NCBI GenBank assembly: GCA_963697675.1
Contig: CAVOOW010000010.1
Location: 73,230-137,229 of the forward strand
Source of the DNA: an uncultured Actinomycetota bacterium
GTDB taxonomy: Bacteria > Actinomycetota > Actinomycetes > JACCUZ01
DNA length: 64,000 nt
Direction of reading: 5' to 3'
In this document: positions 1-64,000 of the stretch, piece after piece
Layout of the letters: each line of letters starts with the position of its first letter
How positions within the stretch are numbered: the first letter of the stretch is position 1
The notes under the pieces: generated by a model
Told to the model about the DNA's origin: nothing
What the model saw: the letters and a program-made list of their open reading frames with translations, nothing else
Databases searched by the model: none
Translations under genes and position numbers: made by a program

Positions 1-436
1 GACGTCGTGCGACGGCAACCGGACGACACCTGCGTACGGCGCCGGGTTGCCCGCCGCGAGGAGGTGCGCCAACCCGACGACATCCGCCCCGGGTCGGCAC
101 GCTGCGGACAGAACCCGGCAGACGTTGGCCTGGTAGACCTCCCCAGCGGCGATCTCGTCGCGCACGTGGGCGACCACCGACTCGTACGCCTCCTGGTCGA
201 GAGATGACGTCCACTCCCCCACCTGATCGGTGTGCCACTCGCCTGGTGGGAGCGGTGCGTCGCGCACGTCGCTGAACCGGGCTGCGGTCAGCTCTCCCTC
301 GAACGTCGCGACGACGGCCCACCAGCCGCCGGAGTCCAGCGCCGCCGGGTCGTGGCTGACCTCTTCGAGGCCGGTGGCGAGACGCCCACCAAACCACGCG
401 AGGGGCTCGTCGCTAGGCCAACCCACCGATTGCCGC
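1..436 (-). CDS. Chorismate-binding enzyme (aminodeoxychorismate/anthranilate synthase component I family), N-terminal part; runs off the window start
   Basis: The minus-strand frame is open from about 436 to position 1. It translates ...GGWWAVVATFEGE...AGEVYQANVCRVLSA..., which fits the GDxYQxNL chorismate-binding motif. A candidate GTG start overlaps the hutH stop. It is absent from the ORF table because no stop falls inside the window. Confidence 0.4.
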
Positions 437-1960
437 CTCGGCTGCAGCCACGATCTCTTCCAGCGCGGCGTCGACCGCTGCGATCTGCACGGCGACGTTG
501 CGGTCGGTGTCCATCGTCGGGACGTCGCGTCGGACCACTGCGTGGACCGCGGTCCCACCCGGGCTCGGCGACGCGACCGCGGCGCGGAAGTCCAGCGCCT
601 GGCAGGCGACCAGGATCTCCACGGACAGCACCGAACGCACGTTGGCGACGACCTCGCGCAGCTTGCGCATTGAGGTCCAGCCCATCGAGACGTGGTCCTC
701 CTGGTTGCCCGACGTCGGGATCGTGTCGACGCTCGCGGGATGGGCGAGCACCTTGTTCTCGCTGACCAGAGAGGCCGCGGTGTACTGCGCGATCATGTAT
801 CCCGAGTTGGTGCCGGGGTCCTTGGCGAGGAATGCCGGCAGGCTGCGACTGAAGGCCGGGTCGAGCATGCGGTCGGTGCGCCGTTCGGAGATGCTCGCGA
901 GCTCGGAGACCGCCATCGCGAGCATGTCGCCCGCGAAGGCGAGCGGCTCGCCGTGGAAGTTGCCCGTCGACATGACCTCGCCGTCCGGCACGATCACCGG
1001 GTTGTCGACGACCGAGCCGAGCTCGATGTCGATGACGCCGCGGGCATGCGCGAGCACGTCGCGCACGGCGCCGTGCACCTGGGGGGCGCAGCGCAGCGCG
1101 TAGGAGTCCTGCACCGCGTGGTCGCTCTCCCGGTGGCTGGCCACGAGCGGGGAGTTGGCCAGCAGCCGGCGCAGGTTGCTCGCGCTCGCGAGCTGGCCGG
1201 GATGCGGCCGGATGACCTGGACCCGCTCGTCGTAGGCGCGGTCGGTGCCCATCAGCGACTCGACGCTGAGCGCCGCAGCGATGTCCACGACCTTGACCAG
1301 CAGGTTGATCTCGTCGATCGCCAGCGCCAGCAGGACCTGCATCGGCTCGGTGCCGTTGATCAGGCTGAGCCCTTCCTTCGCGGCCAGGACAAGGGGCTCG
1401 AGCACCTCCTCTTTGAGCAGTTCCGCCGCTGGCCGTCCGGTGAGCTCCTCCCCCGCGCGGCGCAACCGGCCCTCGCCGACGAGCGGCTGGGCCAGGTGGG
1501 CGAGCTGGCAGAGGTCGCCGCTGGCGCCGACCGAGCCCTTGCCGGGGATCACCGGGAGCAGGTTGCGCTCGAGCATGTCGAGCAGCCGTTGTGGCAGGGC
1601 GGTGCGTACGCCGCTGTAGCCGACGGTGAGGGTTCGCGCGCGCAGCAGCAGCAGTCCGCGGACCACGTCGTCGGGCAGCGGCTCCCCCACCCCGGCGCTG
1701 TGCGAGCGGATCAGCGCGAGCTGCATGCGCTCGAGGTCGCCACGGCCGATGTGGGTGTCCGCGAGGGCGCCGAACCCGGTCGTGATGCCGTACATCACCT
1801 TGTTCTTCTCCACGGCGTCGCTGACCACCGCCCGGCTCGGCTGCATCCGGGCCTCGACGCCGGCCCCGAGCTCGGCCCGGGCCTCGCCCTTGGCCACGGC
1901 GACCAGGTCTTCGAGCGTCAGGGCTTCGCCGGTCACGGTCACAGTGCGCATGGCGGGCAA
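413..1960 (-). CDS. hutH: Histidine ammonia-lyase
   Basis: 515-aa ORF with the MIO-forming motif GSVGASGDLCQLAHLA and overall HAL/PAL-family similarity along its full length. Confidence 0.9.
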   Translation of the reverse strand: MPAMRTVTVTGEALTLEDLVAVAKGEARAELGAGVEARMQPSRAVVSDAVEKNKVMYGITTGFGALADTHIGRGDLERMQLALIRSHSAGVGEPLPDDVVRGLLLLRARTLTVGYSGVRTALPQRLLDMLERNLLPVIPGKGSVGASGDLCQLAHLAQPLVGEGRLRRAGEELTGRPAAELLKEEVLEPLVLAAKEGLSLINGTEPMQVLLALAIDEINLLVKVVDIAAALSVESLMGTDRAYDERVQVIRPHPGQLASASNLRRLLANSPLVASHRESDHAVQDSYALRCAPQVHGAVRDVLAHARGVIDIELGSVVDNPVIVPDGEVMSTGNFHGEPLAFAGDMLAMAVSELASISERRTDRMLDPAFSRSLPAFLAKDPGTNSGYMIAQYTAASLVSENKVLAHPASVDTIPTSGNQEDHVSMGWTSMRKLREVVANVRSVLSVEILVACQALDFRAAVASPSPGGTAVHAVVRRDVPTMDTDRNVAVQIAAVDAALEEIVAAAEAAIGGLA

Positions 1961-2160
1961 CCTAGCGCTCGGCGGCCCGGCCCGACACGCCCGGTCTCGC
2001 CCTCACCTGGTGTCACCTTGTTGTGCTTGGGCTTGGGGGCGATGCTCGGGTACGTCGACTGTGGCCTGCGTCACGGGCATGGACTGCCTTTGAAGCGGTC
2101 CGGATCGATGGGCTATGGTCTACTTCCGCACATCGGGGCAGTTCATTGCGCCGTTGTCGC

Positions 2161-2233
2161 GCGGACGTGGCTCAGTTGGTAGAGCATCACCTTGCCAAGG
2201 TGAGGGTCGCGGGTTCGAATCCCGTCGTCCGCT
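2161..2233 (+). tRNA. tRNA-Gly (anticodon GCC)
   Basis: Cloverleaf gcggacg...cgtccgc with anticodon loop cttGCCaag and T-arm ggttcgaatcc. Confidence 0.85.
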
Positions 2234-2266
2234 CGAAGAGGCCTGGGAGGTTGTTCGGCCTCTCTC

Positions 2267-2337
2267 GGTGGAGTGGCCGAGAGGCGAGGCAACGGCCTGC
2301 AAAGCCGTCCACACGGGTTCAAATCCCGTCTCCACCT
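2267..2337 (+). tRNA. tRNA-Cys (anticodon GCA)
   Basis: Acceptor ggtggag/ctccacc, anticodon stem acggc/gccgt with loop ctGCAaa, T-arm cgggttcaaatcccg. Confidence 0.8.
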
Positions 2338-2356
2338 CGATTACGCACGACAGCAT

Positions 2357-2434
2357 GGGCGATTGGCGCAGTCTGGCTAGCGCGCTTCCCTGACACGGAA
2401 GAGGTCACAGGTTCAAGTCCTGTATCGCCCACCA
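2357..2434 (+). tRNA. tRNA-Val (anticodon GAC), CCA encoded
   Basis: Acceptor gggcgat/atcgccc, anticodon stem cttcc/ggaag with loop ctGACac, T-arm acaggttcaagtcctgt, then acca. Confidence 0.85.
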
Positions 2435-2450
2435 CAAAAGTGCAGGTCAG

Positions 2451-2490
2451 AGGCCGGTTCCGAGATCATTGGAACCGGCTTCTTGATCGT
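2451..2490 (+). terminator. Stem-loop downstream of the tRNA cluster (putative terminator)
   Basis: Perfect inverted repeat gccggttcc-gagatcatt-ggaaccggc followed by ttcttg. Confidence 0.45.
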
Positions 2491-2691
2491 TTGCGGGCAC
2501 CTCGCGGGCAGAGTTTATGCGCGACCGTGGCCGCCCATGGGCGGACGGCACACGACATGGTCACTGTGCCGAGCACCGCGTTCGCCACCACCGTCTCGTT
2601 GACCCCGATCTCCTAGGACTCGGGCGCGGTGATGTGGCCACCGAGCCAACTGCCGGTAGCGCCCACGCCAACAACACGCTAGAAACGTGAC

Positions 2692-3215
2692 ATGCCGATG
2701 TCCACGCCGGTCGCCCAGGCAGTGCTTGTCACCGGTGTCTACGGCGCCGGCAAGAGCACCGTCGTGGCCGACATCGGCAAGGTGCTTGAGGACCACGGGG
2801 CACCCTATGGTTTGCTCGACGTCGACTGGCTGGGTTGGTTCAACGCGGCGAAGACCGGACGTCGCACCGGCGGGTGGTGCTGTCAAACGTACGGATGGTG
2901 TGCGAGGCGTACTTGGCCGCTGGTGTCAGACGACTGGCATTGGCGTGGTCGATCCGCGATCGTGAACAGTTGGACGAGTTGCGCCTCGCCGTACCTGTCC
3001 CGCTACGGGTCGTGCGGCTTTACGTCGACGCGGCCGTCGTTCAACGACGTCTGGCGACGGATCCCACCCAAGAACGCCGGGAGGATGACCTGCGAGTGGC
3101 GCACGACTGGCTGGCAGCCGGTCGCGGGCTAGGTCTTGAGGACCTGGTTCTTCCCGGTGACCAACCGGTCCGGGAGACAAGCGAAGCGATGTGTCGATGG
3201 CTATGTTGGATCTGA
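2692..3215 (+). pseudogene. P-loop NTPase (chloramphenicol-phosphotransferase-like / AAA kinase family), apparent frameshift near 2870
   Basis: Walker A GVYGAGKST...LLDVDWLGWF in frame 1. The family-typical C-terminus (VVLSNVRMVCEAYLAAGVRRLALAWSIRDREQLDELRLA...) continues in frame 3 as ORF 2835..3215. Confidence 0.5.
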
Positions 3216-3719
3216 GGCTCCGCTCTACGAGAGTGCCGACCTGGCTCGGGACGTGCTCCCGCTCCGAACCGCCGTAGACGGCGCGGGAAACTCCGCGGCT
3301 AACCACATTCAAGACGTTGCATAGGCGCTGTTGGCCGACCGGCAGCAAGCGAAACGTCCGCGCGCGGGAAACGTCATTCCTTGGCGCTACGCGGGGATCG
3401 GGGCGGCCACGACTGTGCTCGCCTTGTTGTTGATCTCCCTCATCTACTTCGCAATCGCCGGCAGGCGCCGGCTCGTGCCCTCCCCCCAGGAAGAGTTCGC
3501 GCTCACCCTCGGTGAGCACAGGCACCCCGAAGCAGAGGGGTACGGACACACCCGCGTCGACGAGGTAATGGGAGAGTCTTCCGACCGGGACAACTGACGC
3601 TTTCGATATCGACGACGGTGTGGCCCCGGCATTGTCGACGGCGAGTTGCAGGTTGGGCCTCAGGCGATTCCGACGTCTTCTCCGTGTCTGCGTGAAGCGC
3701 CCCAGGTTCTCTGCCGCTC

Positions 3720-4766
3720 CTATGCGGGGTGCGGCTCTCGGTTGATAGTCGCGTAGTGGGCTTGCTCGAACTCGTTCGGGGTCAGGTAGTCGAGGCTACT
3801 GTGCAGACTCCGGTTGTTGAACCAGTCGACCCAGCCGGCGGTGGCCCACTCGACGTCGGCGATGCCTCGGTAGGCGCCGGCGTGGAAGACGGTGGTGCGG
3901 ATGCACTCGGTCTTGTACAGGCCGATCATCGCTCTCCATGAGTGCGTTGTCGTAGGCGTCGCCGACGGAGCCGATCGACGGGCGGATGCTCCTCGAGGGC
4001 GAGGTGGTCGGTGAACCAGTGGACGTGTATTGCGTGCCGGCGTCCGAGTGACACGATGAGCTGCCCCGGCCGGACCGGGTGTCCTTCACGCTCGCGTTGC
4101 CATGTCGCCATCCGCAGCGGGGTCATGACCAGTGCGACGTCCGCTTGGAGGTCGGCGCAGTGCCAGGCGACGATCTTCTGCGCGAACACGTCCACGACGA
4201 ACGCGACGTAGACGAAGCCCGCCCACGTCCGGACGTAGGTGAAGTCCATGACCCACGTGCCGGTTCGGGGCGGCGGCGGTGAAGTCCCGGTCGAGCAGGT
4301 CCCCGGCACGTTTGCCGTCCTTGCCGGGGATGGTCGTGCGGATGCCCTTACCGCGCCGGACCCCGTCAAGTCCCAAGGCGCTGTCATGGCCCGTCGACCG
4401 GCCTCCGGGGAGGCGCGGCCGGCTGCGCCGGACCAGCGCGCGTCATCTTCCGTCGCCCGTAGAGACCTTCCGGGGTCATCCGGCGAACCCGCCAACCGCC
4501 TGGCGGTGTCCACGGTCCAGGCGAGGTCACGCACCACGTCCATCACCAGGGCGTCGGTCACGGTGCGGGCCGCGACCCGCTGGTCGAGCTACTTCCAGCC
4601 CGGTAGGTCCGTGCGGCGATCTGGCAGCCCTGCTCGCGCAGGACCCGACAGACCGACTCGACCGCACGACCAGCGCCGCGGCACTCGTCGACGAACGCGA
4701 CGATCAACGATTGCGGGCGGTCGGTGAAGTCGGCCCGGGGCGCGGTGCCGGCCTTGCGACCGGTCC
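3720..4766 (-). pseudogene. IS3-family transposase orfB (integrase core), multiple frameshifts
   Basis: Pieces in three frames: DRPQSLIVAFVDE...; RTTIPGKDGKRAGDLLDRDFTAAAPNR; VMDFTYVRTWAGFVYVAFVVDVF; HSDAGTQYTS; IGSVGDAYDNALMES; IGLYKTECI...WVDWFNNRSLHSSLDYLTPNEFE. Confidence 0.75.
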
Positions 4767-6923
4767 GTTTCCCCGGGCCGCCTCCCGAACCCGGCGTGCA
4801 CCTTTCCACGCACCGGGCTCTCCACAAGTCCCGTCTGGCGCGTGTGGTCGTCCTCATCCGGTGATCGGCCACGGCGACGGGAATGACCGATCCCCGGTAT
4901 CGGTAGCGGGTCGTGCTCGACCTTCTGCCGGGTTGAACAGTTCCCGTTCCTCGCTGGCCGGCCACCATCCGCCGCCGCAGTAGCGGCGGCGGAGCTCCTT
5001 CCAGGTGGCCGGCGGTGCTTGCGCCGCAGCCATCGCCAGACCGTCTGCCACACGTAGTGGCTGCAGGTAGCCGAAGGTCGCCGACGACACCCCGGGCCGG
5101 AAGTAGGCGCACCAGCCCCGCAGCACCGGGTTGAGCTGCGGAGCAGGACATCCAGCGGCTGGTTCACCCCGACCTGTCGGCACAGCGTCTTCACCTTGGC
5201 CATCACGGCCCGCAGGGCCTTCTTGGCCGGATAGGTGTAGACGTAGGACCGGCTGGTGCCCCGCTTGCGGTGACGCTGGATGCGCCACCCGAGGAAGTCG
5301 AGGCCCTCGTCGATGTGGGTGATCAGGGTCTTCTCCGGCGACAGGCGCAGGCCCATCGTGGACAAGCACCCCGGCGATCTCCTCTCGCAGCGCTTCGGCG
5401 TCGGCCCTGGTGCCCGCGACCACCAGGCACCAGTCGTCCGCGTACCGGACCAGCCGGTAGTTGGGCAGACCGTGACGGCGCCGTTTCGCCCGTTCCACCG
5501 TCGTGCTGCCGTGGTCCTCCCGGCGGCCCGGCGATGTGCTCGTCCAGGACCGAGAGGGCCACGTTGCTCAGCAGCGGCGACAGGATCGACCCCTGCGGGG
5601 TTCCGGTGGTGGTGTCCCGCAGCGTCGGTCCTCACTGAGGATGCCCGCCTTCAGGAACGCCTTCACCAAGGCCAGGACGCGTTTGTCCCCGACTCGATCC
5701 CGCACCCGGTCCATCAGGGCCGGGTGCGAGATCTCGTCGAAGCAGGCCTTGATGTCGCCCTCCACGATCCACTCATAGAGCGTGGCGATGTCGAGATAGC
5801 GCACCTCGGCCACCGCGTCATGAGCCCGGCGCTTCGGGCGGAACCCGTAGGAACACGGGAGGAAATCCGCCTCGAAGATCGGCTCCAACACCAGCTTCAG
5901 GGACGCCTGGACCACCCGGTCGGTGATCGTCGGCGATCCCCAGACGACGCAGCTTGCCGCCCGCCTTGGGGATCATCCGCTCCCGCACCGGCAGCGGGCG
6001 GAAGCTGCGGTCCTTCAACGCGACCGCAGCCCGTCGAGGAACACCTCGACCCCGCACCGGCCTCCACGATGGACGCGCCGTGCGCCGTCCACCCCGGCCG
6101 TGCGCGCACCCTTGTTGCCCCGCACCCGATCCCACGCCACCAGCAGGAACGCCGGGATCGGCGACGAGGTTGAACAGATCGTCGAACCTGCGATGAGGAT
6201 CATCACGGGCCCAACGGTGCAGCTTGGTCTGGATCTCCAGTACCCGGCGCTCCGCCCGAATCAGCAGCCGAGCTCCGAGCTCGTCGGTATTCACCGGCGA
6301 CACCTCCTGGCATTCCAGCATCCTCACTGCCGACTTGCTGGCCCCCTTCGCCCTGTGCCCGGCTCTCCCGGCCCCGCGGCGGGTCGTCGCTCGGACTACT
6401 ACGAGGCCTCCGCCCCACCCCACGGCCATCAGCCGGCAACGGACCTGCCCACCCGACCGGACTGGCTGCCCGGCACGGACGGGCGACCGCGGGGCGGTTC
6501 CCACGTTCACCACGCAATCGATCGATCAGGGAGGCGCCCAGCTCTACCCCGGCAGCATCGCCACGCCTACGCCGCAGGCCTTCACCGTGGCCTCCCCACC
6601 GACGGAGCTACACGGCTTCGGAGTTGACCCCCACCGACATCCGGCGTGGCCACGCACTGCACACCGGCCCATATCCACCAGATTTGAGCCGGCGCCGCGC
6701 TTACGGGGCTTCAACCACTGGTTCACTCTCGTACACCTTCTGATCTCGCTCGCCGGACCCGCACCGTCTGGCAGTACCAGCACGTCCCGGCTTTGTCAGG
6801 GCTGCTTCCCGCCCTCCCCGGCGTTCCCCGGGTCAGGCTGCCCCCAGCTTCACCAGGCCGCTGCGACGACCCGGCGGGGAGGTCTCTCACCTCCCTCGAT
6901 CACCACGGCGCCTCGTGGCGCAC
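4767..6923 (-). mobile_element. Group II intron (bacterial class) inserted in IS3 orfA
   Basis: 5' end GTGCGcc at 6923 on the minus strand. 3' end is ...gggaaAC at 4767. Domain V is GAGCCCGGTGCGTGG-AAAG-GTGCACGCCGGGTTC, about 50 nt from the 3' end. Joining the exons restores the IS3 orfA frame (...FFAGEL|DRSQ...). Confidence 0.75.
4800..6400 (-). pseudogene. Group II intron reverse transcriptase/maturase, frameshifted
   Basis: RT motifs FLPCSYGFRPKRRAHDAV, IVEGDIKACFDEI, LVRYADDWCLV, MGLRLSPEKTLITHIDEGLDFLGWRI. Maturase X motifs NPVLRGWCAYFRPG, ELRRRYCGGGWWP, TRYRYRG. These are spread over at least four reading frames. Confidence 0.75.
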
Positions 6924-7249
6924 AGCTCCCCCGCGAAGAAAATCGAAGCCCGGAGAATCTCGTTGTCCTCCTCGAGCCGCCGGACCTTCGCCTTCAGCTC
7001 CCGGATCTGGTCCAGCTCCTCCGTCGTGGCTCCCTGACGCTGGCCGCTGTCGACCTGCGCTTGCAAGAACCAGCGACGCACCGACTCCTGCTCAACGTGG
7101 TTGCGCTTCGCGACCGCCTCGGCCGCAGCTGTCGGCGTCGCGTACTCCGAGACGTGCTGCAGCATCTGCTGGACGCAACGCTCCTTCACCTTCGGATCGA
7201 TCTTCTTCGGCACAGGGCCATCCTCCTGGAACTCAGAAGGAGACGGCAT
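6924..7249 (-). CDS. IS3-family transposase orfA (HTH), 5' exon; interrupted by the intron
   Basis: MPSPSEFQEDGPVPKKIDPKVKERCVQQMLQHVSEYATPTAAAEAVAKRNHVEQESVRRWFLQAQVDSG...LEEDNEILRASIFFAGEL, with ATG at 7247-7249. Confidence 0.7.
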
Positions 7250-7272
7250 CAAACCGAGGCGCTTCACAGAAG

Positions 7273-7441
7273 TGGTGGGCCCCGTGGGACTCGAATCCAC
7301 AACCTACGGATTAAAGAGGAATCGGCCTGGTCAATCCCAGGTCAGAGTGTCCGGTGCTCTTCACCTGCGCGGTCGACACTGGACGATCTCTCGTCGGTGC
7401 CGGCTGGCTTTGGAAGCATTGCGGGACTGAGTGCGGAAAGG
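7273..7441 (+). repeat. tRNA-Lys 3'-half repeat, copy A (tRNA part on minus strand, plus conserved arm)
   Basis: tggtgggccccgtgggactcgaatccacaacctacggattaaag matches the revcomp of the tRNA-Lys T-arm, acceptor and CCA. It is followed by aggaatcgg...cccaggtcaga...cacctgcg...ctctcgtcggtgccggctggctttggaagcattgcgggactgagtgcgg. It directly abuts the IS3 end. Confidence 0.7.
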
Positions 7442-8445
7442 CGAACCTGGCCCTGAGGTCCAGACGCTCGCTGAGGCAAGCAGTGGGTGGTCCTCAAAGT
7501 CCTGAGGCGAGCTCGACCTCGCTCAAGCGCACCGTACGGCTGCGCCGCCGGCCCGCGTGGCCGATGCTCACCCGGCGCGGCTGCACGTGCTACTGCAGGC
7601 CGGTCTATCGATCGTCTGCAGGCTCGATCTGCCGTTGGTGCCGGGAGGTCAGAGGATGGCGCCGCGCGGAGCCACTCAACGGCGGCGACGCCCCGGCCGT
7701 ACAGCACCAGCATCGATCACCGTGGCTGGTACGGAGTGCGCCCGAGTGCTCGGCAAGCGTTGACTGGCATGCTCGATGACCTGCGCGGGCTCGGCGTATC
7801 CGGGTCATCGTACGTAACGTCTATGATATCGCCGCCATCAAATGCACACGCAGCACGATCTCTCCCATGTCCAGTCCCCTAGGCGCCTAGGCAAGAAGCG
7901 GCATTGGAACGCTGGCGGCCGTTGGCCACCGAGCCGCCAGTTCGATGCATCGACTGGCGAGCCCGGAGGTAGCTGCGTCGTTGTCCTGGAGGTCTCATCT
8001 CAGCGTCCCCCGGGTCCACTTCACCAGCATCTGTGTCGTCACAAGCTGTCGGGCTGGAGTCGCAGTACGGCGCACCTTCGACAGGCGGGAACCCCCTCGT
8101 TTGACACAGAAAGGCTATCAGCCGAAATCTTTGGCCGGGCCGGTAGTGACAGGTTCTGTTTGGCGGCGCCATTCGTTTGGATCACGCACCAGGTCAGTTG
8201 CCCGCCCCTCCGCCGTGCCGGAGACAACGTGTCAGACAACCAGACCTAGGCCTACGCCCAGCCCCGCCGGCGGGGTTCGTCGACCCACGCGCTGGGGCGT
8301 GAAGGACAACGTCGCCGACCGGTTCGCGAACGCGGACGTTGTCGCCGGACCGGGGTCTCGTGCACCGCGTCGACTTCACGTTCCACCACGTCGGCTCGCC
8401 GTCAGATTTCGTCAGCGCGTTCCGCAATTACTACGGACCTGCTGG

Positions 8446-8865
8446 CTACACCGGGGCGGTGATCGTCGCCTCGGCGACCAGGATGCTCACGTCCGGGGGC
8501 TGCTCGAGAGTGCTGTGGACTGTGCAGGCTCGGGCCACCGCGAGTAGGGCGGGGAGCCGCTCTGGTGGCAACGCCGGTGGGGGAGTGATACGGAGTGTGA
8601 TGCTGGCCACTCGGGCCGGGCGGTCCTGCGACATCTGCCAGCTGGCGTCCACGCGCAGCCCGTCGCGGCAGATGTGGTGGCGGGCCAGGAAGCCACCGGC
8701 GTAGTGCGCCACGCAGGAGGCGAGGCTGGCCACGAACAACTCGACGGGGGTGGGTCCGAGGTCGGTGCCGCCCGTGTCGGCCGGTTGATCGACGATCAGT
8801 TCGTGTCCGCGCACTCGTACGGCGTACCGGTCACCTCCCCGTGCCTTCACAACCATGGCAGCCAT
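8446..8865 (-). CDS. OsmC/Ohr-family peroxiredoxin-like protein
   Basis: GGTDLGPTPVELFVASLASCVA...ITLRI...ACTVHSTL. Confidence 0.75.
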   Translation of the reverse strand: MAAMVVKARGGDRYAVRVRGHELIVDQPADTGGTDLGPTPVELFVASLASCVAHYAGGFLARHHICRDGLRVDASWQMSQDRPARVASITLRITPPPALPPERLPALLAVARACTVHSTLEQPPDVSILVAEATITAPV

Positions 8866-8902
8866 CTCCGCCGTCCTCTCCTGCTTGCGTTCAGCGTCGC
8901 CG

Positions 8903-9412
8903 TCAGATGAACAGGATTTGGGCGCCGTCGGTTTTCTCGATGAAGTCGGCGGCGCTGATGATCGCTTCGACGCCGCCGTAGAGGTCGTTCATGGTCAGGT
9001 GGTTCATGTCGGCGGACATCCGGCAGGCCCACAGGTGCCCGCCGGAGTCGACGATCTGCTCGAGGAACTCCGGGACCTCGGGGACGCCGAGCTCGGCGAT
9101 GGACTTCTTCATCTTCTTGGTGGCGATCGAGGTCATCCACGGCAGGCCGCCCAGGCCTTGCGGCATGTGGGTGGCGGTGTTGCCGAGCATGGTGAACTTC
9201 AGGTCGTCCATGGTCTTCTTGTTGATCAGCTCGAAGCCCCAGAAGGTGAAGAACAGGTGGGTCTCGATGCCTTCACCGAGGGCGGCGTTCGCCAGGATCA
9301 GCCCGGGGTAGGCCATGTCCAGGTTGCCTTTGGAGCAGATGATCGCGAGCTTGCGATCGGTGCGGGCCTCGTCGAACGAGGGGACGAGGGGGGTTGTCTG
9401 GGTGGTGGTCAT
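8903..9412 (-). CDS. DsrE/DsrF-like family sulfur-relay protein
   Basis: Internal start MTTTQTTP (cat at 9410-9412). KLAIICSKGNLDMAYPGLILANAALGEGIETHLFFTFWG matches COG2210 / DsrE-like. Confidence 0.7.
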   Translation of the reverse strand: MTTTQTTPLVPSFDEARTDRKLAIICSKGNLDMAYPGLILANAALGEGIETHLFFTFWGFELINKKTMDDLKFTMLGNTATHMPQGLGGLPWMTSIATKKMKKSIAELGVPEVPEFLEQIVDSGGHLWACRMSADMNHLTMNDLYGGVEAIISAADFIEKTDGAQILFI

Positions 9413-9450
9413 CGCTGGCTCCTTACGGTGGCAGCTTTCTGTTGGCAGCG

Positions 9451-9765
9451 TCAGACGCAGCCGTGGGGTTTGGGTAGGCCGGCGACGTAGGCCATCTTCT
9501 TGGCCGGCTTCTTGGGGAACAGCTCGAACAGCCGCTTGGTCGGGACTCCACCGACGGTCGACACGCGGCGCAGCGTGGCGGTCTCGCCTTGTTGCTGGAA
9601 GTCCTGGCGCAGGAACTTGAGCACGGCCAAGTGTTCGTCGGTCAGTGTGAGGCCGATCTGGGTTGCCAGGGCTTGGCCGAGGTCTTCGTCCCACTCGTCG
9701 TAGGTCGTGAGGAAGCCTTCCTCGTCCACGTGGACCTCGTGCCCGGAGATCGTGGTTACGGGCAT
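9451..9765 (-). CDS. TusE/DsrC-family sulfur-relay protein
   Basis: MPVTTISGHEVHVDEEGFLT...ends ...PKPHGCV, with the penultimate conserved Cys. AGGAGG RBS upstream. Confidence 0.75.
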   Translation of the reverse strand: MPVTTISGHEVHVDEEGFLTTYDEWDEDLGQALATQIGLTLTDEHLAVLKFLRQDFQQQGETATLRRVSTVGGVPTKRLFELFPKKPAKKMAYVAGLPKPHGCV

Positions 9766-11027
9766 GTCACACCTCCTGCTTCTCGGGCTGTTTGTCGGGG
9801 ATCGTCTTGCCGGCCATCGACATGTGCGCTGGAAGCGGGTATCGGGCGGCCGGGCAGCAGCAGGTGCCAGTACATCCACCGGAACGCGAGCTTGCCCCAG
9901 TGGTTGACCCGGGTCTCGGCCAGTAGGCGGAAGGGGCCGACGCGCGGCAGCGGGTAGGTGCCGGGCAGCGGCTCGGTGTCGTAGTTGAAGTCGATCAGCA
10001 GTGCCTTGCCGTCGCCGGCCTCGACGTAGCAGTTGGCGTGCCCGTCGAAACTGCCGGTCATCGGGCGCCCGTCGATGTGGGCCAGGAAGTTCTCGACGAA
10101 CACTTCGACGGAAAAGTGCGCCACCGAGCCGGCCTTGGAGGCCGGGATGTTCGAGGCATCCCCGACGGCGAAGATGTTGTCATGCCCGGTTGCGAGCAGG
10201 GTGTGCTTGTCGACCGGGACGTAGTTGAGCTCGTCGCCCAGCCCGGAGCGGGCGACGTAGTCGGCGCCCATATTCAGCGGGACGGTGACGAGCAGGTCGA
10301 ACGGCACTTCCCTCTCGTCGTAGGACACCAGCGTCTTCCGGTCGGCGTCGATGCGCTCGACGACGAAGTCCGGCTCGAGGGCGATCTTCCGCTCTTCGAG
10401 CATCCCGCCCAGCCGAGCGGAGGCGATTGGTTTGGTGAACGCTCCGGGCAGCGGGGTCACATAGACCAGCTCCACCCGGTCACGCATGCCCCGGCCGCGG
10501 AAATAGGCGTCGGCCAGGAAGGCGAACTCCAGCGGGGCGACCGGGCACTTGATCGGCATCTCGACCACGTGCACCACGACCCGCCCACCGGTGAACGTGC
10601 GCAGTTTGTCGCGTAACGCGAGCGCTCCGTCGAAGGTGTAGAAGTCGTGGATGCTCTCCCGCCACTGACCGCCGTCGAGCATTCCCGGTGTCTGATCCGG
10701 CCGGGGCGCAGTGCCCGTGGCAATCACGAGCTGGTCGTATGGCAGGCACTGGCCGTCCATCAGCCACACAACGTTCTGGTCCGGGACCACCTTGTCGATC
10801 TCGCCAGCCAGGAGCTCGACACCGTTCGGGATGAAACGTCGCGTCGGCTTGACCACATCGCCGGGCGCGGCGGCGCCGAAGGGTAGGAACAGGTAGCCGG
10901 GCTGGTAGTAGTGCACGTCGCTCTGCTCGACAACCGTGATCTGCCAGTCATCGCCAAGCCGGCGTCGCAGCTTGTTGACCACCATCGTCCCAGCGGTCCC
11001 GGCCCCCAGCACGACCAAACGCCTCAT
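9756..11027 (-). CDS. sqr: Sulfide:quinone oxidoreductase-like FAD-dependent oxidoreductase
   Basis: MRRLVVLGAGTAGT Rossmann start (cat at 11025-11027). NAD(P)/FAD-dependent pyridine nucleotide-disulfide fold with SQR-type length and motifs (AVGDASNIP). Confidence 0.7.
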   Translation of the reverse strand: MRRLVVLGAGTAGTMVVNKLRRRLGDDWQITVVEQSDVHYYQPGYLFLPFGAAAPGDVVKPTRRFIPNGVELLAGEIDKVVPDQNVVWLMDGQCLPYDQLVIATGTAPRPDQTPGMLDGGQWRESIHDFYTFDGALALRDKLRTFTGGRVVVHVVEMPIKCPVAPLEFAFLADAYFRGRGMRDRVELVYVTPLPGAFTKPIASARLGGMLEERKIALEPDFVVERIDADRKTLVSYDEREVPFDLLVTVPLNMGADYVARSGLGDELNYVPVDKHTLLATGHDNIFAVGDASNIPASKAGSVAHFSVEVFVENFLAHIDGRPMTGSFDGHANCYVEAGDGKALLIDFNYDTEPLPGTYPLPRVGPFRLLAETRVNHWGKLAFRWMYWHLLLPGRPIPASSAHVDGRQDDPRQTAREAGGVTCP

Positions 11028-11658
11028 CGCTGCCACCTCACTCTTCTGCACTTCAACGCTATGAGCCTTGCTGGTGTGGCGGAACTGCCATTCGTCCTGA
11101 CCTGGAAGGACGTACGGCACGAAGCTGGCTTGGCCCAACCCATCCGGGCCGTGGCAGGAGAAACCTGCGGGAGCCGATCCCGTCGGGGGCCGAGCCGATC
11201 GTCCAACCCGTGCCGGCGACTCGGCGGCTCACCGCTTCAGGAGCGGAGGCGGGACTTTGGGCGGGCTGGTTGACGGATCGTGCTGCATCGGGTCCTTGTC
11301 CTGTGCGCCCTCCTACTGATGACCGGCATCCGCAATCCGACCCCGGGCAGACTTCGAAGCCACGGGTCTCGCGCTCAGCGGAGAGCTGGATGCGCCGCTC
11401 GTCGAAACATCGACGTGGTGGCACGAGACATCTACGGCTCTGACGGCATCGACCTGTCGCCGGCGGTCGCGAAACGACTACCTTTCCACCTGAGCTGCTG
11501 AGGGCGACACAGCCTCTCGGCAGCTGGGCGCCAAAACGCAACGCATCGGCATTTCATCCGTTCGACGCGCCGTGACTTTCGACCCTGACCCTCGCCCATC
11601 ACCGGCTATAACATGCGAGCGACGACGCTGATTCGGTGCCGACATCAGGAGGCGCGCG

Positions 11659-12147
11659 ATGAGCATTCCCGACGACGTCAGGGGGTCTATCCGTCACGAC
11701 GAGGTCGAGGACCCTGGGGCAACGAACCCTCCGACCGACCACCGTGGCCTGCGTGTACTCGGCTTCGAGGAATGCCTAGAACGGTTGCGGACGGCACCGG
11801 TGGGGCGGCTGGCGTTCGTGGACACGGGCGAGCCTGTTGTGTTCCCTGTCAACCACGTTATCGACGGGGTTGACGTTGTCTTCCGGACATCGTGGGGCTC
11901 CAAACTCCAGGTCGCCGAGAATTCCGGCGTTGTCGCATACGAGGTCGACGGGTACGACAGCCGGGGTGAGACCGGTTGGAGTGTCGTCGTGAAGGGCACA
12001 GCCCAGCTCGCGTGTGAGAGTGTCGACACCGACCGCTACGACCAGCTCGGCCTGCGGTCCTGGGCCGACCTCAAGGGCCTCGGCTTCTGGGTGCGGATCC
12101 GTCCGGTCGAGATCACCGGGCGAGAGGTCATCCCAGCGCCGGGCTGA
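11659..12147 (+). CDS. Pyridoxamine 5'-phosphate oxidase family (FMN/F420-binding split-barrel) protein
   Basis: GRLAFVDTGEPVVFPVNHVIDGVDVVFRTSWGSKL...GWSVVVKG. Confidence 0.7.
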   Translation: MSIPDDVRGSIRHDEVEDPGATNPPTDHRGLRVLGFEECLERLRTAPVGRLAFVDTGEPVVFPVNHVIDGVDVVFRTSWGSKLQVAENSGVVAYEVDGYDSRGETGWSVVVKGTAQLACESVDTDRYDQLGLRSWADLKGLGFWVRIRPVEITGREVIPAPG

Positions 12148-12477
12148 CGGCGGCCTGCGGCGGACGGCCTTGGGTCGATATGTCCGGCCCCGTCAATGAA
12201 CCCCAAGACCAACCGGCAGAGCGAGGACGCGACAGACCGCGCACGAGTCACCCCGCCTTAAAATGCGCGGGGTTTCCACAGGTTGAACCGCGACCTAAGA
12301 GAAAGACAATTCAAAGCCCGGAACGCTCCGAGGTGCTGCCGGGCGAGGCCCGATCGAGCTTCAGACGGTCAACCCGGGATGCCTGCGGCCGCCAGTGCTC
12401 CTGTGTGTACGACGGCTGCGGCCCTGTCGATGCGGGCCACATGGCACACGACGTGCGACGACGTGTGCGACGCAAGA

Positions 12478-12724
12478 TGCGGACTTTTGCGGACCGGCGT
12501 CACCTACGACGATCCTCAACCTCAAAGCGCAACGCGCTGACCTGCGGAAACGTGGTGGGCCCCGTGGGACTCGAACCACAACCTACGGATTAAAAGAGGA
12601 TTCTGGCCATCAGCAACGTCCCAGGTCAGACCGTCCCAGTGCCTGTCACCTGCGTAGAGGACACCGGATGACTCTCGTCGGTTCCGGCTGGTTTCGGAAG
12701 CATTGCGGACTCAGTGCGGACCAG
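12478..12724 (+). repeat. tRNA-Lys 3'-half repeat, copy B (native-type downstream flank + tRNA 3' half + conserved arm)
   Basis: atgcggacttttgcggaccg...ctcaaagcgcaacgcgctgacctgcggaaacg | tggtgggccccgtgggactcgaaccacaacctacggattaaaag | aggattctggcc...cccaggtcaga...cacctgcg...ctctcgtcggttccggctggtttcggaagcattgcggactcagtgcggaccag. Confidence 0.75.
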
Positions 12725-13200
12725 TCCGAGGTCGTCGCGGCCGCTGAAACCGACGCCGGCGGCGGGTACACGCTTACCGCGATCCCGCCCCCGCTATCAC
12801 CTGCGACCCGAGGAAAGCGGACGGGGTCAATTTTCGGGCGGCGATGATCTCGAACAGTCATCCCAACGGCGGTAGGTGATGCTGACTTCCTAGATGATCA
12901 TGGAGGCGGCGATGGGCCTCCAGGTGTGGGTGACGAAAGCAGCCCCGGAAGGGGCGCCTTTCCGCCGGTGGGTGCCCTCGACCGCAACCCTCAGCCTTCC
13001 CGACCGTGCTTCGGGCCAATTTCATGGGCAGGCGCCGACCAGGATTTGACACCGGCGCGGCCTCCGGTCGAACTCCGATGCTTTGCCGATCAGTGGGTTG
13101 ACACGACACTCGCGGTCTATCACGGTTTGAGCAAGTTGTGCCGCCGACCTCAGGGCTGTGGCGCGACGTCGTTGCGGTATGGGGCATCGGGGGGCATGGC

Positions 13201-14451
13201 ATGTCAGGGCAGACTGGGCGCAAACAACGCGATACCCACCCCCCGACCCAAGCCAGGCCCGTTATCAGTGGTGCTGTGGCACCGAGGAAGCAGCGAAAGC
13301 TCCATCGGATTCGCGCGTTCCTGATCTTGGGCATAGCCATCTCGCTGGCGGCCATCTCGGGCTCTCATGCCGACGACGACGCGCCTGTCACGATCGGCCC
13401 CCCGCCAGCGAAGCAGCAGCGAAGGTTCCATTGGATTCGCAGGTTGATCCACAGCTACTGGCCGGTGTTTAGCTCGTTTGTCTTCCTGGCTGCGGCCATC
13501 GCCTTGGCATTTGCCTTGCGCTCCAACCATGACGACGCCATCCAGACGCCGAACTGTGACTCCAGCGCCACGTCGGTGGGCACCCGCGAGTGGCAGATCT
13601 GGATTGGCACGGTCTCGGCCGGCTTGGCAATCGCAATCGTGCTCGCCATCCACGGCATCGTCCGCCTCAAGCGGATCCCCGGGCATTGGCCCCCGCGCGC
13701 CGATGTCGGGAAGGTGGCGGTCTGGTTGCATGGCGTCGCGGCGCTGGCATGGATATATGGGCTCGGACGAGCCGTCTCCGAGCTCGTGCACGACCCACGC
13801 ACTTGGCCACTCGACGACATGGAGTTACGCCTGCAATGGGTAGCCGGCATCGGGCTGCTGTGCGCCACACCATGGCTGGCGATGACCTGGCTGTGCCATA
13901 AGGCTGTCCACGGTTACTGGGTCGAGCCGCACACGCTGCGCACAGACCTGCAGGACAAGGACAAGCCGACGCGGGACATGACCAAGACCGATGCCGACAT
14001 CGCCGCGCTGCAGCAGATCTGGAGCCAAATCGTTGGCATCGCCCTTGCGTTCGCAACCCTGGTCGCGATCTCGCTCATACCGACTGGCGCGTTGCGCAAC
14101 CTGTGGCTGTCGCAGAACGTCGACGGCGAGGATGCGAAGAAGAGGCTGGGGGAGAGCTTCACGACCACCGACGTGTTGCTCTACGGCGCGATGTGGGCCC
14201 TGGTCGCCGCATCGGTCGTCATCCCGCTGGTGGCATCGTGGCGATCGACCGCGCAGTCGGTGGTCGACGCGGCGTACCCACCCAACGCAACCATCGCTGC
14301 TGACAAGGACGCGAAAGAGACACGCGAATCGCTGGAGTCGATGCTCAACCTGAGCTCAGGGATCTTGCGCAACCCGCTGACGGTACTCACCGTCGCAACT
14401 CCATTGGTCACTGCGGCCCTGGCCGCATTCATCCCCGAGCTCGGGACGTAG
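13201..14451 (+). CDS. Hypothetical polytopic membrane protein
   Basis: Long ORF with several hydrophobic segments and an internal roughly 40-nt direct repeat near the 5' end. No recognisable family, so the start is uncertain. Confidence 0.3.
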   Translation: MSGQTGRKQRDTHPPTQARPVISGAVAPRKQRKLHRIRAFLILGIAISLAAISGSHADDDAPVTIGPPPAKQQRRFHWIRRLIHSYWPVFSSFVFLAAAIALAFALRSNHDDAIQTPNCDSSATSVGTREWQIWIGTVSAGLAIAIVLAIHGIVRLKRIPGHWPPRADVGKVAVWLHGVAALAWIYGLGRAVSELVHDPRTWPLDDMELRLQWVAGIGLLCATPWLAMTWLCHKAVHGYWVEPHTLRTDLQDKDKPTRDMTKTDADIAALQQIWSQIVGIALAFATLVAISLIPTGALRNLWLSQNVDGEDAKKRLGESFTTTDVLLYGAMWALVAASVVIPLVASWRSTAQSVVDAAYPPNATIAADKDAKETRESLESMLNLSSGILRNPLTVLTVATPLVTAALAAFIPELGT

Positions 14452-15054
14452 GCGTCGACCCCGCAAAACAGGGCAGTCAAGATGCCCTGTGGATAAATCT
14501 GACTAGAAGTGCTGAGAAGGATCCGGTTGTCCACAGAAACAGCGTGGTCGGGTTTGTTGCCAGCAGAGTTACCCGTGAGGTTGCGATTGAGGACCAACTA
14601 GAAGATCGGCTGCTCCGGGAGCCGAGGCGGCCAGGCCCGCCGCCAGCCCGACTCCTTGACGAGGTCGAGCTCGTTCTGGCCAGTGGGGCGCCACAAGGTC
14701 ACCGCGTCAAGGTTGTCAGGTACGGGTCGCTGCCCTGGGTCGCATCGGCACATCCGTCGGACCGCACGGGCACCGGGCGGGCGCTTGATCGGCGGGTTCA
14801 GCTCCGCGGCGTCATTCCCCCGGTACAGCTGGGCGGGGCGGCCCAGGCCGACCGGTAAGCCGGTGCGGGTCTCCGTCGACGGTTGCACCAACCCGGGCGC
14901 CCGCAGGACCTTGCGGCGGAAGCTGGCGCGATCGGCCAGCGGGACGCCCCACACCGCTGATCCCGAGGAGCCGAGCCATGAGCCTGATCCTGTTCCGCCC
15001 ATGGCCAACCGGTTGCCCGCCGCCACCGACACAGGGACCGGCGCTGCCGTCGCA

Positions 15055-16721
15055 CTACCGGGTCAGCAGGACGTAGCCGACCACGCAGGTTGCGGCGAGC
15101 ACGGCCCCGATGAGCGGGAGCCCGAACTTGGCGAACGTGGCCGTGCTGTAGCCACCGGGGCGCATCACCATCAGGTTCGACTGGTGGCTGAACGGGTTGA
15201 TGAACGTGAACGAGATGCAGGTGGCGACGACGGCGAGAAGGATGACGGGGCTGACGTGCATCTCGGCGGCGATGCCGATGGCGACGGGCGTGAGGATGGA
15301 CGCCGCAGCCGAGTTGGTCACCAGGTTGGTCATCAGCGTGGTGGTCAGCGCCAGCACGATGACGACCAGCAGGACATTGCCCGCCGCCAGGTAACTGATC
15401 CCTCGGGCGATTCGCGCCGCCAGCCCGCTGGTCACCACGACCGCGCCCAAGCCGACCGATCCGGCCAGGATGAACAGCACGTTCCAGTCGAGGGCGCGTG
15501 CCGCGGATCTGGGCGTGAGCACTCCGGTGAGCACCATCAGGATCGCCCCGCTGAACGACACGAGTTCCACGGGGGCGAGCCCGAACGACGCAGCGACCAC
15601 CACGGCCGCCAGCACCGAGAGTGCGATCCAGGTCTTGCCCGGCTGCGGCGTCCGGCCGGCGACGTCCTGCCAGAGCGCCACGGACTCGCTGTCCCGGAGC
15701 ATCTCCGCACTGGTCCCGGTCACGAAGCAGGTCGCGCCCGGAGTCGCCGGCGTCTCGCTCAGGGACTGCGTCGTCTGTGCGGCGATGACGCGGAGGCCCG
15801 CCGTCGTCGTCGAGCTCCTTGAGGCTCCCGTGGACGCTGGTGCGCACGGAGACCTCATAGAGCCGACGCGGGGAGAGCCCGAAGTGCGGGCTGCCCCACA
15901 GCGCGGTGACGCCGGCCTCGGTGGCCGCGAACACCAGAACGTCGTCGGCCTCGATGATCTCGGTGGCGGCGAGCGTTTCGCCGGACCGTCGGATGGCCTG
16001 CGAGCTCGAAGACCTGGGTTCGAGCCATCCCAGCTCCGCTGCCACGCCGTCCGCGAGCCAGCGCCCGCCCGGAGACCGGGATCTCGACCCGCCAGTCCAT
16101 CGGGACGGCGACGGGTGCGCCAGCCGATCCCCGGAGGATCAGCGGTGCGGTGATGTAGATGACCAGCGCTCCGACCAGGGCGACCGGAAGCGCGACCACG
16201 GCGAACGACAGCATCGACGACGTGGACGCCGGCGGTGCCGGCGATGCCGGCGATGAGCAGGTTCGAGCTCGTGCCGATGAGAGTGATCGAGCCGGCCAGC
16301 GTCGTCACGTGGGCGATCGGCAGCAGGACCTCGCGGGCCGGGACCTCGCGGGTCTGCTCGAGCTCCTTCGACGCCGGGATCAGCATGGCGACGATCGGCG
16401 TGGTGTTCATCAGGCCCGAGGCGACGCCGACGGGGACGATGAGCCGCCGCAGTGACTGGCGCGCCGTCGTCACCGTGGACAGCAGCCGCCACGTGACCCG
16501 CGTGACGATCCCGGTCAGACGATGCCCTTCGCGATCACGAGCATCGCGGCCACCGTGATCACGCCGCCGTTGCTCAGGCCGGCGAAGAGGTCCCTGGTCG
16601 GAGTGACCCTGGTCAGCCCGGCGACGGCCAGCCCGGTAGCCAGCGCGAGGACCGGCGGGACCTTGCCCGACGTCATCGCCAGCAGCGTCGCGATGACGAT
16701 GACAGCGGCGAGGTACATCAT
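15055..16721 (-). pseudogene. SLC13/DASS-family permease with central TrkA-C (RCK_C) domains; at least three frame changes
   Basis: N-terminus MMYLAAVIVIATLLAMTSGKVPPVLALATGLAVAGL.. (frame of 16515..16883). Then LIVPVGVASGLMNTTPIVAMLIPASKEL... TrkA-C GETLAATEIIEADDVLVFAATEAGVTALWG sits in a third frame. The C-terminal permease half is intact. Confidence 0.5.
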
Positions 16722-16885
16722 CGGTCCCGGGCCCAGGTCGGCGTCACCGAAACAACGTAGACCTCTGCGTTCTCCGGCACGACGGGCATCGTCGCGACTC
16801 GGGGGCCTGGAACGCTCGGCACCGGCAGGGGTGGTCCGGTGGTCGAGATACGTCGAGTTGGGCCCGGCAATGTCCCTCGCCAAGA

Positions 16886-17004
16886 TGCGGACTCTTGCGG
16901 ACTGTGGTCGCCACGACGAAGTTCAATCTCACAGCGCAACACGCTGACCTGGCAAAACGTGGTGGGCCCCGTGGGACTCGAACCCACAACCTACGGATTA
17001 AAAG
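16886..17004 (+). repeat. tRNA-Lys 3'-half repeat, copy C (flank + tRNA 3' half, truncated by IS110)
   Basis: agatgcggactcttgcggactg...acgacgaagttcaatctcacagcgcaacacgctgacctggcaaaacg | tggtgggccccgtgggactcgaacccacaacctacggattaaaagtccg, then the IS110 leader. Confidence 0.75.
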
Positions 17005-18600
17005 TCCGACCGAGGCCGTGCCGGACGGTGACGACTGATGCTCGATGCGACCGTTTGTGCAGGTCAGCGACCTAGAGCCCTTCGGGCTCGCCGTGGTTCG
17101 CGAAGATTCTCCGTGGCGGCGCGCGCCTCTTCTTGTCGCGGCTGTGGTTGGCGAGGACGCTGGGTTGGTCCGTTCCGGTAGGACACCGATTGCCCTTGTA
17201 GTGCCTGTGAGCGTGTAGGTCAGCATGGTGGTGGAGGGCTGCCACGGGAACCGTGGATTGTTGCCTTGAGCACGAGCGTCAGCCTTCAGGATTTCCTTGC
17301 CTTCCCCGGGACGGGCATCGCCATCGTCCGCGGGTTGAGGAGGAGGAACAGCCGATGGATCTGATGCACCCGCGGTGTGCGGGACTGGATGTGTCCAAGC
17401 GCGACGCGAAAGTCTGTGTGCGGGTGGCCAGTGGCGGGCGGTCGGCTGCTCGTTCCACGGTGACGACCTGGGGGGCGGTGACCAACCAGGTGCTGGCGTT
17501 GCGGGAACACCTGATCGGCGAGGCGGTCACGTTGGTGGTGATGGAGGCCACCGGGGACTACTGGAAGCCGTTCTACTACCTGCTCGAAGACTGTCCGTTC
17601 GAGGTGATGCTGGTCAACGCCCGGCATGTGAAGAACCTGCCGGGCCGCAAGACCGACGTCTCCGATGCGGCGTGGCTGGCTCAGCTCGGGGCGCACGGGC
17701 TGGTGCGTGGCTCGTTCGTGCCGCCCGCACCGATCCGGGCGCTGCGGGATCTGACCCGGACCCGGACCACGATGGTGCGCGAGCGCGCCAAGGAGATCCA
17801 GCGGTTGGAGAAGTTGCTGGAGGACACCGGGATCAAGTTGTCCTCGGTGGCCACCGACATCAGCGGGGTGTCCGGGCGGGCGATGCTGGAGGCGCTGGTC
17901 AGCGGCCAACGCGACCCGGCCGTACTTGCGGAGCTGGCGAAACGCCGGCTGCGCACGAAGATCCCGGAACTGACCGAGGCCCTGACGGGACGGTTCACCG
18001 ACCACCATGCGTTCCTGACCCGCCTGCATCTGGATCTGATCGACCAGCACACCCATGCCGTTGAGGAGCTCACCGCCCGGATGGAGGTGGTGATCGAGCC
18101 CTTTCGTGGCGCCCGGGACCTGATCACCACGATCCCCGGGATCAGCGTCCTGGTCGCGGATGTGATCATCGCCGAGACCGGCGCCGACATGGCCCGGTTC
18201 CCCACCGCGGGGCATCTCGCGTCCTGGGCCGGGACGTGTCCGGGAAGCAACGAGTCCGCCGGTCGGGTCAAGTCGACCAAGACCCGACCCGGCAACCCCT
18301 ACCTCAAAGGTGCGCTCGGGATCGCGGCGATGTCCGCGGCTCGCAGCCAGACACCTACCTGGCCGCGAAGTACCGGCGCATCGCGTCCCGGCGCGGACCG
18401 ATCAAGGCCGTCGTCGCCGTCGAGCACGCGATTCTGATCGCGATCTGGAACATGGTCACCAACGGCGTCTTATACGCCGACCTCGGTGGCGACTACTACA
18501 CCAAGCTCAACCCAGACAAGACGAAGCAACGCGCCCTGAACCAGCTCAGACAGATGGGCTACGAGGTCACCCTCAACCCGCTACCAATCGCGCGGTGAAG
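17005..18600 (+). mobile_element. IS110-family insertion sequence (350-nt 5' leader + recombinase gene)
   Basis: IS110-type DEDD transposase preceded by a long non-coding leader. No terminal inverted repeats, as is typical for the family. Boundaries are approximate. Confidence 0.65.
17355..18598 (+). pseudogene. IS110-family transposase, single frameshift near 18350
   Basis: MDLMHPRCAGLDVSKRDAKVCV...VVMEATGDYWKPFYYLLED...MLVNARHVKNLPGRKTDVSDAAWLAQL. The C-terminus DTYLAAKYRRIASRRGPIKAVVAVEHAILIAIWNMV is in a second frame (ORF 18236..18598). Confidence 0.75.
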
Positions 18601-19030
18601 GGAATCTTCGCGTCAGGAGGCAACTCGCAGGGTGGGCGGTGTCGGGCTCTATCGGACGATGTTGTCAACGCCGCCTGAAACTTGACCCCCTAGCGCCTCC
18701 GCGTAGCGGGTGTGGTCGTTGTTTGTGCGGCTCGGTCCCCAGATGCCGCCGGCGGTGTTCCCGGGCCTTGGCGTGCCAAGGGGCTAGAACGGGAGGCTGC
18801 GTCCGGAGGGGCTGCGGAGGTCGAGGTCTTGGGATCTCGCTCTTCTGGTGGTGCGGCGGATCTGGATCCGTTTCATGGTTGGCACACCTTTGTTGGGGAC
18901 TGGCCCCCGGTTGATGGCCCGTTTCCCGACCGGCCGGGGTGGTTGGCCGGCCGGGAAGTCGAGTGGGGAGGGTTCAGCTGATCGAGCGGGCGGCGTCCTG
19001 GATCAGGGTGCTCGCGCCGCCGGGTGGGAT

Positions 19031-20134
19031 TCAGAGCACCTGGAGCTGCACCAGTCCGCGTTGCAGGCCGGAGCTGTTGACGGTGTCGGCGCCGGCCAGG
19101 GTCTCGATCCGCAGGGTGTCCTTTGCGTCGAGGTTGATCGGGGTCACCGTCGGGGTGAGCCCGGCCACGGTGATGTTGGCTCCCGAGCCGCTCACTGTGA
19201 TGTGGTCGACTCCTGCCGTGCCGCGCACGGTGACCTGGTCGGCGCTGTTGTTCGGGCCGGTGTTGTCCAGGGGGTCGGTGAAGTCGGGGGTGAAGTTGAC
19301 GACGTCGGTGCTGGACAGGTCGTTCACGGCGACCTGGTCGCCGCCGCCCTCGTCCAGGCCGCCGAAGCCGACCCAGGACACGTTCTGGATGTTGTCCGCG
19401 TCGACTCGACCGGCGGTGTGATCGGCGATGAGGTGCCCGGCGTTTGCCGACAGGGTGAGCGTCTCGCTGGCGAAGGAGCCGTCCATCTCCATGCTGTTCT
19501 GCCCGGTGCCTCCGTCGACGATGTCGCTTCGGGTTCCCCCGGCGATGAAGCCGTTGAGCTCGCTCTTGAACCGGTCGTTGCCGTCGCCGAGTGCGATGGT
19601 CTCCTGTCCGGTGCCGGCGCCTCCTCCGTCGACGAAGTCGTCGCCTGCTCCGGCCTGAATCGTGACCGGGCCGGGCGCGGCGGCCAAGAAGTCGTCGTTG
19701 CCGTCGGCGCCGATCATCGTGACCGGGAGGTCGCCGTCGCCGAGGTCGCCGATGTTACCGACGACGCCGAGGAAGTCGTTGCCCAGGCCTCCGTTTTCCG
19801 TGATCGGGAGGTCGCCGACGCCGGAGCCGTCCACCGTCATGCCGTCGTCGCCTCCACCGCCAAGCACTTTCACCCGCTGGACTTGGGGGCGCCGGAACTG
19901 GGCGTCGACCGTGCCGTCGAAGCCGAAGTCCACCACGACATTGGTGGCGTTGATGGTGAGGTGGATCACGTCTCGGGCGGCGGTCCCGTTGACGGTCAGG
20001 ACCCCGCTCGTCAGCGTCGCGGTCGGACCTGTTGCCGCGCCTGCCGGGGTGGCGGCGACCAGACCGCCGGCCGTGGTTGCCATCACCGCAACGATTCCGG
20101 CCAGTCGCCGGAGGCTCTGATTTGTGTGTTGCAT
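19031..20134 (-). CDS. Secreted calcium-binding protein with hemolysin-type (RTX-like GGxGxD) repeats
   Basis: Signal peptide MQHTNQSLRRLAGIVAVMATTAGGLVAATPAGAA. Repeated GGGGDDG / GGLGNDF / GADGNDDF / GAGDDFVDGGGAG / GDGNDRF. GAGGAG RBS. The 434-aa plus-strand ORF is its antisense shadow. Confidence 0.65.
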   Translation of the reverse strand: MQHTNQSLRRLAGIVAVMATTAGGLVAATPAGAATGPTATLTSGVLTVNGTAARDVIHLTINATNVVVDFGFDGTVDAQFRRPQVQRVKVLGGGGDDGMTVDGSGVGDLPITENGGLGNDFLGVVGNIGDLGDGDLPVTMIGADGNDDFLAAAPGPVTIQAGAGDDFVDGGGAGTGQETIALGDGNDRFKSELNGFIAGGTRSDIVDGGTGQNSMEMDGSFASETLTLSANAGHLIADHTAGRVDADNIQNVSWVGFGGLDEGGGDQVAVNDLSSTDVVNFTPDFTDPLDNTGPNNSADQVTVRGTAGVDHITVSGSGANITVAGLTPTVTPINLDAKDTLRIETLAGADTVNSSGLQRGLVQLQVL

Positions 20135-20526
20135 CGTGCTTCTCCTCTGTGAGTGCTGGTGTTGCGTACTACGCCGGCACCGGCCAACTGGTTCACCCCG
20201 CAACCAACCCGGTGGCAACCAGATGTCTGCGCAGGCGCGACCCCGGTTCGACCGTTACGCGGCCCGGACGGTGTCGGTTGCGCCGAGCAGAATGGGTTCG
20301 GAACCATCCGCTGGGTGGGTATCCGCCGGCGGCCATCGCCGGGCGGCAGGTGGCTGCATCGAGTGGATGACCAGTATCGGCAACAGACAGATGGGCCAGG
20401 TCGGAGCCCGCCGGAGTCCGCCCCTGATCTGAACCGACACCGCGGCGCTCCCGTGTTCCTGGGCAACGAATAAGTCACCCAAGGAGTCTCGACAGGTCAA
20501 CGAAGATCTCGAAGGCAAGGCGCCCG

Positions 20527-21010
20527 GTGGCCCTCGCCTCCGGTGTGCTCGCGGCGGCTCTGCTGCTCGCCGCCTGCGGCGGCGGGTACGCCTCCACCAC
20601 ATCCAACAGCTCGGGCGCATCGGCTAAGAAGACCCAGAATGCCAACGCCAATGGCAGCCAGACCGTCCAGACCGGCAAGACCTCCGCCGGCAACGTGCTG
20701 GTCAACTCCGAGGGCATGACCCTCACGCCTTCGCGGCGGACTCACCCGGCAAGTCCACCTGCACCGGAGCCTGCGCGGCGTACTGGCCGCCGGCTGCGGC
20801 CTCCGGCTCGCTGAGCCACTCGCCGGAGGTGTCGGCCACACTCGGCACCATCAAACGCTCGGACCGGTCGACCCAGCTCACCGTCAACGGCTGGCCGATG
20901 TACACCTACTCAGCGGATTCCGGTCCGGGCCAGGCCAGCGGGCAGGGCGAGAACCTCTCCGGCGGCCTTTGGTGGGTCGTGGCTGCCTCCGGTGCACAGA
21001 TCAAGTTGAC
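20527..21010 (+). pseudogene. Lipoprotein of the COG4315 family (Y-x-[FWY]-x-x-D repeats), 1-nt frameshift near 20730
   Basis: Lipobox LLLAACGGG. After shifting frame at ctcacgcc the sequence reads [27 protein letters not shown]...TVNGWPMYTYSADSGPGQASGQGENLSGGLWWVV. Confidence 0.5.
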
Positions 21011-22417
21011 AGCTCGGACTCACCACGGACTCACCAGTCGGCCGGACATGATCTTGACCGGCCTAAAAGCCCAGGTCGCCGCACTCCCAGCATCGGCGTC
21101 GGTGGTCGGCGCAAGTCCTGCTGCACCATCACGTGCTCGACGACGATGCCGTCAGGGTCCACCATCACCACGCGCGGTGGACGTATGGCGGGTCAGAGGT
21201 CCGGAACCAGCGTCAACGAGGGGCAGGGGCCAGCAGATTGTTCCGGCGAAAGTCGATCGCTACGCGGCGCTCGTGTTCAGCATGCGTTGGTTCCCATCCG
21301 GTTGCGCTGCGCTGCTCATGGTCCTGGAGTTCGACTGAGCTCACCCAGCGAATCTGCTCAAGGTCGCAGACGCGATGGTGCTCCAGCCCGCGCACGAAGT
21401 AGTACACCGACACCTGCCATCGCCCGTGGCGCTTCCATTGGTCCTCGACGTGCGCGTCCATCCAGATCCCAGGCTGATGCTCCACGGAAACGTAGGTCAC
21501 GGAAGGGCCTTCCTCGAGCGACTTGACCGCGGCCGCTGCTGGACTCCGGATCCTCGGCTACTACCCGATGGGCACGCTCGGCAACCGCTATGCGCTGCGA
21601 TCTCCGAATCGCCCGCGCCTTCTTCGGCGGATGCCCCCGATCTCCTCCCTGACAGGTTGTCGAAGTGGGCGCACAGTCGGGGAGGCTCGCGCGTTCATGG
21701 TCAGCCTGGTAGCGCAGCTCGGAAGACCGCGAGCCAGCCCGCGCTCGCCAGTGGTGGTGATCGCCATAGTCAACTCGGGCGAGCCCGTGGGGAGAGCTTT
21801 ACCGCGGAGGTCATTGGCAGCGCTCCCACGACGGGCGTAGGTTCGACAGCCTCGATTGAGGGCGTGCGCGCATTGCCACAGCTGACCGGAAGCAACGTAC
21901 CGCCGCAGCGCGCCACTCTGCCGGCAGTGTCGAAGCAGCAGCGGGTGCAATACGCCATCCTGTTGCAGATCCTGGAACACGAGACCGCCAACCGGCGCAA
22001 GACAGCGGCGGTCTGTCCACGCACCGACCACAGCGACTTCGATGAAGCCCTCCTGCACCTTCTCATCGATGGGTCACTTGCGGCCCCCACACCGCAACTC
22101 GCCACTCTTGCCGAGCTCGCGGAAGGCGGCTGGCTCACAGTCACCGACCGCGGACGCGCGCGCCTCTACGGCGAACACTGCTGAACGCCGAGGCTTATCA
22201 CGGACTCGCGTGGTGAACCTCAGCGGTTAGCCCAATCGCCTGCGCACGCACGTGGCGGGCTACATCATGAAGGCGGATCCCGGGGGCGACCATCGCCATT
22301 CCGTTTGGCACGGCGGGCGGCAGGTCGGCAGGGGTGCAGCGGGGCGGACGCTCTCCACGGACCTGGAGCCGCGGGTGGGCGTCGCTTCTTGTTCCCCTGC
22401 GCCTTATCGATCAAAGC

Positions 22418-22448
22418 AACGCCCCCCGGTGGACAGCCGGGGGGCGTT
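22418..22448. other. Perfect 12-bp G/C-run hairpin
   Basis: aacgccccccgg-tggacag-ccggggggcgtt in a gene-free region. Confidence 0.4.
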
Positions 22449-22637
22449 CAGTGCGCGCTCCGCTACCTGTGCGCGGTGGCCTGCCGGGCCCCCCACCCTT
22501 GGACCCCCCCGGGACCGAGATGCCTGGCAGGCCGCCGCGTTATGGGTGACCTTCCTCTCTTGACCTGCGCGTCGCCATGGTCAAAGCGGGCCAATTCCTC
22601 AGTTCCATGACGTGTTAGGCCTTCGGTGCAGGTGCAA

Positions 22638-22716
22638 CACTCCAAAAGGCTCGCTCCCTCGGGGATAGGTGAGCCAGCCCGCGCCGCCGTTTCCCCCGAT
22701 CCGGCGGCGCGGGTCT
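22638..22716. repeat. Hairpin-containing repeat module, copy 1
   Basis: cactccaaaaggctcgctccctcgggg...agccagcccgcgccgccg-N10-ccggcggcgcgggtct. Copy 2 is at 22984..23084. Confidence 0.45.
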
Positions 22717-22983
22717 TTGTCGTATACCGAGGCGCGGTGTTGTGTGCTGGCAGCCCACTCCGGTCCCGCGAAGGCCCAGCGGGGACAAAGACCGACGCGT
22801 TGCCGGAGCAGTTCAGGATGCCGCGGCGGACCTCCGAGCCCCCCGTCCCGTGGCCCCCATGGACCGAGACTTCTCAATGACCGCCGCGGCGTCCTCAGAG
22901 ATTTGCCCGCCAATTCGCCCCGTTGCCAGGGTCAGATCGGGTCCCTGCCGTACCACCCCTGACGGGCCACGGAATCAGGCGCA

Positions 22984-23084
22984 CACTCGAAGAGGCTCGC
23001 CCTCAGCAGGGGTCCCCCGGGCCTTCGGGGGACTAGCGAGCCAGCCCGCGCCGCCGACACCCCACGAGCCGGCGGCGCGGGTCT
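22984..23084. repeat. Hairpin-containing repeat module, copy 2
   Basis: cactcgaagaggctcgccctcagcagggg...agcgagccagcccgcgccgccg-N12-ccggcggcgcgggtct. Confidence 0.45.
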
Positions 23085-23272
23085 CGCCCGGGACCTACCG
23101 CCGTTCGGGCGCCGGCTGCTGCGCCCCACGGGCCGGCACTGCTCTGCGTCGTACAACCGGTAGTGCTGCATCCCAATGCCCACGTAGATGCGCTATGGGG
23201 CTGACAGGTAACCACGCTGGCACCATCGGCGAGGTTGAGTGCTGGTGCCAGTGGACGTCATCGCAGGTCAAA

Positions 23273-23446
23273 GCGGTGGGCCCCGTGGGACTCGAACCCA
23301 CAACCTACGGATTAAAAGAGGATTCTGGCCGCTGTCAACGCCCCAGGTCAGAGCGTCCCGCTGCCTTTCACCTGCGTAAACGACACTGGACGACTCTCGT
23401 CGGTTCCGGCTGGTTTCGGAAGCATTGCGGACTCAGTGCGGACCAG
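23273..23446 (+). repeat. tRNA-Lys 3'-half repeat, copy D (tRNA 3' half + conserved arm; non-native flank)
   Basis: ggtgggccccgtgggactcgaacccacaacctacggattaaaag | aggattctggccgctgtcaacgccccaggtcagagc...cacctgcg...ctctcgtcggttccggctggtttcggaagcattgcggactcagtgcggaccag. Confidence 0.75.
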
Positions 23447-23990
23447 ACGAACCAGCCCCGCGGTCTACACCTCTCTGGAGTCCGGCTGGTGGCGGTGTAC
23501 GCGTGGCATCGAGTATCTCGGCTCGGCGCTTCACCGCGGGGAAGCGGGTGTTGACGCGCGAGGCGCCTCTTCTTCTCAGTGGTGCGCGATCGTGGCGGAA
23601 TGCAGCGACGTCAACAACTCGGCGAGGCTCACGACGGGCGGCAGGGTCGGCGACCCCGGGCTCAATAAGCTGACGATGTCGCCACCATCACGGCGTGCGC
23701 TGCGCAATGGGGACCGGCGATCGGGGCGGACGCTGATCGCTTGGTTGACTGGGGCATCGCATTCGCGGGGGATGATTGCCCTCCAGCTCGCCACGTCACC
23801 GAACGCCTCGCACGAACGAATACACGCCTACCTGGACCTCGCCTTTCAGGCCCCGAGATGAGCCACGGCTTGCGGCAGCCGCGGGCGCACGTCTGCCAAG
23901 AAGGACAATTGCCGCGTGCCATTACGGATAGCCGCATGCGGTGCTCGAGAAACCGCCGCCTCCGCGCCCATCGCGCCTACCATCCGGGTC

Positions 23991-26567
23991 ATGGACCTGT
24001 GGGAGCGTGGGTCGGCGCTCGACCTGCTCGATGGGCTGCTGCGCGAGAGCGGCAACCGCGGACGTGTCGCGCTCGTCGCCGGTGAGGCGGGCATCGGCAA
24101 GACCTCGCTGGTGACCGAGTTCGCCCGGCGTGCGGGCTCGCAAGCCCGGGTGCTCTGGGGGGTCTGCGACCGATTGGTCACACCCCGAGCCTTGGGCCCG
24201 CTTCATGACATCGGCCGGTTGACCGGTGGTGTGCTCGCGGAACGCGTGAGCGCGGGGGCGACCCAGGAGGCGATCTTCGACGCATTCCTCGACGAGATCT
24301 CGCAGCCGGCCGAGCGGTTAGGCCCGGTGGTCGTCGTGGAGGACGCGCACTGGGCCGATGAGGGGACTCTCGACTGGCTGGCGTTCCTCGGTCGTCGGCT
24401 CGATCGCCGCTCGACGCTGCTGGTGCTGACCTATCGCAGTGACGAGGTGGGTCCGGAGCATCCGCTGCGCGGTGTCCTGGCGGCGTTGCCAGCCTCCACC
24501 GCGCGGCGTGTGCCGGTCGCTGCGCTGACCCGTGACTGTGTCCGCGAACAGGCACGCCTGGCCGGACGGGACGCGGATTCCGTCTACCGGCTGGCGGGTG
24601 GCAACCCGTTGCTCGTGACCGAGCTGCTCAAGAGCGACAGCGACGACGTGCCCGGCGCGGTGCAGGACCTGATCCTCGATCGGATCCGCGCGCTTTCCGC
24701 GCCGGCCCGCGACGTGGCGCACCTGGTGGCCGTCGTACCGACCCGTGCGGATGCGGTCGTCGCGGCATCGTCCGGCGCCGTCGACGAGTGCATCGCAGCG
24801 GGCGTACTGGTCGAGTCCGGTGACGGTGTGTCCTATCGGCACGAGCTGCTGCGTAGTGCCGTCGAGGACTCGCTGTCGCCGGCTCGCCGCGCCGCGCTGC
24901 ATGGGCAGGTGCTGGAGATCCTGTCCGGCCAGCCGGGCGTCGACCCGGGTCGGCTGGTGCACCACGCCCGCGCCGCCCGCGACGCCGACGCAGTGCTCCG
25001 GTTTGGTCAGCTGGCAGGGGCGAGTGCGGTGCGGCAGGGCGCGCATCGGGAGGCCGCGGCGCACTTCCAGGCCGCTGTCGCCCACCGTGCGCGAATCCCG
25101 GAGCCGGAGCAGGCCGCGCTGCTCGAGCAGTACGCAACCGCGGCCAACCTGGCCGGGTGGCACGAAGAGGCGTTGCACGCGCGCGAGGCCGCTGCCGTGA
25201 TCAGGGAGACGCTCGGACAGTCCGACCTGTTGGGCGAGAACCTGTGCTGGATCTCCAGGTTGTCCTGGTGGACCGGGCGCATCGCCTCGGGGCGTGAGGC
25301 GGGGGCGCGTTCGGTCACCGTGCTCGAGGGCGCGCCACCGTCGACGTACCTCGCCCAGGCCTATGCGAACCAGTCGGCGCTGCACCTCACGACGCACGAG
25401 CTCGACGACGCCGTCCGGCTGGCGGAGCGGGCGCGTGACCTCGCCGAGGAGTTCGGCGACGAGGTGGTCGCGATCTACTCGACCATCACCCTGGGCACGG
25501 CGTGGCTCGTGACCGACCCGCCGCGAGGTCGCGCGGTGCTCGAGGCGGCGCACCAACGGGCGCTCGCGGGGGGCTACGTCGAGCACGCTGCGCGGGCGTT
25601 GGCGAGCCTGTGCCTCGTGCCTGCGGACGAGCTGGCGGAGTACGACGCTGCCGCTCCGGCGATGGACCGCTCGCTTGCGTTCAACGAGGAGCACGACCTT
25701 GAGGGCATGTTGCTTATGGTGCTCGGCGCGCGGGCAAAGCTGCGACTGGAGCGCGGCGACTGGACCGATGCGCTGACCGACGCCGAGGCCACGCTGGCGC
25801 GGTCCGGCCTGCGAGGCGTCAACGCGGCGTTGCCGTTGGTGACCAGGGGTCGCATCGAGGCCGCCCGCGGTGCCCCGGATGCGCTGGCCACGCTGGACCT
25901 GGCGTTGCGCGCGGCGGAAGGTGTCGGCGACGTGCCCTTGGTCGTGCCCGTCGCGGATGCTCGCGCGGAGTACTGGCTGTGGTGTGGCGAACTCGAGCAC
26001 GCGCGCGAGGAGGCGCGGCGTGGCCTTTCGTTTGCCGGCGCTGCCGGTCAGCCGTTCCTGATCGGTCGGCTCGCGTGGCGGCTGTGGCAGTGCGGTGGCA
26101 CGGACGAGATGCCGGCGACGGCAGCACTGCCTTTCCGGCAGATGGTCCACGGCGAATGGTCCGAAGCCGCCGCAGAGTGGGAGCGGCGCGGTGGCACCTA
26201 TCTGCGCGCTGAAGCGCTGGCCCTCGGTGACGAGCCGGCAGCCGGTGAGGCGTTGCGCATCCTGGACGGTCTGGGCGCGACGCGCCCGGCGGACCATCTG
26301 CGGGCGCAGCTGCGCAAGCGCGGGATCCTGCGGGTGCCGCGCGGCCCGCGCCGTGCGACCGCGGCCAACGCGGCCGGGCTGACGCCGCGACAAGTTGACG
26401 TGTTGGTCCTGCTGGTCGAGGGCCTGTCGAACGCGCAGATCGCGGCGCGGCTGACGTTGTCGCCGAAGACCGTCGATCATCACGTCCACGCTTTGTTGCG
26501 CACGCTCGGCGTGGCCAACCGCGGCCAGGCGGTCGCCGTGGCACACCGGCGCCAACTCGTGGGTTGA
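23991..26567 (+). CDS. Large ATP-dependent transcriptional regulator, LuxR family (N-terminal AAA/STAND ATPase, TPR-like middle, C-terminal LuxR HTH)
   Basis: MDLWERGSALDLL...VAGEAGIGKTSLV (Walker A)...VVVVEDAHWAD...C-terminal LTPRQVDVLVLLVEGLSNAQIAARLTLSPKTVDHHV. Confidence 0.8.
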   Translation: MDLWERGSALDLLDGLLRESGNRGRVALVAGEAGIGKTSLVTEFARRAGSQARVLWGVCDRLVTPRALGPLHDIGRLTGGVLAERVSAGATQEAIFDAFLDEISQPAERLGPVVVVEDAHWADEGTLDWLAFLGRRLDRRSTLLVLTYRSDEVGPEHPLRGVLAALPASTARRVPVAALTRDCVREQARLAGRDADSVYRLAGGNPLLVTELLKSDSDDVPGAVQDLILDRIRALSAPARDVAHLVAVVPTRADAVVAASSGAVDECIAAGVLVESGDGVSYRHELLRSAVEDSLSPARRAALHGQVLEILSGQPGVDPGRLVHHARAARDADAVLRFGQLAGASAVRQGAHREAAAHFQAAVAHRARIPEPEQAALLEQYATAANLAGWHEEALHAREAAAVIRETLGQSDLLGENLCWISRLSWWTGRIASGREAGARSVTVLEGAPPSTYLAQAYANQSALHLTTHELDDAVRLAERARDLAEEFGDEVVAIYSTITLGTAWLVTDPPRGRAVLEAAHQRALAGGYVEHAARALASLCLVPADELAEYDAAAPAMDRSLAFNEEHDLEGMLLMVLGARAKLRLERGDWTDALTDAEATLARSGLRGVNAALPLVTRGRIEAARGAPDALATLDLALRAAEGVGDVPLVVPVADARAEYWLWCGELEHAREEARRGLSFAGAAGQPFLIGRLAWRLWQCGGTDEMPATAALPFRQMVHGEWSEAAAEWERRGGTYLRAEALALGDEPAAGEALRILDGLGATRPADHLRAQLRKRGILRVPRGPRRATAANAAGLTPRQVDVLVLLVEGLSNAQIAARLTLSPKTVDHHVHALLRTLGVANRGQAVAVAHRRQLVG

Positions 26568-26627
26568 GCGGGCCCCTCGCGCCCGCGGGGTGCGAGGCTC
26601 CGCAGTTCGTGGACAGGAGAGTGCGCC

Positions 26628-28253
26628 GTGGGGATGTTGGAACTGGCCGGGGATGCGTACGCGCGGCGTGCCTGGGGCGAGGCGTTTGCGCGGTTGACCG
26701 CCGCGGATGCGGATCAGCCGCTGACCCCGCTGCACCTCCAGCGTCTGGCGGTCGCTGCGCACTGCATCGGGAAGACGGACGAGTCCACCGACGCCTGGGG
26801 GCGTGCGCACGCTGCCTGCCTTGAGTGCGGCGACGTCGAGAATGCCGCTTTGGCTGCGGCCTGGTGCGCGTTCGGACTGATCACTCGTGGCGAGTTCGCG
26901 CTAGGCAGCGGTTGGTTGGGGCGCGCGCAAGCGCTCTGCGAGGAACACAATCTCGACTGCCCGGCACGGTGGTTCGTTCTCGGGCAGATGGCCGCGGCGA
27001 GCATGTTCAGCGGCAACTACGCGGCCGCATTGGAGATGTTCCAAGAGACCCAGGGCAATGCCGACCGGATGCGTGATGCCAACGGCATGACGCTGAGCAG
27101 GCTCGGCCGGGCACAGTGCCTCACCCAGCTCGGTCGCGGTCGCGAAGGTCTGCAGTTGTTCGACGAGGTGATGGTCTTTCTCAGCACCGACGAGGTGTCG
27201 CCGCTCGCCGCTGGTCTCGCGTACTGCGCCGCGATCGAGTCCTGCCAGCGGATTCTCGACGTCCGCCGCGCCCAGGAGTGGACGGCCGCACTGACGCGCT
27301 GGTGCGACGAGCAACCCGATCTGGTGCCTTACCGCGGCAACTGCCTGGTTCACCGCGCCGAAATCCTCATGTTGCACGGCGCCTGGCCGGAGGCCTACGA
27401 CCAAGCTGAACGCGCCCGCGACTGGCTCGCCGACGTCGCGGGCACCTCCGTCGGCAATGCGTATTACCGGCTCGGCGAGCTGCACCGGCTCCGCGGGGAG
27501 TACCTCGAGGCCGATGCGGCGTATAAGCAAGCAAGCTTGTACGGACAGGAAACCCAACCGGGCCTCGGGCTGCTGCGCCTCGGGCAAGGTCACATCGACT
27601 CCGCGACCGCGGCGATCCGCCGCGCGCTCGACGAGACTACGGATGTCATCTTGCGTGCGCATCTACTCGGCCCGCAGGTCGATGTGGCGCTCGCCGCCGA
27701 CAACGTGCCGACCGCCCGCGCGGCAGCCGACGAGCTGTCCGAGATCGCCGCGCGGTTCGACGTGCCGCTGCTGCGCGCCATGGCGATGCACGCCGATGGC
27801 GCGGTGACGTTGGCCGAGGGCGACGCACCGGCCGCATTGGGGCGCCTGCGTTCGGCCTGGACGCGTTGGCAGGAGCTAGAGGTGCCGTATTACGGCGCCC
27901 GGGTGCGCGTGCTGATCGGCGAGGCGTGCCGCGCGCTCGGCGATGAGGACACCGCCGAGATGGAGCTCGATGCGGCCCGCTGGGTCTTCCAGGAACTGGG
28001 CGCAGCGCCCGACCTCGCCAGGGTGCAGAAGCTGTCGAAGCGGCCTGCGACAAGGGCACCGGGCGGCCTGTCGCTGCGGGAGACGCAGGTGCTGCGGCTG
28101 GTTGCCGCTGGCAAGACCAACCGGGCGATCGCCGCCGAACTGTTCCTCAGTGAGAAGACCGTGCATCGGCATTTGAGCAACATCTTCACCAAGCTCGACG
28201 TCGGCTCACGGTCCGCCGCGACGGCCTACGCGTTCCAGCACGACCTGGTCTGA
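26628..28253 (+). CDS. LuxR-family transcriptional regulator with TPR-like N-terminal domain
   Basis: C-terminal LSLRETQVLRLVAAGKTNRAIAAELFLSEKTVHRHLSNIFTKL. Confidence 0.8.
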   Translation: MGMLELAGDAYARRAWGEAFARLTAADADQPLTPLHLQRLAVAAHCIGKTDESTDAWGRAHAACLECGDVENAALAAAWCAFGLITRGEFALGSGWLGRAQALCEEHNLDCPARWFVLGQMAAASMFSGNYAAALEMFQETQGNADRMRDANGMTLSRLGRAQCLTQLGRGREGLQLFDEVMVFLSTDEVSPLAAGLAYCAAIESCQRILDVRRAQEWTAALTRWCDEQPDLVPYRGNCLVHRAEILMLHGAWPEAYDQAERARDWLADVAGTSVGNAYYRLGELHRLRGEYLEADAAYKQASLYGQETQPGLGLLRLGQGHIDSATAAIRRALDETTDVILRAHLLGPQVDVALAADNVPTARAAADELSEIAARFDVPLLRAMAMHADGAVTLAEGDAPAALGRLRSAWTRWQELEVPYYGARVRVLIGEACRALGDEDTAEMELDAARWVFQELGAAPDLARVQKLSKRPATRAPGGLSLRETQVLRLVAAGKTNRAIAAELFLSEKTVHRHLSNIFTKLDVGSRSAATAYAFQHDLV

Positions 28254-28341
28254 CACGCGAATGGGTATTTCTTCCGATGCTGCGGCCCCGGCGTCGCTCC
28301 TACCGTTCCCAGCAACGAACAACGACTGGGAGCGATCCGAG

Positions 28342-29454
28342 ATGGGCGACAACACCGAGTACGTCGAGACGGTCATCGTCGGGGGCGGGCAGGCCGGCCT
28401 CGTCGCGGGATACGAGCTGAAGAAGCGGGGCCGCGAATTCGTCATCCTCGACGCGCAGGCCCGCGTGGGTGACGCATGGCGCAACCGCTGGGACTCGCTG
28501 CGCTTGTTCACTCCAGGGCGTGACTGCGAGTTGCCCGGCCTGCGATTTACCGCTCAGCGGAGCCTGGCGCCGACAAAGGACGAGATGGCCGACTACTTGG
28601 AGGCGTACGCCGCGCACCACAACCTGCCTGTGCGCAATAGCGCCCGCGCGACGGGGCTGAGCAAGTCCGGCAACCTGTTCCTGGTCACGACGACGTCTGG
28701 CGAGTTCACCGCGACGAACGTCATCATCGCAAGCGGTTCCTACTGCGATCCGAAGGTGCCGCTCTTCGCCGACGACCTCGACCCGCACATCGTGCAGCTG
28801 CACTCGCAGGCATACCGCAACCCATCGCAACTGCAGCCCGGCGGCGTGCTGCTCGTCGGCGGTGGCAACTCCGGAGCCGACATCAGCCTCGACGTCGTCC
28901 AAACGCGTCCTACATGGTTGGCCGGGCCAGAGGTGCCTCACATCCCGCCGAACATCGACAAGTGGTTCGCACGGATGGTCGTGGTCCGAGCCGTGCGGTT
29001 CGCGCAGCGCAACGTCCTGTGCCTGCGCACGCCCATTGGCCGCAGGGCCGCGCCGAAGATGCGTGGCAAGGCAACCCCGCTGATCCGCGTCAAGCCGAAG
29101 TGGCTGGCCCGCGCCGGCGTGCAGCGCGTCGGTCGGGTCGTCGGCGTCCACGACGGGCTCCCGCAGCTCGAGGACGGTCAAGTACTTGACGTCACCAACG
29201 TGATCTGGTGCACCGGCTATCGGCACGACTTCCCGTGGATCGACCTCGACGCTGCGTTCGACGAGCACGGCTCGCCGGTCCATGCACGCGGCGTGTCCAC
29301 CGAGGTCACCGGGCTCTACTTCGTCGGCCTTGAGTTCCAGTTCGCGCTGGCATCGGCGTCACTCTGGGGAGTCGCGCGCGATGCGGCGTACGTCGTCTCG
29401 CACCTGGACCACCACATGACCACTCGGCCGAAGCTCGCCCCCGCGGCGGCCTGA
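28342..29454 (+). CDS. Flavin-containing monooxygenase-like NAD(P)/FAD-binding oxidoreductase
   Basis: MGDNTEYVETVIVGGGQAGLVAGYEL...second dinucleotide site LLVGGGNSGADIS. Confidence 0.75.
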   Translation: MGDNTEYVETVIVGGGQAGLVAGYELKKRGREFVILDAQARVGDAWRNRWDSLRLFTPGRDCELPGLRFTAQRSLAPTKDEMADYLEAYAAHHNLPVRNSARATGLSKSGNLFLVTTTSGEFTATNVIIASGSYCDPKVPLFADDLDPHIVQLHSQAYRNPSQLQPGGVLLVGGGNSGADISLDVVQTRPTWLAGPEVPHIPPNIDKWFARMVVVRAVRFAQRNVLCLRTPIGRRAAPKMRGKATPLIRVKPKWLARAGVQRVGRVVGVHDGLPQLEDGQVLDVTNVIWCTGYRHDFPWIDLDAAFDEHGSPVHARGVSTEVTGLYFVGLEFQFALASASLWGVARDAAYVVSHLDHHMTTRPKLAPAAA

Positions 29455-30147
29455 CGGCCGCGTCGCCGGCTGCGCACCGGCGCCAACTCGTGTTGGGGCG
29501 GCCGCTCGCGCCTACGATCCGGTCATGGAGCTGTGGGAGCGCGCGGATGCGCTCGAGCTGCTCGATGCTGTGTTGCGCAAGTGTGCCGGTGAGGGGGGTG
29601 GCGTTGGTCGCCGGCGAGGCGGGGATCGGGAAGCCGTCACTGGTGGCCGAGGTCGCGCGACGCTCGCGGGAGCGGGTGCGGGTGCTGTGGGGTGCGTGCG
29701 ACCGGTTGGTGACGCCGCGCGCGTTGGGGCCGTTGCAGGAGCCGGCCCGCCAGACCGGAGGTGAGCTGGCCGCGCGGTTGTCGGCCGGGGGCCGGGCAGG
29801 AGGCGATCTTCGCGGCGTTCCTCGACGAGCTGTCCGATCCACCGCACGGGTTGGGTCCGATGGTGGTGGTGGAGGACGCGCACTGGATGGATGAGGCGAC
29901 CCTCGACTGGCTGGCCTTCCTTGGTCGGCGTACCGATCGCCTGTCGGTGCTGCTAGTGGTGACCGACCGGGACGACGAGATGGGGCCCGAGCATCCGTTG
30001 CGGGGTGTCCTCGGGTCGCTGCCGGCGGCGAGGTCGCGTCGGGTCGTGGTGCCGGAATTGTCGCGGGAGTGCGTGTTGGAGCAGGCGCGGCTCGCCGGGC
30101 GGGACGCGCAGTCGGTAGCCGCGCACCGGTTGAACCTGCTGCCTTGA
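29455..30147 (+). pseudogene. Truncated, frameshifted paralogue of the N-terminus of the AAA-LuxR regulator, preceded by a 35-nt copy of the regulator's 3' end
   Basis: gcgcaccggcgccaactcgtgttgg is about 85% identical to 26535-26567. MELWERADALELLDAVL...VALVAGEAGIGKPSLVAEVARR...VVVEDAHWMDEATLDWLAFLGRR...GPEHPLRGVLGSLPAA is spread over three frames. Confidence 0.6.
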
Positions 30148-30199
30148 TCGAAGCTGATCTCTACGCGCAACTTAGGGAGATCTCCCGATTCAGCCCCTA

Positions 30200-30430
30200 G
30201 TGGGGCGCTCCTACCTTGGCGGGCACGACGACGACAGATCTTGGGAGAGCAGAACCGTGCGCCTCATTCATGACGACCTCGCTCAGGCAGAGCGATTCCT
30301 CCGCCTTGAGAGCCTCATCGACCGCGAGCGGACGCTGCGCACGGCTGCCGCCTTTCGCGCCATCCGCCGGGCCGAGCGCGCGGCCACCCGAGCGCGTCAC
30401 CTGCTCGTCCGGTCAGGGGTCCAGTCATGA
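30200..30430 (+). CDS. Small hypothetical protein
   Basis: Its stop overlaps the downstream start (ATGA at 30427-30430). Confidence 0.3.
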   Translation: MGRSYLGGHDDDRSWESRTVRLIHDDLAQAERFLRLESLIDRERTLRTAAAFRAIRRAERAATRARHLLVRSGVQS

Positions 30431-31644
30431 ACGTGCGTCATCGCCACCATCGGCGTCACCGTCACGACGTCGTCGTGGTGGGAGCGCGCGCCGGCGGAGC
30501 GGCGACCGCACTGCTGCTGGCCAGGCTCGGCCACGACGTAGTGCTGGTGGACCGCGCGCAGTTCCCGTCAGACACGCTGTCGACGCATCAGATCGCCCGA
30601 CCGGGCGTGGTGGCGCTGCACCGATGGGGTCTGCTGGACGAGGTACTCGCGAGCGGGACGCCGGCGATCCGTGAGGTCAGTTTCACCGCCGAGGGCGAAA
30701 CCGTGCGACGCACGGTGAAGGACACGTCTGGCGTAGACCTGCTCGTCGCCCCGCGCCGTCATGTGCTGGACACCCTCGTCGCCGACGCCGCCGCCGACGC
30801 GGGTGCGTGGTTGCACACCGGGATCACCGTCGAGAGCGTCCGCCGCGATCGCAACGGTCGAGCCGTCGGCGTGCGCGGGCACGTCGCGTCGGGCGACCGC
30901 GCAGTGATCGACGCCCGCTTCGTTGTGGGCGCGGACGGGCTGGGTTCGCGTGTCGCGCGTTCGGTCGGCGCGGAGCTCACCGAACAGCGGGGCAGTGCCG
31001 GGGCCGTGCAGTACGCCTACTACGCCGGGCTCCCGTGGCGCGGCATCGAGTTGTTCGCTGCGAACCGTGCCCTCGCTGGAGTGTTCCCGACACACGACGG
31101 GCAGGCCTGCATTTGGGTCGGGACCCCCACCGAAGATGCACGCGCCGCTCGTCGTCACGAGGGCTCTCGCGCGGCGGCGTTCACGAGCCAGCTCGAACGG
31201 GCTGCTCCGGACCTGATGGCGCGGCTGCGCAACGGACGACGGGTCGCGCCGGTCACCGGGATGCTGCGCATGCCGAACCATCTGCGCCGGGCGCACGGTC
31301 CCGGTTGGGCGTTGGTCGGTGACGCCGGCTACCACCGGGACGCGGTGTCCGGACACGGCCTCAGCGACGCCTACCTTCACGCCGAGCTGCTGGCCGCAGC
31401 CCTGCACGCCGTCTTGTCAGGCGACTCGGATGAGCACACTGCCCTAGCCGACTACCAGGAACGACGTGACCGCGCGTTGCGCGACGTCTTCGACTTGACC
31501 TGCGCCCTGGCCGAATATCCGCCCGTGCCCGAGTTCGTCGAACTGCAGAAGCAGCTCAGCCGTGCCTTCGACGCCGAGGCGACCGAACTGGCCGCTCGCC
31601 CCATCCCGGGCGAGCGCGAGCTAGCCCGTGCGCTGATCGCCTAA
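30427..31644 (+). CDS. FAD-dependent monooxygenase (geranylgeranyl-reductase / aromatic-ring hydroxylase fold)
   Basis: DVVVVGARAGGAATALLLARLGHDVVLVDR...GDAGYHRDAVSGHG. Confidence 0.8.
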   Translation: MNVRHRHHRRHRHDVVVVGARAGGAATALLLARLGHDVVLVDRAQFPSDTLSTHQIARPGVVALHRWGLLDEVLASGTPAIREVSFTAEGETVRRTVKDTSGVDLLVAPRRHVLDTLVADAAADAGAWLHTGITVESVRRDRNGRAVGVRGHVASGDRAVIDARFVVGADGLGSRVARSVGAELTEQRGSAGAVQYAYYAGLPWRGIELFAANRALAGVFPTHDGQACIWVGTPTEDARAARRHEGSRAAAFTSQLERAAPDLMARLRNGRRVAPVTGMLRMPNHLRRAHGPGWALVGDAGYHRDAVSGHGLSDAYLHAELLAAALHAVLSGDSDEHTALADYQERRDRALRDVFDLTCALAEYPPVPEFVELQKQLSRAFDAEATELAARPIPGERELARALIA

Positions 31645-31727
31645 CCCGCACAACAGCACGAGACACATCGGCACCGGCCCGGTGCCACCCGCCCATCGCA
31701 CCACCCAACAAGTTAAGGAGTACTGGC

Positions 31728-32297
31728 ATGACCGCAACCGTCAACGAGTCGACCCGCAACGGCGTCGACACCGCCACGCTGTTCGCCACCCTGGACGCGG
31801 TGAAGGCCGCGCCGCAGGCGGCGAGGTTCCAGTTCCGCGCCCACAACGAGTGGATCGCCGGCACCCACAGTCGTGGAACGATCTACGGGTTCTACGGCGT
31901 CGGGGAGGAGCGCACGCACGAGCGCAGCTTCCACTTCGACACCGATCACCCGGCCGTCCTGGTCGGGCAGGACAACGGCCCGACCCCGGTGGAATATCTG
32001 CTGCACGCGCTGGCCGCGTGCCTGACCGCTGGGGTGGCGAACATCGCCGCTGTTCGAGGCGTGAAGCTCAACGAGGTGCACTCCGTCGTCTCCGGCGACA
32101 TCGACCTCAACGGCATCCTGGGCCTCGACCCCGACGTCCGCAACGGCTACCAGAACATCGCCGTGCGGTTCACCGTCAAGGGCGACGCCCCCGACGAGAA
32201 GCTGCGCGAGATCGTCGAGCAGTCCCGGGCGCGCTCAGCAGTCTTCGACGTCATCACCAACCAGGTGCCGGTCACTATCGAGGTCGACACCGCCTGA
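31728..32297 (+). CDS. OsmC-family protein
   Basis: GPTPVEYLLHALAACLTAG... with a strong RBS (taaggag). Confidence 0.8.
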   Translation: MTATVNESTRNGVDTATLFATLDAVKAAPQAARFQFRAHNEWIAGTHSRGTIYGFYGVGEERTHERSFHFDTDHPAVLVGQDNGPTPVEYLLHALAACLTAGVANIAAVRGVKLNEVHSVVSGDIDLNGILGLDPDVRNGYQNIAVRFTVKGDAPDEKLREIVEQSRARSAVFDVITNQVPVTIEVDTA

Positions 32298-33014
32298 TCG
32301 AGCGACACCGTCTGATCGTTCGGCATCGTCCGACCGAGGATGCGAGCCGGGGCCAGCCGTTGGCCCCGGCCCCGTCTTCGCGGCAGGACTGGGGCAATCC
32401 CAAACCCCGAAGATGCCGGTCAGCCGCGGTCCTGGGGTGGTGGTCGTCGCGCGCCGGGCTGAGCGCTGACCACGAGTGCGTGCAGCCGGGAGTGAGATGA
32501 TCGCGGTGTGGTCGTGAAGGCCGGCACGCGTCCGGCGGCACGGCGCTCGCTCGCGCTCTCCCCGTGTGCGGGGGGCCACGCGGCGGGGCTGCGAGCGGCT
32601 CATCATGGCGAAGGGAGAGACCCGACATGGCGCCTCGCCGACGGCCGACACTACGGGCTTGATCGCGTCCCGGCCGTACGCCGCCTGCCGCAACACGCCG
32701 GGCACGCTGGTCTCCAGGGCGCACGGCGCTCGCCTCAAGGTCCATGACGCTGACACAGAGGCTGCGCGGAGGTCCTGCCCGGGGATCACAGCCCTGCCGC
32801 CGTCCGTCGACATCCAACCGGAGGTGTCCGCGTTCAGCCCCGCCCGCGGGCTCCTGCATCAGGCGAGCCACGAGCCTGGGTTCCAGGCCGCGACCACCAC
32901 TCGGCCCAGGACCGACAGCGCACGTGTCGTCATGCTCGACGAAGACAGCGTCGCGTGCAAAGCCGCAGCTTTCCGGCCCAAGGCATGTCGTCGGCTGAGC
33001 AGGCAGGATGCGGA

Positions 33015-33257
33015 CCGTTGCGGACCGGGCCCGCCAACGACGATCTTCAATCTCACATCGCAACGCGCTGAGCAGGGAAAACGCGGTGGGCCCCGTGGGA
33101 CTCGAACCCACAACCTACGGATTAAAAGAGGATTCTGGTCACTGGCAGCGTCCCAGGGCAGAGGCATCAAAGTGCCTCTCACCTGCGCAGATGCTGCTTG
33201 ACGTCTCTCGTCAGTTCTGGCTGGTTTCGGAAGCGTTGCGGACTCAGTGCGGACCAG
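33015..33257 (+). repeat. tRNA-Lys 3'-half repeat, copy E (flank + tRNA 3' half + conserved arm)
   Basis: gatgcggaccgttgcggaccg...cttcaatctcacatcgcaacgcgctgagcagggaaaacg | cggtgggccccgtgggactcgaacccacaacctacggattaaaag | aggattctggtc...cccagggcagag...cacctgcg...ctctcgtcagttctggctggtttcggaagcgttgcggactcagtgcggaccag. Confidence 0.75.
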
Positions 33258-33769
33258 TCCCTGGGGTCTCGATCCTCCTGGGACATCGTCGACTCGACGT
33301 GGTCCGGACGGGCGGAGTGTTTCGCGCGGCGCTCCCTCAGTCGGTGGGCAGCCTCATCGGATCTTCTTCCAGTCGGTGGCTTGGAAGACCCATCCGAAGT
33401 CGGCTACGTCGGTTTCGGTCCACCGCACGGTCCCGTCGCTCGAGGTGGAATCGCGCTGACCACACGAAGGGAACGCAGTCACCCCCGGCAGCCCGTTCAC
33501 CGTCCGGGTGAAGGTGGCAACATCGGCCGAGACCGAGATCCAGCCGCTGCAGGGCACCACGGGGAAGGTCGAGTCCGTAGGTGTCTGACTCGAGGGACCA
33601 GCGACCGTTGCCGATGGTCCAGGTCTACAGGCCGGCGTTCTCTTCGAGGAACTCGGCTGTTGCCTTGCCGCCGCTGGCTCGGGACATGTCCGCCTCGGTC
33701 ATCGAGTAGCGGTACGTGCCCCGTGGCAGGGCGCCGGTCGGGCCCGGACCGGTGAGGGGTTCACGGTGT

Positions 33770-34870
33770 CCGACGCCGCGAGGGCGCGCATCGCCCGCGA
33801 CGAAGGTGCACCCGCTTGGGATGGTCACGGTCGGGTCGCGTCCGGCTTTGTCTCGCAGAGCACCGACCTCGTGAACGAGCTCGTCGATCCACGACGGTTG
33901 TCGTTGATGTCCGATCGCGCGCAGCCCCGCGGTTCGCATCGCGTCGAGCTCTGTGCTGCTGGCCAGCGCCGCCTTGCTTCCGGACCGACAGGCGTTGCTG
34001 TAGCCCGGTCGCGTCGGAGTCTGCGGCGTGTCGCACGGCCCAGGTGGCGGCGCTGGCCGCCGCGCCGTGGAGCCAGCCGCGTTGTTGCGGACTGAGGTCG
34101 CGCCAGGTGTGCGGGCTGGCCATCAGGACGACGGCGCGTGGCCACAGCCGCACGTTGGGCGCGACGAACGGGAGGGTTTCGGGGTAGCCCCGCCAGGTTG
34201 ACTCGCCGCTGTCGATCAGCCCGGACTGGGTCAGCGTCTGACGGTCGCGGGGGTCGACGACCGGGGTCGCGCCCAGAGCCCGGATCCCCGCTTCCTGGCT
34301 GCCCGGGGAGCTGGTGGAGAAGGCTCGTCCGCTCCAGTCGGCGGCGGTGACGATGGGGTGGTCGGTGGCGGCGGCGAATCGCAGACCTCCGGCGAGCAGG
34401 GCGAGCGGCATGACCCCGGTCTTGGCGGGCACGTCGGCCAGACAGTTGCGCCGAGTGGCGCCGGAGGACCTGCGCCTGCAGCTGGTAGGAGTCGATGAGC
34501 AGCGGGACGAGCAGTGGTCGCAGGCTGGTGACTCCCAGGGTGTCGAAGGTGTGCGCCTCCGCCCAGCCGAGGTCCACGCGCCCAGCCGCGACGCGCTGGA
34601 TGACCCGTCGCTGCTCGTCGGTGTCGCGGGCCCGGGTGCGGACCTCGACCTTGAGCTTCCCGCGGCTACGCCTGGTGACCTGTGCCACGAACTCCGGGAT
34701 CGCCGGTGCGCCGACGATCGAGCCGGGTAGCGCCGCGTCCGCCAGCACGAGCGTCCGCTCCGGTGCGATGACAGGCCGTTCTTGCCGGCCAGGGTGCCAC
34801 CGGTGCAGGACGCGAGCAGAACCAGCTGGGCGAGCGCCAGCGTCGCGGAGAACGTCCGGAGGACGCCCGA
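33770..34870 (-). pseudogene. Periplasmic solute-binding lipoprotein (TRAP/DctP-like), at least three frame changes
   Basis: Lipobox LLASCTGG. Then ADAALPGSIVGAPAIPEFVAQVTRRSRGKLKVEV...RVDLGWAEAHTFDTLGVTSLRPLLVPLLIDSYQLQAQVL. A further frame reads PLALLAGGLRFAAATDHPIV...WRGYPETLPFVAPNVRLWP. Confidence 0.4.
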
Positions 34871-35542
34871 GGCGGGCTCATCGGATGTCCACGGTCGGGT
34901 TGCGCAGGAGGGCGACGACGGCGGCCACCCGTCGGTTGACCGTGGGTGTCGTCGTGGATCCCGAGCTTGCGGAAGATGTGCGCCACGTGCGTCTCGACGG
35001 TCTTGGCTCCGACGTGCAGGGACCCGGCGATTGCCTCGTTCGACCGGCCCTCGGCCATCAGCGCGAGCACCTCACGCTCGCGAGTGGACAGGGCGGAGAG
35101 CGGTCCGGCGGCCGCCGCACCCGCCATCAGCCTCGTCACCAGCTCGGGGTCAACGACGCATTCGCCGGCCACGACCCGGCGCAGCGCGTCCAGCAGCGTC
35201 GATGCCTCGCTGACCCGGTCCTTGAGCAGGTAGCCGACGGCCCGCGGTGTTGTCCTCGAGCAGTCGTTGGGCGTAGGTGGCGGCGACGTACTGCGACAGC
35301 ACCAGGACGGCCGTCTTCGGGTAGCGGACTCGGATCTTCTCGGCCGCCACGATGCCCTCGTCGGTGTGCGTCGGCGGCATCCGGATGTCGACCACGGCGG
35401 CGTCGGGCTGCTCCAGGGCGACGAGCCGGAGGAGTCCGGCCGGCTCCGATGCCTCGCCGACGGTTTCGATGCCTTCGCCGGCGAGCAGGCTCCGCAGGCC
35501 TTCGCGGACGATCACCGCGTCGTCAGCGATCACCACTCTCAT
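34860..35542 (-). pseudogene. NarL/FixJ-family response regulator, frameshift near 35240
   Basis: Receiver domain MRVVIADDAVIVREGLRSLLAGEGIETVGEA...VVDIRMPP. LuxR HTH LSTREREVLALMAEGRSNEAIAGSLHVGAKTVETHVAHIFRKLGI is in another frame. Confidence 0.55.
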
Positions 35543-37034
35543 GTTCTCTCCAACTGTGCCGGGCGCAGTGCGCCGGGCCGGTGCGCCACGTGGAGCTCAC
35601 CGGCGAGGGCCGTCACCCGGTCCTCGACCCCGATGTCGTCCATGGACGGCGCTGTCGCGCGTAGAGCCGGATCGCCGTCGTCGAGCAGGCGCACGCTCCA
35701 GCACTGCCGGGGGGTTCGCGTCGCAAGCGTGATCTCCATGTTCGAGGCGTGTCGCCGTCGTGCATCGCCCAGTGCCCACTGGGCAGCGGCGTAGGCGGCG
35801 GCCTCTACAGCGGCGGCCGGATCGCGGGGCTCGGGGCGCGTCGGTCCGCGGTGGTCAACGACGCGTACGACGACCTGGGTGCTGGTGTCGGCCAGTTCCT
35901 GCAAGGCGAAACCGAGGCCGAGGTCGGCCAGCAACGGAGGATGGATGTCGTGCGCGATGGTGCGGACCTGGGCGAGCGCCTCCTTCACGAGCGTGTCCGC
36001 GCGGTCCAGCTTCGGTGCCGACGTCCTGGTCGCTGCCCGCGATCGTCGGTGCGGGCTTGGCCGCGCACCCGGCGCACGGTCATGGCCAGCCCGACGAGCC
36101 GCTGCTGGGCCCCGTCATGAAGATTGCCGCGCAGCTCCCGACGCTCCGACTCCGAGCGCTCCACGAGGCGCTGCGCGGTCGCCCGTGCCGCCGTCAGCTC
36201 GGCTCGGGTCGCGGCCTGCAGCCGCGCGGTGTCGAGGGAGAGCACCATCGCAGGGCGCAACGACCTCAACAACCGGGCGGCCGGCAACGACGCGCGGTGG
36301 TTGACCGCGGCGATTCGCCTTGCCGCGGTTCGTCACGGTGGTCACGGCCCGCCGCGCCGTGCTGTCGGCACCGTCGCTGCCCGGTGGTCCCAGCCTTGCC
36401 CGTCGCGGGTACGTCGTCTCCGTTGGCGTCTACCCAGGTCGACCGTGACTCGGCCCACCACACGATCGTGAGCGCGGGGTCCTTCACGGCGGCGGCCAAC
36501 GTTGCCTGTAATTCGACCAGGTGTCGAGACGCGACCTATCTCCCCGGCCAGCCGGTTCAGTCGTACCGAAGTCGTCCACGATCGGGCTCGCCGCCAGCAC
36601 AGGCACGCCACCAGTCCCAAGGCGCTGGCTTGCGCCACCGCGAACGCCCACGTCCGCGGGGGACCGGTCGTGGTGTCCGCGACGGAAGCGTCCGGCAGGA
36701 CCAGGGCGGCCAGGCTCACCGCCAGCGGGACTCCCACCAGCGAGGCAAGGAGGTCCTCGTGACGCCAGCCGGGACTGCGCAGAATGTGGGCCGGCAGCGC
36801 GGCCGACAGCGCCACCGTCGCGATCAGCACAGCCCGCAGCAACCACCCGCCGGCGCCGAACGGGTCCACGGCCGGTGTCAGGCAGGCGCGCCAGCAGCCT
36901 GGTTCCTCGAACGAGTTCCAGGTCAGCGCGGCGACCAGGCTCGCCGACGCGAGGACGCCAGCGGCTCGTCTCCAGTGCGACGGGGTCGACGGCACCCCCG
37001 ATCCGGTCGCCAGCAGCGCGATGGCCGGCAACAC
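35539..37034 (-). pseudogene. NarL-type sensor histidine kinase (HisKA_3 + HATPase_c), disrupted
   Basis: ERRELRGNLHDGAQQRL (HisKA_3) and ...ITLA...DDGDPAL...MDDIGVEDRVTALAGELHV (HATPase_c) lie in different frames. An in-frame TGA at 36342 separates the membrane N-terminus. Confidence 0.5.
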
Positions 37035-37419
37035 GACGGCGCTGCGCCCGTGAGACGAAGGTCGTCACCGTTCCCGCATGGGTCCACCCGGCCCAGTCCG
37101 GCATCGTCCACAGCAGTCCCACGAACAGGAGCGACGGGACGAGCCGTCCCGCGTGATCGGACGCGATGAACGAGGCGGCGACCAGAGCCACTGCCACCAG
37201 AAGGGCGAGAACGAACCTGCCCGCCGACGCTGCGCCGTAGCTGGTCGACACCAGCGTGGGTGGTCGACTCGCGCTGACCACGATGACCCCTGCGGCCACC
37301 GCGACCAGCAGGCCCGACGCGACGCGCGGTCCCGCGCCCTCGCAGGCGAACAGGGCCAGCGATCAACACGGCAGCCTCGCGACCAGGGTCAGCCCGGCGC
37401 CTGACGGGACGAGCACGTC

Positions 37420-38750
37420 GGAGATCTCCGCCGAGGGCAACGATGCGGTCGCGGACGCCCGTCAGCCCCGTGCCGCGGGCGCCTTCGATCGGAGGGTCGA
37501 TGGCGCAGCTCCCGTCGTCGCTGATCGAGGCGACCACCGCGTCGGCCAGTCGCTCGATGTGGATGGTCGCTCCGGTGGCGCCGGAGTGCTTGACCGAGTT
37601 GGTCACCGCCTCGGCGCACAGGTACCAGAGGGCAGTCTCGACGGATCGCCTCGAGCCGCCCGAGTGGCACGTCCGTCATGACCTGGATGGGAACCGTGCC
37701 GGCCAGGTCGGACAGGGCTGCACGAAGTCCCCCGTCTGAGAGCAGCTGCGGGTGCAGTCCCTGCGCGATGCGCTGCAGGTCATCGAGAGTCCGCTCGACC
37801 TGGACGACGGCGGTGCCCACCTCGCCGCGAGCCGCGGACTCGTTGACGCTGGCGCCGATCGTCAGCAGCGTTTCCCGCAGCTCGTCCAGAAGCGGGTGAA
37901 CCGTGGTAGCCCAGCCTTGCGGCGAGTTGCTCGCGTTCCGTGTCGGCAGCGGTCACCAGTCGCCGCTGCAGCGCTCGCGACTGTGCGACCTGCAGTTCGA
38001 GCTGGGAAACCATTGCGGCGTTCGCCTCCAACATCGCCCAAGCGCGCCGAGTACGCCTGCGGGGCACGGGCGGAGGCGGCTGGCAGCAGCAGCCCGGTGA
38101 TGCCGGCGCCAGGTTCGCTCGCGATCTCGATGACGTGGTCTCGCAGCTGCGCGTCGGCGCCGGGATCGGCCCAGGCGATCACGAAGCAGACACGCCCCCG
38201 CCGCCGCCAGCAGCGACGACCCGACGATGACGCCCCACGCGGGCGACAGCGTCAAGCCGCAACGTGACGAGGGCCGCGGGTAGGGCGATGCCGAGCCCGA
38301 GGAGAACACCGGCGACGCCGTACGCGAGGACTCGGCGACGCTCGCGCCGCGTGTGTCGCCTTCGCGCGGGCGTACGCGCCGCAGGATCGCGATCGTCGCT
38401 CCGACCAGAGCCAGAAACTCGGCCACCTGGCCCGCCCCGAGCCCACGACCCGCGGCCGCGACCGCGAGGACGGCCACCCCGATCAGTCCCGCCCACGCCC
38501 AGGCCTGCGATGCACCACCGCCGCCATTCGATTGCCTGACAGACCCGGTAGGCCGGGGAGCACCGCGACCGCCATCGCCGGCCACCAGATCGCCGACATG
38601 CGGACGTCCAGACCGGCGAGGCACCAGCTGCCGCCTGCTGCCAGCGCCGACCGCGGCCCGGTCGCCGCGCAACGGGCGTCCCACCCAGACCGCCGCGGCG
38701 CCGAAGAAGCCGACAGCCACCGCGGCAGTCGAGCAGGTGCGACCACACAC
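37420..38750 (-). pseudogene. Second NarL-type sensor histidine kinase paralogue, frameshifted
   Basis: TAADTEREQLAARL...; LRAALSDLAGTVPIQVMTDVPLGRL; MTNSVKHSGATGATIHIERLADAVVASISDDGSCAIDPP..GTGLTGVRDRIVALGGDL, in at least three frames. Confidence 0.4.
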
Positions 38751-39000
38751 TGCCCCGCAGCACCGACTCTCCCAGCGCGACCAGGCAACCGCTGAGCAGC
38801 AGGACCAGAGCGCGCGCGACCCGCGGGTTGGGACCCGTCGCCGTGACCTCGATGCGCTCGTCGTCCAGGGAGCCGCCCATCACATTCCGCACTGTGGCAC
38901 AGCCGCCCCCAGAAGGGTCCGAGATGGCCGGGACGACGGGACCGCGCGAGCCCCGCCGCTCGGGCAGGGACGATGATGCCGAGCACCTCGCCCGCGAACG

Positions 39001-39982
39001 TCAGCGACGTTTCGGTCCCCACGCTGGGAAGTTGACCGGTTGCGATCGCGTTGCCGCGACGAGCACGTGCAGGTCGCCGGCGTCAGGATTCATCACACAC
39101 AGGTTGTCGGTGTCCGTGGGCGACCCAGTGGCCGCAGCCGACCAGCAGCTTGCGGCCGTCCGGTGACCAGACCGGCTTGAAGAAGTTCCAGCGATCGTCG
39201 CGGCTCGGACGACGTGCAGGCCGCTACCGTCCGGGTGGACGGCGAAGATCGACCCTGCTCCGGGCGCGCCGTGCGACTCGGGCCAGATGTTGAAGATCAG
39301 TCGACTGACCGTCGGGGGACCAGGCGGGATGCTCGAGTCCGGGGCGGGGGGCGACCACTTCGTGAAGTTCGGTTCCGTCGGTGCGCACCACGTAGATGGC
39401 TTCGTTCTGGAGGAAGTCGGTGGGGCTGGTGGGCCCGACGATGCGACCGAAGGCGATCTGCTGGCCATCGGGCGAGAAGACCGGCTCGACGTCGAACCCG
39501 CCGCGGGTGACCTGACGCGGGTGTGATCCGTCGACGTCCATGACCCAGATGTCGGTCGTGAACGCCGGGTCGTCCGGCAGCAGCGTCAGAGGCGTCGAAG
39601 GCGAGAAGTCGCCCATCAGGCGAGTAGCGCGCGTCCTCCTGGATGCCGCGACCGAAGGTCAGCTGTCGCTGCCCGGTGCCGTCGGGACGGATCGTGGCGA
39701 TGTGCTCCCCGGTGTCGTCCGGGAAGTCGAACGCGACTCGGCCCCGTCCGGCGCCCAGTTCGGCATGAAGCTCGGCACGGTCGTCAGCGGTCGCTGGTGG
39801 GTGCCGTCCGCGTCCGCCGTCCAGAGGCTGAAGTCGCCGAGCGCCGGGTCGAACCGGCCGAACGCGATCGGCCCGTTGCGGACACCCGCAGCGTCGCTCG
39901 GGCCGGCGGACGAGGCGACACAACCGGCGGCGATGACGACCGCTGCGACGAGTCGGGACAGTTTCTGGTGCGACGTGTGCAT
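39001..39982 (-). pseudogene. Secreted TolB-like beta-propeller (PD40/WD40-like repeat) protein, multiple frameshifts
   Basis: Signal peptide MHTSHQKLSRLVAAVVIAAGCVASSA. PD40 repeats (SPDGxxLAF / IYVVRTDG / IFAVHPDGSGLHVV / MNPDAGDLHVLV) are distributed over four frames. Confidence 0.45.
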
Positions 39983-40169
39983 GGTGACCTCCCTGTGGGA
40001 CCCACGGACGTGGGTGACCACATCAGTGCACTCGTCGGCGGCTGCCGCCGTCGTCCGGGCCAGCCCGGATGCTGTGATCGAGCACCTGTGCCACAGTGCG
40101 AATGTGGCGGCGGCGTGGCGCACAGAAGCGTCACGCGATGCGTGGCGATGTCTCGGTGATGTTTCGGCA

Positions 40170-40257
40170 AGACGGCGGACTGTTGCGGACTGGGGGTCGC
40201 CACGACGAAGTTCAATCTCACAGCGCAACACGCTGACCTGGGTAAACGTGGTGGGCC
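40170..40257 (+). repeat. Native downstream flank of tRNA-Lys (copy F), separated from the tRNA by the IS481 insertion
   Basis: agacggcggactgttgcggactg...acgacgaagttcaatctcacagcgcaacacgctgacctgggtaaacg | tggtgggcc, then the IS481 inverted repeat. Confidence 0.7.
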
Positions 40258-41630
40258 TGTGGACTGTCGGCTGTTGCTTGACGGATCTGTTTCGGGTGAT
40301 CCTTGACACTCCGTTTCTGGAATCTAGGGCCGCGGGCCGCTGCCTGCGGCGTGTTTCTTGCGGATGGGTCGGTTGCTGGTGCGGGCCACCGTCTTGACGA
40401 GCTGACTGCCGACCCAGAACTGCAGCAGGTCGCCGGTGACCAGCACGTCGCAGGGCGAGCCGCTGTAGTTCTTCCCGACACTGACTTGTTGGTAGCCGAC
40501 GCAGACGATGCCGTTGGCGGCGACCTTGCGGGAGACCCACGCGTCGCCGTCGCGTTGCGCTGCCCGCGGTGCCGGGACCCGCCCGACCGGGCTCAACGCG
40601 GTGGTCTCTGTGGGGTGGAACCGGCTGTCCGGGGTCGCGTTGCCCAGTGACTGGTGGGGTCGGGCCTGGTTGTAGTAGTCGACCCATTCGTCCAACGCGG
40701 CCTGGGCGATCCGCAGGCTGGTGAACACCTGGGTGGTGTCGAACTCGGTGCGCATACTGCGGTGGAACCGTTCGATCTTCCCGGTGGTGGTCGGGGACCG
40801 TGGCGCGGTGAGCAGGTGCTCGATCCCGTTCTCCCGGCAGATCCGGTCGAACAGCACCTCCACCGGCGGGTGGTGGAACCGGCCGGTGAACACCTTCCCG
40901 TTATCGGTCAGGATCTGCTCCGGGACCCCGTGCGCGCGCAGCGCCGCAGCCAGGCCGTCACAGACCAGCTGGGTGCGTTCCCGGGGCATCAACCGGGCCG
41001 ACACGCAGAACCTCGAGTGGTCATCGACCCCGGTCAACGCCTTTGACGGTCGACCCGTCGGCGAGCAGGAACCCGCCGACCACATCGAGCTGCCACAGCT
41101 CCATCGGCGCGGCCCGTTCCCAGCGTTTCCACTTCTGCGCCCGGCGCCGGCGCGACACGGGGTCGATCACCCCGGCCCGGACCAGGGCGCGGTAGATCGC
41201 CGACTCCGAAGGCACCGGGTCCACCCCCAGCCTGGTCAGCTCGAGCCGGATCCGCCGCGGCCCCCAATACGGGCGGGCCCGGCGCAGCTCGAGCACCCGC
41301 GCCGCCAGCTCGCGCCGGCAGCTGGTGCGGGCACGAGTTCGGCCGGTGCGACCGGTCCCCCAGGCCCTCCAGGCCCTGGGCCTCATAGCGGGCCAGCCAC
41401 GCGTGCAGCGTCTGCCGGCTCACCTTCCACTGCCCGGCCACCTCGGTGACCGTTCGGCCGTCGCTGATCACTGCCAGCACAGCCTGATACCGCTGCTCAG
41501 CCACGCTCATCTCCCTCATACAAGGGAGTGTCAAGAATCAGCCGAAGTAGCTGTCAACCATCAGCCGAACATGTGTAAAGCCTCAACCGATGCCGAACTG
41601 TCAAGCATCAGCCGAGGCCTTACACAGAAG
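40258..41630 (-). mobile_element. IS481-family insertion sequence
   Basis: Imperfect terminal inverted repeats tgtggactgtcggctgttgcttgacgg (40258-40284) and ctgtcaagcatcagccgaggccttacaca (41600-41628). Flanking direct repeat ggtgggcc on both sides. Confidence 0.7.
40324..41534 (-). pseudogene. IS481-family transposase, two frameshifts
   Basis: HTH MSVAEQRYQAVLAVISDGRTVTEVAGQWKVSRQTLHAWLARYEAQGLEGL; ARVLELRRARPYWGPRRIRLEL...MELWQLD; DDE core TDNGKVFTG...TAPRSPTTTGKIERFHRSM. These lie in three frames. Confidence 0.75.
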
Positions 41631-41633
41631 GGG

Positions 41634-41707
41634 TGGGCCCCGTGGGACTCGAACCCACAACCTACGGATTAAAAGTCCGCAGCTCTGCCTGGTTGAGCTA
41701 GAGGCCC
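41634..41707 (-). tRNA. tRNA-Lys (anticodon UUU), the only complete copy
   Basis: The minus strand reads gggcctc-ta-gctcaaccaggcagagc-t-gcgga-cttTTTaa-tccgt-aggtt-gtgggttcgagtcccac-ggggccc-a. The 7-bp acceptor includes one G-U pair. The encoded CCA has been replaced by IS481 sequence (acc c). Confidence 0.8.
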
Positions 41708-41823
41708 GGCGGCTGATGTTGCCGCCGGGCAGCCTACCGGCGGATGGGGGCACCTGACGGTCCCCCGGATGGCGGCACCTGACGCCCCGGACGGGGGACC
41801 TCGACGGTCCCCCCGTCCGCTGC

Positions 41824-43279
41824 CTAAGCGGCGAGGTCGAGCTCCGGCTCGAGACTCGGGACGACGTCCGGCTCGAGCTCGTCGCGGCGGATCAGCGTCA
41901 GCGCCGCGATGATGCCGAGTGCCGGCGACGACGACTCCGCCGATGAAGGCGGCATTGAAGCCGTCGACCAGAGCATCCGGCAGTGCTGCGCCGGTCGCGA
42001 CCGCACTCTCGGTGTGGGAGGTCGCGATCGTGGACAGCGCCGCGATGCCCAGCGCCCCGCCGATCTGCTGCGAGGTGTTGAACAGCCCGGAGGCCAGACC
42101 TGCCTCAGCGGGCTGGACGCCGGCGAGGGCGGCGATCGAGATCGGCACGAACGAGAATCCGATGCCGAGCCCGGAGAGCAGGAAGCCGGGCAGCAGGTCG
42201 CCGAGGTATGAGCCGCCGACCGAGACCTGCGTGAAGTAGACAAGGCCAAGGGTCAGGCTCACCATGCCAACGACCAGGACTGGCTTGACGCCGACCCGGG
42301 TGACCAGCTGCGCCGCCACGGCCGACCACAGGATGGCCGTGCCCGCGACCGCGAGGTAGGCGACCCCGGCCTTCATCGCCGAGTAGCCGAGCACCTGCTG
42401 CATGTACAGCGTCAGCATCAGGAACATCGAGAACAAGGCGGTGCCCAGGATGAAGCCGGCGACATTCGCCCCTGCCACCGTCCGGGTCCGGAGGATGCCG
42501 AACCGCATCAGCGGCTCGGACTGGCGCAGCTCCCAGAACACGAAACCGGCGAGCAGGATCAGTGAGACGGCGAAGAAGCTCAGCGTCCTCGGCGCGAGCC
42601 AGCCGTCCTGCCCCGCCTGCGTGATGGCGTAGACGAGTGTGGAGAGCCCAACCGTGACGAGTGCGGCACCGGCGGCGTCGAACCGTTTCACGTGGGCATC
42701 CCGGCTCTCTTCGAGCAGGAACGGCGCCAGCACGAAGGCCGTCGCGCCGACCGGGATGTTGACGAAGAAGATCCATTCCCAGCTCAGCGCGTCGGTGAGC
42801 ACCCCGCCCAGCAGTACGCCGGCCGCTGCACCGAAGCCGCCGACGGCGCCCCAGACGCCAAGGGCGATGTTGCGTTCCTTGCCCTCAGCGAAGGTCGTGG
42901 AGAGCATCGAGAGCGCCGCGGGGGAGATGATCGCCGCGCCGAGCCCCTGCAGGGCGCGCGCTGCGATCAGCGACTCCTCCGACCAGGCAAGCCCGGCGAA
43001 CAGCGAGGCGAGCGTGAACACGATCACGCCCGCGAGGAAGACGCGGCGCCGCCCCAGCAGGTCCGCCGCTCGGCCGCCGAGAAGGAGCAGGCCCCCGAAG
43101 ACGAGCGCATAGGCGCTGATCACCCATTGCAGGTCCTCCTGCGAGAACCCGAGGTCGACCTTGATCGATGGCAGCGCGACGTTCACGATCGCGATGTCCA
43201 GGACGACCATGAACTGGACGGCGCTGAGGAGCGCCAGAGCCAGCCATTTTCGTCGGTCTGTTGTCTCCATTTCGAACAT
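41824..43279 (-). CDS. MFS transporter, DHA2 (EmrB/QacA) family, 14-TM; apparent 1-nt frameshift near 41930 at the extreme 3' end
   Basis: WLALALLSAVQFMVVLDIAIVNVALPSI...GRRRVFLAGVIVFTLASL. The expected tail LGIIAALTLIRRDELEP is in the adjacent frame (ORF 41824..42249). Confidence 0.75.
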
Positions 43280-43383
43280 GTCCCTTCAAGTAATCATCGA
43301 GTTGACTTGCAAAGTAGCAGTATCTACTTGCAGAACGCAAGCAATATCTTCGCAAAAGCAAGGAACCGCGCTACACTCGGGGC

Positions 43384-44109
43384 ATGGCGAAGCGCTACGA
43401 CCAGTACTGTCCGGTGGCCCACGCCCTGGAGCTGGTCGGCGAGCGGTGGGCGTTGCTCGTCGTACGCGAGCTGATGCGCGGGCCGAAGCGCTACACCGAC
43501 CTCGCCGACGCCCTCGGGATCGGCACGAACATCCTCGCCTCGCGGCTGCGCGACCTCGAGGCTTGCGGGGTGGTCACGACGCGGAAGCTGCCGCCGCCGG
43601 CCGCCTCCCGCGTCTACGAGCTCACCGACTACGGCCGCCAGCTCAAGGCGACGGTCCGGGAGCTGGCCCTCTGGGGCGCCCGCTCACTCGGTCCCCCGAC
43701 CGACGAGCACGAGATGTTCCCCGGCTGGCTCGAGAACGCCCTCGACACGGTGCTCGCCCCCGTCGCGCCACCGGGCCGGTTCGAGTTCCGCGTCGGGGGT
43801 GAGGTCGCCTCGATCGTCGACGGTGAGGCCCGGCCCGGGCCGGTCGACAGCCCCGACGTCGTCGTGGAGGCCGACCCGTCGGGCATGTACTACATGTTCG
43901 TGGACCGGCGTCAGGACCTCGTGTCCATCGCGGGGGACCATGACCTTCTCGGCCAGCTCCTCGATGCCGCTCAGGACCAGGCGGCACGCACCTCCGGTCC
44001 TGCACCGACGCGAGACGCGCGACCGCGCACCGAAACGGTCACGCTGCCGATCGGATCCCCGCCGGTTCCCCCGGGCGGGGCATTGTCGGCTGCGGCTGAG
44101 CCCGGCTGA
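43384..44109 (+). CDS. HxlR-family winged-helix transcriptional regulator with C-terminal extension
   Basis: YCPVAHALELVGERWALLVVRELMRGPKRYTDLADALGIGTNILASRLRDLE. It is divergent from the MFS pump gene. Confidence 0.75.
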   Translation: MAKRYDQYCPVAHALELVGERWALLVVRELMRGPKRYTDLADALGIGTNILASRLRDLEACGVVTTRKLPPPAASRVYELTDYGRQLKATVRELALWGARSLGPPTDEHEMFPGWLENALDTVLAPVAPPGRFEFRVGGEVASIVDGEARPGPVDSPDVVVEADPSGMYYMFVDRRQDLVSIAGDHDLLGQLLDAAQDQAARTSGPAPTRDARPRTETVTLPIGSPPVPPGGALSAAAEPG

Positions 44110-44137
44110 CGAAAGCCCGACGGCGTCGGGCTGGTGG

Positions 44138-46596
44138 TCACCCCGATCGCGCCCCCGCGAAGCGACGGACGAAGGGCCACCTGGCGCGCTGTCGAGGGAT
44201 GGAGCGCTGGTCCACGCTGGCGACGAGTCCGGGAAGAGCCCCCGGAGTCTCGTCCATCAACGTGATCGCGTTGCGCCCCGCGAGGTAGCCCAGGGCGCGA
44301 TAGGCCTCGAACTTCTGGTCCGTGTAGAGCTGGTCTGCGGTCGGATCATTGGGGAACTTGGCATCGGTTGCGTGATAGGCCTGCACATCCCACGGCGCAT
44401 CCTTCGTCACCACCGTCCGGGCATAGATCAATCGGCCGCGGGTGCCGTCATCGAAGGCAATCGTCCCGCTGACGCAGTCCTTCTCGGCGAGCTGGCGAGG
44501 ACCGTTGGGGTCGGGCACGAGGGGCGTCGGATCGATGGTGATCTCGACGTTCAACTCGCTGCGTGCCAGCGCGATCGCGTCGCCAAGAGTGCCGAACGTT
44601 CCGGGTCGGCCACCGCTCGCGTCGAAGCAGTAGATGTTGGCGCACCCCCGCCGCAGCAGCTCGACCAAGCCCAGGTTCTCGTAGTGGCCGCCGTCCGTCA
44701 CATATAGGAACTTTGCGTTCACGTTGTTGAGCCCGAGCAGTTCGCGCACCAGATAGGACGGCCGCGGTCGCGGCACCCACCGGCGTCGCTTACCCGTGGT
44801 CCGCGTCGACTGCCAGTCCTCGAGGCGCCGGGGGTTTGGCACCCAGACGCCGAGCCTGATGTTCGACAATGCGAGCAGGAACGTGAGCGGTCGCCTGGTC
44901 ATCTTGCCCATCGAGGGGGACAACGCCGCGCCCGACATGGCGACCGCGGCGATGAGGGTGAAGTCGCGATGCCTCGTGTCGGGGATGTACTTCTCGAAGT
45001 CCTCAGTTGACACGCCGCCGACGAGGGGGCCGCCGAGCGCGTAGGGGCTGAACGTAAAGCTCGTCACGCCGCGACCGGGTGGCGTGGCGCAGGGTTCGAG
45101 ATGTTGGCGGCGGCGCACACCAGCAGTGTCGGCCAGGATTCGAGACCGGTCTGCGAGAGGGCCACCAGCTTTGTGTAGTCCCGCTCTCGCGCCACCTCAG
45201 GCGCCTTCTTCGTGAGATCCATCGCGGGCATCCGCTCGTCCTTGACGCGCTTGAGCGCAAAGGCACTGGCGAGACGGCGGCGGTAGAAGGGATGCAATGA
45301 CCACGTCGTCAGGTCGGCGCGGTAGTAAAGCAGGACGAACAGTGAGAGCGATATCGCAACGAGAACCCAATCCCTCGGCGATATCTCCGGCTCCTTGACG
45401 GTCAACAGTGCCGTCCAGACGATGATTGCCAACAGGAGCAGTGGTCCGGCGATCGCCCCGGCGAAGTAGGTGATGAACCTGCTCAGCCCCGAGGAGAGCT
45501 TGCCGAACCAGCGACGCAACGTGCTGATGCTCTCCAAGGCCGTTGCTGGCTCGGAAATCCTTGACTGCAATTGAAGAAAGACACCCAGTAGGACTGTGGC
45601 AAGACTTGCGCCGCCTACGGTGCCCACAGCCTGGACCTGCTCCGACGTGACCGCGGTGGTTGTCGGATGGTCTGAAAGATTCCGCAGCGCGGCCAGCGTC
45701 GCCGGCACCAAGGCAATGAAGACGGTTGCAACTCCGAGAGTCACGATGAAGCGCAAGGACCAAGCCTGCACCGCGGCGCGCCACGAGTCATGCTTGAAGC
45801 GCCAGATGACCGTCCAGATCCCCAGTAGGGCGAACGCCACAAGCGCCCAGACGAGCAGCATGACCAACCAGTGCGGAAGGGAGGCGGTGAAGACACAGTT
45901 GTCGTCCCCGCGTTTGCATGCCGTTCCTGTGGACGTCACCGGTGTGCGAAGCGTTGGGAACCGCCATCGGTAAGCGAGCCCGAGAAAGAACCCCGTCGGG
46001 GCAAGCACGAGCGTCAAGAAACCGAGATTGAAGACGAACCCGAGAATCACGCGATAGCCCAAGGCCAACTTGCCCGAGGCTCCGGGCGCGAGATAGGAGC
46101 TCCGGTTGCGCAGGTATTGCTCCTCCGGCGAACCCGGGTGGAACGGTGGAGTCTCGGCGATCAGGCTGGGGTCGGAGTCGTCGTAGCCGGGTTCGCCTTT
46201 CTTGGGTTGCGGTTCCGCCGGATCCCATGTCTTCGCGACCATCGCCATGCCGGCAGCGATATAGGAACCGCCGGAGACCGCCGCCACATAAGCCGCCTCG
46301 CTGAGGCGGTTCAAGCTCGGGTCCTCCTTCGACTTTTCCTTGGACAGGGCTTGCAGCGCACCCAGGTTGAACGACGCTGACCGGATGCCGCCGCCGGAGC
46401 AGCAGATGCCGACCTTGTCGTCCGACGGCGGTTCGATCGTCCCGATGAAAGAGGCCGTCGGTTCCGGCTTGATGCCGAGTAGCAGCCGGCGCCGGGTCTG
46501 GTACGCCCTGTCCACATCCCTACGGCGCATGACGCGAGCCGGCACTTCTTGGACGAGTCCGGAGTCGCGCGTTAGTGGCGTTTCAGGCGCAGTCAT
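44138..46596 (-). CDS. Large patatin-like phospholipase with embedded multi-TM region; apparent frameshift about 45080-45118
   Basis: N-terminal oxyanion/nucleophile motifs GICCSGGGIRSA and AVSGGSYIAAG. About 250 aa of TM helices follow. The C-terminal DGG catalytic-Asp motif YVTDGGHYENLGLVELLRRGC continues in the overlapping ORF 44138..45118. Confidence 0.6.
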
Positions 46597-46721
46597 GATC
46601 CCCCCTCAGCCGCAGCAAGGCGACTACTGCTGTTTTGTACGCGCATAGTCACCACCGGTCAACCATGTGACACGGTCCTGACCGGACGACTGCCTGTGGC
46701 GGCTCATCGACTAGCGGCAAG

Positions 46722-47933
46722 ATGGCGCCTATGGCCTACGACGTCGAACGAGTCCGTCAGTCCTTCCCTGCCCTCAAGGAGGGCGCCGCGCACTTCGACG
46801 GACCGGGCGGATCCCAGGTGCCGCGACAGGTGGGCCACGCCATCGCCGGCACGATCACCGCGGCGATCGCAAACCGCGGCACGGTGACGGCCGCGGAGCG
46901 GCGCGCCGACTCGGTCGTGAACGAGGCCCGCGAGGCGGTGGCTGACCTGCTCGGCGCAACACGCGACGGGGTGGTGTTCGGCCGGTCGATGACCCAGCTC
47001 ACCTATGACATCTCGCGCGCGCTGGCCAAGCAGTGGTCGGCGGGCGACGAGGTCGTGGTGACCCGGCTCGACCACGACGCGAACATCAGGCCGTGGGTAC
47101 GCGCGGCGGAGGTTGCCGGTGCGACCGTGCGCTGGGCGCCGTTCGACCCGGCCACGGGCGAGCTCGCGGTCAGCGACATCACCGACCTCCTCAGTGCACG
47201 CACCCGGGTGGTTGCCGTCACCGGTGCGTCGAACATCCTCGGCACCCGACCGGACGTCCCGGCGATCGCCGACGCTGCGCACGCGCAGGGAACCCTCGTC
47301 TACGTCGACGGCGTGCACCTGACCCCCCACGCCTCGGTCGACGTATCTTCGCTCGGGGCGGACTTCTTCGTCTGCTCGCCCTACAAGTTCCTCGGTCCGC
47401 ACCTGGGCACGCTCGCTGCCGACCCGGGGCTGCTCGACAAGCTCGAGCCCGACAAGCTGCTGCCCCAGACCGATGACGTGCCCGAGCGATTCGAGCTGGG
47501 CACGCTGCCCTACGAGCTGCTGGCCGGCACGACTGCCGCGATCGACTTCCTCGCCGACCTGGTGGGGGGTGACGGCGACCGCCGCTCCAGGCTCGTCGCA
47601 AGCATGGATGCGCTCGAGGACTACGAAGCCGGGCTCTTCGCGATGCTGCTCGACGGGCTGGCCGCCCTCGACGGGGTGACGCTGCACGGCAGCGCTGCCC
47701 AACGCACCCCGACGGCGCTGTTCAGCGTGGCGGGGCGCACCCCGCAGGAGGTGTACGAGCGTCTTGCGCTCGCCGGTGTGAATGCACCCGGCGGCAACTT
47801 CTATGCGCTGGAGGCGTCCCGCTGGCTGGGTCTGGGAGACGAAGGCGCGACGCGCGCGGGCCTGGCGCCGTACACGGACTCCTCGGACATCGACCGCCTG
47901 CTCACCGCCGTCGCCGACTGCCGCACCGTCTGA
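46722..47933 (+). CDS. Cysteine desulfurase-like PLP-dependent aminotransferase class V protein
   Basis: Fold-type I class V motifs ...VYVDGVHLTPHASVDV..DFFVCSPYKFLGPHLG. Confidence 0.8.
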   Translation: MAPMAYDVERVRQSFPALKEGAAHFDGPGGSQVPRQVGHAIAGTITAAIANRGTVTAAERRADSVVNEAREAVADLLGATRDGVVFGRSMTQLTYDISRALAKQWSAGDEVVVTRLDHDANIRPWVRAAEVAGATVRWAPFDPATGELAVSDITDLLSARTRVVAVTGASNILGTRPDVPAIADAAHAQGTLVYVDGVHLTPHASVDVSSLGADFFVCSPYKFLGPHLGTLAADPGLLDKLEPDKLLPQTDDVPERFELGTLPYELLAGTTAAIDFLADLVGGDGDRRSRLVASMDALEDYEAGLFAMLLDGLAALDGVTLHGSAAQRTPTALFSVAGRTPQEVYERLALAGVNAPGGNFYALEASRWLGLGDEGATRAGLAPYTDSSDIDRLLTAVADCRTV

Positions 47934-48119
47934 CCGGCGGGGCCGCGCGTCGCCTGACCGGCGCCAGAGGGCCGCCGAACGGCTGAATTCTGCCGGCGAT
48001 GTATCTGGACGTGTCACATCCGGCTCTGTCCGGAGACAAACTGTCGAGTGCTCCTGCAAGTCAGCCGCAAGTCGGCTGACAGTGCTCAAGAGGACAGTGG
48101 CGTTGACCGAGGAGGAACC

Positions 48120-48455
48120 ATGACCCAGTTCACGCTTCACTGCCCGCTCTGTTCGGCTGAGCTGATGCTCACCGCGCGGCGGCTGATGGTGCGCGTAGAC
48201 GCCGGCACTGCCACGTCGGGCGAGGTCCTGTTCACCTGCCTTGGCTGCCGCCAGACCTCAGCCGTCAACGTCGACGTCGATGCTGTCGCAGCGCTGGTGG
48301 GCGCGGGCGTCACCTTCCTGAGCATGTCCGAGCCGACCATCGACCACCCCGAGTCGCGCCTGGGCGGCCCGCCGCTCACCCACGACGACCTGCTCGACCT
48401 GCACGCCGCCCTGGACGGCGACGCCTGGTTCGAGCAGCTCGCCACTGTCGACTGA
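48120..48455 (+). CDS. Small hypothetical protein with two CxxC pairs (zinc-ribbon-like)
   Basis: MTQFTLHCPLCSAE...FTCLGCRQTS. GAGGAGGA RBS. Confidence 0.4.
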   Translation: MTQFTLHCPLCSAELMLTARRLMVRVDAGTATSGEVLFTCLGCRQTSAVNVDVDAVAALVGAGVTFLSMSEPTIDHPESRLGGPPLTHDDLLDLHAALDGDAWFEQLATVD

Positions 48456-48472
48456 CACGCGTCAGGCAGGCT

Positions 48473-49702
48473 TCAGGTCCGTGCGGGGCTGCTCACGGCC
48501 GCCCGGCTGCGGCTGAGCTCGGCGAGCAGCTGGCGCTCTCGTACCACGAAGTCGTCCAGGGGATGCCCACGCTCGGCGCGCTCGCGCAGGAACGCCAGCT
48601 CGGTCCCTGCGAGCTGGAAGTCGTGCAGTGCTCGCGAGCTGGCGCCGCCGTAGGTCCGTTCGGCCCACGCCATCGCCTGTCGTCGTCGCGGCATCGACGC
48701 GAGCATCGCGACGTCCTCGGGCACGAGCCAGCCGGACTGCACATAGAGCGGCAGCCATCTTGCGATGGTGGCGCCCTCGCGACGGCGCGACCAGGTCGCG
48801 ACTGCCAGGGTCAGCACGAACGCCGGCACCATGATGAGCACATAGCCGACGAGAAAGCCGTGCAGACCTGACAGCGAGGCGTAGTTCCACGTGGCGTGCA
48901 GGGCGACAGCCAGCAGGTAGCCCCCGATGGGGGCGAGCCAGCGCGCGCTCCCGGGCCGTCCTCGCGCCGCGATGCCCAACCCGATGCCCGTCATCGTCGT
49001 GAACAGCGGGTGGGCGAAGGGCGCAAGAACGCCGCGGAGTACGAAGGTCGACCCGGCAGCGAACAGTCCGCCCGTGACACCCAGCTGCTCGTTGCCGGCC
49101 AGGAATGCGCGCCCGAAGTAGAGGATGTTCTCGGTGAAGGCGAAGCCGACCCCCACGAACCCGGCCAGGACGATGCCGTCGACGATCCCGTCGAACTCCT
49201 TGCGGCGGAACAGGAAAACCGCGAGCACGGCTGCGCCTTTCGCGCCCTCTTCGACCCATGGAGCGATGAGGACGCCTGTCGTCGCCATGCCTTGCCCGGC
49301 GTCGCTCGTACGCGCCACGATGATCGCGCTCGCGGTGTTCAGCGTCGCCGCGATGAGAGCCGCGACGGTGGCGCCCCAGAAGAACGCGAAGGCGAGCAGT
49401 GCCCTGGGCTCGGGTTCATAGCGGTCGACCCAGCGCAGCGCACCGATGACGATCGGCAGCGGCAGCACGGCGAGGCTGACGCCGATCAGGAAGCCGCCGA
49501 CTCCGGTCGAGCTCGTCTCCGAGCCGAGGACCACGAGGCCGCTGGCCGCCATCAGCAGGGCGAGCAGCCCGATCAGTACTCCCCGCAAGGCCCGCCGTCC
49601 TCGACGTACCCGGGGCTCGTCCGAAAGCCACTCGTTGGCGTCGCGGGCGGACGGCGGCCACGGTGCCCTGGTGGGCATGGTCGGCCCGACCGGGAGTGAC
49701 AT
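48473..49702 (-). CDS. PrsW-family intramembrane metalloprotease
   Basis: VEEGAKGAAV, FAFTENILY, HATWNY motifs. The start is uncertain. Confidence 0.7.
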   Translation of the reverse strand: MSLPVGPTMPTRAPWPPSARDANEWLSDEPRVRRGRRALRGVLIGLLALLMAASGLVVLGSETSSTGVGGFLIGVSLAVLPLPIVIGALRWVDRYEPEPRALLAFAFFWGATVAALIAATLNTASAIIVARTSDAGQGMATTGVLIAPWVEEGAKGAAVLAVFLFRRKEFDGIVDGIVLAGFVGVGFAFTENILYFGRAFLAGNEQLGVTGGLFAAGSTFVLRGVLAPFAHPLFTTMTGIGLGIAARGRPGSARWLAPIGGYLLAVALHATWNYASLSGLHGFLVGYVLIMVPAFVLTLAVATWSRRREGATIARWLPLYVQSGWLVPEDVAMLASMPRRRQAMAWAERTYGGASSRALHDFQLAGTELAFLRERAERGHPLDDFVVRERQLLAELSRSRAAVSSPART

Positions 49703-49740
49703 GCGGAGAGCCTAAAGCGTGGGCGTGAGATCGTTCCGCC

Positions 49741-51093
49741 ATGACGACCATCGACCGTGACCGACTGCACGAGCTGATGAAGGCCGAGCAGGACTATTTC
49801 GTGGCCCGCCACCCGAAGTCGCAGGCGCTGTTCGAACGGGCCCGTGCGGTCCTGCCGGGTGGGGTTCCGATGAGCTGGATGAGCAAGTGGCCCGGCGGTT
49901 TCCCGGTGCACGTGGCGGAGGCGTCCGGCGCGCACTTCACCGACGTCGATGGCATCGACTACGTCGACTTCTGCCTGGGCGACACAGGGGCCATGACCGG
50001 CCACTCGCCGCCTGCCACGGTCGAGGAGGTACGTCGGCAGGTGGCTCGCGGCATCACGGCCATGCTGCCGACGGCCGACGCCGCCATCGTCGCGGAGGAC
50101 CTCGGCGCCCGGTTCGGACTGCCGCTGTGGCAGTTCACGCTGTCGGCCACCGACGCCAACCGCCACGTCGTCCGCTATGCGCGGCATGTGTCGCGGCGCC
50201 CCAAGATCGTCGTTCACGACTTCTGCTACCACGGCAGTGTCGACGAGACGTTCGCGACGCTTTCCGGGGGACGCACCGTCAACCGGCGCGGGAACATCGG
50301 CCCCCCGGTCGACGTCGGCGAGACCACGACGGTTGTGCCCTTCAACGACGTCGATGCTCTCGAGCGGGCGCTCGCGGCCGGTGACGTGGCGGCGGTCCTC
50401 TTCGAGCCGGCGCTGACCAACGTGGGCATCGTCCTTCCGGAACCGGGCTACCACGACGCGGTGCGGGCGCTGACCCGGGAGCACGGCGTCCTGCTCGTCA
50501 TCGACGAGACCCACACCCTGTGCGCGGGGCCGGGCGGCTACACGGCCGCCTACGGCCTCTCGCCGGACTTCGTCACGCTCGGCAAGGCGGTGGCGGGCGG
50601 CATCCCGGTCGGGGCTTTCGGCATGACAGCCGAGGTGTCGGCGGCGATCGACGCGAGCATCGCGCTCGAGGACATCGACGTGGGCGGGATCGGGGGCACG
50701 CTGGCGGGCAACGCGCTGTCGTTGGCCGCCATGCGGGTCACGCTCGCGGACGTGCTGACACCGTCGGCGTACTCCCGGATGATCCCGCTCGCGGATCGCT
50801 GGGCGGACGGCGTCGACGCGGGCATCGCCCGCTACGACCTGCCGTGGCACTGCAGCCGCCTCGGTGCGCGCGCCGAGTACAACTTCTCGCCGACGCCGCC
50901 CCGTGACGGAGCGCAGGCCCACGCGGCTGGCGACTTCGAGATAGAGCAGTTCCTGCACCTCTTCCTGCTCAACCGCGGCATCCTGCTGACCCCCTTCCAC
51001 AACATGGCCCTGATGTCGCCGGCGACCACCGAGGCCGACGTCGATCGCCATACCGAGGTCTTCGGTGAGGCCCTGGCGACGCTGGCGGGGTGA
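49741..51093 (+). CDS. Aminotransferase class III (glutamate-1-semialdehyde aminomutase-like)
   Basis: LVIDETHTL...TLGKAVAGGIPVGAFG (PLP-binding lysine region). Confidence 0.8.
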   Translation: MTTIDRDRLHELMKAEQDYFVARHPKSQALFERARAVLPGGVPMSWMSKWPGGFPVHVAEASGAHFTDVDGIDYVDFCLGDTGAMTGHSPPATVEEVRRQVARGITAMLPTADAAIVAEDLGARFGLPLWQFTLSATDANRHVVRYARHVSRRPKIVVHDFCYHGSVDETFATLSGGRTVNRRGNIGPPVDVGETTTVVPFNDVDALERALAAGDVAAVLFEPALTNVGIVLPEPGYHDAVRALTREHGVLLVIDETHTLCAGPGGYTAAYGLSPDFVTLGKAVAGGIPVGAFGMTAEVSAAIDASIALEDIDVGGIGGTLAGNALSLAAMRVTLADVLTPSAYSRMIPLADRWADGVDAGIARYDLPWHCSRLGARAEYNFSPTPPRDGAQAHAAGDFEIEQFLHLFLLNRGILLTPFHNMALMSPATTEADVDRHTEVFGEALATLAG

Positions 51094-51331
51094 CCCCGGT
51101 CATGCGATCTAGGACTGAGGTAGCCCGTGCGGGGGGCACCTGACCCGGGAGGATCAGGCTGCAATGGCCCGAGTGGGTCATGGCGGCGCAAACCGGGCAT
51201 ACCTAGGCTGTGGATCGGTAGTTCTGTTGGCCGGTTCGTTATGCGGAAAGCCACCATGCGGTGCTTTCCGGCCAGTGTTTCCGCAGTCTGGGGCGTCAAC
51301 TGTGTCGTTAGAGGAAGGTGGTCCGCCGGTG

Positions 51332-51484
51332 ATGCGTCCGACGGACACCCGATTGCAGGATCCGCTCGTTCTCGACGAAATCGAGCTGTACGGGGAGCTC
51401 GTGATCGCTGCCTCGTCCTCCGACCACCCGTTGAGCCGCGACGAGATCGACCACGTACTCGGTGTCGACGAGGCACGCGACTGA
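51332..51484 (+). CDS. Small conserved hypothetical protein (50 aa)
   Basis: MRPTDTRLQDPLVLDEIELYGELVIAAS...LGVDEARD. RBS gaggaagg. Its 3' end is tandemly triplicated downstream. Confidence 0.3.
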   Translation: MRPTDTRLQDPLVLDEIELYGELVIAASSSDHPLSRDEIDHVLGVDEARD

Positions 51485-51569
51485 CCGCACCGGCCGCTCT
51501 TGCGGTGTCGACGAGGCACGCGACGGACCGCACCGGCCGCTTTTGCGGTGTCGACGAGGCGCACGACCG
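51461..51569 (+). repeat. 43-nt tandem repeat, about 2.5 copies
   Basis: ggtgtcgacgaggcacgcgac[t/g]gaccgcaccggccgct[c/t]ttgc, two full copies plus a partial third. Confidence 0.7.
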
Positions 51570-51684
51570 GGCCTGTCCTGCCCAGCCCGGTCTTCTCCCA
51601 GCGGACCCCGGTAGGTCCGGGCGACAGGAACTGGCCCTAGCATCACGCCCGGACCCGCATTGCCGCCCAGTCCTGGAGTCCCCA

Positions 51685-52305
51685 GTGCGCCTTCGCCTGA
51701 CCCCGCGCAAAGACAGCTTCTTTCCCATGTTCGCCGCGTCGGGACAGAACCTGGTCACGGGTGCCCGCCTGCTCAAGGAGCTGCTGGGGGCGGCGCCGGG
51801 CGATCGCAAGGAGATCGCGGAGAGGATGCGCGCCGCGGAGCACGCGGGCGACGAGGTCACTCACGCCATCATGCGCGAGCTCAACGAGTCGTTCATCACG
51901 CCTTTCGATCGTGAGGACATCTATCGGCTGGCGTCCTCGCTCGACGACGTCATGGACGCCATGGAGGCGGCCGTAGACCTGGTCGTGCTCTACCAGATCG
52001 GTGAGCTCCCGCCCGAGGTCGCTGACCAGATCGATGTGATCGAGCGGGCCGCGGAGCTGACGGCCGAGGCCATGCTCAAGCTGCGCTCGATGAAGGACCT
52101 CTCGGAGTTCTGGATCGAGCTCAACCGCTTGGAGAACCAGGCCGACCAGGTCTATCGCCGGCTGCTGGCCCGGTTGTTCGGGGGCGACTTCGACGCCATG
52201 ACCGTTATGAAGCTCAAGGAGGTCGTCGACCAGCTCGAGGGAGCTGCCGACGCATTCGAGCACGTCGCCAACACTGTGGAGACGATCGCGGTCAAGGAGT
52301 CCTGA
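51685..52305 (+). CDS. DUF47-family (PhoU-like) phosphate transport regulator
   Basis: GTG start (51685). VRLRLTPRKDSFFPMFAASGQN... Immediately upstream of pit. Confidence 0.8.
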   Translation: MRLRLTPRKDSFFPMFAASGQNLVTGARLLKELLGAAPGDRKEIAERMRAAEHAGDEVTHAIMRELNESFITPFDREDIYRLASSLDDVMDAMEAAVDLVVLYQIGELPPEVADQIDVIERAAELTAEAMLKLRSMKDLSEFWIELNRLENQADQVYRRLLARLFGGDFDAMTVMKLKEVVDQLEGAADAFEHVANTVETIAVKES

Positions 52306-52308
52306 CCG

Positions 52309-53301
52309 GTGGAATACCTCGGCATCGTCATCGTCATCGTCACGGCGATGGGGTTCAACTACACCAACGGTTTCCACGATGCCGCGAACGCGATCGCCAC
52401 CTCGGTCTCGACCCGGGCGCTGACCCCGCGGGTGGCGCTGGGCATGGCTGCCGTGTTCAACCTCATCGGCTCGTTCCTCGGCGCCAAGGTCGCCAAGACC
52501 GTCGGCGAGGGGATCATCGAACTGCCGAACGGCACGGACAGCCTTGTCGTCGTTTTCGCCGCGCTGATCGGCGCGATCTCGTGGAACCTGCTGACGTGGT
52601 ACTTCGGGCTGCCGTCGTCCTCCTCACACGCCCTGATCGGCGGGCTGATCGGCGCGGCCATCGCGTCGAGCAGCACGATCTTCTGGCAGGGGATCTACGA
52701 CAAGGTCCTCATCCCGATGGTCGTGTCGCCGATCGTCGGCCTCGTGCTCGGCTACTTCGTGATGGTGGCCATCCTCTGGCTCTTCCGGAGGGCGAGCCCG
52801 TCCCGGGTCTCCCGCGGCTTCCGACACGCGCAGTCGGTGTCGGCCGCTGCCATGTCGCTCGGGCACGGCATGCAGGACGGCGCGAAGACGATGGGCGTCA
52901 TCGTGCTCGCCCTGAACGTTGGCGGCTTCCAGGACGATTTCGAAATCCCGATCTGGGTGTTCTTCATGACCGCCGCGGTGCTCGCCGCTGGCACCTACGC
53001 CGGTGGCTGGCGCATCATGCGCACGCTGGGCCGGCGCATCATCGCGCTCGATCCGCCGCACGGCTTCGCCGCTGAGTCCACGGCCTCCAGCATCCTGTTC
53101 GTCGCCGCCATCGGATACGGCGCACCGATCTCGACCACACAGACGATCACTTCGGCGATCATGGGCGTCGGCGCGACGAAGCGGCTCAAGGCTGTGCGCT
53201 GGGGAGTGGCCGGCAACATCGCCGTAGCCTGGATCTTCACCCTCCCCGGCTCCGCCGCGGTCGCCGCCGTCAGCTACCTGGTCGTCAACCTCTTCGTCTA
53301 A
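52309..53301 (+). CDS. pit: Low-affinity inorganic phosphate transporter (PiT/PHO4 family)
   Basis: GFNYTNGFHDAANAIATSVSTRAL...GANDGAKTMGVI-like motifs. Confidence 0.85.
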   Translation: MEYLGIVIVIVTAMGFNYTNGFHDAANAIATSVSTRALTPRVALGMAAVFNLIGSFLGAKVAKTVGEGIIELPNGTDSLVVVFAALIGAISWNLLTWYFGLPSSSSHALIGGLIGAAIASSSTIFWQGIYDKVLIPMVVSPIVGLVLGYFVMVAILWLFRRASPSRVSRGFRHAQSVSAAAMSLGHGMQDGAKTMGVIVLALNVGGFQDDFEIPIWVFFMTAAVLAAGTYAGGWRIMRTLGRRIIALDPPHGFAAESTASSILFVAAIGYGAPISTTQTITSAIMGVGATKRLKAVRWGVAGNIAVAWIFTLPGSAAVAAVSYLVVNLFV

Positions 53302-53429
53302 GCCTCCCTCCCCCTCTTCCAAGTCGATCACCCCTCCCCTTTCAAAGTCGATCATGCAGTAACCGACATGCCCTCGCATCGCCGCAGGCCAGCGCGCTGC
53401 ACTTAGAAGTCGATCATGCAGTAACCGAC
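53302..53429 (+). repeat. Left compound inverted repeat of the DUF559 element
   Basis: cctccctcccc...ccaagtcgatca...cccctcccctttcaaagtcgatcatgcagtaaccgac (x2). Reverse-complementary to 54518..54660. Confidence 0.65.
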
Positions 53430-53522
53430 GAGGCCTTGCCGGCGGTGCCTCGCCGCGAGCCGCCGGGCGCAGCCTGTGGAGAACTCCGCGGTCGAAAGCG
53501 CGGCATCGACCACCCTTGACTT

Positions 53523-54533
53523 GTGTCGACGTACTGCGCAGTTTTTGGCACCGCGCCCTTCACGTTGCGTGACGCGAAGGCTGTGGGGTGGTCGCAGAGA
53601 GATCTCCGAGGTTTCGTACGCGCCGGGCTCATCAGACGGGTGCTGCACGGCGTGTACGTCGACGCGACTGTCGACGATGACCTGGCTTCGCGGGCGGCCG
53701 CCCTCGCCAAGGTTGTGCCGAGCGGGGACGTGATCTGCTTGCGTACGGCAGGCTGGCTGTGGAGCGCTGACGTGTTGCCGATCGGCGCGCATCGCGAGAT
53801 TCCTCCCGTGGATCTCATGGCGCCGAGTGGCGCTGCTGGACCTCGCCGCGCCGGCTGTCGCGGCCGGACAGGACCAATTGCTTCGTACGACATGATGAAT
53901 GTGCAGGGCGTTCTCGTTACCCCACCGGCGCGAACCACCGCCGACCTGCTGCGGCTGCTCCGGCGACCAGATGCCCTGGCGGCCGGGGACGCCATGCGTC
54001 GCGCGACCGGGGTCGAGCCCACTGCCGTCGCCGAGGTGCTAGATCGCTTCCGAGGGCAACGCGGTGTCGTGCAGGCGCGCGAGCTGCTCGAGCTCTCCGA
54101 CCCGCGCGCCGAGTCGCCGCAGGAGAGCCGCACCAGGCTGCGTTGCGTCGATGCGGGGTTTCCGTGCCCGGAGCCGCAGATCGAGGTGTTCGACGCGGCC
54201 GGGGAGTTTCTGGCGCGCCTCGACATGGGCTATCGCAAGGAGCGCAAGGCTCTCGAGTTCGACGGGGCCGAATATCACTACACGCTCGAACGGGTGCGCC
54301 ACGATCAGAGGCGCCGCGAAGCAGTCGAGCGCGTGGGTTGGGCAGTCAGCGTGGTCACCACTGAACACGTCTTGGGCCGTGGGCTTGTCTTTGAGAGGGT
54401 CGTGTCCGAGTTGCTAGGGGTGGTGCCGCGACTGACCCGCCACCATCCGCGGTACGGAGGTTGGGACGTCGGTGAGCCGTCGTGGCCAACGGTCCGAGGT
54501 GCTCGACATGGCGCAATGTCGGTTACTGCATGA
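53523..54533 (+). CDS. DUF559 / AbiEi-like domain protein (REP13E12-type repeat protein)
   Basis: C-terminal EVFDAAGEFLARLDMGYRKERKALEFDGAEYHYTLERVRHDQRRREAVERVGWAV (DUF559). Confidence 0.6.
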   Translation: MSTYCAVFGTAPFTLRDAKAVGWSQRDLRGFVRAGLIRRVLHGVYVDATVDDDLASRAAALAKVVPSGDVICLRTAGWLWSADVLPIGAHREIPPVDLMAPSGAAGPRRAGCRGRTGPIASYDMMNVQGVLVTPPARTTADLLRLLRRPDALAAGDAMRRATGVEPTAVAEVLDRFRGQRGVVQARELLELSDPRAESPQESRTRLRCVDAGFPCPEPQIEVFDAAGEFLARLDMGYRKERKALEFDGAEYHYTLERVRHDQRRREAVERVGWAVSVVTTEHVLGRGLVFERVVSELLGVVPRLTRHHPRYGGWDVGEPSWPTVRGARHGAMSVTA

Positions 54534-54660
54534 TCGATTTCTATATGCGGGGCGCTGACCTGCGGCGATCGGAGGGCATGTCGGTTACTGCATGATCGAC
54601 TTTGAAAGGGGGAGGGCGACTTTGAAGGGGGGAGGGGCGACTTTGAAAAGGGGAGGGCTG
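54518..54660 (+). repeat. Right compound inverted repeat of the DUF559 element
   Basis: gtcggttactgcatgatcga (x2) followed by cgactttgaaagggggaggg (x3). Confidence 0.65.
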
Positions 54661-54668
54661 GGGGAGGG

Positions 54669-55448
54669 TTAGCCGAAGCGGCCGGTGATGTAGTCCTCGG
54701 TGGACTTCTCGGTGGGTCGGCTGAACATCTCCGAGGTCTCGCCGATCTCGATCAGCTTGCCGGGCTTGCCGGTCCCCGCGATGTTGAAGAACGCAGTTGT
54801 GTCACTGACCCGGGCAGCCTGCTGCATGTTGTGGGTGACGATGACGATCGTGTAGCTGTCCTTGAGCTGGCCGATCAGGTCCTCGATGGCCAGGGTCGAG
54901 ACCGGGTCCAGCGCGGAGCAGGGCTCGTCCATGAGCAGCACCTGTGGCTCCACCGCGATGGCCCGGGCGATGCACAGACGCTGCTGCTGGCCACCGGACA
55001 AGCTGGAGCCGGGCCGCTCGAGCCGGTCCTTGACTTCCTCCCACAGGTTCGAGCCGCGAAGTGACCGCTCGACGAGTTCGTCGAGTTCCTTCTTCTTTAT
55101 CTTCGCGTTGTTGAGCTTCATCCCGGCGGCGACGTTCTCGTAGATCGACATGGTCGGGAACGGGTTGGGTCGCTGGAACACCATGCCGATCTGGCGACGG
55201 ACCTGCACCGGGTCAACGCTGGCCTCATAGAGGTCCTGCCCGTCCATCAGCACCTTGCCCTCGACGCGGGCCTTGGGGATCACCTCGTGCATCCGGTTCA
55301 GGGTGCGCAGGAACGTCGACTTGCCGCAGCCGGACGGGCCGATGAACGCCGTCACGCTCTTCGGTTCAACGACCATCGAGACGTCCTCCACAGCGAGGAA
55401 GTCGCCGTAGAAGATCTTCAGGTCCGAGATATCGATGCGCTTAGCCAC
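54669..55448 (-). CDS. pstB: Phosphate ABC transporter ATP-binding protein
   Basis: Walker [10 protein letters not shown], signature LSGGQQQRL, and the PstB-specific N-terminus. Confidence 0.9.
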
Positions 55449-55481
55449 GTGCGTCGTCCTTGTCGTTGGTGCTGCGGTCGC

Positions 55482-56555
55482 TCATCGACCCGGCGTCTTC
55501 GGAGCGAAGATGAAGGAGATGATCCGGGCAACGAGGTTGAGCGCCATCACAATCGTAATCAGTACGAGGGCTGCCGACCATGCTCTGTCGTAGCCGGCCT
55601 CCGGCGGGAACCCTGGCGTCGCATATGAGTAGTACGTGAAGACGGGCAGTGTCGTCATTCGCCCGTTGAACAGGTCGGTGTTCATGCTCGTCGTCAGCCC
55701 GCAGACGAGCAGCAAGGGAGCGGTCTCCCCGATCACGCGCGCAATCGACAGGGTGACGCCGGTGGCGATGCCGGCGATCGCCGTGGGGAGCACCACCTTG
55801 ACGATGGTGCGCCAGCGTGGGACACCCAGGGCGTAAGACGCCTCGCGCAGCTCATTGGGAACGAGCTTGAGCATCTCCTCGCTCGACCGCACCACGACCG
55901 GGATCATCAGTACGGAAAGCGCCACCGACCCTGCCGCGCCCATCCGCACGCCCGGTCCGTAGAACACCACGAACAAGGCGTAGGCGAAGAGCCCGGCGAC
56001 GATCGAGGGGATGCCGGTCATGACGTCGACGAGGAACGTGACCCACTTCGCGAGCCTGCCTCGGCCGTACTCGACGAGGTAGATCGCGGCCATCAGCCCG
56101 ATCGGGATCGAGATGATCGCGGCGAGGCCGGTGACGAGCAGGGTGCCGACGATGGCGTGCGCGATGCCTCCGCCCTCTCCGATGACGCCGCGCATCGTCT
56201 CGGTGAAGAAGGCCAGGCTGAGCCCCGGGAGGCCTTTGCTCAAGACCGTCCACACCAACGAGATGAGCGGCAGCATGGCCAGCGCGAAGGCGCCGTAGAC
56301 CAGGGTCGTGACCATCCGGTCGGTTCCCCGACGAGCTCCCTCGACCCGGCGAGAGATCAACGTGATCGCGATGATGTCGAGCAGGAACGTCAGGGCGCCG
56401 ATCCCGTACAGGTTGAACCCGAGGAACGACATGACCGCCACTGACACGACCGCCGAGCCGACCAGGACCATTTCGGGGGTCCGACGTGGCAGCACGCCAT
56501 GGGTGAGCGGCGGAGCCGGCTGTGTGGTCTGCGGCGTCGGGGTAAGGGTCGCCAT
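55482..56555 (-). CDS. pstA: Phosphate ABC transporter permease PstA
   Basis: Start MATLTPTPQ overlaps the pstC stop (ATGA). EAA-loop permease. Confidence 0.85.
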   Translation of the reverse strand: MATLTPTPQTTQPAPPLTHGVLPRRTPEMVLVGSAVVSVAVMSFLGFNLYGIGALTFLLDIIAITLISRRVEGARRGTDRMVTTLVYGAFALAMLPLISLVWTVLSKGLPGLSLAFFTETMRGVIGEGGGIAHAIVGTLLVTGLAAIISIPIGLMAAIYLVEYGRGRLAKWVTFLVDVMTGIPSIVAGLFAYALFVVFYGPGVRMGAAGSVALSVLMIPVVVRSSEEMLKLVPNELREASYALGVPRWRTIVKVVLPTAIAGIATGVTLSIARVIGETAPLLLVCGLTTSMNTDLFNGRMTTLPVFTYYSYATPGFPPEAGYDRAWSAALVLITIVMALNLVARIISFIFAPKTPGR

Positions 56556-57512
56556 CAGTTGGCTCCGGAGAACTCGGCGCGCCGGGCGATGAACCAGCGT
56601 GCGGTGAGGTTGACCGCCAGGGTGATCACGAACAGGACCAGACCGGTGAAGATCAGCACGTTGACTTCCAGCCCGGACGACTCGGGGAACTGCAGCGCGA
56701 TGTTGGCCGCGATCGTGGAGGGGTTCTCGCTGCTGATCAGGTTCAGCGAGACCCCGCCGCCCACGGACAAGACCAGGGCGACCGCCATCGTCTCGCCCAA
56801 GGCTCGGCCCAACCCGAGCATCGCCGCGCTGATGATGCCGGACTTCGCGTAGGGCAGCACTGCCATCCGGATCATCTCCCAGCGGGTCGCGCCCAGCGCC
56901 AGTGCTGCTTCCTCGTAGAGCTTGGGCGTCTGGAGGAAGATCTCCCGGCAGATCGCCGTCATGATCGGCAGGATCATCACGGCCAGCACGATGCCGACGG
57001 TGAGCACGGTCCGACCCGTGGCCGAGGCCGGTCCAGCGAAGAGCGGGATGAAGCCGACGTGTTCCGCCAGCCAGCCGTAGGCCGGGGTCAGCTGCGCGGC
57101 GAGGAACACGATGCCCCACAAGCCATAGACGACGCTGGGGATCGCTGCCAGCAGGTCGACGATGTAACCGAGCCCCTGGGCCAGGCGTTTGGGCGCGTAG
57201 TGCGAGATGAACAAGCGCGATGCCTAGCGACACCGGCGTCGCGATGACCAGGGCGAGGACGGCCGCAATGATCGTGCCGTAGACGAGCGGGACGCAGTAG
57301 TCCAGCAGTGACTTCCCCTCGGGGATGTCGTCGCTGCTGGCCGTCACGGCGGGCCAGGCCTCAATGATGAGGAACAGTGCCACTCCGGCGAGCACCACCA
57401 GGATCAGCACGCCGGCCGACCTGGAGATGCCCGAGAAGATGGCGTCGCCCCGACTCTTCCGGGTTGGCCGAAGGGCCGCGCCGGTCGTCGCAGAGGGCGG
57501 TTCCTGGGTCAT
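56555..57512 (-). CDS. pstC: Phosphate ABC transporter permease PstC (apparent 1-nt insertion near 57215)
   Basis: N-terminus is in the frame of ORF 55482..57512 and the body is in the frame of ORF 56555..57214. Deleting one g in cttgttcatc restores ALFISHYAPKRLAQGLGY. Confidence 0.8.
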
Positions 57513-57639
57513 GGCACTGGCTGCTTCCTCGGTTGGAGATCGTGGACGTTCCGGCGATCATGCACAGCGATTGGTCCGGGTGGCCACTGCCGTGACCACC
57601 CGGACCATGTCGGGCTGACCAGCCCGACGAAGCCGCTCG

Positions 57640-58762
57640 TCAGCTGGAACCCTTGATCATCGCGATCGAGGCCGTGATCTTCGTGCGCAGCGCGTCCGTC
57701 AGCGGAGCCGATCCGGCAGCCTTGCCTGCCGCGTCCTGACCTTCGGCGCTGGTCACGTACGTCTCGAACGCCTTGACCAGGTCGCCGTCCGCCGGCTTCT
57801 CGTACTGCAGGCAGACGATCTGGTAGGAGATCAGGATCACCGGGTACGCGCCTGCCTCGGTCGTGTCACGCGCCACGTCCAGGGCCAGGTCGCCGGCCGG
57901 TCGGTTAGGTGTCGGGGTGGAGAGCTCGGCTGCCTTTGCCGCGGTCTCCGCGGAGGGCTCGACGAAGGCGCTGCCGACCTTGACCTTGGTCTTGCCGAGG
58001 TCCCCGACCTGACTCTCGTCGGCGTAGCCGATGGTGCCCTTGCCCTGCTTGATGGCCTGCACGACACCGGAGGTGCCCTGCGCTGCCTCGCCACCCTTGA
58101 CCGGCCAGGTCTGCGCGGCTGGGTAGGTCCACGAGCTCGCTGCGGCCTTGCTCAGGTAGTCGGTGAAGTTCTGCGTGGTGCCGGAGTCGTCCGCACGGTG
58201 TACGGGGGTGATCGCGGTGCTGGGCAGCTTCACCCCGGAGTTGTCGGCTTTGATCGCCGCGTCGTCCCACTTCTTGATCTTGCCGGCGAAGATCTTCGCG
58301 ATCGTGTCCGCCGACAGCTGCAGGCTGGTGATGCCCTCGAGGTTGAACGCGATCGCGATCGGACTGATGTAGACCGGCAGGTCGATCGCACCGGTGCCGC
58401 CCGCGCAGCGGGTCTTCGACTTGGTGAGCTCCTCGTCGTCGAGCGCGGCGTCCGAGCCGGCGAACTGGATGGCGCCACCCGCGAGGAACTGCTCGCGACC
58501 GCCGCCGGAACCGACCGGGTCGTAGTTGACGGTCACGTCCGGGTTGGCCGTCTGGAACGCGGCCTGCCAGGCCGCCATGGCGGCCTGCTGAGCGGTCGAA
58601 CCCGCGCCGTTGAGGCTGCCGGCCAGCTTGTCGGAACCGCCGGCTGGCGCTGAGCTGGAGCCGTCGTCGGTATGTGCCGCCGCTGCTGCCTCCACAGGCA
58701 GTGAGAGCGAGGCTGCCGGCGACGAGTGCCGCGGCAAGCATGGAGAAGCGGTTGAGCTTCAC
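57640..58762 (-). CDS. pstS: Phosphate-binding lipoprotein PstS (apparent 1-nt indel near 58690)
   Basis: GTG start. Signal/lipobox VKLNRFSMLAAALVAGSLALTACGG is in one frame. The mature domain ...DDGSSSAPAGGSDKLAGSLNGAGSTAQ... is in the adjacent frame. Confidence 0.8.
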
Positions 58763-58986
58763 AGTTGAGTCCTCCCGGACCGGCTTGACTGTCTGATGAC
58801 GCTCCGGACGGTAAGGAGAGCAGGTGACGCGATATGCGGGTCTCGGTGAACGCGAGGTGAACAACACGCGTGTCATGGCTCGTAGTGCGACACCACGGAC
58901 GATCACGGCTCCGCCGTCGGGCTGTTCACTCTCAGTCCTGGGGCTGTTCGCTCTCAGCCGCGGGCTGTTCTGTCTCAGCCCCGGGG

Positions 58987-60000
58987 CTAGGCACCGTCCC
59001 TGCTGAACATCACGTCGGTCTCCCACCGGGTGAAGTCCAGGCCCCTGTACAGCGCGATCGCCGGGGCGTTGTCAGCGTCGACGTAGAGCATCGCGTCCGG
59101 CAGGCCGCGGTGGCGCAGGTAGCGGAGCCCGGTCAGCGTGAGGGCACGCCCCAGACCCGTGCCGCGCTCGGCGGGATCGACCCCGACGACATACACCTCG
59201 CCGATCAGGTCGTGACCGTGCCCGTCGTGCGTGTGCGGCCCGGTCACCGCCTGGTGCTCCGGCCCGCCGTGCACCTTCGTCCAGTGGAAGCCCACCAGCC
59301 GCTCGGAGCCGTCCTCGGCCGTCCGCGTCGCGAGGAAGAACCCGGCCGGGTCGAACCACGGCTCGCTCATCCGCCGGTGCAGGTCGTCGGCGTCCCAGCC
59401 GCCCTGTTCGGGGTGGCCCCGGAAGGCCAGCGCGTTGAGCCGCACCCAGGCGTCGTCGTCGCGGCCCGGCTCGAAGGTGCGGACCGTCACGCCGTCGGGC
59501 AGCTTCGGCTCGGGCAGCGTCGCGTACAGCGAGCGCCGCATCTGCCACAGCGCCCGGGACTGCGAGAATCCCATCGAGGCGGCGAGCGCCGCCGCACCCG
59601 GGTGCTCGCCGTGCGACCAGAGGCGCAGGCGGCCGTCAGGGGTCTCGGCGATGGTCGTCGCGACGAGCAGGTGGCCCAGGCCGTGGTGACGAGCAAGGGG
59701 GTGTACGACGACCTCGGCTGAGGCACCGGCGACCTCATCCGTCACGTCCAGATGTCCGTACGCCGCGAGCCGCTGGCCGCCGTTGGTGTCGTGCTCTTCG
59801 CTGCCGATCGAGCTGCCCTCGGAGCCGTAGATCAGGACGTTGCGTACGGGGGCGTCCCCGCCGTAGCGCAGGTGGAGCATGACGTGCTCGGAGAGGGGAC
59901 GTACGCCGTCGACCTCGGTCGCGGCCTCCACGAGGTCGGCCACCGCACGTACCTCGTCCTCGGAAAGCAGGCCGACCACTTCAACCCTCGGGTCCGCCAC
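58987..60000 (-). CDS. mshD: Mycothiol synthase (tandem GNAT acetyltransferase)
   Basis: Two GNAT domains, with MshD-like similarity along the full length. Confidence 0.75.
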   Translation of the reverse strand: MADPRVEVVGLLSEDEVRAVADLVEAATEVDGVRPLSEHVMLHLRYGGDAPVRNVLIYGSEGSSIGSEEHDTNGGQRLAAYGHLDVTDEVAGASAEVVVHPLARHHGLGHLLVATTIAETPDGRLRLWSHGEHPGAAALAASMGFSQSRALWQMRRSLYATLPEPKLPDGVTVRTFEPGRDDDAWVRLNALAFRGHPEQGGWDADDLHRRMSEPWFDPAGFFLATRTAEDGSERLVGFHWTKVHGGPEHQAVTGPHTHDGHGHDLIGEVYVVGVDPAERGTGLGRALTLTGLRYLRHRGLPDAMLYVDADNAPAIALYRGLDFTRWETDVMFSRDGA

Positions 60001-60116
60001 GCCAGGACCCTACTGGCTCGAGTTCATTTCTCCTCCACTTCTCGGCTCTTTCCGATACCACCGCAATTGGATAGGTTCTGGCCCGACCCTCGTCCCCCTG
60101 TCCTTCGAGGTACACG

Positions 60117-62012
60117 ATGTCCAGATCCGGACCCTTGCGGCACCGCAGCTACGTGGCGATCGCCGCCGCTGCCGTCGCAGCTCTCTGCCTCGTCCCCGCC
60201 GTCGGCGCCAGCGCCTCGGCGCGCGGCGGCGCCGACCATCGCCACCACCACGGCAATCGGGTCGGCGTGCAGATCCTGTCCTTCAACGACTTCCACGGGA
60301 ACCTCGCTCCGCCCACGGGCTCCGGCGGGCGCATCACGACCGGATACACCGAGCAGCCCGCTACGCCGCCGGCAACGGGTTTCGTGGCCGTCCCGACAAC
60401 CGTGGACGCGGGCGGCGTCGAGTATCTCGCGACCCACCTGCGGGACGCCCGCAAGGGCCACCGCAACAGCGTCACCGTCGCTGCGGGCGACATCATCGGC
60501 GCATCCCCGCTGCTGTCGGCCGCCTTCCACGACGAACCGACCATCGAGGCGATGAACGAGCTGGGCCTCGAGGCGACGTCGGTGGGCAACCACGAGTTCG
60601 ACGAGGGCTACAAGGAGCTGCAGCGGATGCAGGCGGGTGGCTGCCTGCCCGACGGCGACGAGGGCGAGAACAACCAGAACTCCTGCGCCGACCACACGTT
60701 CAAGGGCGCCAACTTCCAGTACCTCTCCGCGAACGTGAAGTACACCGGCACCGACCGCACCATCCTGCCGTCGTACTGGATCAAGAAGATGCACGGCGTG
60801 AAGATCGGGTTCATCGGCATGACCCTGAAGGAGACCCCGACGATCGTCACCGCGGCGGGTGTCGCCGGGCTCGACTTCACCGACGAGGTCGCGACGGCAA
60901 ACGCGCTCGTGCCGGTGCTGCGCCACAAGGGCGTCAAGGCGATCGTCACGCTCATCCACCAGGGCGGCGTGCCCAACAAGACGACGTTCACCGGCGCCGA
61001 GGGACGCACGTACTCGGTGGACCCGTCCTACGACTACACCTGTCAGGGCGGCGGCACCCTCGCCGACGACAGCGCGATCATCCCGATCGCGGAGAACCTC
61101 GACCCCGAGATCGACCTGATCATCTCTGGTCACACCCACCAGCCGTACGTGTGCGACATCCCCGACAACAAGACGCACAAGTCGCGGCTGGTCACCAGCG
61201 CCTCGTCGTTCGGACGGCTGTTCACCGAGACGGACCTGACCTACGACAAGCGCACCCACGACATCGTCCGCTCGTCGGTCAAGGGCACGAACATGATCGT
61301 CACGCGCGACGTGCCGGCGGCTCCTGACCTGACCGCGCTTCTCACCACCTACCAGACGCTGGTGGCCCCCATTGCCGACCGGCCGGTCGGCAACATCACG
61401 GCCGACGTGACGCGCACCCAGGTGGGCGGCGAGTCCCCACTCGGTGACCTGATCGCCGACGCGCAGCTCAACGACCCATCGGTGGTCGTCAACGGCGTGG
61501 CGCCGGTGATCGCGTTCATGAACCCGGGCGGCATCCGTGCCGACCTGACGTTCGCCTCGTCGACGAAGGGCGAGGGTGACGGCGTGGTGACCTTCGAAGA
61601 GGCGTTCACGGTGCAGCCGTTCAACAACTTCGACGTGTCGATGGACATGACGGGCGCCGACATCTATGCGCTGCTCAACCAGCAGTGGACCGGCCTCAAC
61701 TCCGGCAGCGGCGCGAAGGTGCTGCAGGTGAGCAACGGCTTCAGCTACCAATGGACGGCGTCCGGCGGCACGCCACACGTCGTGCCCGGGTCGGTCATGC
61801 TGGGGACGACGCCGATCGTCGACGACGCCAGCCAGACCTTCCGCGTCACGGCGAACAACTTCCTGGCCGGCGGCGGCGACAACTTCGCGGCGTTCAACAA
61901 CGCCACGAACAAGGTCTTCGGAGGCCTGGACATCGACGCGTTCGCGAACTACCTCGAGGCGAACTCGCCGTACTCGCCGCTTCCCCCGACCCGCATCACC
62001 CAGGTCCCGTAG
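60117..62012 (+). CDS. Secreted bifunctional metallophosphatase / 5'-nucleotidase
   Basis: Signal peptide. Calcineurin-like metallophosphatase motifs ILSFNDFHG...GNHEFD...IISGHTH, plus a 5'-nucleotidase C-terminal domain. Confidence 0.8.
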   Translation: MSRSGPLRHRSYVAIAAAAVAALCLVPAVGASASARGGADHRHHHGNRVGVQILSFNDFHGNLAPPTGSGGRITTGYTEQPATPPATGFVAVPTTVDAGGVEYLATHLRDARKGHRNSVTVAAGDIIGASPLLSAAFHDEPTIEAMNELGLEATSVGNHEFDEGYKELQRMQAGGCLPDGDEGENNQNSCADHTFKGANFQYLSANVKYTGTDRTILPSYWIKKMHGVKIGFIGMTLKETPTIVTAAGVAGLDFTDEVATANALVPVLRHKGVKAIVTLIHQGGVPNKTTFTGAEGRTYSVDPSYDYTCQGGGTLADDSAIIPIAENLDPEIDLIISGHTHQPYVCDIPDNKTHKSRLVTSASSFGRLFTETDLTYDKRTHDIVRSSVKGTNMIVTRDVPAAPDLTALLTTYQTLVAPIADRPVGNITADVTRTQVGGESPLGDLIADAQLNDPSVVVNGVAPVIAFMNPGGIRADLTFASSTKGEGDGVVTFEEAFTVQPFNNFDVSMDMTGADIYALLNQQWTGLNSGSGAKVLQVSNGFSYQWTASGGTPHVVPGSVMLGTTPIVDDASQTFRVTANNFLAGGGDNFAAFNNATNKVFGGLDIDAFANYLEANSPYSPLPPTRITQVP

Positions 62013-62047
62013 GGAGCGCAGCACGTCGGAGGGCCGCTTCACCCGCC

Positions 62048-62084
62048 TGGGTGACCGGCCCTCCGGTCTGTCTGGCCTAGGTCA
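62048..62084. terminator. Extended hairpin between convergent genes (bidirectional terminator candidate)
   Basis: ggagggccg-c-ttcaccc-gcct-gggtga-c-cggccctcc. Confidence 0.45.
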
Positions 62085-62173
62085 ACGCGAGGATTGGATA
62101 GGTGTTCGGCCAACTCGTGGCCCGACAGCCATCCAATCCTGCGGGAAAGGGCGGGTCGCTCGGCGCGGTCGGG

Positions 62174-62905
62174 CTAGCGGGCGGGGACGGGATCCGGCGC
62201 GGTAGCGGGATCCATTGCCGCTGCTTCCCGCGGCGGCAGGACGAAGCGGTAGCCGACGTTGCGGACGGTGCCGATCAGCTGCTCGTGCTCGGTGCCGAGC
62301 TTGGCGCGCAACCGGCGGACGTGCACGTCGACGGTGCGCGTGCCGCCGTAGTAGTCGTAGCCCCAGACCTCTTGCAGCAGTTGGGCGCGGGTGAAGACGC
62401 GGCCCGGGTGCTGGGCGAGGAACTTGAGCAGCTCGAACTCCTTGAACGTGAGGTCGAGCGAGCGGCTCCGTACCTTCGCCGTGTAGGTGGCCTCGTCGAT
62501 GGTCACGTCGCCGCGCCGGATCTCGGTGAGCTCCTGGTCGATGTCGGAGCTCGCCGCGAGCCGGCCGATCGCCAGCCGGATGCGTGCCTCGACCTCGGCG
62601 GGCCCGGCCGAGTCGAGCAGCACGTCGTCGACGCCCCACTCCGCGGTCACCGCCGACAGTCCACCCTCCGTGGTGACGAGCAGCACCGGGCAGTTGACGC
62701 CCGTGGTGCGCAGCACCCGGCACAGCGAACGGATGTGCGGCAGCTCGCGGCGCCCGTCGATCAGCAGGGCATCGGCCGGCGGTGCCTCGAGCAGCGCAGA
62801 CGCCTCCGCGGGAGCTACCCGGAGGTGGTGGGACAGCAGACCGAGGGCAGGAAGCACCTCGGCCGAGGGCTGCAAGGCATTGGTCAGCAGCAGCAACTGG
62901 CTCAT
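62174..62905 (-). CDS. glnR: OmpR-family orphan response regulator, GlnR-like nitrogen regulator
   Basis: [32 protein letters not shown]...[23 protein letters not shown]...[11 protein letters not shown], plus a winged-helix trans_reg_C domain. Confidence 0.65.
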
Positions 62906-63007
62906 TGGGCCCACTCCGTTCGCTAAGTGACTAGTAAACACGCCCTAGTCCCCGGTCCATCTCATCTGTCCGACCTACGAGAAGATGTGTCGAGCTCGAG
63001 GAGGGTC

Positions 63008-63250
63008 ATGGCAACCGGCACCGTGCGGTTCTGGGCGGCGGCGCGTGCGGCCGCAGGACAGGCCGAGCAGGCGTACGACGCCGCGACGCTGGGCGCCGTC
63101 GTGGCCGCCCTGGAAGCCGAGCACGGTGCGGCGCTGGCCAAGGTCCTCGCGCACTGCAGCTTCCTCGTCGACGGAGTCCGGGCCGGCCCCGATTTCGCCC
63201 TGTCCGACGGCGCCGAGATCGAGGTGCTCCCGCCCTTCGCCGGCGGCTGA
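63008..63250 (+). CDS. MoaD/ThiS-family sulfur-carrier protein
   Basis: MATGTVRFWAAARAAAG...ends ...EIEVLPPFAGG (C-terminal Gly-Gly). Confidence 0.6.
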   Translation: MATGTVRFWAAARAAAGQAEQAYDAATLGAVVAALEAEHGAALAKVLAHCSFLVDGVRAGPDFALSDGAEIEVLPPFAGG

Positions 63251-63397
63251 CGCGGGCACCGGCATGGCTCGGCAGGCGTCAAGCGATCGCTCCGTCAAGC
63301 CGTCAGCCTTGCGTCACGATCATGATGAGCCTGATCCCCCGCGCGGGCACGCCTGTCTCACACCGGTGGATCCCGGCGTTGGTGACACGATGCGTCC

Positions 63398-64000
63398 ATG
63401 ATCGCCGCGGTTGCTGCCTCGGTCGCCGCGGGACTCGCGGTGGTCCTCGGCATTGCCGCGGCGGGGCCGGTCGGCGTGCTGGTGGCGGCGATCGGCCTGC
63501 TCCAGCTGCTGGTTGCCGCGCGCTGGTTTGGCGCTCTCGGCGTTTCCGCTGCCGCTCGCGGTGGGGCCTTCGTCGGCGCCGCCGCAGCCATCGGGGCTGG
63601 TCTGGCGGTCGCGCTGCGTGACGAACGTCACCCGCTGGCGCCCGTCACCGCTGTCCTCGGGCTGGCGATGCTCGCCGCCATGCTGCACCAACTCGTTCGC
63701 CGCGACGGTCGCGACCACCTGACGGACTCCCTCACCGCGACGGTGTCGTTGGCCGTCGTCGGGTCGCTGGGTGCCTGCTACCTCGGCGCCGCGTCGAGCC
63801 GGGACGGCACGGCCTTCGTCGTGGCTGGCGTCGCGGGAGCCGCCCTCGCCGTCGTCGCCGCGGCACTGCCAGGACCGGAGCCGCTCGTTGCCGGCGCCGG
63901 ACTCCTCGCCGGGGCTGCCGCGGGAGTCGTGGTCGGCGTGCTGAGCGATCTGGGACCGCGCACCGGCGGGCTCGTCGGGCTCTGCTGCGCGGTTGCCGCC
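63398..64000 (+). CDS. Hypothetical polytopic membrane protein, runs off the window end
   Basis: ATG at 63398. Open to position 64000 with repeated hydrophobic stretches. Absent from the ORF table because there is no stop in the window. Confidence 0.35.
   Translation, partial: MIAAVAASVAAGLAVVLGIAAAGPVGVLVAAIGLLQLLVAARWFGALGVSAAARGGAFVGAAAAIGAGLAVALRDERHPLAPVTAVLGLAMLAAMLHQLVRRDGRDHLTDSLTATVSLAVVGSLGACYLGAASSRDGTAFVVAGVAGAALAVVAAALPGPEPLVAGAGLLAGAAAGVVVGVLSDLGPRTGGLVGLCCAVAA

Follow-up and report, generated by a model that had tools for sequence, protein, structure and literature searches.

Between the convergent phosphate-transporter genes pit and pstB lies a cassette in which a single gene, predicted to encode an AbiEi-type DNA-binding module joined to a Vsr-type nuclease, is enclosed by two facing repeat arms. 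The position of this cassette is conserved across a deep clade, and its arms are copies of a dispersed repeat family, not private ends of the cassette. Our best reading, put forward tentatively and at slightly under an even chance, is that of a resident cassette, vertically inherited and occasionally lost, whose boxes are candidate binding or cleavage sites of its own protein. The cassette may represent a new enzyme-plus-repeat partnership.

Organization of the cassette

The cassette (53302-54668; Table 1) fills the whole gap between the stop codons of pit and pstB, which form its left and right boundaries, in a 64-kb window (the whole stretch of DNA that was analysed). A repeat-bounded gene cassette between these two stop codons had been proposed in the initial annotation of this DNA and proved real, although its end was placed 8 nt further on, at 54668, because the pstB stop codon occupies 54669-54671 (the pit stop codon ends at 53301). 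The gene order pstB-pstA-pstC-pstS is kept in relatives. Pit is 100% identical to P0121, which is encoded on a 333-kb NCBI/ENA contig.

Table 1. Features of the pit-pstB region, with positions in the window
Feature	Position	Strand	Description
pit, PHO4-family phosphate transporter	52309..53301	+	Pfam PF01384, E 4e-93
C-rich lead of left arm	53302..53346	+	24-nt tandem units running into the start of box 1
Left arm	53328..53429	+	box 1, 41-nt spacer, box 2; inverted repeat and exact 20-mers
Left-arm box 1	53347-53367		GTCGATCATGCAGTAACCGAC
Left-arm box 2	53409-53429
Leader	53430..53522	+	inner left box to start codon, 93 nt
AbiEi-Vsr nuclease gene	53523..54533	+	336-aa product
Right arm	54518..54619	-	mirror of the left arm; boxes 54518-54538 and 54580-54600
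Lead of right arm	54597..54668	-	three tandem 20-21-nt units (54597-54658), then CTGGGGGAGGG
pstB, ATPase of the PstSCAB phosphate transporter	54669..55448	-	PF00005, E 2e-32

The two ends, previously described as mutual reverse complements, indeed form a 102-nt inverted repeat whose arms are 89% complementary and separated by 1088 nt. The 20-mer GTCGGTTACTGCATGATCGA has four exact copies in the window (0 expected by chance), two per arm and 62 nt apart: those at 53348 and 53410 read on the minus strand, those at 54518 and 54580 on the plus strand. The spacer contains a degenerate GCAGGCCAG motif in the left arm and a CGCAGGTCAGCGCC motif in the right one, and both arms were matched by an nhmmer arm profile (53339-53428 with 71 bits; 54519-54608 with 74 bits). 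The G-rich unit CGACTTTGAAAGGGGGAGGG is present in three tandem copies at 54597-54658 and in a single mirror copy at 53331-53350, while the tandem unit on the left measures 24 nt (53307-53330 and 53331-53354). In the right arm the lead is G-rich on the plus strand and therefore C-rich in the pstB transcript. The repeat units named in the initial annotation were confirmed in part: at the left end the 37-nt string does not occur twice as a whole, but AAGTCGATCATGCAGTAACCGAC does, and at the right end the three tandem CGACTTTGAAAGGGGGAGGG units and the two 20-mers are there, but the inner copy ends in ...GATCGAT and not in ...GATCGAC.

The stop codon of the nuclease gene falls within the inner right box, and two exact copies of the 21-bp box lie 94-176 nt before its start codon. 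The leader carries the octamer TGTGGAGA (53474-53481), a possible promoter or regulatory site that is kept as TGTGGA(G/T)A across the four gene types. No match to a sigma-70 consensus was obtained in the 93-nt leader, a promoter and terminator consensus scan of the region gave no site, and neither did an Rfam search of the region give any match.

The nuclease gene and its product

The 336-aa protein has three parts: an AbiEi-type winged helix, an AbiEi C-terminal domain, and a Vsr/I-Bth0305I-type (DUF559/MTES_1575-like) nuclease. The AbiEi-like and Vsr-like assignments suggested earlier were both borne out. For the former, PF13338 (AbiEi_4) scored above the Pfam cut-off (28.7 bits), PADLOC returned AbiEi (E 9e-13), and in the predicted structure (high confidence, pLDDT 86.8) the N-terminal ~200 residues adopt the two-domain AbiEi fold, matching Streptococcus agalactiae AbiEi in Foldseek (6y8q, E 1e-6). 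For the latter, the C-terminal ~100 residues of the model matched the catalytic domain of I-Bth0305I (3r3p, probability 0.99, TM 0.64), and the C-terminal domain matched the Vsr chains 1vsr and 1cw0 weakly in sequence (E 0.27). PF18741 (MTES_1575) stayed below its gathering cut-off (22.5 vs. 38.2 bits) and PF04480 was not reported for the protein; both are on record for its homologues, as is PF09407. Residues D234, E245, and D247 are invariant across 40 homologues. On the strength of these models, the gene product is best explained as a sequence-specific DNA-binding nuclease, in which an AbiEi-type DNA-binding module is combined with a Vsr-type nuclease of predicted activity.

One copy of the gene and one arm pair are present in the window, and the dN/dS of the gene (0.16-0.20) is close to that of pit and pstB, pointing to purifying selection. 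Proteins combining an AbiEi-type DNA binder with a Vsr/DUF559-type nuclease form a large family, which includes the Mycolicibacterium homologues P0100, P0105, P0108, and P0115; it has 161 cluster representatives at E ≤ 1e-30, and the same architecture reaches 3,445 cluster representatives at E ≤ 1e-10; our literature search found no report on DUF559 together with AbiEi.

Occupied and empty sites in relatives

The gene-bearing relatives recovered, which extend down to 51-60% identity, all have the nuclease gene at this site and in this orientation (L001, L002, L004, L019, L021, L023, L079, L098, L106, L116, L120, and L129), flanked by pit and pstB in all loci, and it has diverged in parallel with Pit and PstB. 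An extra RIO1-like gene separates the left arm from the nuclease gene in L002 and L120, an observation counter to our best reading; the arms still adjoin pit and pstB in these two loci. The empty pit-pstB region looked for in relatives on the suggestion of the initial annotation does exist, as two clean junctions from which both gene and arms are absent: L127 (stop-CCCGGG-stop, 6 nt) and L128 (45 nt), which nest among occupied lineages. Gene and arms are thus co-present or co-absent at pit-pstB (13 occupied vs. 2 empty loci, with only two empty sites behind this link), and from the joint absence in L127 and L128 it follows that the cassette was gained or lost as a unit. All occurrences of GATCATGCA in the occupied loci (7-13 kb) lie within the two arms, on the plus strand in the left and on the minus strand in the right arm, and none was present in 13 kb of each of the two empty loci. 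Gene-bearing genomes include a 3.7-Mb one that encodes P0033; GCA_030841035.1 and the bin of ERZ1700618 contig 85689 lack the gene.

Two candidate cases of movement were rejected. L001 and L127, which have neighbouring contig numbers in one sample, were considered as strains that differ by the insertion, but their flanks are just ~85% identical. Horizontal transfer had been considered from the protein identities of L129 and L023, but L023 is an error-prone assembly and the loci have 81-87% DNA identity throughout.

The dispersed arm family

What defines the arm family is the combination of a C-rich lead, GATCATGCA boxes, and a GCAGGTCAG spacer, and C-rich tracts stand ahead of nearly all of its members. 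This is apparently a dispersed repeat family that has not been described so far. It was present in about 90 other metagenomic contigs, shortly after the stop codons of unrelated genes (6-73 nt past the stop codon of the gene reading into the arm in 52 of 73), with a convergent gene next downstream in 46 cases and a co-directional one in 24. No functional theme links the genes that precede arms (62 Pfam families in 43 proteins). Family arms are often facing pairs between convergent genes, and some of these pairs enclose nothing and fill entire convergent intergenic regions, while others enclose ordinary genes (SDR, HAD, LysE, cupin), so that arms need no nuclease gene in cis. The remaining sequence of gene-bearing loci, about 115 kb, contained no further arm, which makes the presence of two arms at the cassette by chance unlikely. 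Dispersal of exact box copies through genomes was tried as a candidate and abandoned: the exact 18-mer CGGTTACTGCATGATCGA had 14 matches in 185,579 GTDB species genomes, which is the chance level, and only L005 was a real solo copy.

Arm pairs are more alike at the cassette than elsewhere. At gene-bearing pit-pstB loci their identity is 82-91%, compared with 73-92% (mean 79%) in the other facing pairs (n = 24) and 73-82% in other pairs of equal spacing (Mann-Whitney p = 7e-5, with loci related by descent). Likewise, the two boxes of an arm agree at 8.0 of 10 variable positions, vs. 5.75 in dispersed arms (p = 0.001); as the loci are related by descent, the p-values of both comparisons overstate independence. 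Within a genome, the left and right arms also resemble each other more than orthologous arms of sister lineages do.

Interpretation and alternative explanations

In the resident, vertically inherited cassette that we favour, a palindromic intergenic element fills the convergent pit/pstB gap and has the nuclease gene at its centre; each of its two facing arms combines a C-rich lead with two GATCATGCA boxes and a conserved spacer. The four iterated 20-21-bp boxes are putative binding sites of the cassette protein, by analogy with characterised AbiEi-family proteins, which bind repeat sets at their own promoters (PMC7319586). The upstream box pair would allow autoregulation of the nuclease gene, and binding or nicking of both arms by the protein could lead to inter-arm repair that preserves the likeness of the arms. 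With its long inverted repeat, the whole unit would be prone to hairpin-mediated deletion, from which clean empty sites would follow. A bolder version, which we consider unlikely, is that the nuclease is the trans-acting partner of dispersed GATCATGCA-box elements, REPIN/RAYT-like and vertically inherited but of a different enzyme class, which would bind and nick or cut the boxes and thereby spread or maintain facing-arm elements at gene 3' ends genome-wide.

As family arms follow the genes that read into them, the arms could instead belong to pit and pstB. On that view, pit and pstSCAB would each end in an independent REP/BIME-like element (a bidirectional terminator, Rho-loading site, or mRNA-stabilising element, for example), the nuclease gene would be an unrelated passenger, and the inverted repeat a by-product of two convergent genes with like elements. 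We regard this as somewhat unlikely, with a chance that is still appreciable: arms after unrelated genes in the ~90 other contigs, their placement just past stop codons, the facing pairs with nothing or with ordinary genes between them, and the arms kept beside pit and pstB despite an extra gene all agree with it, whereas the joint presence or absence of gene and arms, the greater uniformity of arm pairs and boxes at the cassette even at equal spacing, the lack of a terminator-like site or Rfam match in the region, and the lack of arms in the ~115 kb of gene-bearing loci outside the cassette argue against it. That the arms act as RNA, either as a 5'/3' duplex enclosing the mRNA of the gene or as a structured 3'-UTR element on pit/pst transcripts, is highly improbable. 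The arms could pair across the gene and, because pit and pstB converge, their transcripts would share nearly the same ~100 nt after the stop codon, but RNAalifold paired only columns fixed by the search pattern, with no covariation, and Rfam gave no match. A hand-proposed hairpin with the box in its loop was rejected, being no better than shuffled or slid controls (55% paired vs. 54% in shuffled controls), and so was selection for inter-arm pairing, given that 60 of 110 left/right arm mismatches are transversions and neither strand shows an excess of wobble-compatible changes (27 vs. 23).

The initial annotation had suggested a small mobile or recombinogenic element, and had pointed to mycobacterial REP13E12-type repeats, which also serve as prophage attB sites. 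An active site-specific mobile or homing cassette, with the inverted repeats as its ends, the nuclease as its mobility enzyme, and recurrent insertion at pit-pstB, would be consistent with the clean empty sites among close relatives, a nuclease domain resembling the homing endonuclease I-Bth0305I, arrays of repeated sites at each end (as in some transposons), and a GC3 of 0.75 in the nuclease gene, below the 0.91-0.92 of its neighbours. We nevertheless judge it decidedly improbable. There is one copy in the window, the site never varies, and the 18-mer box stays at chance level in the species genomes; the divergence of the gene follows that of the flanking genes, the sole incongruence (L129 vs. 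L023) being an artefact of an error-prone assembly; no direct repeats flank the cassette, whose outer flanks are inverted (C-rich vs. G-rich); and a Pfam search of the protein gave no transposase domain, only AbiEi_4 and weak MTES_1575. Nor did searches with the protein or the arm turn up relatives in phages, plasmids, or viral contigs: the arm gave nothing meaningful against 50,697 phage records (one 33-nt match) and nothing at all against viral contigs, which speaks against an attachment site. What stands of the mobile element is that the segment behaves as a unit; its site is always orthologous and its divergence parallel to that of the flanks. Occupation of the same site in every gene-bearing relative recovered comes close to the old resident that had been named as the opposite of an insertion.

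For one member of the AbiEi-Vsr/DUF559 family, the 21-bp flanking boxes now provide a concrete candidate DNA target. Should the protein act on dispersed copies, a long-lived repeat-plus-enzyme partnership would have arisen a second time, independently, and a repeat family would also have been described in the poorly studied soil Thermoleophilia-like actinobacteria. To our knowledge, such a partnership is so far known only for REPINs and RAYTs. If it does not, the locus illustrates that a gene may have inverted repeats around it simply by lying between the arms of a common palindromic element in intergenic DNA, and that such an element can be cleanly lost along with what it contains.

Comparison with known systems

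The likeness to REP13E12, with which the cassette had been compared, is limited to a size of ~1.4 kb and a repeat-associated gene in an actinobacterium. REP13E12 encodes 13E12-family proteins of the HNH/DUF222 type. It is a multi-copy paralogous repeat of Mycobacterium tuberculosis (Rv0094c/95c, Rv1587c/88c, Rv3466/67, and others) with a putative prophage attachment site (PMC13061034), whereas the cassette gene is single copy in the window, encodes other domains, has no phage match, and resides in an uncultured soil actinobacterium that is Solirubrobacterales-like and not a mycobacterium, so that the analogy fails. From insertion sequences the cassette differs in having neither direct target-site duplications nor a recognisable transposase. 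Occupied and clean empty alleles of one site (L127, L128) recall free-standing homing endonuclease genes, but the divergence of the cassette gene is parallel to that of the host flanks, without incongruence. With the Vsr/DUF559/I-Bth0305I (EDxHD) nucleases the protein shares the C-terminal fold and conserved acidic residues; its gene has no association with introns or phages and no adjacent cytosine methylase, and its MTES_1575 score is under the gathering value (22.5 vs. 38.2).

The AbiE type IV toxin-antitoxin systems are similar in the two-domain AbiEi fold of the N-terminal ~200 residues and in having repeated ~20-bp sites ahead of the gene, an arrangement also seen at promoters of the AbiEi family (PMC7319586). 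They differ in that no AbiEii (DUF1814 nucleotidyltransferase) adjoins the gene in any locus, the neighbours being pit and pstB, that the cassette protein bears a fused nuclease domain, and that, in place of an inverted pair within the promoter, the cassette has direct repeat pairs mirrored about its gene. REPIN/RAYT systems are set apart by their enzyme, an IS200/IS605-type tyrosine (HUH) transposase instead of an AbiEi-type binder with a Vsr-type nuclease, and by REPs that are short palindromes of a few tens of bases (compared with arms of ~90-130 nt with two direct boxes each). Their repeats number tens to hundreds in the same genome and are present only where the gene is; in the DNA available for the gene-bearing loci the number of arms was low, with none in ~115 kb beyond the cassette. 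REPIN/RAYT systems comprise a single-copy, largely vertically inherited enzyme gene between inverted copies of a dispersed repeat (10.1101/2022.05.22.493013, PMC3337134), and it is in this arrangement that the cassette resembles them, with a single-copy, largely vertical gene for a DNA-acting enzyme flanked by inverted repeat copies, and a repeat that is also dispersed extragenically, often as inverted doublets, at gene 3' ends or between convergent genes.

The cassette between pit and pstB

Between the end of the pit stop codon (53301) and the stop codon of pstB (54669–54671, minus strand) lie 1,367 bases, and the initial annotation of a gene cassette with compound inverted repeats at this junction was borne out by the sequence. 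A repeat search of the window recovered an inverted repeat of 102 nt, with arms 89% complementary and 1,088 nt apart. The 20-mer GTCGGTTACTGCATGATCGA occurs twice in each arm without a mismatch, at a spacing of 62 nt, and all 4 copies in the 64-kb window fall in the cassette arms (chance expectation: none). The terminal repeats are real and mirrored at both ends, but they belong to a dispersed arm family and are not private to the cassette. The outer edges of arms, here and in other loci (L062, L073, L078, L083, L088), often carry short tandem arrays with units of ~7 to 24 nt, including CTTCAAAGTCGA plus a C-run, which are minisatellite-like and differ from locus to locus. The motif TGTGGA(G/T)A, ~40–50 nt before the start codon, is kept in all four gene types and is also found in the leaders of the relatives' loci L001, L004, L019, L021, and L129, where the remaining leader sequence has diverged; it may be a candidate promoter or regulatory element.

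Coordinates of the cassette, its flanking genes and related features in other contigs
Feature	Contig	Position	Strand	Remark
pit	window	52309–53301		GC3 0.91–0.92 (with pstB)
C-rich tandem units, 24-mers, n = 2	window	53307–53354		left, external to arm
Left arm	window	53328–53429
TGTGGA(G/T)A	window	53474–53481
Nuclease ORF, 336 aa	window	53523–54533	+	sole long ORF with coding character in cassette; GC3 0.75
Right arm	window	54518–54619
G-rich tandem units, 20–21-mers, n = 3	window	54597–54658		right, external to arm
pstB	window	54669–55448	-	GC3 0.91–0.92 (with pit)
Lone GATCATGCA	window	57556–57564	+	pstS-pstC intergenic region
Solo box copy, GTCGATCATGCAGTAACCGACGA	L005 (CAVWRC010000016.1)	6410–6436		uncultured Solirubrobacterales MAG
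NERD gene	L095	711–1886	-	377–392 aa (with L124)
NERD gene	L124	190–1320	-	377–392 aa (with L095)
Broken orthologue	L106	141–1105		two reading frames
Additional gene, 283 aa	L002	1475–2326	-	between left arm and nuclease gene

The nuclease protein

Pfam placed AbiEi_4 above the cut-off at residues 13–46 and REase_MTES_1575, sub-threshold, at residues 232–280, the AbiEi models of PADLOC matched residues 13–208 (best E 9e−13), and homologues are annotated as AbiEi_1, AbiEi_4, MTES_1575, and DUF559. In an AlphaFold model built from 40 homologues (mean pLDDT 86.8), the first ~200 residues are matched by Foldseek to the AbiEi antitoxin of Streptococcus agalactiae (6y8q, E 1e−6) and the C-terminal ~100 residues to the catalytic domain of I-Bth0305I (3r3p, probability 0.99), a Vsr-like homing endonuclease. 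Together with a weak profile match to Vsr proper, this agrees with a Vsr-type fold, one of the two that the initial annotation had suggested checking for. In the RLDMG...EFDG motif, D234, E245, and D247 are invariant among homologues. The gene is functional, since its dN/dS (0.16–0.20) is similar to that of pit and pstB. Its GC3 is lower than that of both neighbours and its synonymous divergence about twice theirs in the same genome pairs, which indicates a weaker codon bias, as is usual for accessory genes. Proteins of this architecture are widespread, with 161 cluster representatives at E ≤ 1e−30; a literature search found no paper treating DUF559 together with AbiEi.

Conservation and empty junctions

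Orthologues were found in 12 further loci, by protein look-ups (L001, L002, L004, L019, L021, L023, L129) or DNA scan (L079, L098, L106, L116, L120), with identities from 91% down to 51–60%, and in all sufficiently long contigs they lie between pit and pstB in the orientation of pit. Their divergence runs parallel to that of Pit and PstB, yet faster, and four gene types are mutually 51–60% identical. An apparent incongruence between L129 and L023 disappeared at the DNA level, L023 being an error-prone assembly, and the broken orthologue in L106 either is a pseudogene with a frameshift or reflects an error in sequencing. The additional gene in L002 has a weak RIO1-kinase-like match (E 9e−5), and a similar arrangement is inferred for L120 (arms 2.0 kb apart), so in this sub-lineage the cassette can hold two genes.

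Two relatives, with loci anchored on Pit, have clean empty junctions, as the initial annotation had proposed to look for: L127, where only CCCGGG (6 nt) separates the two stop codons, and L128, with 45 nt. GATCATGCA is absent from both (13 kb each), and in every occupied locus compared (7–13 kb) it is present, always inside the two arms. L127 is nested within the occupied clade (its PstB shares 94–96% identity with those of the window, L001, and L002, and its Pit 92% with that of L004) and L128 neighbours the occupied L021 and L129 (PstB 89–90%), so gene and arms were jointly lost, or gained, at least twice. In L127, the remaining CCC/GGG resembles the C-rich/G-rich stem at its base, which would fit a deletion of the entire inverted-repeat structure if the change was a loss.

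A dispersed family of arms

Metagenome contigs were scanned with the pattern GATCATGCA-N(18–32)-GCAGGTCAG-N(12–28)-GATCATGCA, which matched 103 contigs, every one from soil or rhizosphere samples. Five represent the pit/pstB locus and five (L029, L080, L115, L117, L121) are long tandem arrays of ~50–60-nt units (GGGATCATGCAGGTCAGGAAAGTCAT...), rejected as chance matches outside the family; the remainder lie in other genomic contexts without any relative of the nuclease gene. Aligned across 82 arms, the unit consists of a C-rich tract, CTTCAAAGTC, a box, ~25 nt, CATCGCCGCAGGTCAGCGCCCCG, ~19 nt, and a second box. In 52 of 73 cases, an arm follows the stop codon of a gene reading into it by 6–73 nt; of the downstream genes, 46 are convergent and 24 co-directional. 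The upstream genes are mutually unrelated (43 proteins, 62 Pfam families). In ~40 two-arm contigs (starts 78 nt to 2.6 kb apart) the arms face each other, except for a few same-strand tandem or duplicated ones (L091, L108, L114), and are never back to back. Short facing pairs occupy the full stretch between the stop codons of two convergent genes. Longer ones surround ordinary genes (SDR, HAD hydrolase, LysE, cupin, and others). Given these many unrelated contexts, the compound inverted repeat of the window is one case of a palindromic intergenic repeat family, for which we found neither a description nor an Rfam match.

At one locus, covered by two contigs (L095, L124), facing arms ~1.3 kb apart enclose a NERD-domain nuclease gene (PF08378, E 6e−17), the second nuclease-type gene within a palindromic element of this family. 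The family is sparse near the nuclease gene: neither the rest of the window nor ~115 kb from other gene-bearing loci contains another arm; the lone GATCATGCA between pstS and pstC, antisense to the pst operon and without other arm features, is probably a chance match. An exact search for the window box in 185,579 species genomes gave one genuine match, the solo copy in L005, in an unrelated context close to a LuxR-type (GerE-family) response-regulator-like ORF. The 5-mer 4–8 nt past the box (304 distinct boxes) is CTTGG in 58, ACCGA in 32, GTTGG in 20, and CCTGG in 19. In E. coli, the Dcm/Vsr mismatch context consists of CCWGG and CTWGG; this is curious beside a Vsr-type nuclease gene, and ordinary C-to-T change may be all that it reflects.

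Relationship between gene and arms

At pit-pstB, gene and arms are jointly present in 13 loci and jointly absent in 2. Paired arms are 82–91% identical at the nuclease locus (ten loci) versus 73–92% (mean 79%) in 24 other facing pairs and 73–82% in those of equal spacing (0.9–2.6 kb), and boxes within an arm agree at 8.0 of 10 variable positions versus 5.75 elsewhere; these statistics are inflated by the shared descent of loci and consistent in direction throughout. In each lineage, left and right arms resemble each other more than the orthologous arm of the sister lineage (in the window 84%, versus 57–60% when compared with L079/L098, a relative of 91% identity). The likeness of the arms is not selected for base pairing: transversions make up more than half of the 110 mismatches between left and right arms, without enrichment of wobble-compatible changes, and no covariation supported an RNA structure of the arms.

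Characterised AbiEi-family proteins bind repeat sets at their own promoters (PMC7319586), and by homology the iterated 21-bp boxes are most economically read as putative binding sites of the nuclease protein. The upstream box pair would serve autoregulation. The protein would bind both arms, where its Vsr-type domain would nick or cut the DNA, and the resulting repair between the arms would keep them alike specifically at this locus. In the main rival reading, possible but in our view doubtful, pit and pstB each carry a generic 3'-end element, and the nuclease gene is a passenger between these arms, which accounts for their orientation rule and dispersed copies but leaves the co-absence of gene and arms and the extra uniformity of arms and boxes unexplained.

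An actively mobile or homing cassette, closer to the initial annotation, is poorly supported and very unlikely: presence and absence as a unit (L127 and L128 empty) would suit it, but there is one site and one copy (the nuclease gene is the only family member in the window), and we found neither target duplications nor relatives in phages or plasmids. The orthologous site and the divergence parallel to the flanking genes therefore point largely to an old resident rather than an insertion, the two empty junctions excepted.

Comparison with known systems

REP13E12, with which the cassette had been compared, is a repeat present in M. tuberculosis as multiple paralogous copies and carries a putative prophage attachment site (PMC13061034). 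Copy number, protein type, and phage link are all unmatched here (no phage relatives, and no arm pattern in viral contigs), and the host, closest among named relatives to metagenome-assembled genomes of Solirubrobacteraceae, Solirubrobacterales, and 'Actinomycetota bacterium', is not a mycobacterium, which together rule out a REP13E12-like cassette. A REPIN/RAYT-like partnership, in which the nuclease would act in trans on the dispersed arms, is a reading that we consider unlikely. The cassette itself is a palindromic element of REP-like kind, and the nuclease gene in its middle is not a RAYT.
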